Of a stretch of DNA of 57,409 nt, positions 1 to 57,409 are shown one piece after another. Under the pieces are notes generated by a model. The model did no database searches. It was not told the origin of the DNA and saw only the letters and a program-made list of their open reading frames with translations. Location: the IMG/VR virus record IMGVR_UViG_3300018049_001835; one strand, written 5' to 3'. Each line of letters begins with the position of its first letter. The stretch's first letter is position 1. The DNA comes from an uncultured virus (IMG/VR IMGVR_UViG_3300018049_001835) (taxonomy: Duplodnaviria; Heunggongvirae; Uroviricota; Caudoviricetes). Made by a program: the position numbers and the translations under genes.

Positions 1-286
1 TATCATTGCGCTCTATACGTAGTTTATACTCGTCGTGATCAAAATGCGAAAATAGGTTTAGTAAGATTTTTGCATCATCAAAATGCCTACGGTCAATATA
101 ACTTGTCCTATTAAACCCCCAAGTTTTAACAATTTGATGCTTATCGTCTACCATTTGCTGTAGTAGATCTATTTCTTTGCGAGCATAATTTAGATTTTTA
201 TCTCTAAAAATAACAGCAAGCTGGTTGTGTATTACCAGCTTGTACAGGTACTTGTTATAGAAAAGTTTTTTAGTTTCAAAGTTCAA
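1..286 (-). CDS. Hypothetical protein, partial (runs off the left edge)
   Basis: Read by hand: TTG at 286 overlapping the clpA end, open to position 1 (LNFETKKLFYNKYLYKL...KLRIERND). Confidence 0.6.
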   Translation of the reverse strand, partial: MNFETKKLFYNKYLYKLVIHNQLAVIFRDKNLNYARKEIDLLQQMVDDKHQIVKTWGFNRTSYIDRRHFDDAKILLNLFSHFDHDEYKLRIERND

Positions 287-2516
287 CAAGTGATTCCCCT
301 AAACTTTCCAAGTATAGGCTTTCATCATCTTCGTTGAATTTAATTGTTACACTACCGCCAGATTTTAAATTACCAAAGAGTAATTCTTTTGATAGTGGAC
401 GTTTGATTTCATTATCAATTACTCTTGCTAACGGTCTTGCACCCATTTTAGGATCGAAACCTTTATCTACAAGATAGTCTAATGCTTCAGAATCAACTTC
501 GATCTTGACTCCTTTATCTTTTACCATGTCTTTAAGTTCAACTAAGAACTTACCAACTATCTTCAACATAATTTCTTTAGAAAGTTTCTTGAATATAATA
601 GTTGCATCAAGTCTGTTACGGAATTCTGGAGCAAAGAATTTCTTAAGTGCTTTATCTTCATATTCTAATTCAAACTCGTCGTTGAATCCAATTAGATTTT
701 TCTCTGCATCACTTGCACCTAGGTTAGTTGTAAGGATAAGAACACAATTACGTGCATCTGCTTCTTTACTGTTACTACCTGTAACTTTACCATTATCCAT
801 TAACTGTAGTAATATTTGTGAAACATCTGGGTGTGCCTTTTCGATTTCATCTAACAGTAACACACAGTTTGGATTTTCTTGTAGTTTTGTAATTAACTGG
901 CCAGCATCTTCTTCGTAACCTACATAACCTGGAGGCGACCCAATTAGTTTAGCAACACTGTGCTTCTCTTGATATTCACTCATATCAAAACGGACTAGTT
1001 TTACACCTAGTTGTTCTGCTAGTTGCTTGGCTGTTTCTGTTTTACCTGTACCGGTTGGCCCCATAAAGATAAAACTACCAATTGGCTTATCGTCAGGTTT
1101 AAGACCTGCTTGTGCAACAAGAATTTTATCAACAATTTTATCAATTGCTTCGTCTTGTCCATACACCGCTTTTTTCATGTTGGTTTCTAGATGTGCTAGA
1201 TTACTTGTTTCTTTCTCTGCAATATTTTCAACAGGCATGTTAATCATCTTAGCAAGTTCAAATTGAATTTCTTCCTCTGTTACTAGTTTTTCAACTTCAG
1301 GATCTTTCAAATTAAATCTACTACATGCTACATCAATTAAGTCAATAGCCTTATCAGGAAGTTTTTTATCTGTTTGATACTTTACACTTAATTTTACAGC
1401 AGCTTCAATTGCTTGCTCTGTGATTTGTGTTTTGTGATAGTCCTCATAGTACTTTTTAATACCACGTAGAATATCTTTTGCTACTTCTGCATTTGGCTCG
1501 TCAACTGTAACACGTTGGAAACGGCGCATCAATGCACGATCTTTTTCAAAGCTCTTACGGAATTCTTCCCAAGTAGTTGAAGCAACAACTTTTAAGTTAC
1601 CTTTTGCAAGTGCTGGCTTTAACATATTAGCCAAATCGTTTGATTTGTCTTGCCCGCCTGCTCCTGCTCCGCTCATCATATGAGCTTCGTCGATAAACAT
1701 TACAGTTTTGCCTTTTTTCTGTAGTCCTTTGATGACTAACTTTAGACGTTCTTCAAAGTCTCCACGATATTTAGAGCCAGCGAGCATAGCACCAATATCT
1801 AGATTGTATACTTCATACTCTTTTAGGAATTCTGGTACATCGTCATTTACAATTTTAAATGCTAGACCTTCTGCAATAGCGGTTTTACCAACACCTGGAT
1901 CACCAACTAAAAGTACATTATTTTTTTGACGGCGTCCTAGTGCAAGAGCAATAGCATCTAGTTCTTCTGAACGTCCGATAATAGGATCTACACGTTGTTT
2001 TCTTACTTCGTCGTTTAGATTAGAAGTAAATGCACGAAGTGCTTTTGCGGCTGCACCGCTTAATTCTTCATCATCAAAGTCTTCATGCTCATTCGAAATG
2101 TAATCTGCAAATCTGTCTTTAGAAATGCCTGCTTTTTCTATCCAATATGTAGCAATAGATTTCTTTTCATTTAGTATACTAATGAATACATCGCTTAGTT
2201 CTATTTGATTACGACCGCTAAATAGAACTTGAGTAAACGCTCTGTTTAGAACACGTTCAACAGCCTGTGTTTTTTTAGGCTTGTGCTTTGTTCCGTCAAC
2301 TTTAATATCATCTAAAGCGGTTTTTAAATGATTTTCTAAATTAGATTTTATAAAGGCAGGGTCAGCACCATAACCTGTAACTATGTTTTCAAAGTTTTCT
2401 TCGCAAAGCATAGCGAATAGAATATGTTCAACTGTAACATACTCGTGTTGAAGTTTTCTAGCATCTGCGATTGCTTTTTCAAATACTAATTGTAGTTCTT
2501 TGCTTGGTTCAACCAT
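276..2516 (-). CDS. clpA: ATP-dependent Clp protease ATP-binding subunit (ClpA)
   Basis: Clp N-domain and two AAA+ modules (GDPGVGKT/FIDEAH; GPTGTGKT/LLDEIEKAH). ClpP-docking IGF loop present, no ClpB M-domain, 746 aa. Confidence 0.93.
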   Translation of the reverse strand: MVEPSKELQLVFEKAIADARKLQHEYVTVEHILFAMLCEENFENIVTGYGADPAFIKSNLENHLKTALDDIKVDGTKHKPKKTQAVERVLNRAFTQVLFSGRNQIELSDVFISILNEKKSIATYWIEKAGISKDRFADYISNEHEDFDDEELSGAAAKALRAFTSNLNDEVRKQRVDPIIGRSEELDAIALALGRRQKNNVLLVGDPGVGKTAIAEGLAFKIVNDDVPEFLKEYEVYNLDIGAMLAGSKYRGDFEERLKLVIKGLQKKGKTVMFIDEAHMMSGAGAGGQDKSNDLANMLKPALAKGNLKVVASTTWEEFRKSFEKDRALMRRFQRVTVDEPNAEVAKDILRGIKKYYEDYHKTQITEQAIEAAVKLSVKYQTDKKLPDKAIDLIDVACSRFNLKDPEVEKLVTEEEIQFELAKMINMPVENIAEKETSNLAHLETNMKKAVYGQDEAIDKIVDKILVAQAGLKPDDKPIGSFIFMGPTGTGKTETAKQLAEQLGVKLVRFDMSEYQEKHSVAKLIGSPPGYVGYEEDAGQLITKLQENPNCVLLLDEIEKAHPDVSQILLQLMDNGKVTGSNSKEADARNCVLILTTNLGASDAEKNLIGFNDEFELEYEDKALKKFFAPEFRNRLDATIIFKKLSKEIMLKIVGKFLVELKDMVKDKGVKIEVDSEALDYLVDKGFDPKMGARPLARVIDNEIKRPLSKELLFGNLKSGGSVTIKFNEDDESLYLESLGESLVEL

Positions 2517-3015
2517 GTGGATATTTTTTCCTTAATTTTATTTGCTTCTTTCTTGCCATATCAAGTTTAAGGCGAGATACACGACTAGTAAATTCGATAC
2601 CCTGTAAGTGATCGTATTCATGTAAAAAACATCTTGCATCTATATCGTATAATTCTATTATACATTCTTTTTGCTGTGTGTCAAGATATTTTACAACAAT
2701 ACCTCTAGGTCTACTAACCTTTAAAAACAAATTTGGATGACTTAAACACCCTTCTGGCATAGATTCTGCGTTTACTGTTACTTGCTCTATGCTTGGGTTA
2801 ATAATTGTAAGTGGACTATTATCTTCTAGCAAATGCGGCTTCATAACAAAAATTTGTCCATTGAACCCAACTTGATTTGCACTCAATCCTATTCCGCCTT
2901 CTTGCTCCATAATTTCAAGCATTTCTTTGGAAATTTGTTCGGCATCGTGCTTTTCGAAATCAAAAGGATCTACAACCTTTTCTAACCACGGATCTGGAGA
3001 TTTAATCAGTTTCAT
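2509..3015 (-). CDS. def: Peptide deformylase
   Basis: Motifs GIGLSANQ, EGCLS and HEYDH. Confidence 0.95.
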   Translation of the reverse strand: MKLIKSPDPWLEKVVDPFDFEKHDAEQISKEMLEIMEQEGGIGLSANQVGFNGQIFVMKPHLLEDNSPLTIINPSIEQVTVNAESMPEGCLSHPNLFLKVSRPRGIVVKYLDTQQKECIIELYDIDARCFLHEYDHLQGIEFTSRVSRLKLDMARKKQIKLRKKYPHG

Positions 3016-3841
3016 TGTTTATTATCTTTTTCATACTTTTTATATACTCTAACACCTGTGGGTTATCTATTTGTGGTATATGAGCATTTATTATTATATA
3101 TGCGTTTCCACGCACACCATTACGTCTGTCTGGTAAGCCATGTTGTGCTATATTAAATCTACATCCTACCTTCGTTCCTTTAGGTATTTTAAGATCTAAC
3201 TGTCTTCCTTCAAGTGTATCTACTATTATACTAGTTCCTGTAATTAAGTCAAGAGCATTTACAGAATATTCTCTATAAAGATTTATACCATCTCTTTGCC
3301 AATCTGTGTGAGGTAGAATTTGTATTTTAACATGTAAATCTCCTCTAGCAAATTGTAAGAAATCATCTCCTAAGCCTCCATATCTTATAGTATCACCATC
3401 TCTAATACCAGGAGGTATGTTTATCTCAACTGTTTCGGTGTTGCCGCTTCTTAATTTATAACTTGCAATTAGATTCTTACCTTTGAGAACATCTTCAAGT
3501 GTTACTTTAGCGGCAATAGTAATATCCTTGTTTCTACGAGGAGGTGGTCTAAACGGGTCTGTACCGTTTCTAAACATTTGACCAAACAAGTCCTGTATGT
3601 CAGGATTGACATTGTTAAAATCAAATCCTCTCTGATACTGTCCAAATTGGGGTTGAGGATTATCGTACTCAGCTCTCTTTTGCGGATCAATTAAAGTTTC
3701 ATATGCATCTTTAATTTGCACAAACTTTTTACTATCACCGCCTTTGTCAGGATGATGCTTTGCCGCTAATTTTCTAAAAGCGGTTTTAATTTCTTTATCG
3801 GTAGCTGTTTTAGATACGCCTAGTACGGAATAGTGGTCCAT
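3002..3841 (-). CDS. dnaJ: DnaJ/CbpA-class co-chaperone without zinc finger
   Basis: J-domain with HPD (HHPDKGG), G/F-rich linker and DnaJ C-terminal domain. Confidence 0.9.
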   Translation of the reverse strand: MDHYSVLGVSKTATDKEIKTAFRKLAAKHHPDKGGDSKKFVQIKDAYETLIDPQKRAEYDNPQPQFGQYQRGFDFNNVNPDIQDLFGQMFRNGTDPFRPPPRRNKDITIAAKVTLEDVLKGKNLIASYKLRSGNTETVEINIPPGIRDGDTIRYGGLGDDFLQFARGDLHVKIQILPHTDWQRDGINLYREYSVNALDLITGTSIIVDTLEGRQLDLKIPKGTKVGCRFNIAQHGLPDRRNGVRGNAYIIINAHIPQIDNPQVLEYIKSMKKIINNETD

Positions 3842-3864
3842 ACTATTACTTATTGATTATGCTG

Positions 3865-4158
3865 TTACTTTTTACTAGTTCCGGTGTATAAACCAAACCA
3901 TGCAGCACCAGCACCTACAACAATACTTACAAGTCCTGACTGTTCCATTGTAGGATCTTCAATACCCATGTACCAAATTACAACTTTGTACAGCAAGTAA
4001 ATGTATGTAGTTATAAAAATGCGTGGAAAAATTCTCCAACTGTCAACAGCTTTTGCTAGATCAATCCATGATTGAAATCTATTTTTTGAACTGTCTACTG
4101 TATTTGTATCTACTTCTAGTTCTATGTTTACTTTTTTTGTTTGAATTTCGTCACTCAT
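3865..4158 (-). CDS. Small two-TM membrane protein (possible holin)
   Basis: Two hydrophobic segments and a basic C-terminus. The holin role is inference. Confidence 0.6.
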   Translation of the reverse strand: MSDEIQTKKVNIELEVDTNTVDSSKNRFQSWIDLAKAVDSWRIFPRIFITTYIYLLYKVVIWYMGIEDPTMEQSGLVSIVVGAGAAWFGLYTGTSKK

Positions 4159-4517
4159 TTTTTCTTACCCTCTAATTTCTTAATTCTAGCATCTAGTTCT
4201 GGCCAAACATCAAACTCGTGTAGTTCTTTACATGGATGGCTATGCTTTTCTAGTTTAATAATTCTAGTTTCTAGTTCGTCGATCTTACGGGCTATATTGG
4301 GATTTACTTTACGCCAAGCATGCGGATCTTGGTTAAACCAAGTCCAACCAAACTTGTCTCTAATGCTATCAAGTAACCAATCCCATTTACCGTATGCCCA
4401 AAGCGCAATACGTGTATCTCTAATCCATGCAATGAATAAAGCACCAAAGATACTACCAGCTATTGCTGTATAAATCCATAGACGATCACTCGCCATGCGT
4501 TCTATCATTTCCCACAT
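4155..4517 (-). CDS. Hypothetical membrane protein
   Basis: N-terminal TM and coiled-coil C-terminus. SD GAGGG and ATAAATA (4543-4549) upstream; ATGA overlap with the next gene. Confidence 0.7.
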   Translation of the reverse strand: MWEMIERMASDRLWIYTAIAGSIFGALFIAWIRDTRIALWAYGKWDWLLDSIRDKFGWTWFNQDPHAWRKVNPNIARKIDELETRIIKLEKHSHPCKELHEFDVWPELDARIKKLEGKKK

Positions 4518-4548
4518 AAATGTGCCCTCTTTTGTTATACTGTATTTA

Positions 4549-4731
4549 TTAAAAAATAAGGGTATTTAGGTAGAAGATAGCAAACATTGCAAGTAATGCT
4601 GATATTTGTATAAGGGTAGGAATAGCAACAAACAGTTTCATTACACTAAAGTCACTTTTTCGGAAGTAATCGGTGTTCTCCCAATTTTTGATATCCTTGG
4701 GTGTTGCTTCAGTATAATTCTTTGTTGCCAT
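4549..4731 (-). CDS. Small membrane protein (60 aa)
   Basis: ORF track; C-terminal TM helix. Confidence 0.6.
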   Translation of the reverse strand: MATKNYTEATPKDIKNWENTDYFRKSDFSVMKLFVAIPTLIQISALLAMFAIFYLNTLIF

Positions 4732-4734
4732 TTT

Positions 4735-4869
4735 TTAGTTGTACGTTGCGGCGTACATAATTAATAAAGGTAGTGCAAGTGGTGTTGTTAACATGAAAAC
4801 AAAATTAATTGCTTCACAAAATTTACAAACCTGCTCGTTCTCCTTTAGTTTCAATATTAATGTGCTCAT
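4735..4869 (-). CDS. Small membrane protein (44 aa, CxxC)
   Basis: Read by hand: MSTLILKLKENEQVCKFCEAINFVFMLTTPLALPLLIMYAATYN, with a GGAG SD. Confidence 0.65.
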   Translation of the reverse strand: MSTLILKLKENEQVCKFCEAINFVFMLTTPLALPLLIMYAATYN

Positions 4870-5005
4870 TATCTCCGTTAGTCCTGTGTGTTTCGTTTGC
4901 CATATTTCTCATAGTAAGGACATAGTGTAAGTCATGCATAGGTGCATACTTCAAATAAAAGTAACTTACTACGATACTAGCAAAACTTATTAAAATAAAT
5001 TCCAT
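4823..5005 (-). CDS. Small membrane protein (60 aa)
   Basis: N-terminal TM; TAATG coupling to the upstream ORF. Confidence 0.55.
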   Translation of the reverse strand: MEFILISFASIVVSYFYLKYAPMHDLHYVLTMRNMANETHRTNGDNEHINIETKGERAGL

Positions 5006-5106
5006 TATATGTTTACTCCAAATAATGAAATCACAAAAATAGCCACAAGAAAAGTTACTTCAAGATGATCTCGAATTTTCTCATAGTCATATTTTTGAAA
5101 TTTCAC
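5005..5106 (-). CDS. Small membrane peptide (33 aa)
   Basis: Read by hand from GTG: MKFQKYDYEKIRDHLEVTFLVAIFVISLFGVNI. Its stop overlaps the next ATG (TAATG). Confidence 0.5.
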   Translation of the reverse strand: MKFQKYDYEKIRDHLEVTFLVAIFVISLFGVNI

Positions 5107-5135
5107 TTTATAATAATATTAGTAATTTTTATATT

Positions 5136-5164
5136 ATAATATAACAATATAATATATTTGTCAA
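5136..5164 (-). promoter_or_regulatory. Sigma70-type promoter for the small-membrane-protein cluster
   Basis: TTGACA (5164-5159), N17, TATTAT (5141-5136). ATAAATA also at 5168-5174. Confidence 0.65.
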
Positions 5165-5206
5165 CCTTATTTATCAAAAAGTTTAAAAAGTGGGTATATT
5201 ATGATT

Positions 5207-5386
5207 TTAATTAATATGCTCGGAGCGAGATTTTTTTGCGGTGTGTGTAACACCTGTACGTGTTACATATGAATCAGGAAGAATACCTTTACTTCCGCAT
5301 TTGTCATTTAAAACGTCTATCAAGAACCACATACTTACAAAACAAACAATAGCTAGTAAGACTGTAAGTATTATGATAGTCATCAT
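5207..5386 (-). CDS. Small membrane-anchored protein (59 aa)
   Basis: Read by hand: MMTIIILTVLLAIVCFVSMWFLIDVLNDK...SEHIN. ATGA overlap with the upstream gene. Confidence 0.6.
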   Translation of the reverse strand: MMTIIILTVLLAIVCFVSMWFLIDVLNDKCGSKGILPDSYVTRTGVTHTAKKSRSEHIN

Positions 5387-5580
5387 TCGTATATTATTTT
5401 TATACCTCTACGAATAAGTTCTCGTCTAACTTTATTTTTAATTTTTGGTTTAGCAGATAGACTGTTTAGATATTCTATTAGTTCTTCTTTAGGTGTTTGT
5501 TTTAGATAGAAATGGACCTCTTTGTTTTTACCGGTTGCTTTATCCCTTATTGAATGACTGGGCTTGAATTTTTCCGGCAC
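5383..5580 (-). CDS. Hypothetical basic protein
   Basis: ORF coupled to the iscU stop. Confidence 0.6.
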   Translation of the reverse strand: MPEKFKPSHSIRDKATGKNKEVHFYLKQTPKEELIEYLNSLSAKPKIKNKVRRELIRRGIKIIYE

Positions 5581-6056
5581 TATTTAGGTCCTCCGTTATG
5601 GCCAATCATGCTGTCATCTTTTTTAATCATGCTGTCTAAAAAAGTGCCTTTTCGACCTGCTTTCTTTTCTTCCCAATCTTTAATAGCACGTTGAATACTA
5701 TCTTCTGCTAGTACAGAACAGTGTATTTTGATAGGCGGCAATTCTAATGCTTCAGCAATTTCTTTATCTTTTATCTGCTTTGCTTCTTCGATTGTTTTGC
5801 CGATAAGCATTTCGACAAACATACTACTAGATGCTATTGCACTTCCGCAACCATAAGTTTTAAATTTTACATCTTCTATAACTTCAGTTTCTGGATTAAG
5901 TTTTAGATCTAGTTTCATAACATCACCACATGCAGGAGCACCTGTCATGCCTATAGCAACGTTTGGATCGTTAGGGTCAAACCGACCTACCCCATGAGCG
6001 CCTGGGTTATTTGTAACCTGCTCAAATCGGTCGATTACTTTTTGTGAATATGCCAT
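5580..6056 (-). CDS. iscU: Fe-S cluster scaffold IscU
   Basis: GAPACGDVM, YGCGSAIASSS and LPPIKIHC: three Cys plus the HscA-binding LPP(V/I)K motif. Confidence 0.95.
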   Translation of the reverse strand: MAYSQKVIDRFEQVTNNPGAHGVGRFDPNDPNVAIGMTGAPACGDVMKLDLKLNPETEVIEDVKFKTYGCGSAIASSSMFVEMLIGKTIEEAKQIKDKEIAEALELPPIKIHCSVLAEDSIQRAIKDWEEKKAGRKGTFLDSMIKKDDSMIGHNGGPK

Positions 6057-6082
6057 AATGTATTGAAAATTAATTAGTGTAT

Positions 6083-6111
6083 ATTATATAACACTAATGT
6101 ATTTATGTCAA
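6083..6111 (-). promoter_or_regulatory. Perfect sigma70 promoter upstream of iscU
   Basis: TTGACA (6111-6106), N17, TATAAT (6088-6083). ATAAATA lies in the spacer (6100-6106). Confidence 0.8.
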
Positions 6112-6112
6112 C

Positions 6113-6502
6113 CTATTCAGGTTGTGTTTCTTCTTGCTCACTTTCGTAATATTCTTTGTAAGCATCTATAATTCTATTTTGCTTTAGCATGTATGCACGT
6201 ATTTGTGCATAATTCATTCTAAAGTTTTCATAGTTTTCATCGGTCAAACCTATTAGCACAGGGTCAATACCTTTTGCTTCTAGATCTGCAAAAACCTGCT
6301 CTGCATTTTCTCTGTTAATTATAATCCAGCGAACTTCTTCCAGTTGTGCAGGTTCGGGTAGAGGTAAATTTAACGGCTGTCTTGCAACTTCTGTTTTTAA
6401 TACTTCAACTGGCTTGATAGTACTACATCCACTAATAAGGGACGTAGTTAGGATTAGCAAGCTCAGGACAAACAGTGTTGATCTGTGACTTCTTTGTAGC
6501 AT
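6113..6502 (-). CDS. Outer-membrane lipoprotein, o-spanin (Rz1-like)
   Basis: Signal peptide with lipobox ISGC, Pro-rich segment, overlaps the 3' end of the i-spanin gene. Confidence 0.7.
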   Translation of the reverse strand: MLQRSHRSTLFVLSLLILTTSLISGCSTIKPVEVLKTEVARQPLNLPLPEPAQLEEVRWIIINRENAEQVFADLEAKGIDPVLIGLTDENYENFRMNYAQIRAYMLKQNRIIDAYKEYYESEQEETQPE

Positions 6503-6917
6503 TTAACTCCTCTTCGGTTAATTCGGCGCCACCTATTATTTCAAAGCAACGTCTTTCATTAACTTCATCTTTATTTAATATACGCTCTATACTTAATGGT
6601 CTTTCAACTGATAAAGCGCCTATATCTCTTTCTACTCCAGACGCATTCAACTGGTTAAATTTTTCATTTAAATTATTGATATTTGTCTGTAACATTCTAT
6701 TTACATCTTCTAAGTCATTACGTACCTGAGTAATGGCTTCAAAGTCTCTTTGTTGTTGTTCTATTAGTGCTTGTTGTTCCTGTATTCCATCCTCAAGTTT
6801 TACAATATTCATCTTTGCTGTGTCAAGGTCGCTTTGTAACTTCTTGACATACCAGAAGCCACCGCCTGCACTAGCAAGGATAATTAAAAATATTGCAATT
6901 CTTAGACTACTAAACAT
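6432..6917 (-). CDS. Inner-membrane i-spanin (Rz-like)
   Basis: N-terminal TM, long coiled coil and two C-terminal Cys; downstream of the endolysin. Confidence 0.7.
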   Translation of the reverse strand: MFSSLRIAIFLIILASAGGGFWYVKKLQSDLDTAKMNIVKLEDGIQEQQALIEQQQRDFEAITQVRNDLEDVNRMLQTNINNLNEKFNQLNASGVERDIGALSVERPLSIERILNKDEVNERRCFEIIGGAELTEEELNATKKSQINTVCPELANPNYVPY

Positions 6918-7140
6918 TAACGTGTTTGCCTACTACTTCAATTAGATCTTGTACAGTACCAATATCAAATGTTTCCTCTTCTGGAATTTCAATATCAAGT
7001 TTTTTAGTAACTTGCACTACAACATCAACTATATCTATCTCATCTCCGTCTAGATCATCTAAAAAATGACTTGCGGGAGTGAACTCTTTTTCAGCACCGA
7101 AATGATCTTTCAGTACTTGCATAATAACATCTACATACAT
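6910..7140 (-). CDS. acpP: Acyl carrier protein homologue lacking the phosphopantetheine Ser
   Basis: 76 aa, acidic, ACP pattern (F.DDL.GDxxD.V.......LDIEIPEEE...I.TVQDLI), but GDEID replaces (A/G)DSLD. Confidence 0.8.
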   Translation of the reverse strand: MYVDVIMQVLKDHFGAEKEFTPASHFLDDLDGDEIDIVDVVVQVTKKLDIEIPEEETFDIGTVQDLIEVVGKHVNV

Positions 7141-7144
7141 AATT

Positions 7145-8014
7145 TTATCCTAATAGTTCTCCGAGTGTAGCAGGACCAGCAATGCCGTCAGCTACTAGGC
7201 CTTTGCTTGCTTGCCACTCTTTTAATACACGTTCTGTGCCAGGTCCAAAAATACCATCAGCACTAATACCTAGTGCTTCTTGCATCATTTTTACACCTTC
7301 ACCTCTGCAACCTTTGCGGAGCACTCCGATATCATCAATATCAAAGTCATCGTCTCCATTATCATCTGCAATACTTACAGGGTTGCCTAAAATTTCCATT
7401 GCAGATACATAACGTTTTTGACGATCGGCTAACCCAATGTTACCACCGTTAATTTTCTTAGTCATTTTAACAACGTCATCAGTATCAGCAATGCTGTTTA
7501 AGTTGTTTGTATCCCAGAACCAGCATGCTGATTCAACAGCACCTTTTTCTGTAGCAACATACACAGCTGCTTCTTCGGCAGACATATTAACTGATGCTCC
7601 AAACCGTGTATAATTCTCACGTCCAGTTAACTGTTTTAAACCACGACCACGGAACAACCAACCGTCGCCTTCTTTAACATTGCCCATCTTGTATTTACGG
7701 AACTCGTCCATGTATACATAGTTTGCAATTTTCTCTGGGTTTCTTGCATATTCAGCAGCATTACGCTTTGGCGGCGCACCAAAGTAGCGACCAAATACAG
7801 CATTTAATGCTTTTTCACTATAATTTAGATTTTCTTGTAAACTTTTGAAGTTTCCACTTTCATGAGCACATTGACTTAAAAAGTGTGCTACTCTTCGCTT
7901 AGTATTAATTTCATATTTAGGCATAATTGCTATCAAAGCATCATACCACTTATCCACATCTTTATTTCCTGGGATTATTTTTGCAAGGTGATCTCTAGTG
8001 AATTCAAAGTCCAT
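7145..8014 (-). CDS. Endolysin: GH19 (chitinase-like) domain plus C-terminal peptidoglycan-binding domain
   Basis: AHFLSQCAHES, ENLNYS, FRGRGLKQLTGRENY, TKKINGG; PG_binding_1-like DGIFGPGT and DGIAGPAT. Confidence 0.9.
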   Translation of the reverse strand: MDFEFTRDHLAKIIPGNKDVDKWYDALIAIMPKYEINTKRRVAHFLSQCAHESGNFKSLQENLNYSEKALNAVFGRYFGAPPKRNAAEYARNPEKIANYVYMDEFRKYKMGNVKEGDGWLFRGRGLKQLTGRENYTRFGASVNMSAEEAAVYVATEKGAVESACWFWDTNNLNSIADTDDVVKMTKKINGGNIGLADRQKRYVSAMEILGNPVSIADDNGDDDFDIDDIGVLRKGCRGEGVKMMQEALGISADGIFGPGTERVLKEWQASKGLVADGIAGPATLGELLG

Positions 8015-8031
8015 ATTTCTTCCTGTTAATG

Positions 8032-8751
8032 CTACTTACGTAGTCTTTCTACAACTAGTGTATTGTTACTATTATCTAGCGATAGTTTATTACCATATTT
8101 AGTAATGTTGTAATCGCCAAGGTATTTACTTAAAAAGATAATTTCAGCAAAATCATCTGTATTAACTCTTTCGTTTATGTTTGCGATAGTGTTTATCGTT
8201 TCTCCAAAATCAATGACTCTAAATTGGATTGGTTCTGCATACACTTTTTTAAGTGTTAGTACGTCACCTGTCATATACGATTCTTCTAAGTAACTTTTGT
8301 TAAAGAAATCTTTGTAATTATTTAGACGTGTTTCTTGGATTTTAATATCGTAAGTATTACTGTCTAATGGAATCTCTTCTGCAAGACTATCTTGCGTAAG
8401 ATCTTTTGATTTAAAATTTTTGTAGTATCTAAATTTTAAACTTTCTATGTCAGACAGTTTACAAACACCGTCTGCAATTTCCATAACTTGTTCTGGAATA
8501 TGTTTTGATCTTTCTACTTCTACAAAAACTTTATATGTGCCATCACTTTGTTCGCCTGGTGTAGCATCAGCATCTAAAACAAAGTCATACCCTTTTTCTA
8601 AAAAATTCATTAGATCATTAGCCGCTTCTTTTTCCTTAACACTAAATGCTAATGTTACTATGTCTTTATCTTCCCCCATTTTTGATTTGAAACTATCAAT
8701 TTCAAAAATGTCGTAGACCATGTTTTTTAAATCTGATTTAAGTAAACCCAT
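8032..8751 (-). CDS. Hypothetical phage protein
   Basis: 239-aa ORF coupled to its neighbours. Confidence 0.7.
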   Translation of the reverse strand: MGLLKSDLKNMVYDIFEIDSFKSKMGEDKDIVTLAFSVKEKEAANDLMNFLEKGYDFVLDADATPGEQSDGTYKVFVEVERSKHIPEQVMEIADGVCKLSDIESLKFRYYKNFKSKDLTQDSLAEEIPLDSNTYDIKIQETRLNNYKDFFNKSYLEESYMTGDVLTLKKVYAEPIQFRVIDFGETINTIANINERVNTDDFAEIIFLSKYLGDYNITKYGNKLSLDNSNNTLVVERLRK

Positions 8752-9263
8752 TAGGCTAATTCTCCTGCTGGTTCAGGTGTTGCTTCTACGTCGGCTTGCT
8801 GTGGCTCTTGTTGTGCTGTTGCTGGAACAGCAGGTTCAGTAACTTGCTCTTTGTAACCACCGTAAATATCTGCAAGTAAACTCTTAGGCATTTCAATGTT
8901 TACAATCCATATAGGTTTACGATCAAGTTTACCTTTTTTAGTGCCGTCACGCATGTCGCTAGGTTTCTTAATTTTACGGGGTACAATTATATCATCTTTT
9001 TGATAAGAAACTTTGCAATCATAATCTACTAAACGCTTGCCACCCATAGGATCTGGCATGTTGTTCCGATCCCACATAAACTTACAAGATACCCAATGTC
9101 TTGTTATATCAGGACCTTGTAATAATTCACCATCTTGCCAGTTATCATATACATACAGGTCTAGTTCATCTAGCACTCTTTCAAAGTCTTTTAAGATTTG
9201 AAACGCCGAATCGCTATTATATATGTTTTCAACATTTTTTATAATATCTAAAGTATCTTGCAT
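8751..9263 (-). CDS. Hypothetical phage protein
   Basis: 170-aa ORF with GGAGAG SD and ATAAATA at 9283-9289. Confidence 0.7.
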   Translation of the reverse strand: MQDTLDIIKNVENIYNSDSAFQILKDFERVLDELDLYVYDNWQDGELLQGPDITRHWVSCKFMWDRNNMPDPMGGKRLVDYDCKVSYQKDDIIVPRKIKKPSDMRDGTKKGKLDRKPIWIVNIEMPKSLLADIYGGYKEQVTEPAVPATAQQEPQQADVEATPEPAGELA

Positions 9264-9388
9264 TTGTACTCTCCGCTATACTTATTTATCGTATTTAAGA
9301 TCATAACAGACAGTTTTTCTCTGCTGATCAAATGGTAAATACTTTTGTACAATATGTCATTGTACACTATTCCATAGGAGGAAACTTA

Positions 9389-10111
9389 ATGGGAGCAAAA
9401 AGGAAACAGCGTAATAACGCAAATCCAAACTTTCAAAATGTCGTAGACATTAATTTTCACAAAAAACAATCTAAAGAAATACAAATATTACCCAGAAATA
9501 GAAACCAAGAAGCATACGTGTTAAAGTTGCTCGACCAATCAAAAGACATAGTCTTTGGCGTAGGTCCTGCAGGAACAGGCAAAACTCTTTTGGCTGTGCA
9601 AGTTGCTGTAAAACTATTTAAACAAGGCGTAATAGATAAAATAATTGTAACTAGGCCCGCTGTAAGCGCAGACGAAGATCTAGGATTCTTACCAGGTACA
9701 TTAGAACAAAAAATGGCACCTTGGACAAGACCTATCTTTGACGTACTAAGAGACTATTTTAGTGCGAGAGAAATAGAAGGCATGATCGAAGAACAAATTA
9801 TAGAGATTGCGCCTTTAGCATATATGCGTGGTCGAACATTTAAAAGGAGTTTTATATTAGCTGACGAAATGCAAAATACCACACAAAACCAAATGAAAAT
9901 GTTACTTACTAGACTAGGCGAAGGCTCAATGATGGCCGTTACAGGCGACTTAGCACAAGCTGATAGGCTAAAGGACAACGGTTTATTAGATTTTATGAAA
10001 CTGTTGCAAACAAGTAATGTATCTTATTTGGACATAGTCCAGTTCGAACAGGGAGATATAGAAAGACATAAAGCTGTAAAAGAAGTACTCCAAATATATG
10101 GAGACGAATAA
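9389..10111 (+). CDS. phoH: PhoH-family ATPase
   Basis: GPAGTGKT, LGFLPG, YMRGRT, DEMQN and GDLAQ. Start placed at ATG 9389 behind a GGAGG SD. Confidence 0.93.
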   Translation: MGAKRKQRNNANPNFQNVVDINFHKKQSKEIQILPRNRNQEAYVLKLLDQSKDIVFGVGPAGTGKTLLAVQVAVKLFKQGVIDKIIVTRPAVSADEDLGFLPGTLEQKMAPWTRPIFDVLRDYFSAREIEGMIEEQIIEIAPLAYMRGRTFKRSFILADEMQNTTQNQMKMLLTRLGEGSMMAVTGDLAQADRLKDNGLLDFMKLLQTSNVSYLDIVQFEQGDIERHKAVKEVLQIYGDE

Positions 10112-10136
10112 TGAAAGGGGCTTTATGCCCCTTTCA
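10112..10136. terminator. Hairpin between convergent phoH and thyX (probable bidirectional terminator)
   Basis: TGAAAGGGGC-TTTAT-GCCCCTTTCA, a perfect 10-bp stem. Confidence 0.75.
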
Positions 10137-10818
10137 ATTCTTCAGCTAGTGGGAAAATTTTTGCAATAACTTCTGCACAAGCATGAGCAATTTCCATATG
10201 CTCTTTTTGTGTGCCGTTAGCACCTCTTAATTCTATGTAGTGAATCCAGCTACGTAGTGTACCATTCATATACAATCGTGTTTTAGTAAGTCCTTCTGGT
10301 AATACTTTGCGAGCTACTTCTTTTGCAATACCGTTTTCAATAGCCCAATCATAAGCTCGGCCTGCTGTGAATATTACATCCTGTTGTAATTCTTCCCATT
10401 TTACCATAAGTTCAGCCATACCTTCTTGTGCCATATCAAGTTCAATAGAATTTTGTCTGTTTTTATTATCCTGCAACCGAGCTTCACTAGTAATAAAGAC
10501 TTCATCGCCCATTTGTCCCGGCTCTGCATAACGTTGACTAAACTCTTGAAAGGCAAAACTACGATGACGCACAATCTGATGTGCAATATCACGAGTAGTA
10601 TCTATTTCTAAACAAGCATTTACCATCTCAAGCGGTGACCAGTGTGCATGTTTAATTAAATATTTTACAAGTTTTTCACTTGTTTCTGAGTTCATTTGAT
10701 TTGCAGGGTTTGAAACCCTAGCACAAAATGCTACAAGGTCTAATAAATCGTCGCTGTTCATACCTTCAGCAACAAAGTCTTCAGTTGGTTTTGTGTAACT
10801 AACTAGTCGTACGTTCAT
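10123..10818 (-). CDS. thyX: Flavin-dependent thymidylate synthase
   Basis: HWSPLE and RHRSFAFQEFSQRY motifs. Start at ATG 10818 behind GGAGAGG. Confidence 0.95.
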   Translation of the reverse strand: MNVRLVSYTKPTEDFVAEGMNSDDLLDLVAFCARVSNPANQMNSETSEKLVKYLIKHAHWSPLEMVNACLEIDTTRDIAHQIVRHRSFAFQEFSQRYAEPGQMGDEVFITSEARLQDNKNRQNSIELDMAQEGMAELMVKWEELQQDVIFTAGRAYDWAIENGIAKEVARKVLPEGLTKTRLYMNGTLRSWIHYIELRGANGTQKEHMEIAHACAEVIAKIFPLAEELKGA

Positions 10819-10987
10819 TAATTTTATCCTCTCCGTATCTTCCACGATCGCGATTCCCGTCGCTATTAAGTTCAGTTATATCTTGCTGTACTTCTTTATA
10901 ATTCTTTTTACCAAAAATACTATTCCAATTATCAGTCATTTGTTTATCGGAAATGTTTTGGGGCCTACGATTACTGCCTTTACTCAT
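10799..10987 (-). CDS. Hypothetical protein
   Basis: ATGA overlap with the ferredoxin stop. Confidence 0.55.
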
Positions 10988-11331
10988 GTTATGTCCTTAA
11001 CCGGTATAATACCGAATTCTTCGTATTTGTTAGGATACTCATCCCATTCTTTTGCATCTGGTAATGGTTCCTTTTGATCTATTATGTTTATGTTCCAATC
11101 AGAAACACGTCTATTAATTTCATCCCACTTTTCTCTAAGTTCTGGACTAAGCTCTGATTCAGATACTATAGCATTAGCAGGACACTCAGGAACACAAACA
11201 CCACAGTCTATGCATTCATCCGGATTAATTGCTAAAAAGTTTTCTGCTTCATAAAAACAATCTACTGGGCAAACAGCTACGCAATCGGTATGCTTGCATT
11301 TAATACAATTATCTGTAACTAGATAGCTCAT
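10984..11331 (-). CDS. fdxA: 7Fe ([3Fe-4S]+[4Fe-4S]) ferredoxin, FdxA type
   Basis: [18 protein letters not shown] and [12 protein letters not shown], as in Azotobacter-type FdI. Confidence 0.9.
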
Positions 11332-11462
11332 TATTTTACCAAACTAGTTAAAATAATAAAACCAAGTACTAACCACATAGTAATACCAATTTTAACTAAT
11401 TGATTAGTTTTCTTTTTACCTGCAATTAATCCTAAAGTTTTTAGATCTTTTTTTACACTCAT
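11331..11462 (-). CDS. Small membrane protein (43 aa)
   Basis: Read by hand: [47 protein letters not shown] and TAATG coupling on both sides. Confidence 0.65.
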
Positions 11463-12373
11463 AATCTTGCTAGTCTAATTAGCGTTGCCGCTAAGTTAAT
11501 TTCTGGATCAACGACCAATGTATGATCTACTAACCCCTGCTTAATAATTAGCACAGCTTGGTCTTGTTGCTCCTCAGATCCGAACAACTCAATGTTATCG
11601 TACAACCAACGATAAATTTCTTCCATCTCTTCTGGACGTACAGCACCACAAAGCATTTTACGTGCTTCTTGAATTTTGCCTGCTTTAAACAGTTCGACCA
11701 TGTCTAGTTTCCAATCAGCTTCGCCCGTGTCACCTTCATTAGGCTTTAGCAAACTGTTGTCTTGCACATTCATTTGTACTGTGTTAATACACTTACGCAA
11801 GTCTGGATATGTTGCTTTTACATAGGTATCGAGCGTATCCAAATCAGGAGTAACACCTTCGGTAATAAGGATTTCAGCAACTCTAGCTGTGAACTCAGTT
11901 TGGTCAATTTTAGCAATGTGGAAACCTTGACACCTACTATGCAAAGCGGGTATAATACGATTTGGATAGTTACAAGTAAGAATGAAACGAGAAGTAGTAT
12001 GATACTCTTCCATAACACCACGCAACGCCGCTTGAGCGTTGGGAGATAAGTAGTCAGCCTCATCAAGTAGCACCACCTTAAAGTCCCCAAATGGGATCAT
12101 CTGTACAAAGTTTACAATTTTATCACGAACATCATCTACTGAGTTTGTTCGCGATGCGTTAATTTCTAGTATGTCTAGATCATTTACATCAAGTTCGTTA
12201 AAAAGTAATTTAGCAAGAGTAGTTTTACCAATCCCAGCATTGCCACTAAAAAGCAAGTGCGGAATAGTTTTATCTTTGATCCACTGTTGTACTTGCTTCT
12301 TTTGTGCGTCATCTCTAAATACATAACCATCTACATTTTTTGGACGATATTTTTCTACCCAAAGTTCTTTCAT
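11459..12373 (-). CDS. Sliding-clamp loader subunit (RFC small/T4 gp44-like)
   Basis: WVEKYRP, GNAGIGKT, LDEAD and SRC motifs. Confidence 0.92.
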   Translation of the reverse strand: MKELWVEKYRPKNVDGYVFRDDAQKKQVQQWIKDKTIPHLLFSGNAGIGKTTLAKLLFNELDVNDLDILEINASRTNSVDDVRDKIVNFVQMIPFGDFKVVLLDEADYLSPNAQAALRGVMEEYHTTSRFILTCNYPNRIIPALHSRCQGFHIAKIDQTEFTARVAEILITEGVTPDLDTLDTYVKATYPDLRKCINTVQMNVQDNSLLKPNEGDTGEADWKLDMVELFKAGKIQEARKMLCGAVRPEEMEEIYRWLYDNIELFGSEEQQDQAVLIIKQGLVDHTLVVDPEINLAATLIRLARL

Positions 12374-12906
12374 CGTTTAAGTCCTAATTCTTTATATGCT
12401 AATTGCACACCTCTAGATTGAAAATAAGCATCAGCAAGTGCATTGTGTAAATCACTTTGTCCTAGTAGTTTTCTAGGATCTGTTTCACAACAACCAAACA
12501 GTGTTCTGCTATCTTTAATCTGCCAAAAATTCCAAGGTATAGGTTTTCCAATATTCCTATACATATCTTCAATAATAGTTATGTCAAACCCATAACCATG
12601 GCCCCAAATTGTGTCTACACCTACTGACCATTTGCTAAGTTGCTTCAGTGCTTCTTCAACAGTAATACAGTTTTCTTGATCAAACGCTTCTTCCATTACT
12701 TTAGGATCTTGTTTGCTCCACCATTCAATCGTACTGTCAGATACAGTTCTGCCAAGTTTATCTTGATCGTCTACACAAATTTTAAAGTACATTTCGCTGT
12801 GTGGTTCTGCATCACTGGTAGGATCAAACTTCACGGCACCTAGACTTAAAACTGTGCAACTTGGTCTAGTGTCAAGGGTTTCTAAGTCGATCATGCCATG
12901 AATCAT
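12370..12906 (-). CDS. DEDDh 3'-5' exonuclease (Rv2179c-like)
   Basis: MIDLETL, WGHGYGFD, DSRT and HNALADA. Confidence 0.82.
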   Translation of the reverse strand: MIHGMIDLETLDTRPSCTVLSLGAVKFDPTSDAEPHSEMYFKICVDDQDKLGRTVSDSTIEWWSKQDPKVMEEAFDQENCITVEEALKQLSKWSVGVDTIWGHGYGFDITIIEDMYRNIGKPIPWNFWQIKDSRTLFGCCETDPRKLLGQSDLHNALADAYFQSRGVQLAYKELGLKR

Positions 12907-13070
12907 TAGTTCATTCTCCTATTTTCTTGTCCGATACCTGAAATAATAAGCATGATATAAAGTAGAGGCCATGCCCAGCCTGTGATATACCCAGTAATAT
13001 GCAATACCATAAGACTTACGCCTGTAAGTCCAGTAGTGCCAATACCTGAGCTTTGATTAGGAATCCGCAT
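12906..13070 (-). CDS. Small membrane protein (54 aa)
   Basis: Read by hand: MRIPNQSSGIGTTGLTGVSLMVLHITGYITGWAWPLLYIMLIISGIGQENRRMN. AGGAG SD and TAATG coupling. Confidence 0.7.
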   Translation of the reverse strand: MRIPNQSSGIGTTGLTGVSLMVLHITGYITGWAWPLLYIMLIISGIGQENRRMN

Positions 13071-13099
13071 TAGTTCTCCTTGTAAACTTTTATTGTGTT

Positions 13100-13128
13100 A
13101 GTATACAATATAAATGCGGAGTTGTCAA
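13100..13128 (-). promoter_or_regulatory. Sigma70-type promoter for the exonuclease, clamp loader, fdx and thyX run
   Basis: TTGACA (13128-13123), N17, TATACT (13105-13100). Confidence 0.75.
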
Positions 13129-13136
13129 GTGATTTT

Positions 13137-13490
13137 TTAGATAAATTTAGTAAGTTCTGGCGACTTCCAGCCTTCTGGCTTTAGTACCTTACCATCTTCT
13201 CGTTTGATAACTTTGCCTGTCTCTGGATTAATCTTAGCAAAGTTTGTATCCATTACTTCTTTCCAAGCATCTTGCCCTTTAAAGCCTCCTGCTCGAACGG
13301 CGCCTAATGTAACAACAAGAATGTCAATTAATGCATCTAATTGTTCAACTCTATCATTTTCTGCAATAGCTTCTTCTAGTTCGCCTACTTCTTCTCGAAT
13401 TAAATCAAGATACATTTTGTAGTTTGCTTCGCTCGGTTCTTGATCGCAAGCCGTTGCGAATTTATTAATGTCTTCAAATACGTCTGTCAT
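13137..13490 (-). CDS. MazG-like/PRA-PH NTP pyrophosphohydrolase
   Basis: LIREEVGEL...DALIDILVV...EVMDTNFAK...DGKVLKP. Confidence 0.85.
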   Translation of the reverse strand: MTDVFEDINKFATACDQEPSEANYKMYLDLIREEVGELEEAIAENDRVEQLDALIDILVVTLGAVRAGGFKGQDAWKEVMDTNFAKINPETGKVIKREDGKVLKPEGWKSPELTKFI

Positions 13491-13498
13491 GTTATGCC

Positions 13499-13900
13499 TT
13501 ATTGGTTTATAAATGATCCAGGATCGATTGTTGCAGGACCGTCTGAGTATTCTGCACCGATCTGTACACTTTCTGGTTTTTCATCTGAGTAAGCAAGTAC
13601 AGCGGTTTCTTCAATCATACGAATTTCTCGTTCGCCATCGTCGGTTTCTATTTTCATACCACGTGTCCACCGACCGTGTTCGATTAAAATCCAGTCTCCT
13701 ACCGAATACTCATCTTTGTTGTCAGGGCCTTTAGAATAAACACGAGCCCAGCGAGGATATATTCCTCTAGTTTTACCATCGTCGTTGCCGAGGATAATGC
13801 CACCTTTAGTAACCTGTTCGCCAAAATGCATATCAGTTACTAGTACTCTTTTCCCAATAGCTCTTGGGTTGCCTTTTATTGCATTTATATTTTTAACCAT
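13499..13900 (-). CDS. groES: Co-chaperonin GroES-like protein
   Basis: RVLV...TKGGIIL mobile loop...VGDWIL pattern. Confidence 0.78.
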   Translation of the reverse strand: MVKNINAIKGNPRAIGKRVLVTDMHFGEQVTKGGIILGNDDGKTRGIYPRWARVYSKGPDNKDEYSVGDWILIEHGRWTRGMKIETDDGEREIRMIEETAVLAYSDEKPESVQIGAEYSDGPATIDPGSFINQ

Positions 13901-14313
13901 TAGTCACCTTTTTGCACAAAATTGCCGTCTTCGTCTTCTACCCAACCATCGTCCATTTCTTCAAACTCTTTAAGTTCTGCTTCAGATGGTGTAGCTTCAG
14001 CCTCTTTTTGCTGAGCTCTTGTAGTAGTTTTAGATTTGACAGTTTTTTGAACAACAGGTTCTTCTTTTACAACATCAGATACAGTAACCGCAGGTTCTTC
14101 TGATACAGGCATAGATCCCTTATAGTAATCTTTAATTACTTGTTCACGCTTACGAACAATTTTACCACCTGGGCCAAGCTCATCACCTCGTGCATTTACA
14201 CGAGCATTGCCTACCGCAGGAGTTAATTCATTCTTCTTACGCAACAAATCCATATCAATCTGTTTGCCTTGCATTGTTGTATAGGTCTTTTGACCTTTTT
14301 GTCTCATTGCCAT
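13900..14313 (-). CDS. Hypothetical phage protein
   Basis: AGGAG SD and ATAAATA at 14336-14342. Confidence 0.7.
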   Translation of the reverse strand: MAMRQKGQKTYTTMQGKQIDMDLLRKKNELTPAVGNARVNARGDELGPGGKIVRKREQVIKDYYKGSMPVSEEPAVTVSDVVKEEPVVQKTVKSKTTTRAQQKEAEATPSEAELKEFEEMDDGWVEDEDGNFVQKGD

Positions 14314-14338
14314 AATGCTTCTCCTATTATGTACGTAT

Positions 14339-14896
14339 TTATCTTAAGAACTCTCGCCAATCCAAGTCATATTGGATTGAATTTATCTTATGAACACCTA
14401 TTAAGTATAACACATAACTTGCTACACTTGACCCACGTCCTACACCCCATACAATGTTATTCTCACGCATAAAGTCTACTAGATATACCATATAGCGTAG
14501 TAGGTCATACATACCACGCTCTTTATACGCTTCTAGTTCTTGTTCTACCCGCATCCATTCTGTAGAGTTATATACAAAATCAACTCCGGCGTGTTGTTTT
14601 TCTTCCATTACTTTTGCAAATAACCATTCTTCAATCGCAAGCGATTTATATTCTTCTGGCATAAACCATTCGCCCTGACATACACCGTCAAATGTTTTTT
14701 GATCTACATCTAGTGGAATATACTTTTGCAATGGATTCATACCTTGTTCTTCCATTGCTGTATTAAACTTGTCTATGTCATCGCTAGGATCGCATAAAAC
14801 CACATGAACTTTATCCGCATCTCCATTATAGATCATATCTATAAGATCGCGATTAGAGAATCTTGGTATTCCTAGAGAATCTGTTTTCATAAGCAT
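14339..14896 (-). CDS. dnaE: Stand-alone DNA polymerase III alpha (DnaE) palm-proximal fragment
   Basis: C-terminal WGVGRGSSVASYVLYLIGVHKINSIQYDLDWREFLR matches the DnaE GxGRGS...L.FERFL motif. Only 185 aa. Confidence 0.78.
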   Translation of the reverse strand: MLMKTDSLGIPRFSNRDLIDMIYNGDADKVHVVLCDPSDDIDKFNTAMEEQGMNPLQKYIPLDVDQKTFDGVCQGEWFMPEEYKSLAIEEWLFAKVMEEKQHAGVDFVYNSTEWMRVEQELEAYKERGMYDLLRYMVYLVDFMRENNIVWGVGRGSSVASYVLYLIGVHKINSIQYDLDWREFLR

Positions 14897-14902
14897 ATAT
14901 GT

Positions 14903-14931
14903 ATTTTAACTGATATTAATCAGATTGTCAA
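14903..14931 (-). promoter_or_regulatory. Sigma70-type promoter positioned for a leaderless dnaE-fragment mRNA
   Basis: TTGACA (14931-14926), N17, TAAAAT (14908-14903). The ATG begins at 14896. Confidence 0.65.
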
Positions 14932-15139
14932 GTCCATTTTCGCTGTCATCATTTGCTTTTTTCATTGCTTGTGCTCTACGTACAGAAAGTTCTTCTGCAT
15001 ACATATTCATAATGACTTGAATCTGTTCTTGAACAGAGGGGTTTCTTGTTAGCCAGTATTTTCTTCTAAGATCTAGTAACTTTTCTTCAACTTCAGTATC
15101 TGACAATAGAGAAAAGTCGTCAACTAAAGGATTAAACAT
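14906..15139 (-). CDS. Hypothetical protein
   Basis: 77-aa ORF abutting the upstream gene. Confidence 0.65.
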   Translation of the reverse strand: MFNPLVDDFSLLSDTEVEEKLLDLRRKYWLTRNPSVQEQIQVIMNMYAEELSVRRAQAMKKANDDSENGLDNLINIS

Positions 15140-15760
15140 TTACTCAAACTGTCCTAGTACTTTTGCAAAAATAGTGTTACCACCATCGTTAGTCCAAAAT
15201 TCTAAGATAGTTTGATTTGTATCGCTGTCTACATCTATACTAACACTAGTTGCTGTGGTAGAAGACCAAGAGTCAGTAGTTAATTTTTTCATAGTGTAAC
15301 TTCCTTCACTACGGAACGTTACTACTCTAGAAACACCAGGTAAATCTGCAACAAGTTCTATAAGCATTCTTGCATAACCACTAGCAGGCCAGTCTGCTAA
15401 AGTAAGGTCATCGCCACTATCTACATATGCTTGAGTTAGTATTCCTGATTGATAAACCCCGTTAAGATAACTTATATTTGTTGCGTTGTTAATTGCACCT
15501 GCTTCAAACACGCCATCGGCACAATTTTTAAATAATGCTTGTGTTACTTCGTTACCGCCAAAGTTGTTGTCTAGTTCTTCTTGGCTGTCTAACTTATTTT
15601 TTAAAACAGCATTTGCTTGAAGTTCTGTAATTTCTGCTCTTGCCGCTGTAAAGTTTTGTTTAATAATATTGAAATTATCTCTAAAACCTTGACTATCGTT
15701 ATCTACGCCTGCGACAGGAAACGTATCATCAATTGTTGTATCTACTATATTACTGGCCAT
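15140..15760 (-). CDS. Putative virion (baseplate/tail) protein
   Basis: AGVDNDSQGFRDNF N-terminus of structural-module type. AGGAG SD and ATAAATA at 15779-15785. Confidence 0.6.
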   Translation of the reverse strand: MASNIVDTTIDDTFPVAGVDNDSQGFRDNFNIIKQNFTAARAEITELQANAVLKNKLDSQEELDNNFGGNEVTQALFKNCADGVFEAGAINNATNISYLNGVYQSGILTQAYVDSGDDLTLADWPASGYARMLIELVADLPGVSRVVTFRSEGSYTMKKLTTDSWSSTTATSVSIDVDSDTNQTILEFWTNDGGNTIFAKVLGQFE

Positions 15761-15791
15761 TTTGTTCTCCTGGTATATTATTTATCTAGCA

Positions 15792-18700
15792 TTAAACATT
15801 AAAAACATAATTTGGAAAGACAATATATCTTTCTTCTTGAACTCCTGTTGCACTATCTACAACATATCTGTCAACATCGAAGTTAATTGTTTTAAAATCA
15901 AATACTCCGTTATTTAATGCATTTTTTACATTTGTCAGCACCTTTTTCGATTCTCCAGGTTTAACATATGCTAATGGAATTGCTGTAACATAGTCTAGCT
16001 CTTGTATACTTCCATCTTGACCTGTACGCATCCATAAAGGTAAGTATTGTCGTTGACTTTTTCCTATTGCTTCTAATTGTTCACGCATGTTTGTTGTGTT
16101 ACTAATGTACATATTAACTTCGTTAGCATCATTTATAGTAACAGCATCACTATCTGCTTTAATAACGTTTTCTCCACGTTGTCTTAATCTTTGTCTAATA
16201 GGTTCAGCATCACTTAGGTCTACATCTACATGTACTTCTGTACCATCACGTAAGAATACATCAATATCGTCATTGTCAACATTTTGAATTAAGTCACCTT
16301 CTCTAGTGCCGACAGTCATGCCTGCACCTTGATCTAGTATTATTTCACTATCTCTAAAACGTCCGTCAATTTGTACAATATCAAAACCTGTGTCTTGTGC
16401 TGTTTCATCGTCTAATACTTCAAAAGACACAGCATCTGCGGTAATTGCTGGTTGGGGATGACCTATAAAGTTATTTGCAACTTTTCCTTTTTTACTATCT
16501 CTCGGATCCACTATTTCTAAGTAAACTACTTCGTAAACAATATCATTAGATCCTGGTTCTTTTGCAATAGCCGTTTTAATATCACCTATATGATACTGAC
16601 GTCTTTTATGATTCTTTGCTGTTGCTGCTACGTATTCGTCGATATTTTTAGTTTCAATTCCAGCATAGGCAAGCATACTAATTTTTGTTTGTATTCCAAA
16701 GTTAGGATCACTTGGTCTATAAATGCTATTTGTTGGGAATATATCAGGATCACTTACAAAACGTTTATATTCTTTACGTACATTAGGGTCTAACATTGGC
16801 CTAATATACAAGTTACTATAAAGCGTATTGTCTTGATCGATTATGTCTATTATAAATTCACGTTCAACAGCACTGTATCCAAATCTATCTTCTGCTCTAA
16901 TTGTAAACTTATATTGTCTGTCTATTGATGTAGTACCACCGTCTAAACTAAAGTCAGCATTGTCAAATGTTGTTAATCCTAAATTTTCTAGTGTACCAAA
17001 CTGTGTTACTTTACCTATTATTTCGCCTGTATACGCTAATCTAAGCCCGTTTGGCAAACGGCCTTTTATAATACTATAAATTAGTCTAGTATCAGGTACA
17101 TTTGTTTGTGCGGTGACACGTTTGGTGCTAAAGAAATTGGCTGTAATACTTCCAAGGTTAGCAGGAGTAATCCATGTAATTTCACTATCAACTTCTCCTA
17201 ATATTCTTATAGTAAATGTTTTAGGAGTCGAAGGATTATTTACGTCTTCATTTGCATAGGTAAGCAATTCTTTTTCAAAAAAGCCGTCTGCAAATAATGC
17301 AATACTAACTGTCTGTCCTGTTACATAATCTCTACCAATTTCAAGTGGTCTGTCAAAGTATACTAAATCTTTATCTTTATCTAAAAGGGTACGTTTAATA
17401 TCGGCACCTGGGAATATAGTTGTAATCCTAGAAGATTTTGTTAGAGCATTATCAGGCGCCCAAAAAGTAACGCTTCCTGTAGTTGCGCCGGCTTCTACAT
17501 ATACAGGTAATTCATTGCCTTCAAATACTCTTATAATAGTTTCAGTAAATGTTTCTGTTTCACCAATTGGTAATTCAGATGCTCCTGCAGCCTCAAGATT
17601 AATTGTTATACTATTAGTTGGACTTGTAATCTGCCATTTTCTATAACCATATATATTTTGTATTGTATAACTTTCTGTAATTGTATCTCTAATATAATTT
17701 ATTTTTTTATCTTTAAATTGTTGTCTTTCAAATAAATTTAATTTTTCTACAAATATGGATTGTGCTTGAGATACTGAATCTTCGGCAAGTGTAAAACTTA
17801 TGAATGGACGTAGTCCTTCTGTTAATGTAATAATATCAAAGTCTTCGTCTGAACCATCTACTGATTCAACTTTGTAACTACGACCATTTAGTAATAGTGT
17901 TTGGTCTTTTAAATCGTTTAGATCATCAATGCCGTCATTTAGTGTAATGCCGTCTTGAACATTTAACGGAAGTTTAAATACCTTAAATGATCGTTCTCCT
18001 GCAAGAGTATCTTCATAAAATGTACCTGTTACTACAGCATAATCTAAGTCATTTGTATATCTTGTTGCTCTGATAGTAAACTTATAATCTTTAAAACTCT
18101 GAGGTTGGTATGGTATTGTTCCTGTAAGCTCACCGGCAAATACATCTAGTTTTAGTCCCGGCGGCAACACACTTTCTGAGTTATCATTGTTTAATTCGTC
18201 AACACTGTATAAAACATTTCCGTCTAAGGTATCTGAATCATACACATCTAGATATATTGTAGCATTATTGTTAGATTTTTTATATCCTAAATCAGCAGGT
18301 GTTAACCATTTAGGTTGTCGAATATGTGTGTTATCTGCTTTAAATACACCATTAGATACTTTCATAATAGTGTTATCTGCTCTTAGATAATCATCGCCTA
18401 CAACATAAATCTTAAATTTTCTTTTTGGTGGGTTTTCAGTTACACCGTCATTGATAGTAACTTTAAACTCATAAAATCTATTTAATTTCTTTGGAACTTG
18501 CGGATTTGATTGTGTATCGTATCTTACGTTGTCATAATAGAAACTATCAAAGCCTCTATCTGGTTTAATACTAAAATCATTTGGATATGCATCATAAGGT
18601 GCTGTATCAAAGCCGCCCTTTTCAGATTGTTTATCAAGTGCAAGTAAAGGTTCTACAACTCCTTGAATTCTACCTGTTGATGTTAAAGACAAGCCAGGCG

Positions 18701-19145
18701 GTAGGGTGCCCTCCCCCGGTACTATATAGTATTCTAATATTTGCCCTGCGGCTGTGTCTGCATCTAATGCTAAAAATTGGTAATCTATTATTTGGTTATC
18801 TAATACAAATAGGTTTTCATTTGCTCCTATTGGTAGTAGTCCCGGTTGTGTAATCCAAAAAGGTTCGTCTGGTCCTGTTACGTCTATAGTAAATGTTCTA
18901 TCTTCAACAACTGTGCCTAGAGTTGCTCTAAGTACAAATTTAAATGTTTTAGTAATTTCGACTTCAAAAGGTGTACCAACAATTTCTACACCTTCTAATC
19001 TGCATCCAGATGGAAGTTTTCCAGCAATTAAAGTAATATTCGCTTGGTTATCTACAGGTAAAATAAAATCACCTGTTTCTAATTTTACTCTTTCTACAAG
19101 TGTTCTTAGTTTGTAGTTATTTGGTTGTGTCCAGATACTTGCCAT
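15792..19145 (-). CDS. Putative baseplate wedge protein with Ig-like (LPxGLxL) repeats
   Basis: Repeated GxLPxGLxL...G.I.G...F.IRA units; position in the structural module. Confidence 0.65.
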   Translation of the reverse strand: MASIWTQPNNYKLRTLVERVKLETGDFILPVDNQANITLIAGKLPSGCRLEGVEIVGTPFEVEITKTFKFVLRATLGTVVEDRTFTIDVTGPDEPFWITQPGLLPIGANENLFVLDNQIIDYQFLALDADTAAGQILEYYIVPGEGTLPPGLSLTSTGRIQGVVEPLLALDKQSEKGGFDTAPYDAYPNDFSIKPDRGFDSFYYDNVRYDTQSNPQVPKKLNRFYEFKVTINDGVTENPPKRKFKIYVVGDDYLRADNTIMKVSNGVFKADNTHIRQPKWLTPADLGYKKSNNNATIYLDVYDSDTLDGNVLYSVDELNNDNSESVLPPGLKLDVFAGELTGTIPYQPQSFKDYKFTIRATRYTNDLDYAVVTGTFYEDTLAGERSFKVFKLPLNVQDGITLNDGIDDLNDLKDQTLLLNGRSYKVESVDGSDEDFDIITLTEGLRPFISFTLAEDSVSQAQSIFVEKLNLFERQQFKDKKINYIRDTITESYTIQNIYGYRKWQITSPTNSITINLEAAGASELPIGETETFTETIIRVFEGNELPVYVEAGATTGSVTFWAPDNALTKSSRITTIFPGADIKRTLLDKDKDLVYFDRPLEIGRDYVTGQTVSIALFADGFFEKELLTYANEDVNNPSTPKTFTIRILGEVDSEITWITPANLGSITANFFSTKRVTAQTNVPDTRLIYSIIKGRLPNGLRLAYTGEIIGKVTQFGTLENLGLTTFDNADFSLDGGTTSIDRQYKFTIRAEDRFGYSAVEREFIIDIIDQDNTLYSNLYIRPMLDPNVRKEYKRFVSDPDIFPTNSIYRPSDPNFGIQTKISMLAYAGIETKNIDEYVAATAKNHKRRQYHIGDIKTAIAKEPGSNDIVYEVVYLEIVDPRDSKKGKVANNFIGHPQPAITADAVSFEVLDDETAQDTGFDIVQIDGRFRDSEIILDQGAGMTVGTREGDLIQNVDNDDIDVFLRDGTEVHVDVDLSDAEPIRQRLRQRGENVIKADSDAVTINDANEVNMYISNTTNMREQLEAIGKSQRQYLPLWMRTGQDGSIQELDYVTAIPLAYVKPGESKKVLTNVKNALNNGVFDFKTINFDVDRYVVDSATGVQEERYIVFPNYVFNV

Positions 19146-19177
19146 ATAAAATTCCTTACATAGCTATTTATCGGAAT

Positions 19178-19867
19178 TTACAATGTTGGTAATAGTCCGT
19201 TATCCGTGTTTAATAGATTAGGACTTGTAAGCGTACCGTAATCAGCATCTACAAGATCTTTTAAAAAGTCTACAAAATTGTCAGTGTTACTTTCAAAATC
19301 ACCAAAGTCTAAATTAATGAATAAGTCATTTAGTGTTCTTATGTCAACATCGTATACATTACTTTGTACGTTTGTACCTGTAAGTGTTCCTACATTTAAA
19401 ATAGCAAAGCCGTTTGCGTTTAGGTTAGCATTTAGGGTTGGATTTGTGTCAGTTTCTAGTGATGCATTTCCGCTAATGGTTACAGAGTTGTTTGATTCGT
19501 TTGCCTGCGTAGTTATGCCACTACCGCCCTGTATACGCAAAGTGCCTCTCGCAGGAACAGTTATAGTTCCTGTATCTGCAACTATAGGTCTAGCAGCCAG
19601 TGTTGGATCTACTGATAATGTTATATCATTAGGATTTGCTGTAACAGTAATGTCGTTTGATCCTACAATGGATTTAAATTCTAAATTATAACCAGTGCGT
19701 TGTTTGAAAACACCGGCACCTGAGCCTAGGTTTTCGCCTTCTGTTTTATCATCAATACGTAGGTCTAAATCCTCAAGACTTCGATTAATTTTGATAAAGG
19801 CTTCTCTAAGGTCATCGCCTGTACCATCGTTTGCAATTCTACCTATGTTTACTAATTCTACTGCCAT
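19178..19867 (-). CDS. Baseplate/tail-fibre connector-like protein (T4 gp9/gp10-type N-terminus)
   Basis: NIGRIANDGTGDDLREAFIKIN. Start placed at ATG 19867. Confidence 0.7.
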   Translation of the reverse strand: MAVELVNIGRIANDGTGDDLREAFIKINRSLEDLDLRIDDKTEGENLGSGAGVFKQRTGYNLEFKSIVGSNDITVTANPNDITLSVDPTLAARPIVADTGTITVPARGTLRIQGGSGITTQANESNNSVTISGNASLETDTNPTLNANLNANGFAILNVGTLTGTNVQSNVYDVDIRTLNDLFINLDFGDFESNTDNFVDFLKDLVDADYGTLTSPNLLNTDNGLLPTL

Positions 19868-19889
19868 TGTTGGTTTCCTATCATATATT

Positions 19890-19913
19890 GTATTTATCAA
19901 ACCTGATAAATAC
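19890..19913. promoter_or_regulatory. Back-to-back late-type promoters forming a palindrome
   Basis: GTATTTATCA-AACC-TGATAAATAC between divergent genes, with ATAAATA on each strand. Confidence 0.7.
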
Positions 19914-19931
19914 TGTAACAAGGAGTTTTAC

Positions 19932-22199
19932 ATGGCAAGACCATCTTTTAGAAATATAGGACTACGCAGAGATTTAAACCTTTCTGACTTATCTAACAAA
20001 GATCAAGCACTAAACAATGTGCTAAACAACCTTGTTGTAGGTAGTGATAATAAGGTTTTTACAGGCGGCGATCTAGATGCTATTAAAGGAATAAGCAATA
20101 GCACAGTAACTAATAGAGATATCGGCCTAATGGCAGGACTTGCTGTAAAAAATACTGTATTAAACGAAGATAACGAACTAGAAGATGTAATAGCATCTCC
20201 AGTTATTACAGTAAAAAATCAATTAGACACTATTATCGCAACTACTAATGATCCACCATTCTTTAATGGAGGAGACGGTTTAATTGCTAGATTTTATGAA
20301 ACTGATCAGATTAGCCAAAATTTAACAAAAAATAGTACAGGTGCTACTATTGTTACAGGAGATCCTACGGTTACTAAGCCTTATTGGAATAATGGTGTTT
20401 TTGAATTCAGTAACAAATTAGACGATACACTCGGTGGTGCAAACGGACTAATACAATGGAGCGGATATTATGTTCCGGATGCAAGTGGACCTAGCACATT
20501 TAGTTTTTCAACAACAGGTTTAGTTATGTTTGAAGTTGCAGATGAATTTGGAGATTTACAAGTAGTTCAAAATACATTTGCAGAAGATAGACCAATTGAA
20601 CATTTAAGTGCAATGACAAGCCAAACAGATGTTACAGTAGATCCTATTGATGCAAGAACTGTAGTTATTGGCGACCAAATAATTGCGGCTGTAGATGATC
20701 AAGGTACTCCTATACTCGCAGCTGAAATTAGTAATGGTTTATTTGTAGATGGCGTAGGTAATAGCACAATAACACTTAACCAATCTGTTACAGCACCTGC
20801 TGGTTCTACATTTACGTATAGCATACAAAATAAAATCGGAAGTGAAAGTTTTAGTTTTATACATACAGAAGCAAATCTTGAAAAATATGTTCCTGTCCAA
20901 ATCAGATTAACATATTGGTATGCTTCGGAAAGTGCAAATTATTTTAACAAATTTATTGATTGCAATTTATCTACAAATATTAAAGATAGTGGAGATTGGC
21001 CTTACTGGTATCTCTATCAAGACGTACCAGTAGACTTTGAAGAAGACAGTTTTAAAGGATTTTACGATAAAAGATTACTTGTAGGCGGAGGTACTATTGG
21101 ACCTGAAGATGTAAACTTTAGTACGCAATACGCAAAATGGTTAAGTATTTCACCATTGACTGTTACATATGCGCCACCATTAAGATATGCTGACGCACTT
21201 AAAGCAGAGTATACCTACACGTTAACGCAAGATAGTAACGTTTTAGCAACAACTTCGACAAGCCCATATACTGATAATATAGAGATAGGCAATAAGATAA
21301 TCACTCCTGCTCTTACAAAAGGCACTAGCGTTAGTGATATTTCAAGAAATAATATTGTAATTGCTAATGCAACAGCATCGGCGGATGCTACAGTTCCTGT
21401 AAGATTTATGGATCATAGAGGATTTTTAGATGTACAAGCAGGAACGTCGAATAATTTTAATGTTACTATTACTACCACTGAAGGGTTAAAAGTAGGAACG
21501 GTAGTAGTTGCGGCAAGTAATCCTGCAGGCACAGATTATATAAGAGTTACTAGCATAGTTAGTATTCGTGAATTTACTACAAACATTGCTATGAATTTAA
21601 ACGGATTAGAAGAAGTATTTTTCTATGCAGATAAAGGTCTTCTTAACAATAGTTTAGATAATTTTTGTGTAGGAACATTAGGACGAGAACTTACACAAAC
21701 CGCAACAGTTGGTTCTAATCAACTAGTTTTAAATGATGTAAATGGATTTGGCCTAAACAATGTTATACAAAGTAGTCCTTACCTACCTGCTGTAGATGAA
21801 AATGATCCTACGACTTTAACTAGAATTACAGCCATAGATACTAACACAAATACAATAACGATTAATAAAACAGTTCAAGCACCGGACGATATGGTTGCTG
21901 GTACTACTGTAGTTATTTGTCCTACTGACACAACACAAAATAAAGAAGCATGTGTTATTCCTTTAAACACAGCGCCACCTTTTGTAGGAACATTAAACGG
22001 ACTTAGAACTACAGATGGTCTAGGTGCTACAGTTGGACTACAAATGATTAATGGTAACAGTGTGTTAAAGGTAAGAGATCTTGTTGCTGAAAACTGTAAT
22101 GTTACACAATTAGGAATAGGGGTAACAAATAATTTTGATAGAACTGTTCCTATTACGTTTAATGGTACAGTTTACAAAGTATTAGCATCAACTAGTTAA
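19932..22199 (+). CDS. Putative tail fibre/receptor-binding protein with a PA14-like domain
   Basis: AGGAG SD before ATG 19932. NLSDL...ALNN fibre-type N-terminus; GLIARFY...IQWSGYYVP...F.F...IRLTYW PA14-like pattern. Confidence 0.65.
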   Translation: MARPSFRNIGLRRDLNLSDLSNKDQALNNVLNNLVVGSDNKVFTGGDLDAIKGISNSTVTNRDIGLMAGLAVKNTVLNEDNELEDVIASPVITVKNQLDTIIATTNDPPFFNGGDGLIARFYETDQISQNLTKNSTGATIVTGDPTVTKPYWNNGVFEFSNKLDDTLGGANGLIQWSGYYVPDASGPSTFSFSTTGLVMFEVADEFGDLQVVQNTFAEDRPIEHLSAMTSQTDVTVDPIDARTVVIGDQIIAAVDDQGTPILAAEISNGLFVDGVGNSTITLNQSVTAPAGSTFTYSIQNKIGSESFSFIHTEANLEKYVPVQIRLTYWYASESANYFNKFIDCNLSTNIKDSGDWPYWYLYQDVPVDFEEDSFKGFYDKRLLVGGGTIGPEDVNFSTQYAKWLSISPLTVTYAPPLRYADALKAEYTYTLTQDSNVLATTSTSPYTDNIEIGNKIITPALTKGTSVSDISRNNIVIANATASADATVPVRFMDHRGFLDVQAGTSNNFNVTITTTEGLKVGTVVVAASNPAGTDYIRVTSIVSIREFTTNIAMNLNGLEEVFFYADKGLLNNSLDNFCVGTLGRELTQTATVGSNQLVLNDVNGFGLNNVIQSSPYLPAVDENDPTTLTRITAIDTNTNTITINKTVQAPDDMVAGTTVVICPTDTTQNKEACVIPLNTAPPFVGTLNGLRTTDGLGATVGLQMINGNSVLKVRDLVAENCNVTQLGIGVTNNFDRTVPITFNGTVYKVLASTS

Positions 22200-23192
22200 A
22201 CACAAATAGTAGTCAATACCATCAATCTTTACTTTTGCTTTATGTGTAAAAGTTGTATTGTTTACAGTTCCACTTTCTGTTATAGGTGTAACACCGTCAA
22301 CTAATATACCATTGTTTAATTTAAGATCACCGGTTTGTGCAGAAACGGCGTTAGTTGTTAACTTAGTATTAACACCAGTGCCTGTAACTTCCCAAGGATT
22401 AGACGTATCACTAAATGCTCTAATACGCTGTATATTTGTAACAGGGCTTGATGGATTTGTTATGTAAAGGCCTGGACTAGATGTTATTACGCCTTCTGTA
22501 ACAATCATATCTGAAGGATCTTCGATACTAAATGTACCCTCCATTTTAAAATCATCATCTGTGGCTACATCTCTATCTTCAACAAATTTTTTGTTTGCTT
22601 GATACTTTGCAATGTCAAGGTATTGATAAATTTCTAGAAATTGATTTGCATACGTGTCTTCAGGTTCAATACCACCCGCTCCTTCCGGATTTTCGCTACC
22701 TGTTGAAAGACCACTACTAAATCCTGCTGTGTCTTCAACAGCACCTAAGTATGTTAAGTTTGATAATACAACGGCGTCTGATCTAACAACTTTAAACCCA
22801 GCACTAGGTGGTGCAAAAGTATATTGTTCTTCTAACTCAACATCAGTTGCAAACCCAAAAGTTTTTTCACCATCACTATCTGCTGCGTAGAGATCGTCTT
22901 TTAATACATTATCGTTTACATCTAGAATTTTTATAGGGTCACCATTTGTAAAAACAGCACTCCTAGCCGCATTTTTTGCAGGAGTGTCGTTTACTAGTGT
23001 AACTAATCCTGTAATAAAATTGTATTCTAATGCGTCTATTTCTAAAACACTAACGTTTTGGTTATTGTTAATAAACAAACTTATATCGTCTGCAATAGGT
23101 GCTTCAGCAAGGTTATTAAGTAACTGTCTGTCCTGTGTGTTTTCTAATAAGTTAGCGGATTGTAAAAATCCTTGTATACTACTTCCTGCCAT
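22188..23192 (-). CDS. Putative tail-associated structural protein
   Basis: Acidic and beta-rich; shares terminal motifs with its neighbours. Confidence 0.6.
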   Translation of the reverse strand: MAGSSIQGFLQSANLLENTQDRQLLNNLAEAPIADDISLFINNNQNVSVLEIDALEYNFITGLVTLVNDTPAKNAARSAVFTNGDPIKILDVNDNVLKDDLYAADSDGEKTFGFATDVELEEQYTFAPPSAGFKVVRSDAVVLSNLTYLGAVEDTAGFSSGLSTGSENPEGAGGIEPEDTYANQFLEIYQYLDIAKYQANKKFVEDRDVATDDDFKMEGTFSIEDPSDMIVTEGVITSSPGLYITNPSSPVTNIQRIRAFSDTSNPWEVTGTGVNTKLTTNAVSAQTGDLKLNNGILVDGVTPITESGTVNNTTFTHKAKVKIDGIDYYLCLTS

Positions 23193-23193
23193 T

Positions 23194-25578
23194 TTATAAC
23201 CTCATATTCCACCCTTTAGATCTAAGGTACTCAATTTGTTCTACAGCGTCACCTGTTGGTGTTGAGGTATTAGCAAGGTTAATGCTTATACCACTACGAG
23301 GATTCGCTTCATAGTTAGCAACTAGATCTGCAACAATATTATTTACCGCTCCAGTTGGTAAGTTAGGATTGTTACTTATATCAAATCTATATAAAGATCT
23401 GCAACTTACTAATGCACCTGCTACATAATCTGTAAAGTTGTTGTTGTTTAGATAGAAGTCGTAACATAATGTAAGATTATTCATATCTGGAACAGCGCCA
23501 GTTATTTGATTGTAACTGATAAACAAACGTCTAAGATTAGGTGTTTCAAGTCCGTTAAATGATGTTAATTGATTGCTGTGTACATAGTAGTATTGTAATG
23601 CATTGCTTTGTATAACCGGAATAGCACCACTAAAACTATTTCCATATAAGTGACAATAGTATAATAGTGGATTATTAAAGAAATTAGGCAAAGGACCTGT
23701 AAAGTTATTTTGTAACATTACGATATAACGTAGGTTCTGCATTGTATTTAAACTAGGAAATGCTCCGCTTACACCTGCATTAAACGATCTAAATACGATA
23801 CCTATCATGCCTGTTGGTTTTTCAAAACAATCAGGGTGCATAGGAGCATTTAACAAACTACTACTTGCTACATGGAAGTAACGCATTGCACTTGCACAGT
23901 CGTCAAACACATCGTCATACAAAACGTAGTCTTGTTCTGTGTCAGATCGCCCGCCTCTTAGTCTTGTATACTGAGCTTGTACATAGTAAAGTCTACTGTT
24001 ACCTGCAAATTTAGGTATAGGTCCGTAATAGCCGCTTGAGTATGCATATATTAATCTTAAGTTACCACAGTTAGCAAACTTATAACTTCCGCTCGTTGTA
24101 GTAAACAAATTAGAATCTGGTGCTATTCCACTACCACTATTATAGTGAGCATAAAATAAATCCATTGAATTTTTATTGGCTAAGTTAGGAACGTTTATAC
24201 CCGGGTTACCACCTATGTTTACATAGTTGATTACAGGACTTAATATTTGGAAGTTATTATCGTATATACTATTGCTATATAAATTAATCTGTCTAAGGTC
24301 AGGCAAGTCTTTTACACTTTGCGGAACAGTATTAAAACTGTTTCTGTACATGTAATAGTTTTGAACTGTATTTGCTACTTCGGGAGTTGAACCAGTTGGA
24401 TCGTCTGCATCTTGATCAAAATAATTAAATGCACCACCTCTGCTGTGTCCGTTTAGATTTAATGTAAGCAAATTTGTTAGTGTTGTTAAGTCTGCTGTAA
24501 TACTTCCGTTAAAAGTATTACCAAATCTAATCTCTCTAACAGTGTTTGGTATACGTGCTAATACATCATTATTAAATTTACGTAAATTAGGTTCGTCACC
24601 TAGTGTGAAATTATTTTCACGCACATCTAATAATCTGCAATCGGGCACAAAAGTATTAAAATCTGGAAACGTTTTTATAACATTTCCATTTAGATATAAA
24701 TTTTGACAATTTTCTAGTTGTGCAGCAGGTAATTCACTTATTCCTACTCCTGATAAAGGTAGTGTTAAAATATTATTTGGGTTATGATAAATTTCTATGT
24801 TTTTAGATGCCGCCCCTGTATCTCTGTATCTTAAGAAACTTCTAGTAGTATTAGAGCCTCCAACATTTTCATACTCCTTTGTTAGGTAGTCAAACTGATT
24901 ATTAACTATTCTCCAACTAACCGCGCCTGCTGTAACAAGTCTCAAGTCACTATCTAAATTACGGAAAAATCCTTCAAATATTAAAGGTATTCCTTTCATA
25001 GCATACAGATAAACTGTCTGGCCATTTATAGTTGCTTGTATTTTATGAGTAGGTACTTCGGAACTTCTAAATCTAACAAGGTCTGCTGGTTTAAGTATTT
25101 CTAATGTTTGTGTTTCAACAGCACCATCAACTTCTATTTGACTACCATAAAAAATTGGACTAGTATCTGTTGCAGGGCTGTCTGTACTACTCCAACTACT
25201 TACACGGCTTGTGCTTATATCAGCAAACTTTAAAGTAGAATTATCATCGTCTACGTATTGATACTTAATTGCACCTGCACCTAATACACCATTTACAGTT
25301 AGATTTCCTTTTAGTGATTCAGAGGTGCCTGCTGTTTCATCAATGATTGCACTATATTGTAAAGTATCTTGATAAAGTTTTACTAGATATGTTTGGACAG
25401 GAACATTAAGCCCACTTAGAGCTTTTACATCATCTGCTGTAATACCTAAATCGCCAGCTGCTCCTCGTATAACATCAAGGTCGTTAATATCGATGCCAAT
25501 GTTAGCTAAAGCCGCTAAAGGATCTGCAACATCTGCAAGACTTCTGTTTACGTTTAGACCGAATTTTATTTCCGCCAT
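23194..25578 (-). CDS. Leucine-rich-repeat protein in the tail module
   Basis: Many LxxLxLxxN repeats, including LQNNFTGPLP, LYGNSFSGAIP and ISYNQITGAVP. Confidence 0.8.
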   Translation of the reverse strand: MAEIKFGLNVNRSLADVADPLAALANIGIDINDLDVIRGAAGDLGITADDVKALSGLNVPVQTYLVKLYQDTLQYSAIIDETAGTSESLKGNLTVNGVLGAGAIKYQYVDDDNSTLKFADISTSRVSSWSSTDSPATDTSPIFYGSQIEVDGAVETQTLEILKPADLVRFRSSEVPTHKIQATINGQTVYLYAMKGIPLIFEGFFRNLDSDLRLVTAGAVSWRIVNNQFDYLTKEYENVGGSNTTRSFLRYRDTGAASKNIEIYHNPNNILTLPLSGVGISELPAAQLENCQNLYLNGNVIKTFPDFNTFVPDCRLLDVRENNFTLGDEPNLRKFNNDVLARIPNTVREIRFGNTFNGSITADLTTLTNLLTLNLNGHSRGGAFNYFDQDADDPTGSTPEVANTVQNYYMYRNSFNTVPQSVKDLPDLRQINLYSNSIYDNNFQILSPVINYVNIGGNPGINVPNLANKNSMDLFYAHYNSGSGIAPDSNLFTTTSGSYKFANCGNLRLIYAYSSGYYGPIPKFAGNSRLYYVQAQYTRLRGGRSDTEQDYVLYDDVFDDCASAMRYFHVASSSLLNAPMHPDCFEKPTGMIGIVFRSFNAGVSGAFPSLNTMQNLRYIVMLQNNFTGPLPNFFNNPLLYYCHLYGNSFSGAIPVIQSNALQYYYVHSNQLTSFNGLETPNLRRLFISYNQITGAVPDMNNLTLCYDFYLNNNNFTDYVAGALVSCRSLYRFDISNNPNLPTGAVNNIVADLVANYEANPRSGISINLANTSTPTGDAVEQIEYLRSKGWNMRL

Positions 25579-28500
25579 TTAATCTTCCTTCGTTGTAATA
25601 CTTGCGCTAACTAAGTTAACATCATTGTTTATAAGACTTCTTGCCGTAACAAATGTTGCTGTTGTATTTAATATTCCCGGAGATATTACAGTCCTATCTG
25701 GACCATAAACGCTTCCTAAGTCAACAGTATTATTCCTGTTTGGTGAAACATACAATGTGTCTTTAAGTTTACCAGGTCTTAAAGGTTGTGAATTTTGAAC
25801 ATCAACACTAGTACTTGCTAGTCTTTCTTTTGGAAGATAGTTTGCAGCAGGAACACCTGCACTTGATCCTCCTGAGAATACAACATCAACACCTGAATCG
25901 GTTATCCATTCAGGACAAAATGCTCTAGTAGTTCCGTTAATGTTTTCAGTAATAGTAATATTATTCATTCTAGCATTGTCACGCATGAATACTACCAAGT
26001 ACAAAGGTTTTGGCTGGAAACTAAAAATTTGCACTTTGTTAACTGATTTTTCTGGGTTACCTGTTATCAGTCTATCAGTAAGTCTTATAGGACTTAGTTG
26101 CAATGTAAATGCTCCGTTGTTTGGAGCACCGTCTATATCTATATAATATTTTTCAACATCTTCGTTATCAATATAACTCTTTAATTCTGATGTAAATCTA
26201 ATTCCGCTTGCTACGCCTGATTCTCCAAACTCACCACCTACTAGCGAAAAGCCGTTTATTATTTCACTCGGCTCTTGATCAAATATTATTATGTCTGAAG
26301 GAAGTCCTGATACTGGATCAGCACTTGCATATGTAACACTAAATTCTAATCTATCTTCTATCTTTACATCTATACCGCTACATATTCCGCTATCTGTACC
26401 TTCTGGTCTTGGTAATCTATAATCAATATCAAACCTAATGCCTAAGGGTGCATCGCCTTCTCTTTCTTCAAAACCGTCTCTATCTCTATAGAGTGAACTA
26501 TGTGTGAACTCTGCATGCAATATGTTTGCTAGGTCTGGCTCTATTTCTGTTATACCATCCTTTGCTAAAAACTTAACTTCATTAACTGGATTACCTAATG
26601 CATTTGTTCTAGTAGAAATTATAGGTTTGTTTTCTGTCACTCCAATTAAGAATTCACAAAACTGTGTGCCTTCTGTAGTTACAGGGTTTAAATAATTACA
26701 TTCAAATCCGTCACCTGTAATTGGATATGTTGAACCAGCAATATGATCATAGTAACTTGTAAATCTAACAGCGTCAACTGGTACACTTGCTAAATCAGTA
26801 ACTACACCATTTAGTAAAACTTGCGGATCGATAGTTCCTGTAGAACTTTTCTCGTACAGAGCGTCAAATCCAATTCGTTCAATATTTGCTGTTGATTCAC
26901 TTGTAATAGCCGCATAACAACTGTTAATACCAGGAACAATTAATTTACTGTCGTCGTCACGTGTTCTAAAAATAGGATTGCCGTCTGCTGTTCCGCCACT
27001 TGCATATGCTGTAAATCCAGACGTGTCAACAGCATTTGAATAGTCAGCATCTGAATATAATGCAAACTGTGTCGCAGATAAAACATCTATGTAATACTCT
27101 TGAAAATTAACTTCTGTCATACCAACTACATTTTCTAATGTAACTTTTTGTCCAATAAAGAATCCATGATCTGTATCTGTAGTAACAATTCCTGGATTTG
27201 CTTGGCTTATATTTGCAATGTTTACAGTTGGTTGTGGATTAATTGTTATTTCACTACCTGCACCATTAATATTAACACTTCTAACTATACCATTCTGTGT
27301 AGCATGTAAACTAGGTGCATAGTGATGCCCAAATGCTGGGCACCCGTTAATTTCAACCAATTGCACTTCCGATAGTTGATCACAATCTATTTTCAAATCC
27401 ACTGGAAAAACATTTTTCTTATTAGGCTTTTCTACACCGTCACTATTTTTAATTGTACGCTTTGGATAAATCCCCGCAATAGATGTTTGTCTTGCATTAT
27501 TTACAGTTTTGTCATCACTAGTATAACTGTAATATTTTCCTGCACTATTATCGCCACCGTCTATATAGCACGAAGCACCATATTTGTAAAGGTACTGTGG
27601 TTCTCTAATGTTACTTGTGTTTCTAATATCTTGTAGATATCTAAATTTAAAATATGGGTCTTGTAAACAAGGCTCGCCTAATTGGTTTTCAATTGTTAGT
27701 GTATGCATAAGCACCCAACGTGCATCACCTGTGTCTGTTGGAATATAAGCATAGAACTTAGCACCAATAGCACCATACCAACCAAACTCAATTTTGTACA
27801 TAGTAACTTTGGTTGGGTCGAGTAAGTAACCTGATCGACCATTACCATCTAACGCATCGCCGTTGAAAAAATCTCTAGTAATTACTAGTTCATAAAATTC
27901 ATCTTCTACGAAAGGTTCTCTACTAGAAACTACTTGTTGATTGTTTTCATTCATGCCCATTCTTTGTAGAACTTCATTTGGCAATCTAACTGTACTACGT
28001 CTTACGATATTAAACTGTGGACCTCTAATCTGAAATACATATTCATCTGTAGGATTTCCGATACCCCACTCAATGATGTTGTCTATACTTGCTTCGTCTC
28101 GGCTTGCTCTAAAACCAAAAGTGTATCCTGATATACGTCCAGGCTGATATCTATATGCTTTTTTACTTTGTAGTAAGCCAAAGTATTGTATATTATCTGT
28201 TTGTCCTGGTCTAGTATTTGTAGCATCATATCCTACAGGAAATTTAATTGGGGTATTAGTATTAGGATCAATAAGCAATCCATCTCGCATGTTCATCCAT
28301 GCTTGACACCAATTTTCAATTAAATCATAGCCTAATTGTTCATCATCAGGATATTCTACATCGCCATCTTGTACAAAGCATATAGCAGGATTTAAAAAGT
28401 TTTCTTCTGCAAATTGTTCATTGGTACCAATATATAAATTATACATATCGTTACCAAGATTAATAAATTGTAAGTATCTATTAAATACAGCCTCGTTGTA

Positions 28501-29022
28501 TCCGCCATTAATGTAATTTGGGCCTGGTGGAAAAGTAAATGCTACTGGAAAACTTTCTACAACTAATGCTTGCTCGTTTGTTTCTTCAACTAGTCTTGTA
28601 TAAAAATGATCACCATAAACTCTATTACGTCTACGATACCATCCATCAGGACGACCAAATACTCCATTATACTGAAAAAATTCCCATTCTTCAGGATTAA
28701 GACCGTATGTACTAACATCAGAAAACAAACTTAATTGTACTTCAGCTCTAGGTATGCCTAGTAGTGTCGTACTAACTTGCGAAGTTTCGGCAAATTGTTC
28801 TTCTATAGAAAGTTGTGTATTATCTACTACAGCATTATTAATAACTACACTTGTACTGTTTTCTGCTTTAGATAGAGCTTCTACTGGACCTTCATCTTCG
28901 GTAACAATTATTTGCCCGTTTGAATCTCGTAGTGGTACCCCTTTTACAATATCATAAAGAGGTACAAATGACTTTGAAGTAGGTATAGGTATTCTGTCGA
29001 ATCCTATTTTTATCTGAGGCAT
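25579..29022 (-). CDS. Large virion structural protein (paralogue of the next gene)
   Basis: RYQPGR.S..TFG, KVTM.K.EF.WYGA.GA and KYGAS.YIDGGD shared with 29026-33765. Inserted ANPGIVTTDTDHG...GMTEVN module. Confidence 0.7.
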   Translation of the reverse strand: MPQIKIGFDRIPIPTSKSFVPLYDIVKGVPLRDSNGQIIVTEDEGPVEALSKAENSTSVVINNAVVDNTQLSIEEQFAETSQVSTTLLGIPRAEVQLSLFSDVSTYGLNPEEWEFFQYNGVFGRPDGWYRRRNRVYGDHFYTRLVEETNEQALVVESFPVAFTFPPGPNYINGGYNEAVFNRYLQFINLGNDMYNLYIGTNEQFAEENFLNPAICFVQDGDVEYPDDEQLGYDLIENWCQAWMNMRDGLLIDPNTNTPIKFPVGYDATNTRPGQTDNIQYFGLLQSKKAYRYQPGRISGYTFGFRASRDEASIDNIIEWGIGNPTDEYVFQIRGPQFNIVRRSTVRLPNEVLQRMGMNENNQQVVSSREPFVEDEFYELVITRDFFNGDALDGNGRSGYLLDPTKVTMYKIEFGWYGAIGAKFYAYIPTDTGDARWVLMHTLTIENQLGEPCLQDPYFKFRYLQDIRNTSNIREPQYLYKYGASCYIDGGDNSAGKYYSYTSDDKTVNNARQTSIAGIYPKRTIKNSDGVEKPNKKNVFPVDLKIDCDQLSEVQLVEINGCPAFGHHYAPSLHATQNGIVRSVNINGAGSEITINPQPTVNIANISQANPGIVTTDTDHGFFIGQKVTLENVVGMTEVNFQEYYIDVLSATQFALYSDADYSNAVDTSGFTAYASGGTADGNPIFRTRDDDSKLIVPGINSCYAAITSESTANIERIGFDALYEKSSTGTIDPQVLLNGVVTDLASVPVDAVRFTSYYDHIAGSTYPITGDGFECNYLNPVTTEGTQFCEFLIGVTENKPIISTRTNALGNPVNEVKFLAKDGITEIEPDLANILHAEFTHSSLYRDRDGFEEREGDAPLGIRFDIDYRLPRPEGTDSGICSGIDVKIEDRLEFSVTYASADPVSGLPSDIIIFDQEPSEIINGFSLVGGEFGESGVASGIRFTSELKSYIDNEDVEKYYIDIDGAPNNGAFTLQLSPIRLTDRLITGNPEKSVNKVQIFSFQPKPLYLVVFMRDNARMNNITITENINGTTRAFCPEWITDSGVDVVFSGGSSAGVPAANYLPKERLASTSVDVQNSQPLRPGKLKDTLYVSPNRNNTVDLGSVYGPDRTVISPGILNTTATFVTARSLINNDVNLVSASITTKED

Positions 29023-29025
29023 TTA

Positions 29026-32000
29026 TTATTGTTCCTCCCATGTCAAGCTGGCACTTAATGAAACCTGTGGACTAGTAGAATTAGTGTTGTTACTGAATGT
29101 TGCTAAGAACAATGTTTCTAACTGGTCAGTCAATGGATAACTTATGTATTCCTTGTTGTAGTCAAAATATGTTGCTAGGTCAAATTCTTCAGCACCTGGT
29201 GCAATGTAATAACTTGCTAATTCAGTACCTGATCCAGGTATTGGAGTCTGCGCTCTTAGAGCAACTTCTACTGAGCTTAAACGTTCCTTTTCAAAAGTAG
29301 TTTCGCTTGAAGTCAAACTATTACCTTGTGGATCAAATACTCCTTCTTTCAAGAATGTTGCACCTGATGCAACTTCTAATGTTCCATTATATATCTCTGT
29401 TGGATAGAAGTAGTAGTTGTCATTGCTTTTTTCTAATCTTCCTAATACACTAATCAAAGTTTCACTACCATTTAAACTTGCACGGAAGTAACCATATAAG
29501 AAGTCTCCATTTTGTGATAGATAGTCTGTATCAGTAGTTGATAGTAAGTACGAGCTGTTTAAGTCTACAGATGCATTTAACGCAAAACTTCCAGTGGTTC
29601 CTATTGCTGTTTGGAACTTAGGTGTTTTGAGCAATGTCATTTTAGCATTTACAGTTCCGTCTGCTCCTGCACTTAATCTTGTTGGATATACCTGTACTCT
29701 GTTTCTAACAGCGTCACCGTTACCTGATGTAATGTCGTCTTTGGTTTTTAAACCATATAGTAATGCTGGTCTATCAACGATTACATTTAATGTCGAAACA
29801 GCACTTACTGGTTTATTCAAATATAAGTCATTACCATCAACCCAAATTACTTTTACGTTTTGGTCTTGTGAGTTACCTGTTATTACTCTTGCATTCATAT
29901 AGAATGTATTAATTGCGGGTGCAGAGTTTCCTGTAGCATCAGGATCAAGATTTGTTACAGTCATTATAGGTGTAACAGGATCTGTAGCATTTGTACTATC
30001 AACTCCTAGTTTGTATCTTGAACCATATACATCAGTTGGTGTTTCCGAACTGTGGTTAAACAATCTTACAGTACCGCGGTCACCACCATCAATGTAGTAA
30101 GAAGCACCATACTTGACGAGGCTTTCTGCGTAACTACCATATGGGTTTTGCAATCTATTAGCATTTGGAACACCAAATCTGTTTTCACTTCCTCCGCCGT
30201 AAACAAGATATGTAATTGGAAGTGTAGCATTACCTAGTGAAGATATCTTCAACTGGTTTGAACAACGTAAATGATGTACTCTTACCCAACGTGCTTCGCC
30301 GTTGTCTACTGGAACATATGCTAAGAACAATGCACCAACAGCACCATACCAACTAAATTCAACTTTAAGCATGGTCACCTTACTAAAGTCCATGTCCCAA
30401 ACTGATGTTTGTTCTTGTGCTGATACGCCTGTGCCTAAGAATAGCTCACCGGCTTTTTTATCTAGTACGTTATCACTGTATACACTGTTACGTGTTGTAC
30501 CGTCTAAACTGTCTCCGGAGAATCTTGTTCTACCTACTCTATATTCATAAACACTGTAATATCTAGGATCGACATGATCACGCACCCAAGTCTTATACTT
30601 GAAGTTTAGGTCATCAATTTGTGTTCTTAAAGATGCAGCATCAACACTAGTGTCAATTGCTGTATCTATGTAACCTATTGTAACATCTGCTTGTTCTGCT
30701 GGTAATACACCAGATGATGTATACAAGTATGGGAACATGCCATCATATCTTTCTTCAACACCTGCTAAACCAAATGATTGATTATATGCATCTGGGAATA
30801 TAAATGGAACTGGAGTTTCGATATAGTGTTCAGTTCCTGCTCCTGTTAGTGTAATTGGAGTGTTGTTACTAGGTGTTACGTCAAATTGATCAAAGTCTGC
30901 AACCGCAGGATCCATTAATGTAATTACATTACCTTTAGGTCCTTTTACTTCACTTACCCAATATGTTTTACCATCAACTAGTTCTGGGCAATCACCATAA
31001 TAGTTTACATACTGTCCTATTATAACACTTCCTTCTGCAAGTGTAAAGGTATTATTTGTTGTATCAATTTGTGCTGGTGTTTTTAGTCTTGGCTTTAATA
31101 GTGTAGGATCGTAAGCTGCAGCATGCACCATAATTAATCCATCCCTTAAAATAACAAGATCGCCAAACTGTCCTGCTGTACCATAATCTACTGAACCGGC
31201 GTATTGTGTAGTAAAGTTGTTTATAATAATGTTAGCGAGTGTATTCAGCTTGTCTGTTTGCTCTGTTGTTAAAGCAAAACGTGTTGCTAAACTTGGTATA
31301 GCAACATTTTGAGAATCACTACGTGTTACATCTACTGTGCCTGTTGCTGTTAATAGATCTTTCAAAAATGTATGTCTATTAATTTCAGCAACTACACCAC
31401 CATTTGTTTGTGAATAAACTTTTAATGCGCCGTCACTGTAATATTTAAATGCATTGTATGCTGTAGCTGCGTTGCCACCGAACTGTAAGTCGCTTGCATA
31501 TCCGTTAACAACATACTTAACATCTCTAATACACTTAAACTTCAATACATTTAAGAAATCATTAGGATCTGCTCCGTCAGGCAAATGTGTTGCTGTATCA
31601 TATGTTAAACTCTCACTTACAAGATAACCATAGTAAAGTGCATATACACTGAATATAGTTTCTATTTTACTACGCTGGCCATATGTAGCACTAGCAATTT
31701 GTGCATTTGTAATAAATCCTGTTGTTCCATCTGGTCCTTGTTGTGCAGGGTATGCACCTGAACCATTTGCTGTCACAGCCTGTATTTGGAATTTAGCAAG
31801 ATTACCAATTTTAGTTCTTGCATCTAGTTCGCCAATTTCTGCTAATTTTTCTCTTAGCTTATTTCTGAAATAATAGTGAGTTTCTCCCTCACGCTCTGCG
31901 TCTGTAAGTAATGCTGTATTATAGGTTGCCGCGTTTGCAATTATATGTCCATCACCGCCCCATCTTAAATCGTTAATGTAAGCATCTAGCGCAAATTCTA

Positions 32001-33765
32001 AATCTCTCTTACATTTTAAATCATCTCCTGTAAATGTTACTGGAGCCACAGTTTCTACTATTGTTTGTGTAGCAGCTGTAATAGCCGCTTGTGCCGCTGT
32101 CATTGAAGCTGCACCCCAAGAAGTATCTGGAACTGTTCTTGTAACAGGAAGACTTAACAGTATGTCGCCTTCGCTAATTACATCTTTAATTACGTTTGTA
32201 TATGTAACAGCTAGATCTGCTTCTGTTTGGTTTGCAACACCATTGCCTGTAACTTGTGTTTCACTGTTACCTGTTGTTTTAACAATAGTAACGTCTTTAA
32301 CTATGTCGTCTATAATATCTGCAAGTCTACCATATGCTGCAACAGTTTGTGTAATATAGTTTGCTGTTTGGTCGCTCTTACTAAACCCATCGTAAAAGAA
32401 GAACCTGCCAGCATCGTATGTAGCACTGTTTCCGCCATATAATATATCATAACTAACAGCGTTTAGAACAAACAATACATCTCGTGTACATTTGTTTACA
32501 TTGTGACTAGCACTTGGATATTGATCTGCTACCCAAGCATTTATTTCTGCCGCTATAAAGTCTCTGTTTGCAACTAGTTGATCTTTTACAGCTTCTCTAC
32601 TTGCTGATCCGCCGCTAGTTGGATTAGTAAATGTAACAGCCTTTAGGAAAGCAATTTGCTCTGCCTGTGTTGCACTAGCATAGTCTACTCGTGTAGCAGG
32701 ATCAACAGCAATAGCACGTAAATTGTTATACCATGTGTCTACAGCCGCGTCTGCTGTGTTATCAACACCTGCTAATGATTTAACTTCAGTTTGTGAACTG
32801 TTAATTGCATCAGTAACACTTGTTGGTAAAGGATACTCGTTGGAGTTTGACTCTGCAAGTCCTTGGAATGTACTACCGTAGTTAGTGCCAAGTGTAATGT
32901 CTGTTCCTATTGCTTCAAGGAAGTAACCTAAATCTCTTTGACATTTAACAGCACTATTGCTTAGTACACTTCCGTCAATTAGATCAAATTTGTTTGCTGT
33001 CAAGTATTTGGTTGCTGTAGGATATTGGTTATATGTGCTTGCTGGTTGTCCGGGAGCCTTACCACCTAGTGCATGATCTTCTAATTGCTGTCCTGCACTG
33101 TTACCAAATTCTAATGGATTTTTTCTAATAATAGACTGTGTACGTCTTACTACAGCAAATTGGTCGCCTTGACCAGTATCTCTTGTTTCCCAATAGTAGC
33201 CATCAAACTTATCAAAGATACCATATTTTTTAACGTCAGGGTTACGTGTTGGTGGTCTTTGTCCTGCACCTACAACATTGCCTGATGCAAATGAACTCTT
33301 AATACCAAATGTAGCTGCAGAAACACGTCCTGGTTGATATCTAAAAAATCTTTTACTTGTTAGTACTGATGTCTCGTCTGCCGGTGCTGTAACCATTGCA
33401 CCTGATTCTTCTGGTAAGTGCAAAATACCCCAGTCTTGTACTCCGCCAATTCCACTATATTGAGATGCTGTATTTGGAACTTGTGAATATTCTGCTGGTT
33501 CACTTGACCATTCGCTTGGGTTAACATCGTAAGTGTTAACGTCTGCAAATATACCTAGTGCAACTTCTGATCTTGGAATACCAAGTAGAGAAAGTGCAAC
33601 CTCTGATTGTATTTTGTTCTGTTCAACGACTGGAATTGCTGTTTGATCTGTAGCAACCACAACCGGAATACTGTTTGCTGCTGGTTGTGCGCCGGGTGTT
33701 ACTGGAGTAGTTCTACCTACGTTTACGACCGAAGCATTATTGTTTATGTTATTTAGACTTGACAT
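29026..33765 (-). CDS. Large virion structural protein with KCxRD helical repeats
   Basis: 1579 aa, four KCxRD...D...G(G/T) repeats; paralogous scaffold to 25579-29022. Confidence 0.7.
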   Translation of the reverse strand: MSSLNNINNNASVVNVGRTTPVTPGAQPAANSIPVVVATDQTAIPVVEQNKIQSEVALSLLGIPRSEVALGIFADVNTYDVNPSEWSSEPAEYSQVPNTASQYSGIGGVQDWGILHLPEESGAMVTAPADETSVLTSKRFFRYQPGRVSAATFGIKSSFASGNVVGAGQRPPTRNPDVKKYGIFDKFDGYYWETRDTGQGDQFAVVRRTQSIIRKNPLEFGNSAGQQLEDHALGGKAPGQPASTYNQYPTATKYLTANKFDLIDGSVLSNSAVKCQRDLGYFLEAIGTDITLGTNYGSTFQGLAESNSNEYPLPTSVTDAINSSQTEVKSLAGVDNTADAAVDTWYNNLRAIAVDPATRVDYASATQAEQIAFLKAVTFTNPTSGGSASREAVKDQLVANRDFIAAEINAWVADQYPSASHNVNKCTRDVLFVLNAVSYDILYGGNSATYDAGRFFFYDGFSKSDQTANYITQTVAAYGRLADIIDDIVKDVTIVKTTGNSETQVTGNGVANQTEADLAVTYTNVIKDVISEGDILLSLPVTRTVPDTSWGAASMTAAQAAITAATQTIVETVAPVTFTGDDLKCKRDLEFALDAYINDLRWGGDGHIIANAATYNTALLTDAEREGETHYYFRNKLREKLAEIGELDARTKIGNLAKFQIQAVTANGSGAYPAQQGPDGTTGFITNAQIASATYGQRSKIETIFSVYALYYGYLVSESLTYDTATHLPDGADPNDFLNVLKFKCIRDVKYVVNGYASDLQFGGNAATAYNAFKYYSDGALKVYSQTNGGVVAEINRHTFLKDLLTATGTVDVTRSDSQNVAIPSLATRFALTTEQTDKLNTLANIIINNFTTQYAGSVDYGTAGQFGDLVILRDGLIMVHAAAYDPTLLKPRLKTPAQIDTTNNTFTLAEGSVIIGQYVNYYGDCPELVDGKTYWVSEVKGPKGNVITLMDPAVADFDQFDVTPSNNTPITLTGAGTEHYIETPVPFIFPDAYNQSFGLAGVEERYDGMFPYLYTSSGVLPAEQADVTIGYIDTAIDTSVDAASLRTQIDDLNFKYKTWVRDHVDPRYYSVYEYRVGRTRFSGDSLDGTTRNSVYSDNVLDKKAGELFLGTGVSAQEQTSVWDMDFSKVTMLKVEFSWYGAVGALFLAYVPVDNGEARWVRVHHLRCSNQLKISSLGNATLPITYLVYGGGSENRFGVPNANRLQNPYGSYAESLVKYGASYYIDGGDRGTVRLFNHSSETPTDVYGSRYKLGVDSTNATDPVTPIMTVTNLDPDATGNSAPAINTFYMNARVITGNSQDQNVKVIWVDGNDLYLNKPVSAVSTLNVIVDRPALLYGLKTKDDITSGNGDAVRNRVQVYPTRLSAGADGTVNAKMTLLKTPKFQTAIGTTGSFALNASVDLNSSYLLSTTDTDYLSQNGDFLYGYFRASLNGSETLISVLGRLEKSNDNYYFYPTEIYNGTLEVASGATFLKEGVFDPQGNSLTSSETTFEKERLSSVEVALRAQTPIPGSGTELASYYIAPGAEEFDLATYFDYNKEYISYPLTDQLETLFLATFSNNTNSTSPQVSLSASLTWEEQ

Positions 33766-36700
33766 TAGTTAATTTTCCCTTTGGCTACTACGAAATTATT
33801 TTGTAGTGCAACTTGTCCGGAACTCGCCGGCGTTTGAATTGTGGTTACACCAAAATCAATTGTTATAGTATTGCTTATCGTATTTATTGAATTTATGGTT
33901 CCGTTCAATCCTCCTGATGCAGGAGTTGTACTGTGGTTCACTAAGCGGACCACATCGCTTACATTTAGACCGTCTACACTATCTAGTGGAAGAACATAGT
34001 CGTTATTACCATCTGTGCTACCCAACCCTACAATAGTTTTAGTTGGTACATATTCTGTTGCAACTATTCTATATACTAGTCCCTGTGAGTTAGGATTACT
34101 TGCAAGTAAAGTTGAATAACCTGCTCTACTTAGTAAGTCATTTACCTTTCCTGTTACTATTCTAAATTGGAAATTGCCGTTAGCATCGCCTGGGGTAGTG
34201 AATGATATGTAATCTTCTCCTCCTAGTGTTTGGCTGTAATCCGGATTAGATCCACCTGGAATAACAAGCTCTTCTACGTTATTCACTTTGGTTAGTTCAT
34301 TTATAAGTCCTGTAAGGCTACCTTGATTTGCTGTAAAGTCAAAAAATGCGCCGTTTTCTTGATAGACGTATGCAGGACTGTTAAAGTCTATATTTGGTTC
34401 TAAAGTTATGTTGACACTATCATACTCTGAATTAAGTACATCTGGATTAGCAATAAATTCGCCTGCTGGACCTAATAATACGTTTGGTGAAAGTACTATC
34501 TTGGTTGCACCATATGCAAATATTCCTTCTCCGCAATTATCAACAATGTTCGGAGAAACTATACCTTTTTGTACAGCACTTACACTTATTGGTCCTGGGA
34601 AATCTCTAAATGTGTTATGAGCTATTTTAATAGTTCTACATTCATCTGCATATAAAGGTTGATAATCATAACTATATGTCAGTCCACCGCTTGTAATTTC
34701 ACTGTTAAGTATTGTTAAGTTATTTGTAATTGTTGGATGGTAAGCATATATGCCGCCACCTATTACGTTATCTAACTCAATGTTTTCGTAAAGTAAGTCA
34801 TTACCATATAGATAAAACGCAAAGTTTAAAAACTCTGAAGTTGTGTCAGTTGACAAATATTGGTTTTGTGCATTACCATCTATTCTTAAATCTCTTATTG
34901 TTATATTACTATAACTTGTATACCCTGACTTAGGTCTTATTATTGTATTGTCACCTGTTGATGTTTCAGTTGACCAATATTGCTTGATAATTCTAGTTTG
35001 GTCGCCACTTCCTTTTAGTGTAAATCCATCTGGAATTTCTAAACGCTTTATAAAGTATGTTCTATTTTCAAGCTCATAACTATTTCTATTTTGAGCTTTA
35101 GCAGAGTCTATTGCAAGTTGTACAGCTTCTGTATCGTCAACAACTACTTCTATACTAGTTTGGCTTGCATAAAAACTATTTGCTACTGTTAAGTTATTTG
35201 TATTAGGATCAATTTGTGTAATTTCTGTATCAATCCAACCAAGTTTTGGTGTTGCTGATGCTACAAGTGGAACATGCACAAGTCCACTATCAGTTGTAAA
35301 CAATCCTTGTGTAGTTCTTTTACTCCAGGGTGCAACATCAAAGTCATAATAATCTGTCCATACTACATTGCTAAGAGCAACTCCTAGTTCTTTTGGACCT
35401 AATACTTTTAGAAGTGTATAGTTAACTTCGGAACCAATTTTTCTATAAATTAAAATATTGTGTGCCGAACTTACACGACTTACTACTAGTTGTAAGTTTT
35501 TGTTGTTGTTAAAATCGTTTATTTCGTCCGGTTCAATAGTAATATCTACAGCACTAGATACAGCACTTATCTTACCTGATTGTGTATCCATTTGTGCAAC
35601 TCTATAACTAAATGTAACTTCGTTACCACTACCATCTGGAGTAGCAAAGCCTACTCTATTAACCTGTATTCCAAGATTAGAAGTATCTTGATCTATGTTA
35701 TCCGCACTTGCACCAAAAATTCTTATTTTTTGACCTGTATTAAAGTAATCTATATCTGCTGGATTTACAGTTACAATTGAAGTTTGTGTTCCGCCTGACA
35801 ATGCTGTAGCATTTACTTTTACACTTGTATTGAATTCTTCGTTTACAGTAATAGCACCACTAACAATAAGGTTACCTTTAATACTAACACCGCCGTCAAC
35901 ACTAAGAGCACCACTATCAAAATCTAATGCGGACTGTGTGCTTCTAATCTTTACACTAACAGCTGAATTTAAATCTAGTAAACTTTCTGTTAATGTTGCA
36001 CTAGTTTGACTATTAGTAATAAATCTTAAAGTATCATCGCTTGCATTTGGAGTTAGTTCAGCACTAACATATGTTAGTCCATCTACTGATCTTACGCCGC
36101 CTAAACCATTCCAATTACTACCATCATACCCTTCAAATATTCCTAGTTCTGTATTCAAACGCATAGCACCTGCAACATCAGGCGCCCTTTGTGCAGAAGT
36201 ACCCTTAGGAATTACAACACCGTTTGTACCAATAATATTTACATACCCGTTGCCTTTTGGATCTATAGCAATGTTGCTGTTATCTGGAACAGTTCTTATT
36301 GTTGTTCCACTAAACTCTATATTTTCAATAGAATTAAATGCTGTAAATGTATAAGTTCCAGCGCCGTCTGTTTTTAAAACATCGCCATCGTTACCTTCTG
36401 AAATACCTAAATCAGTAAGTGTAGCAGGAATAGTAGGTTTATTTTGTACATCGTCCCATTGTGGATTAGTTGTAGGAATATCTAAGTATTCAAAGTCACC
36501 ACCAGCTGCTACTGTTAAGTATTGTCCTGGTGTAGGTGTTTGGCCGTTATCTTTTAATTTTTCAGGAGTAATAAAATCATCATCAATTTGCGATAATCCA
36601 ATTTGTCCTGATAGCCCTAAAAAGCTAGTAGCGCCACCGCCGCCACCGCCGCCGGACATGTCAATAAATTGTAAATTGCCTGAACCGTCTGTAGCAAGAA

Positions 36701-37121
36701 CTTGGCCAATAGTTCCGTCATCAACATCTAATTCGTCTATGCCAATTGTATTTGCTTTAATTTGTGCATTACTTGCAGAGCCTTGTAAATCCCCACCCAT
36801 GGTAGGATCTTGTGTAGGAATGTTTTGGAAACTAATAGTTCCTGTGCCATTTGTAGTTAAAAACTGTCCTGATGTTCCGTCCCCAATTCCTAGTTGTAGT
36901 ATACTAGTTGGTATTGTTGGAAGATTCTGCAGGTCGTTATAGTCGTTTCTAAATACTGTACCATCAACAACTAATTGGCTTGCTGTAACTGTTCCTAATG
37001 CTGTAATATCTAAAGCATTTACAATGCTACTATTTGTAAGTAATAGATTATCTCCGTCTGGTAATTCTCTAAACTGGTTACCTGATGTTGTGTCTATTAC
37101 TAGTGGAAATCTATTGGCCAT
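33765..37121 (-). CDS. Tail fibre/spike with a right-handed beta-helix (pectate-lyase-like depolymerase domain)
   Basis: GxxGQxLxT(D/N)GxG shaft repeats; DDTEAVQLAID...TLKGSG...NITIRDLRIDGN. Confidence 0.72.
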   Translation of the reverse strand: MANRFPLVIDTTSGNQFRELPDGDNLLLTNSSIVNALDITALGTVTASQLVVDGTVFRNDYNDLQNLPTIPTSILQLGIGDGTSGQFLTTNGTGTISFQNIPTQDPTMGGDLQGSASNAQIKANTIGIDELDVDDGTIGQVLATDGSGNLQFIDMSGGGGGGGATSFLGLSGQIGLSQIDDDFITPEKLKDNGQTPTPGQYLTVAAGGDFEYLDIPTTNPQWDDVQNKPTIPATLTDLGISEGNDGDVLKTDGAGTYTFTAFNSIENIEFSGTTIRTVPDNSNIAIDPKGNGYVNIIGTNGVVIPKGTSAQRAPDVAGAMRLNTELGIFEGYDGSNWNGLGGVRSVDGLTYVSAELTPNASDDTLRFITNSQTSATLTESLLDLNSAVSVKIRSTQSALDFDSGALSVDGGVSIKGNLIVSGAITVNEEFNTSVKVNATALSGGTQTSIVTVNPADIDYFNTGQKIRIFGASADNIDQDTSNLGIQVNRVGFATPDGSGNEVTFSYRVAQMDTQSGKISAVSSAVDITIEPDEINDFNNNKNLQLVVSRVSSAHNILIYRKIGSEVNYTLLKVLGPKELGVALSNVVWTDYYDFDVAPWSKRTTQGLFTTDSGLVHVPLVASATPKLGWIDTEITQIDPNTNNLTVANSFYASQTSIEVVVDDTEAVQLAIDSAKAQNRNSYELENRTYFIKRLEIPDGFTLKGSGDQTRIIKQYWSTETSTGDNTIIRPKSGYTSYSNITIRDLRIDGNAQNQYLSTDTTSEFLNFAFYLYGNDLLYENIELDNVIGGGIYAYHPTITNNLTILNSEITSGGLTYSYDYQPLYADECRTIKIAHNTFRDFPGPISVSAVQKGIVSPNIVDNCGEGIFAYGATKIVLSPNVLLGPAGEFIANPDVLNSEYDSVNITLEPNIDFNSPAYVYQENGAFFDFTANQGSLTGLINELTKVNNVEELVIPGGSNPDYSQTLGGEDYISFTTPGDANGNFQFRIVTGKVNDLLSRAGYSTLLASNPNSQGLVYRIVATEYVPTKTIVGLGSTDGNNDYVLPLDSVDGLNVSDVVRLVNHSTTPASGGLNGTINSINTISNTITIDFGVTTIQTPASSGQVALQNNFVVAKGKIN

Positions 37122-37143
37122 TTGCTTATCCTATTTACTATAT

Positions 37144-37296
37144 TTATCGCCTAATTTTTTTAAGTGCTTCATCGGCTTTTCCTTTAGGATCTCCAATGAC
37201 CTTTACTTGTAATCTAGGACCACGATTGGCGATCACTGTTAATCGTCTTCCATTTTCATTAGTAAAACTTTTTCCTTGTGGGCGTTTCTTTTCCAT
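37144..37296 (-). CDS. Small basic protein (50 aa)
   Basis: Read by hand: MEKKRPQGKSFTNENGRRLTVIANRGPRLQVKVIGDPKGKADEALKKIRR. TAATG-coupled to the giant gene. Confidence 0.6.
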   Translation of the reverse strand: MEKKRPQGKSFTNENGRRLTVIANRGPRLQVKVIGDPKGKADEALKKIRR

Positions 37297-40200
37297 TATA
37301 CTCGTCCTACTACTACTTCAACAATACCTTTGTCATCAGTATCTTTAGTTGTTACAGCCTTACCAATTACACTACCAACTCCTGGTGTGTTATTAACAAT
37401 AGCGTAACCAGGAATTGCACTAGTTACAAGCATGTCACCTTTTTTAACAGTGCCTATAACTTTACATGGTACTCTTCCTTGTAATGCAATGCAGGTTGCA
37501 ATGCCTGGACATTCTTGGTTCATTACGAACGCTGGATTTTCACTTACTACGCCAGCAACTCTTGTGTCGCCTTTAGTATTAGTAAGTGTAATTTCTGCTT
37601 CGCCACCAAACACAACCACAGTTCCTACTTCATACTCTGCATCTGCTGAATACATCTCAGCCAAGTCAGCATATGTTGACTGTAATTTAGATCCTGAAGT
37701 CAGTGACCAGTCACCAGTTATAGTACCTGTTGTTGTATTTGCACCTGTGGTTAAACTTCTTGTAAACACATTTGCCCAATAATCTGTAGAATCTCCTAAG
37801 TTACGTGATGTACCGCTTGGTATAAAATTAGAGTCAACTTTTGCCGACACAGTCAACGTGTCACTGGCTATAGCATTGCCTATGTCTACATCACCTTTAA
37901 GAGTTGATGTACCTTCAACTGTAAGATTATCGTCAACTATAACTGTACCGCCAGTACTGTCTAGTGTAAGATCACCATCCGAAGTATCAATTTCACCATC
38001 AGCGGTTACACCTACTTGGATATTACCAAATGTACCACCACTAGAAGTAATATCTCCATCTACATTTACAGCTTTAACATAAATTGTTTTGTAACGATAG
38101 TTAGCGTTACCGATATCAACAGTGTTGTCATCTTCAGGCCAAATAGCAAGAGTATCTACTGTTCCGTCACTGTCGCTATCTAGCATACCAAACGAAGCAA
38201 CAGTTTTCTGTACTGTTCCGTTAGTTGCAATAATACCAACATTACCTACATCAACTTTCCCGCTGTATGAACCTAGAGCAATACCTGCTGATGTTGCGCC
38301 TTTTTCGTCTACTGATTCGATAAAGTTTGTGTACATCCATTTAGAAGCAACAAATCTTGATTCAGTACCTGTTATACTGTTCGCTGTATCAAATGCTGTA
38401 TCAGCTGATACATGAAGTGCGCTTCTATCAAATACATCTGGATCTGAATCAGCATCAGCACCATCTGGATCTGTTAGGTTACCAACATTCAAATCACCAT
38501 ATACAGTTGTGTATGCTGGGTCTGTTGCACTACCACCTGCTACAGTTATACCTACCCCTGTCTGTATTGATTTAACAGTAAGTACGCCATCACTGCCTGA
38601 ACCTGATTGTGTTATGATTGTGTAGTTGTTTAATTTATAACCTTGTGCATCTATATTACCGCCAGTATCTGTAGAAACAATTTTACTTGCTTCACCTGTA
38701 GTAGTTGTTGTGGTTACAGCATATAGCTCAGCGTCTGCTGTGCTATCTGTTCTAAGCATAACTTCTTGACCAGCCTCAGCGTCTATCGCTGTGGTTGAAA
38801 AGTCACCATGTTGTATACCTTTACCGTCATTAACTACTGTCTCAAATGTCACTTCTGCAACGTTAGCTGTGTTTGCTGTTGAGTTACCTAGCACAGTTTG
38901 TGTAGCAATTTGTTCTATCTTTGTCTTAGGTATCCCGTTATCTTTAAGTTGTACATGTCCTCTTGTAACTTTAAAATTTGCACCATCAAAACTTGACAAT
39001 CCTAGTGTTGCTTGGTTGTTTGCATCTGTATCGTCTGCTAGATCTTTAACAACAATATTGCTTTGTAATCTTTTAACAGTACCGCCACCTGTTATATTAG
39101 GATTACTTACGGTTGCTGTAAATGTAGTTCCTGCTGTGCTTGCACTAGCACCTAATGTTGTAAAGTCTGTAGTGCCTTGAAGAATAATTTCGTAATTAAA
39201 TCCAACCACAACTTCTGTTGCTGGAATTGTTATTTGATCGTCTGCTGTTGTTACAAAAGTATCTGATTCTTGCATATCCAGTTTAGATTGAACTATGCCT
39301 GCACTATCATTTACGTCAGCATTTAGAATCACACCTGGATTAATTTGCATATTATAGTATGCTGTAGGATTTGACGGTGTGCTAGGAACAGCATCGTCAT
39401 TATCTAATCGACGTGTGCTTAAACTGATGTCACTTACTGGCGTAGCATTTACAAAAGGCTCTTCAGATATGTTAATTATATCTTGGAATGGGCCGTTTAT
39501 ATATTTTGCATTTCCGCCAACAACGCCGCCGTCTGGTTTAGAGTAAATTGCTGGTGCACCACTCTTTAAACCTGCTATTGTAGTACCATTAAATCCTAAA
39601 TTAAATTCTGATAGTGTAGCAATATCTGGTCCAGCATCAAAGTAAACAATATATACATCACCTAAACCGTTATCATAAACTTCGTCATCATAACCGCTTA
39701 TTGTACCATAGTTTGTTGTACCGCCACTGTTTGTTAAAACTCTGCCTGCTACAAACTCTGATTTATTGTTAATGCTATTAGCATCAAGCCAAATACTGTA
39801 GTGTCCAGTTAAACCTAAAATATCACCTGCTTGTCCGCCACCAATTGATGTGTCACGCAAGTCTTTAAACTTCTTAACACCTTCAGCTCTGCTATCTACA
39901 TAGTCTTTGTTTACAGCGGTTGTGCCTGCTGTAAGTGTAAGATCAACAGGAGCAATACCTGTAATAGTATTTGAGTTTGCTTGTAAGTTACCTGTTAAAG
40001 GAACACTACCATTTTGCTGTAGAACACTTGGTCCTAATGGATTTGTTACAGCATTACCTTGTTGATCGTAACCTAAGCGTCTGTTTACATATCCTCTAAC
40101 AGCACTTTCAACCGGAACAGTATCGTTAGCATTGTCACTCATTGCATTGTCTGTTGAGAATTCAGTAACAACAACACCACGTTTAAATCCAATACCGTCA

Positions 40201-43200
40201 ACATCTGAAAGTGCAATACTTGCAGCAAATGTAACTGTACCAGTACCTTGGTCAACTGTAAAGAATCTACCAACACGGAAGAAACCATCTTGGTCAGTAC
40301 TTACAAAGAACACTCTACCTTTGTTACGTTCTTGTATTTCATTATCTTGTACAGCTTCTCTTGCTGGGAAACCTAAAATAACATTTGGATAGTTTGTTTG
40401 GTTAAATGAACCTGTACCTATGTCTAGGAAGTCGTGTCCTGTAGCTCTACATGTACTAATTTGTATAGTAATTTTTGCTGGAGCACCGTCTTGTAATCCT
40501 GCTCTAAGAGCAATTACACTATTAAAGCCTTGGCTAAGTGGTTGTGAAATACCCGATGCTACACCTGTAACGTTTGTGTCTCTAATTTCAACTAGTGTTG
40601 GAACAAGATTTACAGAATTTGTAGCCAGGTCAGTCATAGTTGTATAAGTTGCGCCATTGTCAATACTGATTTCTAATGCACCAGTTGTATTAAAGTTTAC
40701 GCCTGACCAGTCATATAAGTCTAATACATTTTCATTGAATTGTGCTACTTTAACTTTACCGCTTGCTGAAGTATTACCAACTTGTCTAACAAGAACAGAT
40801 CTTTGTGCTAGATTGTAGAAAACATCTCTTTCCCAAGAGCCATAGTCATTTAGAGTAAGTTTAACTTCTTCAATTTCTTTTAAGTCAACTACCGCATAGG
40901 TGTTTTCTTCTGAGAAAGTTGTTTTTATGTTGTGATTACCACTTTCAACTTTTACTTCTCTATAGTTATAAACAATATGTTTTTTACCACGCCAAGAAAT
41001 AACTTTGGGTAATTCATATGTTATAGTATAGTCTCTACCAGTGTCGTCTGCCGGAATAGTTTGGAATTGTGCATCTGTATCAAAGTTGTTATTTAATTTA
41101 AATATATCTTTTAATTCTGAAAGTCGTTCAATCGCAATAGTAGTGTCGCCTTGTGTTCCGCCTAGAGTTGTTGAACTAGATGGAACTGACAATGTAGACC
41201 CTGCTAAGTTTTTATAACTATCGTTAATTAAAAGTTGTACAAAATCATATGTTGCGTCAAAGCCTGTTAAAGATTCGTCATCTAAAAGTAATCCACCTGC
41301 ACTATCGTTTACTCCAAAACTAATTGATCTATAAGTATCTAATGGATCATCGTCGAAGTTTACAGCCGTACTAGGTCTAATTGTTAAACTACCTACACTT
41401 TCGATATCTCTAAATAAGTGTGTTTGGTTTTGCCTAATATCGACAGGTTGGTTAACTGGAATATCCTGGAATAATCCATCGTTATCGAACTGGTCATTTG
41501 ATGTACTAAAGTTAAGTTTATAAACTTGTCCATCTCGCTGAGGTGTAAAGTTAGGAATAATATTAATAGCACCACTAATTGACATACGTCTAATGCTTCC
41601 TGTTTGGATACCGTTATCAATGTTTACTGTGCTACGGTTAATTTCTGTTACTGTTACTGTTGCATCATGTGTAGGACTTACACCACCTAGTTGCGTTCCT
41701 GATATTGTAAACGTGTCACCAATCTTGTAGTGATCTCCACGTTCTGTACCAAATATATTAACTTTATAAATTCCTGATTGTCCGTTTACAGTTTGTTGAG
41801 ATTTAGATATAACTATAACAGCTTCTGTAGTTTCTGTAACAGGATCGCTTTCATCATTACCTACTACTCCATTTACATTTGTTGTTCTTGCTACAGGATT
41901 AAAAACATACTCTGTGTTGTCTAATGTATAACCGTCAACTAAAATACCATTCATTGTTTGAATGTTTGCAAGCTCATAACGTCCTATTCTATTTAAAGGT
42001 GATACAGGATCATCATCATGGTAATAATCTATTTCACCTTTATTAGTAGGAATATGTTCTAAATCGTATACGTGCATACTAAGTTGTGTTGCTACGTTAG
42101 TGTAACCAGTTGTATCTACTCCATTAAGAGCAATATCAACACCCGAGTCTACACCATTTACAAAGATACTATCGCCAGGTGTAAAACTTCCTGATGTAGT
42201 ATCAAGATATAGTTTCTTGCCTACTGTTGCAAAAACTGATTCGCCGCTTGCACTTGGTGTAGAACCAGCATTAGCAATAGCATCGCCTGCCGTTACACTT
42301 AAATTTGCTGTAAGTTCAAGAACTGTAACAGCACTAAATGTTTTTGCTGACTGTACCATGTCATTCTTAAGAACAACATTGTCTGGTACTTCGTTAGGGT
42401 CACTACCTTGTGAAACAAGTCCATATACACCATTTGCGTTAGAACCGTTTAATGATCTAATTTGTCCACCATTACCTGCATAGTATGCTGTATGACAGTA
42501 GTATGTAAACATACTAACCATTTCACTCAATCCGCCGTTAATAGTAACAAGCCCATAACCTAAGTCGTTAACTTGTGTAAAGTCGTTACCTAGCTGAGAT
42601 CTGTTACCCGCTGTTTGAAGTGTTATAGCATAGCCGCCGCCTGGTATAGGTAGTTCAACTTCATCCCAACCTATGTTAATATCTGGGTTTGCGTCACTTA
42701 CTGGTCCAGAAGTTGAGTCAAGTATTAATCTTGCTGTTGGAGCAAGTAATGCACCACCGTCATTGTAATCAGTAACATCGTTTACCTGATATCTAATACC
42801 ATTAATATAAAATGGGCAAGGTGTTTGCGGCTTTCTAATAGACAAACCGCTTCCTGGGTCTGCTGTAACTAATAGCTCAAATCCGTTAGCTTCAACACTT
42901 GTAACTTTAACTGGAGTGTTAGCACAGAACGCATCAACTAGCATCCCGCCTCTAAATGCTTGTCTATTAAGTGATTGCGAGAAACTTGACCCTGTTTGAA
43001 TATATGGTGATTTAGTAAGAATTTGTCCTTCTGGATCTAGCACACACATAAATCCGCCATGACCTTGAACAGTCATATTACGTAGGATAGTAGCATCATT
43101 CATTAAGAAAGCATCTAGTGCTGTTGATCGTTTTGCTGGGTTCCAGTCATTGTTTGGACTTTCGTCGTTACCCCATTTAATCAATTCAACAATATCATAC

Positions 43201-46200
43201 ACTAAGTTACCATTGCCAGCGACATCTGCACCACCTGTCAAGTTTGTATTGATGTATTGAGTTGGATGATCTGAACCTTTAAAAGCTGCATAAAGTATGT
43301 TATTGTAAGCATTGTTTATAATTACATTTTGTATAACATCAGCCGCTGATATAATACTTTGGTATCTTGGGGTTGCCTCATTTGTATAATTTAACCCATC
43401 GAAGAAAATACTACCTTGGATATGTAATGTATTAATGCTACCACCTGCTCTTAAATCAGCAGCAATAGCGTCACATAAACTTCCTATTGTTCTTCTATAT
43501 CTGTCTCTAGCCTGATCGTCCCATACAACACCTGCATATCCTGTATATCCTGGTTGTCCTTGGTTACTTTGATCTTTTGAAAAATCAAGGAATGCAATAA
43601 CTTCTGCAATTACAAATTCTTTGTTCTTTTCAATTAAAACAGCTGCATCTACATACTGTCCTGGATTTGTAATAGCAAGGTTGCCGCCATTGTCTACGTT
43701 TTTTGGTAAATTGGGGTTGTATAGATAATGTCTACCAAAATATCCATCTGTTTCTCCTGTAAGCGGATTAATATATGCTTCACCGTCTACTGGTAAGTTA
43801 GGATCTGCTACACCTGTGACACTATCACTGTCACCTGTTAAGCCGTCAAATTCTTTATCTCTATAAAAATATGTTCCAGACCATGGTGATTGAGAAACTT
43901 CATCTTTTGGACGAATAATAACTCGTCTAAATTCATCACCAACTAGTGATACGTTTGCAGGAACTCTAATTGGATAGTCTTCAAAATACTGTCCTGTTTC
44001 TATTCTAATAGTGATTTGTCTATTGTTAACAATGTTGCCCATTTCCAGTTTTTCACCTATTGTGAATTCTACTGGTGTAAGCAATTCTAGTTCTGCTAAA
44101 TCGTCAGTAGATCCTGGATTGTTAATGTTATCATCGCCTGTAAAATATCTAATAATTTTACCAATAGCCCCAGATGTCTTACCTCTAATAACTTTACCTA
44201 CTCGTAGATCTCTGTTTTGTGGATCGCCTTGGTCAACTTTACCTTGGCTTATTCCGTTAACACTGTTACTAAAAAATAGTTCGTATCTGTTACCGGTCTG
44301 CGGAGTCTCTGCAGAGAACACACCATTCAAAACAATATCTCTTTGTATTGCCATATTACCTGATATGCCAGTTACTGAAGCTGCGTCATCGCTGTCTGGC
44401 TGGTTAGAACCAAATGTAATCAATTCTTGTGTGTAAATTGTTTGCGAAGGAGTTACAGGTGTATTTGTAATAATACTTGCTGTAATAGTCCTTGCTTGCT
44501 CTAATAAATGTGCATAAACAGTTTTTAGTAGACCATTTTGTGACCTACCATATTCGTCATTATAAAACTCTACACCAACCCTTGTAGATAGTGCTGATGC
44601 AAGTGTACCTGCTACGTGATCTAACAGTGCTGCATCCAATGCTATGCTCAAATCAAGTTCAAGAGCTCTATCATTTACAACTCTATCTGTCCAGTTGACT
44701 GTAGTTGTTCCAACAGTAGTTGTAGCTTTATTTTCTATTTGTTCATTTTTCCATGCTATAACTTCAGCAATAATAAAGTTTTTGTTAGCATCAACAAGTG
44801 ACTTAGTGTTACCTCTACTATCAAGACCTGCACCTGTTGCATAGCCTCGTTGTGTAACTTGTGAAAGTTCTACAACAGCGGGATCGCCTTCGTTTATTAC
44901 TCGTGATGTAAATATGTCCTGCATATAAGGACCAGGTTCAAATGGTGAAGCAATTTGTATCTGCTCTGCCTTACGTGCTGCTGCGCCTATTGTTCTATAC
45001 GCATATGCTAGTGAACTACCTTCCTTACCTGGAGGAGCAACATTTTGTGCATCATTACCTACAACACTAACAAATATATTTGCACTTGATTCTGTTGATT
45101 GGCTATCTACATATAACTTTGATACAGCCTGTAAGTCTGCAATACCATTTGGAGTTCCTGCTCCTGCTAAATCACCTGGATGGTCATGGAGTGTAAGCGG
45201 ACCCTCCATAGTATCGCCTTGTCTTCTTACAATGCTATCACGTGGCATTACCTGATGGCTTAAGAAAAATCCTTCTAGGTCTTCGTTGAAGCCGCCGTCT
45301 GTAATACTCAAACCTGCCGAATCAGTTGTTGTTAATTTGTATCTTCTTCTATTTCTTTCTACAGAGTCATTTAGTAGTGCATCTTCTGGATTAGCAAAAA
45401 ATCCAATATTATTTTCGTCCAAAATACCAAGATATACTACATCGCCATTTTCTAAAGGACCATAAATTAGTTGATTGTTGTCGTCCAAGTCTGTGCTAGA
45501 AACTAGGGTGTCAGTTGCTGGATCAATTCTACTCCAATTTAATCCTGTACCTGAAGTATTAAAAATGTATGCTGCACCATCAGAACCTCTTGTCAATCCG
45601 TGTTGTGGTATAAGTGCTGTCCCAACACCAACCGCAGATGATAAACTTACTGTAAAGACTTTTGTATAACTTGATCCGTCAGCAGGCTCTGCTGGTACGT
45701 TAATTGTTTCTCCTGGATCTTGTCTACGGATGTAGTTTTTGTCAGCAAACTTCTTGTCAATAACTATATCATCGATAGAAAAAGATGTACCATGAGTATT
45801 GTTAAATCCAGTTACGTCATCTAGTTCAGTTCCTACATTTGCTATAGCAACGCCGGCGGCATTTAATGGACCACCTAATACTGGTTTAGCATCTGATTGT
45901 AATGTTATACTATTTAATTTTAGAATAATTTTGCCGTTAGTAGCAACACTTACATCAATAGTGTCTACATTGGCGGGATTCTCGTCGCTGTCAGAGCCTA
46001 GTTTTCTAATTTCAATTTCTGTGCCGTCTTGTGATACTATTGGCAAGTAAGCATCAACGCCGTCACCTTTAAATGGATTTAAACTGTCTGGTGTGTCAGC
46101 AAGCAATGTAAAGGTTATTTGTCCACCTTTACCTACTACAGCATATATCTCTTGAAAGTTTTCGTTTACCTTACGAAACGATTCTCTAATACTATCACCG

Positions 46201-46247
46201 GTTCCGTCATTACCTTCAATGCCGATGTCTACTTCTTGTCTTGCCAT
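37296..46247 (-). CDS. Giant tail/baseplate fibre protein (2983 aa) with a C-terminal intramolecular-chaperone (peptidase G2-like) domain
   Basis: gp9/10-type N-terminus (GNDGTGDSIRESFRKVN); beta-helix start (YPIRVPANVSLVGDEFR); C-terminal ADLAEMY...GVVS.NP...GRVPCKV.G.VKKGD.LVTS. Confidence 0.78.
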   Translation of the reverse strand: MARQEVDIGIEGNDGTGDSIRESFRKVNENFQEIYAVVGKGGQITFTLLADTPDSLNPFKGDGVDAYLPIVSQDGTEIEIRKLGSDSDENPANVDTIDVSVATNGKIILKLNSITLQSDAKPVLGGPLNAAGVAIANVGTELDDVTGFNNTHGTSFSIDDIVIDKKFADKNYIRRQDPGETINVPAEPADGSSYTKVFTVSLSSAVGVGTALIPQHGLTRGSDGAAYIFNTSGTGLNWSRIDPATDTLVSSTDLDDNNQLIYGPLENGDVVYLGILDENNIGFFANPEDALLNDSVERNRRRYKLTTTDSAGLSITDGGFNEDLEGFFLSHQVMPRDSIVRRQGDTMEGPLTLHDHPGDLAGAGTPNGIADLQAVSKLYVDSQSTESSANIFVSVVGNDAQNVAPPGKEGSSLAYAYRTIGAAARKAEQIQIASPFEPGPYMQDIFTSRVINEGDPAVVELSQVTQRGYATGAGLDSRGNTKSLVDANKNFIIAEVIAWKNEQIENKATTTVGTTTVNWTDRVVNDRALELDLSIALDAALLDHVAGTLASALSTRVGVEFYNDEYGRSQNGLLKTVYAHLLEQARTITASIITNTPVTPSQTIYTQELITFGSNQPDSDDAASVTGISGNMAIQRDIVLNGVFSAETPQTGNRYELFFSNSVNGISQGKVDQGDPQNRDLRVGKVIRGKTSGAIGKIIRYFTGDDNINNPGSTDDLAELELLTPVEFTIGEKLEMGNIVNNRQITIRIETGQYFEDYPIRVPANVSLVGDEFRRVIIRPKDEVSQSPWSGTYFYRDKEFDGLTGDSDSVTGVADPNLPVDGEAYINPLTGETDGYFGRHYLYNPNLPKNVDNGGNLAITNPGQYVDAAVLIEKNKEFVIAEVIAFLDFSKDQSNQGQPGYTGYAGVVWDDQARDRYRRTIGSLCDAIAADLRAGGSINTLHIQGSIFFDGLNYTNEATPRYQSIISAADVIQNVIINNAYNNILYAAFKGSDHPTQYINTNLTGGADVAGNGNLVYDIVELIKWGNDESPNNDWNPAKRSTALDAFLMNDATILRNMTVQGHGGFMCVLDPEGQILTKSPYIQTGSSFSQSLNRQAFRGGMLVDAFCANTPVKVTSVEANGFELLVTADPGSGLSIRKPQTPCPFYINGIRYQVNDVTDYNDGGALLAPTARLILDSTSGPVSDANPDINIGWDEVELPIPGGGYAITLQTAGNRSQLGNDFTQVNDLGYGLVTINGGLSEMVSMFTYYCHTAYYAGNGGQIRSLNGSNANGVYGLVSQGSDPNEVPDNVVLKNDMVQSAKTFSAVTVLELTANLSVTAGDAIANAGSTPSASGESVFATVGKKLYLDTTSGSFTPGDSIFVNGVDSGVDIALNGVDTTGYTNVATQLSMHVYDLEHIPTNKGEIDYYHDDDPVSPLNRIGRYELANIQTMNGILVDGYTLDNTEYVFNPVARTTNVNGVVGNDESDPVTETTEAVIVISKSQQTVNGQSGIYKVNIFGTERGDHYKIGDTFTISGTQLGGVSPTHDATVTVTEINRSTVNIDNGIQTGSIRRMSISGAINIIPNFTPQRDGQVYKLNFSTSNDQFDNDGLFQDIPVNQPVDIRQNQTHLFRDIESVGSLTIRPSTAVNFDDDPLDTYRSISFGVNDSAGGLLLDDESLTGFDATYDFVQLLINDSYKNLAGSTLSVPSSSTTLGGTQGDTTIAIERLSELKDIFKLNNNFDTDAQFQTIPADDTGRDYTITYELPKVISWRGKKHIVYNYREVKVESGNHNIKTTFSEENTYAVVDLKEIEEVKLTLNDYGSWERDVFYNLAQRSVLVRQVGNTSASGKVKVAQFNENVLDLYDWSGVNFNTTGALEISIDNGATYTTMTDLATNSVNLVPTLVEIRDTNVTGVASGISQPLSQGFNSVIALRAGLQDGAPAKITIQISTCRATGHDFLDIGTGSFNQTNYPNVILGFPAREAVQDNEIQERNKGRVFFVSTDQDGFFRVGRFFTVDQGTGTVTFAASIALSDVDGIGFKRGVVVTEFSTDNAMSDNANDTVPVESAVRGYVNRRLGYDQQGNAVTNPLGPSVLQQNGSVPLTGNLQANSNTITGIAPVDLTLTAGTTAVNKDYVDSRAEGVKKFKDLRDTSIGGGQAGDILGLTGHYSIWLDANSINNKSEFVAGRVLTNSGGTTNYGTISGYDDEVYDNGLGDVYIVYFDAGPDIATLSEFNLGFNGTTIAGLKSGAPAIYSKPDGGVVGGNAKYINGPFQDIINISEEPFVNATPVSDISLSTRRLDNDDAVPSTPSNPTAYYNMQINPGVILNADVNDSAGIVQSKLDMQESDTFVTTADDQITIPATEVVVGFNYEIILQGTTDFTTLGASASTAGTTFTATVSNPNITGGGTVKRLQSNIVVKDLADDTDANNQATLGLSSFDGANFKVTRGHVQLKDNGIPKTKIEQIATQTVLGNSTANTANVAEVTFETVVNDGKGIQHGDFSTTAIDAEAGQEVMLRTDSTADAELYAVTTTTTTGEASKIVSTDTGGNIDAQGYKLNNYTIITQSGSGSDGVLTVKSIQTGVGITVAGGSATDPAYTTVYGDLNVGNLTDPDGADADSDPDVFDRSALHVSADTAFDTANSITGTESRFVASKWMYTNFIESVDEKGATSAGIALGSYSGKVDVGNVGIIATNGTVQKTVASFGMLDSDSDGTVDTLAIWPEDDNTVDIGNANYRYKTIYVKAVNVDGDITSSGGTFGNIQVGVTADGEIDTSDGDLTLDSTGGTVIVDDNLTVEGTSTLKGDVDIGNAIASDTLTVSAKVDSNFIPSGTSRNLGDSTDYWANVFTRSLTTGANTTTGTITGDWSLTSGSKLQSTYADLAEMYSADAEYEVGTVVVFGGEAEITLTNTKGDTRVAGVVSENPAFVMNQECPGIATCIALQGRVPCKVIGTVKKGDMLVTSAIPGYAIVNNTPGVGSVIGKAVTTKDTDDKGIVEVVVGRV

Positions 46248-46248
46248 T

Positions 46249-46623
46249 TTATTTTAGCTCCAAAATTTGTATATTGTCTTCTATGTTATCATTAAAATTA
46301 ACGCTTACGCCGCATCCGCAACTACTTTGAGCGTTAGGATTATTAATAACAAATTGGGTCTGGAATACATCTTTAGAATAATCTACTTCACTTCCAAATA
46401 GATACATTAAACTAGTTGCATCTACTACTAGATTTCCATTATTTGTAGGTATTATTTCGTCATTTACACCTACGTCTTCCTTATTGACCATGCTCCACTC
46501 GTATTCAAATCCTGCACAACCGCCTCCTTTCAGTCCTAAATGCACGGCAAAGTGTTTTGGCTCTACATTGCATAGTTCATCTATTTTTTCTTTGGCTGAT
46601 TTAGTAAGATTTAATACAAACAT
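46249..46623 (-). CDS. iscA: A-type Fe-S carrier (IscA/ErpA/HesB family)
   Basis: GGGCAGFEY and SCGCG.S motifs. Start at ATG 46623 behind AAGGAG. Confidence 0.9.
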   Translation of the reverse strand: MFVLNLTKSAKEKIDELCNVEPKHFAVHLGLKGGGCAGFEYEWSMVNKEDVGVNDEIIPTNNGNLVVDATSLMYLFGSEVDYSKDVFQTQFVINNPNAQSSCGCGVSVNFNDNIEDNIQILELK

Positions 46624-46683
46624 CTGTACTCCTTTAATATATTTATCGATAAGTTTTATAATCCTAATGTAATAAATATAATT

Positions 46684-46971
46684 ATGTTCATAAAAGAATT
46701 TGTTGTACAAACAAGACATGTGAGAACGTCAAAATTAGGTCGTACGCACCCTTACACACGCAAAAAGACCTACGTGTTACTAAGATGTGATAACTGTGAT
46801 AACGAGTTTGAAAGACCTAGAGGCAAGATGGATGCCAAGCGGTTAAGCAACAATTATTTTCATGTGTGTAATGATTGTGATAGCAAAAAATTTGCACAAA
46901 AAAAGGGAGTAGAACAAAAACAGAAATGGAAATTTTCTGCTAGTTCTGATCTCCCTATTAGTAAACTTTAG
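46684..46971 (+). CDS. Small basic putative zinc-binding protein
   Basis: CDNC...CNDC; ATAAATA 5 nt upstream of the ATG. Confidence 0.7.
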   Translation: MFIKEFVVQTRHVRTSKLGRTHPYTRKKTYVLLRCDNCDNEFERPRGKMDAKRLSNNYFHVCNDCDSKKFAQKKGVEQKQKWKFSASSDLPISKL

Positions 46972-47219
46972 TCTACGTAACTTGCATTAACATAGCAACA
47001 ACTAGGACCGTCTTCGTGATCTAATCCTTCTTTTGCATGTTCAAATACAGTTTGGCACCAGTCATCTCTATCATAAGTGCTTACAACATCAACTATTGAG
47101 ATAGTTTGTCCTGTTTCTACTTTAGTAATAGTAACATTATACAGTTCTTTAGTAACACCTTCAGATACTTCTCTTGTATTTTCAGATGTTTCAACAGTCA
47201 ATATATACTCTCTAGACAT
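46968..47219 (-). CDS. Hypothetical protein
   Basis: 83-aa ORF. Confidence 0.55.
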   Translation of the reverse strand: MSREYILTVETSENTREVSEGVTKELYNVTITKVETGQTISIVDVVSTYDRDDWCQTVFEHAKEGLDHEDGPSCCYVNASYVD

Positions 47220-47222
47220 TTA

Positions 47223-47387
47223 TTAATCTTCTTTTTTGTAGATAGTCCATGCACCGTATGCAATAGCACCGTATGCAACTAAACTAGCAATTGGTTTGAA
47301 GATAAGAAATGCTACACCTGCACCAATAAGTACAGCGCCATCAAGCGAAGTTCTTTCGCCTAGTCTGTCTATAATCCATTTTTTCAT
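47223..47387 (-). CDS. Small two-TM membrane protein (54 aa)
   Basis: Read by hand: MKKWIIDRLGERTSLDGAVLIGAGVAFLIFKPIASLVAYGAIAYGAWTIYKKED. TAATG coupling. Confidence 0.7.
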   Translation of the reverse strand: MKKWIIDRLGERTSLDGAVLIGAGVAFLIFKPIASLVAYGAIAYGAWTIYKKED

Positions 47388-47542
47388 TAGAACTTATATC
47401 CTCCTGGTCTAGTATTTTCAGTTGTTTTCATCGACCTTTTTTCTTCAGGTAGTTTTTGCTCGGGCTTTAGTTTAATAGGTTGAAAAGGTTTCTTATCTAT
47501 TCTAAGTCCGTCAATCTTTTTTAGTTTTAAACTTTCTACCAT
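47387..47542 (-). CDS. Small basic protein (51 aa)
   Basis: Start placed at ATG 47542 behind AGGAG. Confidence 0.55.
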   Translation of the reverse strand: MVESLKLKKIDGLRIDKKPFQPIKLKPEQKLPEEKRSMKTTENTRPGGYKF

Positions 47543-47608
47543 AATTAGTCTCCTATATAGAGTATTTATGTAAATATACAAGCAAATATTTTATTATGGA
47601 GAATAATT

Positions 47609-47851
47609 ATGTTTAATTGGTTACGCAATCTTTTTTCATCTGCACAGCCAGAGCCAGTAGCAAAGCCTGCTCCTGCGCCTGCACCAAAGAAAGCAGAAGC
47701 TAAAAAGACTACTGTCAAAAAAGCAGACTTAGCAAAAATGACTAAAGAAAAACTTGAAGCATTTGCAAAAGAAAATTATAAAGTCGATATTGATAGAAGA
47801 AAGAAAAAAGCAGACCTAGTTGACGAAGTATTTAAACTTTCTAAGAAGTAA
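47609..47851 (+). CDS. Small Lys/Ala/Pro-rich protein with a Rho-N/HeH-like C-terminus
   Basis: GGAG SD; LAKMTKEKLEAFAKE...KKKADLV pattern. Confidence 0.6.
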   Translation: MFNWLRNLFSSAQPEPVAKPAPAPAPKKAEAKKTTVKKADLAKMTKEKLEAFAKENYKVDIDRRKKKADLVDEVFKLSKK

Positions 47852-48134
47852 TATTTCTAACACTTAGTCTTTCGATAGCAGACTCACAGCGAGCCAGCTT
47901 ACGCTCTAATACAGTGATAGCGGCTCGCTGTTTTCTTGACTGTTCTTCCAAACTACGAACATACTGTAAAGTAGGAAGTTCTTGAGTTGAGCCATCTTCT
48001 CCCAGCAACACCATAGTATCTACACCTTGGGCTTTTAACCCGCCCGTTACACGATTAGGATTTTTTGTAGATTCGCTAGATGATGATTGGGTCTGGGCCG
48101 GATTTCTTCCGTACATTTTGTTTAAATAGCTCAT
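47841..48134 (-). CDS. Hypothetical coiled-coil protein
   Basis: GGAG SD and GTAAATA at 48152-48158. Confidence 0.65.
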   Translation of the reverse strand: MSYLNKMYGRNPAQTQSSSSESTKNPNRVTGGLKAQGVDTMVLLGEDGSTQELPTLQYVRSLEEQSRKQRAAITVLERKLARCESAIERLSVRNITS

Positions 48135-48154
48135 TGTTTATCTCCGTACTGTAT

Positions 48155-48868
48155 TTACTCTGCTTGCTCATAGAATTGTGAACGTCTTGGATCATGCTCA
48201 TATGTTGCATTTGAAGTATAGTAGAATAGTATTAAACTATCTCTAGTTATTGTTTTTGGACATTCTATAGGTTCGGGATGCCCATGAACTAAATCATAAC
48301 CATAGTCCCAAAAAATTAATCTATTAGGCTTTGGTGCAATTTTTTTAACACATTCTGTTCTTTCATTGTTCCAAAATTCTAAATGTCCATTCCACTCTTC
48401 TTTCCAATCTTTGTTAAGATAGAGTATGGCATTCTTTTGTCTATTTAATTTAAGACCGTTATTCCAATTAAAGTCTGTATGTAATCCTAATGATGTATTT
48501 CTGCTACTTCTACAAAACCCACCGCCTAAGAAGTGAGGATCTGGAACAAGAGATTCTGTACCAGTACAAACTTCTAACCAATCTACAAACAATTTACTGT
48601 TAAAACTATTTGCAAGGGTTTGTAGTAAAGGCGCCTCAGCAAAGTTTCTACATTCTCTTCGTTCGCTATACTGATTAGCAAAAATTTTATAGCGTTCTTC
48701 CGGGATATCTTCAAATGAATTTATAATAGTATTGTACAACCATGGTGGCAAAAAGTTGTCTATCATATAAAATGGAGTAGGCTCACCTTTTGCATATTCT
48801 GCAAAAATTGTTTCTGGATTGTAAGTTGTACTTAGATCTTGGAAAAAATTATATATTTGTTCATGCAT
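48155..48868 (-). CDS. 2OG-Fe(II) oxygenase
   Basis: LGLHTD...LYLN..W...W.G.LE...P..NRL...HG...R.S. Confidence 0.85.
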   Translation of the reverse strand: MHEQIYNFFQDLSTTYNPETIFAEYAKGEPTPFYMIDNFLPPWLYNTIINSFEDIPEERYKIFANQYSERRECRNFAEAPLLQTLANSFNSKLFVDWLEVCTGTESLVPDPHFLGGGFCRSSRNTSLGLHTDFNWNNGLKLNRQKNAILYLNKDWKEEWNGHLEFWNNERTECVKKIAPKPNRLIFWDYGYDLVHGHPEPIECPKTITRDSLILFYYTSNATYEHDPRRSQFYEQAE

Positions 48869-48876
48869 AAAACTAT

Positions 48877-49986
48877 TTATGCATATATTTTTCCTGCGAA
48901 GTCTTTTGCCATTGAGTTATAATCTTCTGTTGCTAGACCATATTTGTATAGGTCAATACTAGCAAGATTCTTAGACTTAGACTCGACCATAATGTCTGCG
49001 TAATCTAAAAATTCTAATGCCCAGTCGTTAACAGCATTATTCCACATAAAGTCAGAATGTGCTCTAAGTTTTTGCTTCTTAAAGCCTTGCTCTAATAGCG
49101 AATCCATATTAGGTAAAGAGTTATCATCATGGTCTACTAGTAGATCTTCGCGTGAAACTGAGTAATGAATAACAGGTCTTACTCCACGCCAACTGTCAAC
49201 TATACGTAAAAATCTATCGTCGGTGGGCGATATGTATTCTCCACTAGCAACCCAGTGGTGGTGTATGTCCAATACGAGAGCGACATGCTTTTCAAGTTCG
49301 AGGCTTGCGTCAATGCCCCAAGACATTTCGTCGTTTTCGATTGTGATTGCGTTTCGCGCTTCTGGCGAGAGTCTCGGTAAGACGTCGATGATGCCTTGTG
49401 GACCTTTTCGACCCGATATGTGTACGTTGCATTTAAAGTCTTGGAAGGTGCGGCCGTATCCCATCCAGCGCAAGACATCGGTGTGATATTCAAATTCTTC
49501 TATGCTCCTCTCAACAATTTCCGGATTATCCGAGGCAAGTACAGTAAATTGTCCCGGATGCATTGATAGTCGGACGTCAAGGGCTCTTGCGGTTTCTCCA
49601 ACTTTTGCGAATTCTTTTTCACAGTATGCAACCACATCCGGCTTGCGCCAAAAATAACACCAAGTAGGCTCGGTATAAACAGGAAGTACATCACTACCCA
49701 ATCTGACCATTCTAAGTTGAGGGGGAAGACTTCCAACATATTCAATCAACCTTCTGTATGACGCTATGTTGTGGACCATAATGTCCCACAAGCGTTCTTC
49801 AGCAACATCACGTGTTTGCCTATTGAGCCACGCAACTGTTGTGCTACGAGTATTTAGTGGTCGCTGTATCTCCTCAAGCAATTTCTTCTTCTGTGTTTGA
49901 TCAGGATACATGTATTTGCATGCAAAACCTATGCGTTTTTGTTGTGCTTTCAAAAAGTCACCTGCTGTTGTAAATTTTAAATCCAT
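48877..49986 (-). CDS. uvsE: UV-damage endonuclease UvsE/UVDE
   Basis: RIGFAC, RLSMHPGQF, IENDE, LDIHHH, HYS, AHSD and MVESK. Start at ATG 49986 (TAATG coupling). Confidence 0.92.
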   Translation of the reverse strand: MDLKFTTAGDFLKAQQKRIGFACKYMYPDQTQKKKLLEEIQRPLNTRSTTVAWLNRQTRDVAEERLWDIMVHNIASYRRLIEYVGSLPPQLRMVRLGSDVLPVYTEPTWCYFWRKPDVVAYCEKEFAKVGETARALDVRLSMHPGQFTVLASDNPEIVERSIEEFEYHTDVLRWMGYGRTFQDFKCNVHISGRKGPQGIIDVLPRLSPEARNAITIENDEMSWGIDASLELEKHVALVLDIHHHWVASGEYISPTDDRFLRIVDSWRGVRPVIHYSVSREDLLVDHDDNSLPNMDSLLEQGFKKQKLRAHSDFMWNNAVNDWALEFLDYADIMVESKSKNLASIDLYKYGLATEDYNSMAKDFAGKIYA

Positions 49987-50690
49987 TATATTTCTTCTAG
50001 TAATTGCCACGTTTCTTTATAATCTTTAACATTATAACACATACCTAAGTCACTGTCAATGATCTGTTTTTTAAGAGGATAATCATTTCCTGCTTTATCC
50101 ATCCTATCACCAAAAAAGTGTAATTCATCATTTATATCAAAGTCGTGTAGTATTTGACTTTTATCACTACCCTTGAGTCCAATATCAATACCTGTTTCTC
50201 CTCCAGGTCTTGCTTCTAACTCTGGAAAGAGCAAATTAAACTTTCCAGCTATTTTATTTCTTTCGTTATGTTCGAGATCATATTTTACATACAATTTGCG
50301 TTCGCCCAGTGTAGCATTGCGCCCAACTACGCTGTAATTTGTCATTCCGTGTCTATGTTCAAAATGTAGCCCAGTTCTTAACGGAAAAGCACTACTAGTG
50401 AGCTCAATCGACAACCATTCGTGTGCATCTTCTGGTAATGTCCATTCGGAGTGTTTAATATTAACTTTGCCTTCCCAAACATCATTACCGTTACATTGAT
50501 AAACACGTTTGCACAAGTTATAAGTTGGTTCTGTAATCTGTTCTATAGTTTTAGGTTTATCACTACCTGTTACAAGATATACGTCATTGACCATAGAGAA
50601 CGCATTAAAGAATGCTCTAAAGTCATAGTCCATTCTACCTCTGCTAGGAGTCAATGTTCCGTCTACATCAAATATATATTTTATCGCCAA
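49986..50690 (-). CDS. HAD-IIB phosphomannomutase-like enzyme
   Basis: FDVDGTLT, VTGSD, VGRNA, GGETGIDI, DKS and FFGD...GNDY. Probable TTG start at 50690. Confidence 0.82.
   Translation of the reverse strand: MAIKYIFDVDGTLTPSRGRMDYDFRAFFNAFSMVNDVYLVTGSDKPKTIEQITEPTYNLCKRVYQCNGNDVWEGKVNIKHSEWTLPEDAHEWLSIELTSSAFPLRTGLHFEHRHGMTNYSVVGRNATLGERKLYVKYDLEHNERNKIAGKFNLLFPELEARPGGETGIDIGLKGSDKSQILHDFDINDELHFFGDRMDKAGNDYPLKKQIIDSDLGMCYNVKDYKETWQLLEEI
50031..50059 (-). promoter_or_regulatory. Perfect sigma70 promoter with extended -10 for uvsE, inside the PMM gene
   Basis: TTGACA (50059-50054), N17 including TG, TATAAT (50036-50031). Confidence 0.75.
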
Positions 50691-51490
50691 TTTTCTACTA
50701 CCCATGGATCTTTGCAATGTTCTGGATTTGGATCTCCGTGGAAAACACACACGCAACATTCTATTCGAGGTACACAGTTTTCCACTACCTTAAATGTTCT
50801 TTTTCCTCTGACGCCGCCTGGTTCAAAATCTCTACTTTGTCTTACTTCCCATTTCCAACTTTGTGTCCAACTATCTGGATATAACATTGCGGCTTTTTCT
50901 TTATGTGTTACATCATACAAGTAGTCTTGATCACCAAAGAACAGTTTTTGATATTTTTCTGGATCTTGTTTATACTTGTCCCAAACAAACCCCAGTTCTC
51001 CTGTTTTAAACTTTATAACCGAACTGTTATACTTTTGATAACTAGGACGCATAGCTCGAGTGTAGTCTTTTACAATGCACCAATGATTAGGTTGCCAAGT
51101 TAATAACTTATCTATATTACCGCTTATAACAACATCTAAATCTAAGTACAGTATAGTTCCTTTAATGGGAAGATCTTTAGAAAACATATAAGGCTTGCAC
51201 CACCACCCATGTAAGCCTTTTGGTAAGTTGAGTATTTGTATGTTAGGATCTAACCCCATTGGATCGTCTGTAAGACATGCAAACTTATAGTCTAACGTAC
51301 AATTACGTTTTACCATATTATACAATTTGTTTACATAATCTGCAGAATATTTTGTGCCATGTTTAAGACATAACACAAAATAATCCTGCGGAAGTGTAGA
51401 AATAAGTTTACTAGCCTTTGCTTCTCTGCGTTCGGCCTTAATCTTTAACCATTCTTCCTTAGTGTATTGACTCTTATCAATCTTTGCCAT
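50681..51490 (-). CDS. GT-A fold glycosyltransferase
   Basis: CLKHGTKYSADYVNKL, YLDLDVV (DxD), NSSV, GDQDY and FHG.P.P. Start placed at ATG 51490. Confidence 0.78.
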   Translation of the reverse strand: MAKIDKSQYTKEEWLKIKAERREAKASKLISTLPQDYFVLCLKHGTKYSADYVNKLYNMVKRNCTLDYKFACLTDDPMGLDPNIQILNLPKGLHGWWCKPYMFSKDLPIKGTILYLDLDVVISGNIDKLLTWQPNHWCIVKDYTRAMRPSYQKYNSSVIKFKTGELGFVWDKYKQDPEKYQKLFFGDQDYLYDVTHKEKAAMLYPDSWTQSWKWEVRQSRDFEPGGVRGKRTFKVVENCVPRIECCVCVFHGDPNPEHCKDPWVVENWR

Positions 51491-51962
51491 CAGCAAACGA
51501 CATCTTTTGTGTTTGATATGGAGTATAAATTGCTGAGTTAGCACCGTGCTCTGCACACTCTGCACTCTCACACCAGCAACGTCCGTCACTCATTTCACGC
51601 ACAAGATTATCCGCAAACTTCCACGCATGATATGCAAACTTTTCTGCACCTACACCGTCAAAAATTCTTAGCTCTGCTAGTCCTTTTTCTTCTAGTGCTT
51701 TAAGCGTTTCAAGTTCAGGGTCGTCTGCATCTACAGCAACTTTATGATCAAAACTATCTTCTAGCCAAGCCTTCAAAGGTTTTAGTCCTCCAAAGTCTAC
51801 AGCCCAGTTTTTTTCATCTAGATCACTACAGCCAAATACAAATTTAAAAGCAAGACTGTAGCCATGCAATAAATGACAATGTGAATGTAATGCTTTTGGT
51901 TGACGGAACACCGCTGAAAGACCGATGTTGTGTCCGTATGTTTTAGTACTATAAAATGCCAT
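51477..51962 (-). CDS. queD: 6-carboxytetrahydropterin synthase/PTPS-family protein (QueD-like)
   Basis: HCHLLHGY, VDFGGLK...FDH and GAE motifs. AGGAG SD before ATG 51962. Confidence 0.85.
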   Translation of the reverse strand: MAFYSTKTYGHNIGLSAVFRQPKALHSHCHLLHGYSLAFKFVFGCSDLDEKNWAVDFGGLKPLKAWLEDSFDHKVAVDADDPELETLKALEEKGLAELRIFDGVGAEKFAYHAWKFADNLVREMSDGRCWCESAECAEHGANSAIYTPYQTQKMSFADGKD

Positions 51963-52024
51963 ATGTTTTCTCCTATAATATGGCGGCAGAATTAGAAGGG
52001 TTGACGCCAAGTCCTATATTAATA
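51963..52024 (-). ncRNA. Candidate structured cis-regulatory leader (riboswitch-like pseudoknot) of queD
   Basis: UGGCG/CGCCA stem whose loop segment CUUCUA can pair with the SD UAGGAG. It lies between a consensus promoter and queD. Confidence 0.45.
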
Positions 52025-52618
52025 TTAACTATTATACGATATGTTACTTATCGTGTCAACCATTACGTTAGGATAAATCCAGGATTCTTTTAGTTTTATA
52101 TGTTTATTATAGACTATAAATTTAGTTTTAGGAAAACATTGGAATACTTTTCCTATTTGGTGTATCCAATATCTAGGATCAACGGCTCTCTTATCTGCTC
52201 TATCATAGTTTCGTGTATCTTTGTATATGTTATTAACTGTGCTAGTGTCACTGTACATATCAAAGCCTATTAAATGAACTGTTTCTTTTTTGCTCTTTAG
52301 AGCTCCTAAAAGAACAGCATAAGGACCACTACCCCATTGAAATGGTTCGTCCCATCTCTCATTTCCTTCATAAGGTAAATTAGGAAGTAATCTTATGTTT
52401 TTGTGTTGTTTGAATCTAGGATACCAATCGCTTCTTGTGTAAATTTTTGTTTCCTCATTTATACCAGCGTTGATAGATTCTTCAACCATTCGTTTGTCAA
52501 CACAGATAAGATGATCCATTTTATAATCACGCATAATGGCATTGCACCCTATTTTAGTTCCAAACAGAGAGTCAATATCAAGCCGAGAACGGCTTTCACC
52601 GTTACCAAATACATACAT
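52025..52618 (-). CDS. Rossmann-like putative glycosyltransferase/DUF115-like protein
   Basis: VFGNGESR...IGCNA...LICVD...WGSG..A...HLIGFD. Confidence 0.55.
   Translation of the reverse strand: MYVFGNGESRSRLDIDSLFGTKIGCNAIMRDYKMDHLICVDKRMVEESINAGINEETKIYTRSDWYPRFKQHKNIRLLPNLPYEGNERWDEPFQWGSGPYAVLLGALKSKKETVHLIGFDMYSDTSTVNNIYKDTRNYDRADKRAVDPRYWIHQIGKVFQCFPKTKFIVYNKHIKLKESWIYPNVMVDTISNISYNS
52031..52059 (-). promoter_or_regulatory. Perfect sigma70 promoter for the queD, GT and PMM run
   Basis: TTGACA (52059-52054), N17, TATAAT (52036-52031). Confidence 0.8.
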
Positions 52619-52622
52619 ACAA

Positions 52623-52934
52623 TTATTTATTGTTGTTTATATCTTCTTTTAAGACAGTAATGTCTTGCTTAACTTCTTTAAATTTTTCAGCCGCTTGAGA
52701 CATTAATTCAACAACAGAGGAAATTTTATCTATTGCCCACCACCACCAAATTGCGGCGACGAACATAAAAGTACAAGTGCCTGTTAAAATAAGCCAATAA
52801 TATGTTTCATGAGCTCCTAGCCAATACGAAATCGCTAGAGCTATAAAGCCTGTCATGGGAAGTACACTGCCTATTATTTTCCAAATAAGTGCCTGTTTTT
52901 TAGTTTGTTTTTTTAATAAGTCAAAGTTAGTCAT
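52623..52934 (-). CDS. Two-TM membrane protein
   Basis: Two hydrophobic helices and a coiled-coil tail. Confidence 0.65.
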   Translation of the reverse strand: MTNFDLLKKQTKKQALIWKIIGSVLPMTGFIALAISYWLGAHETYYWLILTGTCTFMFVAAIWWWWAIDKISSVVELMSQAAEKFKEVKQDITVLKEDINNNK

Positions 52935-52976
52935 ACTAATATTTATAGGGTACTCTTACTTTATTTTGTTGGTAGT

Positions 52977-54110
52977 TTATGAGCTGATTTGACCGAAAGG
53001 CTTCCATTCTCCTGGAGTGCCTTCCAAAATGCATACCCAACCTATATAGCCTGTTGGCTTTGGGTCATCATTCCAAACTATATCGCCTTTACGATATTGT
53101 CCACTAGTGGGTGAACCGGAACCTACTTGCATTTTTTTGTTTTCAAATTTTATCGGGCCTGCAACAGCAAGATCGCTGTCGTCTGAAATTGTGTTTACAC
53201 CAACACCTAATTTACCATGTACTGTAACCCTTGCTGAGTCACTGTTCTTGTTACCTAGGTGTATTTTACCATTAGCACTTACACTAATTCTAGTTGTATT
53301 GTCAGTTATAATTTCTAGGTCATGTGTTGTATATGTTCCTAATTTGATCTCTGGTTGATCTATATCAATAACAAACTCAGAATCAAAGCCCATTATACCA
53401 ACAGCACCATTAGGTGCTTCAGTACCAATACCTAGCCTATCAGCATCGCTGTTCCAAAATAGATGTTGACCAAAAGAAACATTGCCTCTAACATTTAACT
53501 TATGAAGTGTACCTACTTCTCTAAGGCTACTTGTTTTAATATCAGGGCCTAGTGAATCTTTGCTTAGAACATAGTTGCCGTTTACAAAGTATGCAGCATC
53601 TGCATGTAAATCTATTGGATCACTACTCCAAAGTCTATCTGGATTAGGTCTGTACACAAACTGTTTTGTAGGTTGTCCTTTTTGCACCCACAATAATCCT
53701 TTATTATAGATGTTACCATCTGCATCATTGAATTCAAGTGGTCCAGATCTTTCATTTCTAACGTCTGCTGTAACTTCGTCAACATGAAGTTTTTTTGCAT
53801 AAACTTCGCCGTCTACATGTAAATTACCAGAAACATTTGTGTCGCCTACTAGTGTTTCTACGTCTATTGTATCAGTTAGTATTCCATCGTCATTTACAAA
53901 CACTACAAGTCTAGTTGACTCGTCTTTAATACCGGTGCTTTTAAACTTAGATATTGTACCTCCTTGAATTAAGTCTCCACTTAGGCTGTTATTTGCTAGT
54001 TTTGACATGTCAGGAGTGTTGTCTATGCTTGCTAAAGCATCAACAACTTCTGCTAAAATAGGTAGTCCTTCTACAGCAATACGGACTTTATTAGGATCTG
54101 GCTTCTTCAT
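52977..54110 (-). CDS. Putative virion structural protein
   Basis: Beta-rich, RLGIGT..P and GDIVWN..P..GYIGWVC motifs of fibre-like type; late-type promoter. Confidence 0.55.
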   Translation of the reverse strand: MKKPDPNKVRIAVEGLPILAEVVDALASIDNTPDMSKLANNSLSGDLIQGGTISKFKSTGIKDESTRLVVFVNDDGILTDTIDVETLVGDTNVSGNLHVDGEVYAKKLHVDEVTADVRNERSGPLEFNDADGNIYNKGLLWVQKGQPTKQFVYRPNPDRLWSSDPIDLHADAAYFVNGNYVLSKDSLGPDIKTSSLREVGTLHKLNVRGNVSFGQHLFWNSDADRLGIGTEAPNGAVGIMGFDSEFVIDIDQPEIKLGTYTTHDLEIITDNTTRISVSANGKIHLGNKNSDSARVTVHGKLGVGVNTISDDSDLAVAGPIKFENKKMQVGSGSPTSGQYRKGDIVWNDDPKPTGYIGWVCILEGTPGEWKPFGQISS

Positions 54111-54121
54111 GTAAGTATTTA

Positions 54122-55414
54122 TCAGTTTACTTTAAGAAGCACTGTATCCGGATTACAACGTCCGTTTAGTTTTGTATCAGTAGTTTTTATCTCCTCTAGA
54201 AACTTGCGTAATGCTACTTTACCTGCATTTTTAAACTCTTTTAGTTGTTCTTCTGGCTTACGTAGCGTCTTTTGAATACTTTCTTTTTCGTCAAACCCTA
54301 TTATTGTTGTGCCTTTAACACTAAGTCCAGTACCGTCTCTAGCAAGACCTTTTGGATCTATATTTGATGCAACATATTTGCCTAGTTTACGTGTCTTACT
54401 GTTAAACACCCACAGCTCACTAGCACCTACAATAAGTGTAGGATCAATACTTGCAAGTGAATACTTGTCATCTGCTTTGTTAAACTTCAACTTCTCTACA
54501 ATTTTACTTGCAGATCGTTGCTTAGGCTTACGTGGTTTACGTGTTGCCTTAGCTTGCTCAATAATAAAGTCTAGCTCTGCATTCACGGTTTCGATTGCTT
54601 TGCGATATTTTGCAATATCAGATTTTTTGTGATCTGCGTAACCTTCTTTTAGTTGTTCCCACATATCTCTTTCGTGTTCGTCCATTTTTGCCAACTGTCC
54701 TTTTGTTGGCATTCTTTCTAGGTCGTCAAAGTCTACTAGTTCCGACTCCCAAAAAGATTTCATTTTGCGAGCGTGAGCTTGACTTGGTTGAACTTTTTTA
54801 AAATATGCTTTAAAGTCAAACCCTTTTGGGTCAAACAACTTTGGGTCTTGTACCCAAACTTCCAACCATTCGTCAATTGGTTCAGACATATCATATGCCT
54901 GGTCTCTTATACGTTCTTGTATTGTAGGAACGTAGACGTTTGCTTTTGCTTTTTCTTCTTTTGTTTTAACTTGAACAGCCTTTGAGCCACCTTCAATGTA
55001 AGTTTCAATTCGTTTTTTAAGGAATTCGCTAGGACCTTTCTTAGGACCCATTGTGCCAGCAAGACTTTGCCAATGCTCATCTTCTCTCTTTACATAGTCA
55101 GGAGCACCATCTAAAAATGATTGTGCAACAATAGCACTTGTAATACTGATGTAAGTATTAGGCATTGCCTTTGCGTGTTTTATTTGTTCTTTAGTATATT
55201 CTCCGCTTGCTTCCATCCATTTGAATATACTAGGATACAAATCAGCTGGCTTATAATTTTCATAGTAAAAAGATCTTACATATTCTCTATGACGGTGAAT
55301 CTGTTCACCCGTCCATTCTTCCCAGCCATCCCAACTAGGCGCTGTAAGTTTAGCACCGCGTTTTAGACGAGGAGCCGCTCTAGGTTTTTTTCTTTTAGTC
55401 TTCGGCAGGGCCAT
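54122..55414 (-). CDS. Hypothetical phage protein (430 aa)
   Basis: GGAG SD and its own sigma70-type promoter. Confidence 0.7.
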   Translation of the reverse strand: MALPKTKRKKPRAAPRLKRGAKLTAPSWDGWEEWTGEQIHRHREYVRSFYYENYKPADLYPSIFKWMEASGEYTKEQIKHAKAMPNTYISITSAIVAQSFLDGAPDYVKREDEHWQSLAGTMGPKKGPSEFLKKRIETYIEGGSKAVQVKTKEEKAKANVYVPTIQERIRDQAYDMSEPIDEWLEVWVQDPKLFDPKGFDFKAYFKKVQPSQAHARKMKSFWESELVDFDDLERMPTKGQLAKMDEHERDMWEQLKEGYADHKKSDIAKYRKAIETVNAELDFIIEQAKATRKPRKPKQRSASKIVEKLKFNKADDKYSLASIDPTLIVGASELWVFNSKTRKLGKYVASNIDPKGLARDGTGLSVKGTTIIGFDEKESIQKTLRKPEEQLKEFKNAGKVALRKFLEEIKTTDTKLNGRCNPDTVLLKVN

Positions 55415-55443
55415 TTAAAATCTCCAAAAAGTTTATTACAAAA

Positions 55444-55472
55444 AGTATATATGCAAAGATTAAAAAAGTCAA
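55444..55472 (-). promoter_or_regulatory. Sigma70-type promoter
   Basis: TTGACT (55472-55467), N17, TATACT (55449-55444). Confidence 0.6.
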
Positions 55473-55708
55473 TCTTTTTTCAAACGTAGCACAGTTTCAT
55501 ACTTGCCAGCAAATTCTCCTGTTATAGTAACTCTATGTCCGTAGGAAAAATCGTCTGGTGCTATAGTGTACTTAATATTTTTTCCGTACTTCATAGCAAA
55601 TTTACCTTGCTGAGTTTGTTGCCATTCCCAAATTGGCGCTGTCACGTAAATATGCGGGTCCTCTACATCTCCCATCGTAAACTCATGCAAAACAAACTGT
55701 TTCTTCAT
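55469..55708 (-). CDS. Hypothetical protein
   Basis: ORF track; start placed at ATG 55708. Confidence 0.55.
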   Translation of the reverse strand: MKKQFVLHEFTMGDVEDPHIYVTAPIWEWQQTQQGKFAMKYGKNIKYTIAPDDFSYGHRVTITGEFAGKYETVLRLKKD

Positions 55709-56093
55709 CTTCAGTCCAATAAACATTCTTTAAATCGAAACTACTAATTAATTGCATACATCCTGGACACGGTTTTGCTAGTCCGGGAACAAATGTAGTT
55801 CCATATGGTTGAGTTTTCTTCAACCGTACAATGTACATATCACATTTTGATAATTGATCAACAGAAATGATTCTTAATGCATTTTTAATAGCATCAACTT
55901 CTGCATGTAAGTAGATTTGCCCATCCCTGTAACCGTTAGATTCACACATTAAGGGATGGGTCTTATAACTGTTTATACCTGTTGCAATTAGATGTCTTTT
56001 ATAGATAATACCGGCAGCCATTTTAACACGGCCTTGAACTCCAGGATTATCGTATGCAACCTGTAACAGTTTTTTGCGAATAAGAGAGTGCAA
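55683..56093 (-). CDS. Zinc-dependent cytidine/dCMP deaminase-family protein
   Basis: HAE...PCPGC motif. Confidence 0.8.
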   Translation of the reverse strand: MHSLIRKKLLQVAYDNPGVQGRVKMAAGIIYKRHLIATGINSYKTHPLMCESNGYRDGQIYLHAEVDAIKNALRIISVDQLSKCDMYIVRLKKTQPYGTTFVPGLAKPCPGCMQLISSFDLKNVYWTEDEETVCFA

Positions 56094-56105
56094 CTCATGA
56101 TGCCT

Positions 56106-56345
56106 TTATTTTTTCTTGAGCTCGTCTAAGATCTCATCACGTTCTGCTAGAAAGTCATTGTATCTATTACGCACAATATCAACTGTCATATCAACAAATA
56201 TTAAAATAGGCGTAATAAAAAATCCGTTCTCAACAAGCATTCCAAATACAATACCTAATATAAAATATCCAAGCATGCGTTTGCTGTAAGGTTGCCATTC
56301 TTGAAAGTTAAAATTCCATTTAAGGAAATACCAAATGTGTTTCAT
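56106..56345 (-). CDS. Small membrane protein
   Basis: Hydrophobic core and AAGGA SD. Confidence 0.6.
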   Translation of the reverse strand: MKHIWYFLKWNFNFQEWQPYSKRMLGYFILGIVFGMLVENGFFITPILIFVDMTVDIVRNRYNDFLAERDEILDELKKK

Positions 56346-56349
56346 GTCA

Positions 56350-56514
56350 CTATCCTTCGTTTTCTAAGTCCCAAATACAACGAGCATTTTCATACTTTTT
56401 ACTTTTTGTGTATTTGTAAAATTTATATTTTTTCGCCGGCTTCGAATCCCCGGAACGTTTTAAATCTTGGAAAACGTAACGAGTAAGTGCCGTCTTGATT
56501 TTGCGTAATTGCAT
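56350..56514 (-). CDS. Possible small basic protein (54 aa) overlapping the ligase 3' end
   Basis: Read by hand: MQLRKIKTALTRYVFQDLKRSGDSKPAKKYKFYKYTKSKKYENARCIWDLENEG. GAGG upstream; fills the gap to the next gene. Confidence 0.3.
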   Translation of the reverse strand: MQLRKIKTALTRYVFQDLKRSGDSKPAKKYKFYKYTKSKKYENARCIWDLENEG

Positions 56515-57409
56515 CTGCTCGTACCTCTACAAGTTGGCCAACCAAAGACCCACGATTGCTCCAAAAGGTATCGCGATCAGCGTCACTAAACCCGCTACCG
56601 CAATTGACCTCAACCATCCGTCCATCATCCTCACCGCGGCATACGAGTGCTCCAAGTCTTCCTTCATTTCTTCCTGTTCCTTCTTCGACATCTACTACCT
56701 CCAATGTTACTTCAATAAATGGCTTTGCTTTAAGCCATGCATGAGTACGTTTACATTCATAAGGAGCATCAACGTCCTTAATCATAACACCTTCATATCC
56801 ACCGTCTACAGCCGCTTTATTAAGCTCTGTAAAGCGTTTTTCGCCTTCGGGAGTACTTAGGTCTACTGTTTCCCAATCAAGTGCTTGTACGTGCTTTAAA
56901 ACGCTTTTATGATCTTCTACCCAATACTTTACCATAGCACTACGTTCATGCTGTGGTTTGTCATACTTTCCGTTTAAGAAGTTACCCAAAGGTGCCATGT
57001 CAAACAAATGTAGTACAGCATCGTTTGCACTTACATTGTCCTTACGATGTACCTGTTTCATTAAGTCTTGAAAGTTAGCACTCATTACTTCGCCGTCGAG
57101 CATAAGCGGATACGGTGCAGGATAATCTTTTAGTACTTCTTCTATTTCTGCAATGATGTGTCCAAAGTTGTGAAACTGTTTACCATTACGACTGAACATC
57201 TCAACTTTGTTACCACGTATAGTAGTAAGAACACGAACGCCATCTAATTTGATTTCAATTTGTTTCTTGCCAGTCATTTTCTTTTCGTGTTTAGCAGAGT
57301 CGTGTGCCAATGAACAAGTGAATACCGGTACAGTACCAGGCACCACTTTGTTCACGGTCTTTTCACTTACTCCGCAACGTAAATCTTTAATAAGGATACG
57401 GCGATACCA
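56423..57409 (-). CDS. lig: ATP-dependent DNA ligase, 5'-partial
   Basis: KLDGVR (motif I), LDGE, FD, EGVMIK, WLKAK and SLRFPRF. The frame is open to the window end (WYRRILIKDLRCG...). Confidence 0.93.
   Translation of the reverse strand, partial: WYRRILIKDLRCGVSEKTVNKVVPGTVPVFTCSLAHDSAKHEKKMTGKKQIEIKLDGVRVLTTIRGNKVEMFSRNGKQFHNFGHIIAEIEEVLKDYPAPYPLMLDGEVMSANFQDLMKQVHRKDNVSANDAVLHLFDMAPLGNFLNGKYDKPQHERSAMVKYWVEDHKSVLKHVQALDWETVDLSTPEGEKRFTELNKAAVDGGYEGVMIKDVDAPYECKRTHAWLKAKPFIEVTLEVVDVEEGTGRNEGRLGALVCRGEDDGRMVEVNCGSGFSDADRDTFWSNRGSLVGQLVEVRADAITQNQDGTYSLRFPRFKTFRGFEAGEKI

Follow-up and report, generated by a model that had tools for sequence, protein, structure and literature searches.

What could the fold of an acyl carrier protein (ACP) do in a phage lysis cassette when the serine that would carry phosphopantetheine is replaced by glutamate? 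The question is raised by a small gene product, named here ACP*, encoded in a 57,409-nucleotide stretch of DNA (the window). The window is part of a virus record of 119 kb with an estimated completeness of 33%; the structural genes of this record match those of PA5oct, GAP32, RaK2 and related jumbo phages. A preliminary description, made from the sequence alone, regarded ACP* as a non-loadable decoy for host or defence proteins that bind ACP. According to the analysis presented here, ACP* is most likely a working binding protein, with the i-spanin encoded directly downstream as its best-supported partner. The features discussed are collected in Table 1.

Table 1. Features of the ACP* locus (positions in the window)
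Feature	Position	Strand	Remarks
ACP-fold protein (ACP*)	6910..7140	minus	76 aa, pI 4.1, without signal or TM segment
Glu34 codon GAG at the phosphopantetheine Ser position	7039..7041	minus	within the predicted interface
AGGA, Shine-Dalgarno-like site 5' of the ACP* start	7148..7151	minus	in the end of the endolysin gene
i-spanin, 161 aa	6432..6917	minus	phrog_739, E 4e-10; N-terminal TM, long coiled coil, hinge, second helix, Cys124/Cys150
i-spanin codons 86-116, main predicted ACP*-binding surface	6570..6662	minus	complex model
i-spanin surface residues			loop N91-x-x-G94, R97, L102, R106, P107, S109, I110, I113, K116
i-spanin K142-K143-S144, second predicted contact patch	6486..6494	minus	in the o-spanin overlap
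o-spanin lipoprotein	6113..6502	minus	phrog_812, E 4e-12; lipobox Cys26, 71-nt overlap with i-spanin
GH19 + PG-binding endolysin without signal segment	7145..8014	minus	swapped or absent in relatives
Pair of virion structural genes (products of 170 and 239 aa) heading the same gene run	8032..9263	minus	common to PA5oct and GAP32
GATAAATA motif upstream of the run, likely late promoter	9283..9290	minus	in 12/15 relatives inspected
Perfect TTGACA-17-TATAAT site past o-spanin, likely start of a separate iscU transcript	6083..6111	minus	

The ACP* gene and its serine-site residue

The open reading frame and its GAG codon, as first described, are borne out, the coding strand being minus (7140-6910; the plus-strand frame at 6910..7140 is closed). 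The described position between the endolysin and the i-spanin holds as well: ACP* starts 4 nt past the endolysin stop and shares 8 nt with the i-spanin start (6910-6917). The protein matches the Pfam PP-binding model (PF00550) with 31.2 bits (cut-off 20.8); its score with TIGR00517 is 42.4 (cut-off 70.45), and every NCBIfam ACP model remains below its cut-off. The AlphaFold2 model (pLDDT 93) contains four helices (3-14, 34-48, 54-57 and 63-74), and its closest structural matches are ACPs (best Z 13.5, rmsd 1.4 A, 74 residues). The Pfam match, the model and the structural matches confirm the claimed ACP homologue with an ACP-like fold. The four-helix fold is that of bacterial AcpP (PF00550, TIGR00517; PDB 2ehs, 4dxe_H, 4ihf_G), with VIA Z 11.8-13.5 and rmsd 1.4-1.9 A over 71-76 residues for the best 8 matches.

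In gap-free alignments with 72 PDB sequences of ACPs (E<=0.001), residues D33-E34-I35-D36 fall on D-S-L-D, and the sole Ser of ACP*, residue 24, lies away from this site, as had been stated. The alignment of Glu34 with the phosphopantetheine Ser, together with the lack of Ser in the gene family, supports the view that the site would be incapable of loading. Judged by its sequence, ACP* stands outside AcpP, because the defining Ser is absent.

Among 59 distinct homologous genes the residue is Glu or Asp in 57 and Pro in 2, with no Ser at the site or within 4 residues of it; this set was partly drawn from a scan with the D[ED]xD pattern, and such scans cannot count Ser-bearing relatives. The codons used are GAA (20 genes), GAG (14), GAC (12), GAT (11) and CCG (2). 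Unbiased counts are provided by scans anchored on the neighbouring i-spanin or v239 genes, which use no ACP motif and are unable to favour Asp or Glu: 34/34 and 16/16 ACP genes, respectively, are without Ser. Four weak partial matches (L040, L041, L009, L010) were excluded from the ACP set. All 14 close homologues carry Glu or Asp, and the protein is 100% identical in 4 other IMG/VR contigs, which agrees with the earlier judgement that a sequencing error is improbable. The conservation suggested for homologues is thus found for an acidic residue, not for Glu as such.

Over seven close loci (17 of 21 pairs usable) the median dN/dS of ACP* is 0.12, and the neighbouring genes range from 0.07 to 0.15; an all-pairs estimate (median 0.47, 624 pairs) was saturated and was set aside for close pairs with neighbour controls. 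Ser-bearing close relatives with relaxed selection on this copy, which the preliminary description named as the opposite outcome, were not found. These comparisons indicate that the gene is under purifying selection and that the acidic substitution at the Ser site is selected.

Other phage ACPs (phrog_5934; BFVD matches) have the fold in common with ACP*, and Ser is kept in 17/17 domains inspected in other phage records (8 + 9). The 83 records of relatives lacking ACP* contain two Ser-ACPs, at other sites. One ACP* subtype and marine alphaproteobacterial AcpP have a 13-residue stretch in common, found by a search seeded with part of that stretch. The ACP tree (79 columns) separated neither one origin from two nor the possible donors. 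Direct tblastn against cultured phages gave no match to ACP*, the ESM Atlas returned generic ACP clusters only, and an IscS scan of genomes for the host of the phage gave no match.

Linkage with the i-spanin gene

The first profile scan gave 31 loci, of which 29 have the order endolysin-ACP*-i-spanin-o-spanin; the other two are weak partial matches. The endolysin of relatives is GH19, phrog_315 or phrog_894, and in one more distant lineage it is absent, with ACP* still overlapping the i-spanin and both spanins kept. Inserted genes occur upstream of ACP*, none between ACP* and i-spanin in the inspected loci. ACP genes lie directly 5' of the i-spanin in 32/34 cases of the spanin-anchored scan and in 16/16 of the v239-anchored one, as do 35 of the 44 D/E-ACP loci of a metagenome scan. 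D/E-ACPs without an adjoining spanin are represented by L109-L115, L122, L128, L141 and L436 and by 9/44 metagenome loci (one incomplete).

Viewed from the i-spanin, 32 of 80 loci have ACP* directly upstream, 2 have a Pro variant past the o-spanin, and in the remaining 46 no ACP lies within 2.5 kb. All ACP* loci fall into one 69-row subclade of a quick i-spanin tree (35 rows with and 34 without ACP*). No ACP was found in the 268-kb, 75%-complete record of one relative lacking ACP*, and PA5oct and GAP32 are without the module at the matching site. The ACP* gene travels with the i-spanin, not with the endolysin, and is optional; the lysis-cassette link first described is therefore upheld, with the i-spanin as the partner gene that is kept.

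Three other relations were rejected. The endolysin as the partner of ACP* is swapped or absent in relatives. A frameshift fusing ACP* to the i-spanin is contradicted by overlaps of 1, 8, 11, 14 and 17 nt, which correspond to two frames. IscS/IscU was rejected since IscS occurs in only 18 loci (several being the same contigs) and is absent from the 119-kb record itself, and iscU stands behind its own perfect sigma-70-type promoter.

The gene run containing the cassette is preceded by the GATAAATA motif, which has 13 minus-strand occurrences and a single plus-strand one in the whole record. It resembles the T4 late promoter and is likely a late-promoter motif of the clade. Contigs from four RNA libraries cover parts of the cassette, 3 of 4 touching ACP*; they were not counted as expression evidence because their coverage is scattered (also over 9.4-29 kb) and has no strand.

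Several observations concern the surroundings of the cassette. In two relatives (L265/L266:3627-3845) a gene resembling ACP, in which Pro replaces the Ser, lies past the o-spanin and not in front of the i-spanin; the cognate i-spanin keeps P107/S109. Ser-ACP genes occur elsewhere in a relative whose i-spanin keeps P107/S109 (L401:1480-1704) and between two ribonucleotide reductase genes (L402:1468-1728). A Cys-rich ORF of 46-53 aa (CxxC...C) is located between endolysin and ACP* in one subtype (L117:4865-5008; similar in L118-L142) and has no PHROGs match. Fe-S biogenesis genes for IscU, FdxA and ErpA/IscA-like proteins are present in the window at 5580-6056, 10984-11331 and 46249-46719; some relatives have a full IscS (L022:6064-7281), and some have two IscU copies. 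Outside the window, the genome contains a gene cluster with radical-SAM-like Cys motifs.

The proximity of ACP and spanin genes in Mimasvirus/Eneladusvirus jumbo phages, which belong to the same broad phage group, has already been pointed out in a passage of PMC7760394. The genes are GAP32_159, CBB gp163, XbC2_157 and fHe-Yen9-03 g156. In GAP32, CBB and XbC2 the ACP gene is directly 5' of an i-/o-spanin pair, elsewhere in the genome; in fHe-Yen9-03 it is at the matching position, and the next genes are unannotated. Unlike ACP*, these ACPs keep Ser, mostly have N-terminal extensions and are separated from the next gene by ~75 nt, and the CBB i-spanin has no detectable kinship with the ACP*-linked i-spanin family (hhalign probability 0.2%). 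For Ackermannviridae, the gene table in PMC11179266 does not place ACP next to genes labelled spanin. The literature covered, outside of which most subscription papers lie, yielded no report of a Ser-less phage ACP or of ACP-spanin binding.

Predicted complex with the i-spanin

The i-spanin, the mature o-spanin and ACP* were folded together as three chains. The complex model reached ipSAE values of 0.80/0.80/0.79, against 0.00 for the best of 3 controls, with a contact agreement of 100% and a partner pLDDT of at least 91. The score mark is reached by 116/157 solved complexes and 2/215 mismatched pairs, and 7/44 blind neighbour pairs passed it; these counts are only a rough calibration, because three chains were folded here and the alignments were custom-made, with 13/14 i-spanin rows taken from loci that carry ACP*. 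The controls contained no normal ACP, and attraction between any acidic helix and a basic patch may account for the score; docking of ACP helix II on basic patches is a common mode in solved complexes.

Confident contacts connect ACP* residues 11-16, 25-28, 31-42 and 54-61 (E34 included) with i-spanin residues 86-116, 142-148 and 161. On ACP* they involve the start of helix II (D33, E34, I35, D36, V38, D39), His13, loop I and helix III; there are no confident contacts with the o-spanin. A single-chain model of the i-spanin (pLDDT 74, pTM 0.30) assigns the contacted region to the linker after helix 3-87 and to the start of helix 108-128. Neither sequence searches nor Foldseek revealed a solved relative of the i-spanin; recall of this exact complex by the model is therefore unlikely. 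Binding of ACP* to the i-spanin, as predicted, is judged somewhat more likely than not.

The predicted interface was compared between i-spanins with and without ACP*. The hinge loop N91-x-x-G94 with R97 is present in 35/35 paired i-spanins, in 32/34 sisters lacking ACP* and in 0/36 outer-clade sequences; K143 with S/T144 is found in 35 paired, 31 sister and 0 outer-clade sequences. His13 of ACP* pairs with N91 in 35/35. Other contact residues differ in frequency between the paired rows and those lacking ACP*: S109, the closest contact (31/35 vs 14/34), P107 (30/35 vs 9/34), I113 (29/35 vs 13/34) and K116 (25/35 vs 5/34). These four positions were chosen after viewing the table, and hence a test over all 76 positions of the C-domain was added.

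In this permutation test predicted contacts relax more than other positions in the rows without ACP* (p=0.002), and they make up 7 of the 8 C-domain positions that relax most; the rows without ACP* are less diverged overall. A tree-aware count of changes, made on a tree from which the contact columns had been left out, is weaker, with an odds ratio of 1.4 (p=0.033) for the C-domain, p=0.054 outside the o-spanin overlap and 0.11 for the whole periplasmic part. Conservation in the paired rows is no higher at contact columns than elsewhere (p=0.22 and 0.60). Among 22 further ACP*-paired i-spanins from metagenomes, many of them near known lineages, 20 keep S/T109. These sequence comparisons lend the binding modest, partly independent support.

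Possible roles of ACP* in lysis

In the lambda prototype the C-terminal part of the i-spanin is periplasmic, as described in the spanin survey PMC6139136. The cassette resembles the overlapped Rz/Rz1 spanins of lambda (PMC6139136) in the N-terminal TM segment of the i-spanin, its two helical regions with a linker, the lipoprotein o-spanin, the overlapping genes and the probably periplasmic Cys residues; unlike these, it has a soluble ACP-fold gene coupled in front, the product of which is predicted to bind the linker. The main text of the survey does not contain 'acyl carrier', and a section of it describes spanins as one- or two-component machines restrained only by peptidoglycan (PMC6139136). 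The present i-spanin has a hydropathy of 1.82 at residues 1-19 and a helix at 3-87 followed by the linker, and the lipobox Cys of the o-spanin is found in 15/15 aligned rows. Cys124 and Cys150 co-occur in 94 rows and are both missing from 11, which favours a periplasmic disulfide; the charges flanking the TM segment are ambiguous for N-in/C-out topology. By analogy with lambda, the predicted contact site is probably periplasmic. ACP* has no signal, and therefore the two proteins could meet only after holin opening or before export of the i-spanin; this topology is the chief argument against the predicted binding.

A signal-less endolysin should need large holin lesions. Since the 76-residue ACP* could also pass lesions of endolysin size, binding after holin opening is inferred. 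No holin was identified, which ACP* would have to bind as a putative cytoplasmic antiholin of the T4 RIII kind; the only TM candidates are two small unannotated proteins (3865-4158 and 4155-4517), often encoded after the spanins and missing from the cassette in one ACP* lineage.

The preferred reading, to which we assign slightly less than an even chance, is an optional third spanin subunit, binding the hinge after holin opening, that times or assists outer-membrane fusion. ACP* would be made late, translationally coupled to the i-spanin, and held in the cytoplasm until it could exit through holin lesions alongside the signal-less endolysin. Released ACP* would bind the linker between the two coiled-coil helices, the expected fold-back point of the spanin, and as an optional third subunit would time or assist spanin-driven fusion. 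The loss of Ser may keep ACP* away from host fatty-acid traffic and a cofactor arm out of the interface with the i-spanin. If this is true, an ACP-fold hinge partner would add a third component to a machine that has been known with two, would bring a soluble protein into the control of phage lysis as a new point of regulation, and would make the fold-back step in membrane fusion more accessible to study; a Ser-less phage ACP look-alike would also have a concrete candidate partner.

The hinge loop is kept in 32/34 sisters despite the missing ACP* gene. An extended version of the preferred reading, rather unlikely in our estimate, holds that the loop of this i-spanin lineage reads ACP as a signal of cytoplasmic leakage, from host ACP in some phages and, in others, from an acpP that was captured, lost its serine and became a private third spanin subunit. 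The use of abundant host ACP would explain the loop in the sisters. Escape of ACP through holin lesions would license fusion of both membranes, and Ser-ACP genes beside the unrelated Mimasvirus/Eneladusvirus spanins could be a parallel case.

The decoy reading depends on the surface of ACP*, which was compared between 33 non-redundant family members and 123 Ser-bearing matches. E. coli numbering is used here, offset by 2 from ACP* numbering, with anchor positions from PMC3340395. The family is similar to AcpP in its acidic surface, keeping D30/D31/L32, D35, D38, V40, an acid at 41 and T64-V65. Unlike AcpP, it has no Ser36, and further changes are L37 to F/I, A59 to T/E and E60 to F/A; the acyl-pocket positions, considered as residues only, change at A59 (T/E) and F50 (L/T). 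In the recognition helix, helix II, D35, D38 and E41 are kept and M44 and E47 are not: Met44 falls from 80% in Ser-ACPs to 9% in the family (V/I instead; V in ACP*), and Glu47, variable in the family, from 98% to 42% (T in ACP*). The patch made up of the first half of helix II and the loop-I acids exceeds its Ser-ACP counterpart in acidity (-6.1 vs -4.7), and the C-terminal half of the helix is neutralised (net charge of positions 45-49 from -2.0 to 0).

A late, permanent apo-ACP decoy could occupy host acyltransferases, Fab/Lpx enzymes, AcpS and MukB and slow envelope lipid synthesis before lysis. The retained D35, D38, E/D41 and loop-I acids, the more acidic patch and the recurrence of D/E-ACPs in unrelated phage contexts speak for it. 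Passages in the literature describe apo-ACP as a strong inhibitor of glycerol-3-phosphate acyltransferase (PMC3896788, where the acpS/acpH wording is confused) and as equal to holo-ACP in stimulation of MukB (PMC8602292). On the other side, SpoT reportedly does not bind apo-ACP (PMC3896788). In the experiments cited from PMC3340395, an E. coli ACP with the M44I mutation gave no two-hybrid signal for FabZ, FabA or PlsX and no longer pulled down with MukB; this mutant still supported growth. The loss of docking residues for host enzymes, as read from the alignment, weakens a broad decoy of fatty-acid enzymes and is compatible with a narrow one. The patch predicted to contact the i-spanin is retained in the same alignment, which speaks for the i-spanin as partner. 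The decoy also leaves unexplained the constant overlap with the i-spanin and the relaxed i-spanin residues. It is thus considered unlikely: of the host targets originally proposed, ACP partners in general are less supported, with Met44 and Glu47 largely lost and the i-spanin as the better-supported partner.

The complex model and the linkage would agree equally with binding of the same i-spanin surface in the cytoplasm, where ACP* could act as a chaperone or anti-spanin on the i-spanin before export and limit or delay active spanin complexes. Coupling puts ACP* first, and both proteins begin in the cytoplasm. However, the site joins residues 86-116 and 142-148, which requires a folded C-domain, probably with its disulfide bond, and type II membrane proteins are usually inserted co-translationally. 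Cytoplasmic action is accordingly quite improbable in our view.

Still less credible is ACP* as an adaptor for another phage protein (a virion or assembly protein, a holin or IscS), located beside the spanins only through a shared late transcript. IscS does follow the o-spanin in some relatives, and ACP was detected by mass spectrometry in Eneladusvirus virions according to a passage of PMC7760394. In L109-L115 (e.g. L112:4947-5162), from related phages, a D/E-ACP gene is flanked by genes for a virion structural protein (phrog_11591) and a tail sheath/stabiliser protein; these records are fragments, and neither the i-spanin profile nor the v239 profile has a match in them. Yet the upstream structural genes are split from ACP* by insertions and are also present without it, many ACP* loci lack IscS and the holin candidates, and iscU has a promoter of its own. 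The view that the gene is a captured acpP in decay, or that its Glu codon is a sequencing error, for which the absence of the gene from many sister lineages might speak, is already refuted by the identical copies in 4 contigs, the use of all four acidic codons and a dN/dS within the range of the neighbours, the ORFs also being intact.

Further homologues of ACP that carry P, K, D or E in place of the Ser are P0093, P0097, P0113, P0022, P0023, P0053, P0087, P0139 and P0146. A weak ACP-fold match (E 0.45, probability 0.80) was observed in a 411-aa 'lysis inhibitor' of Aeromonas phage 65.2 (BFVD A0A219YCR2).
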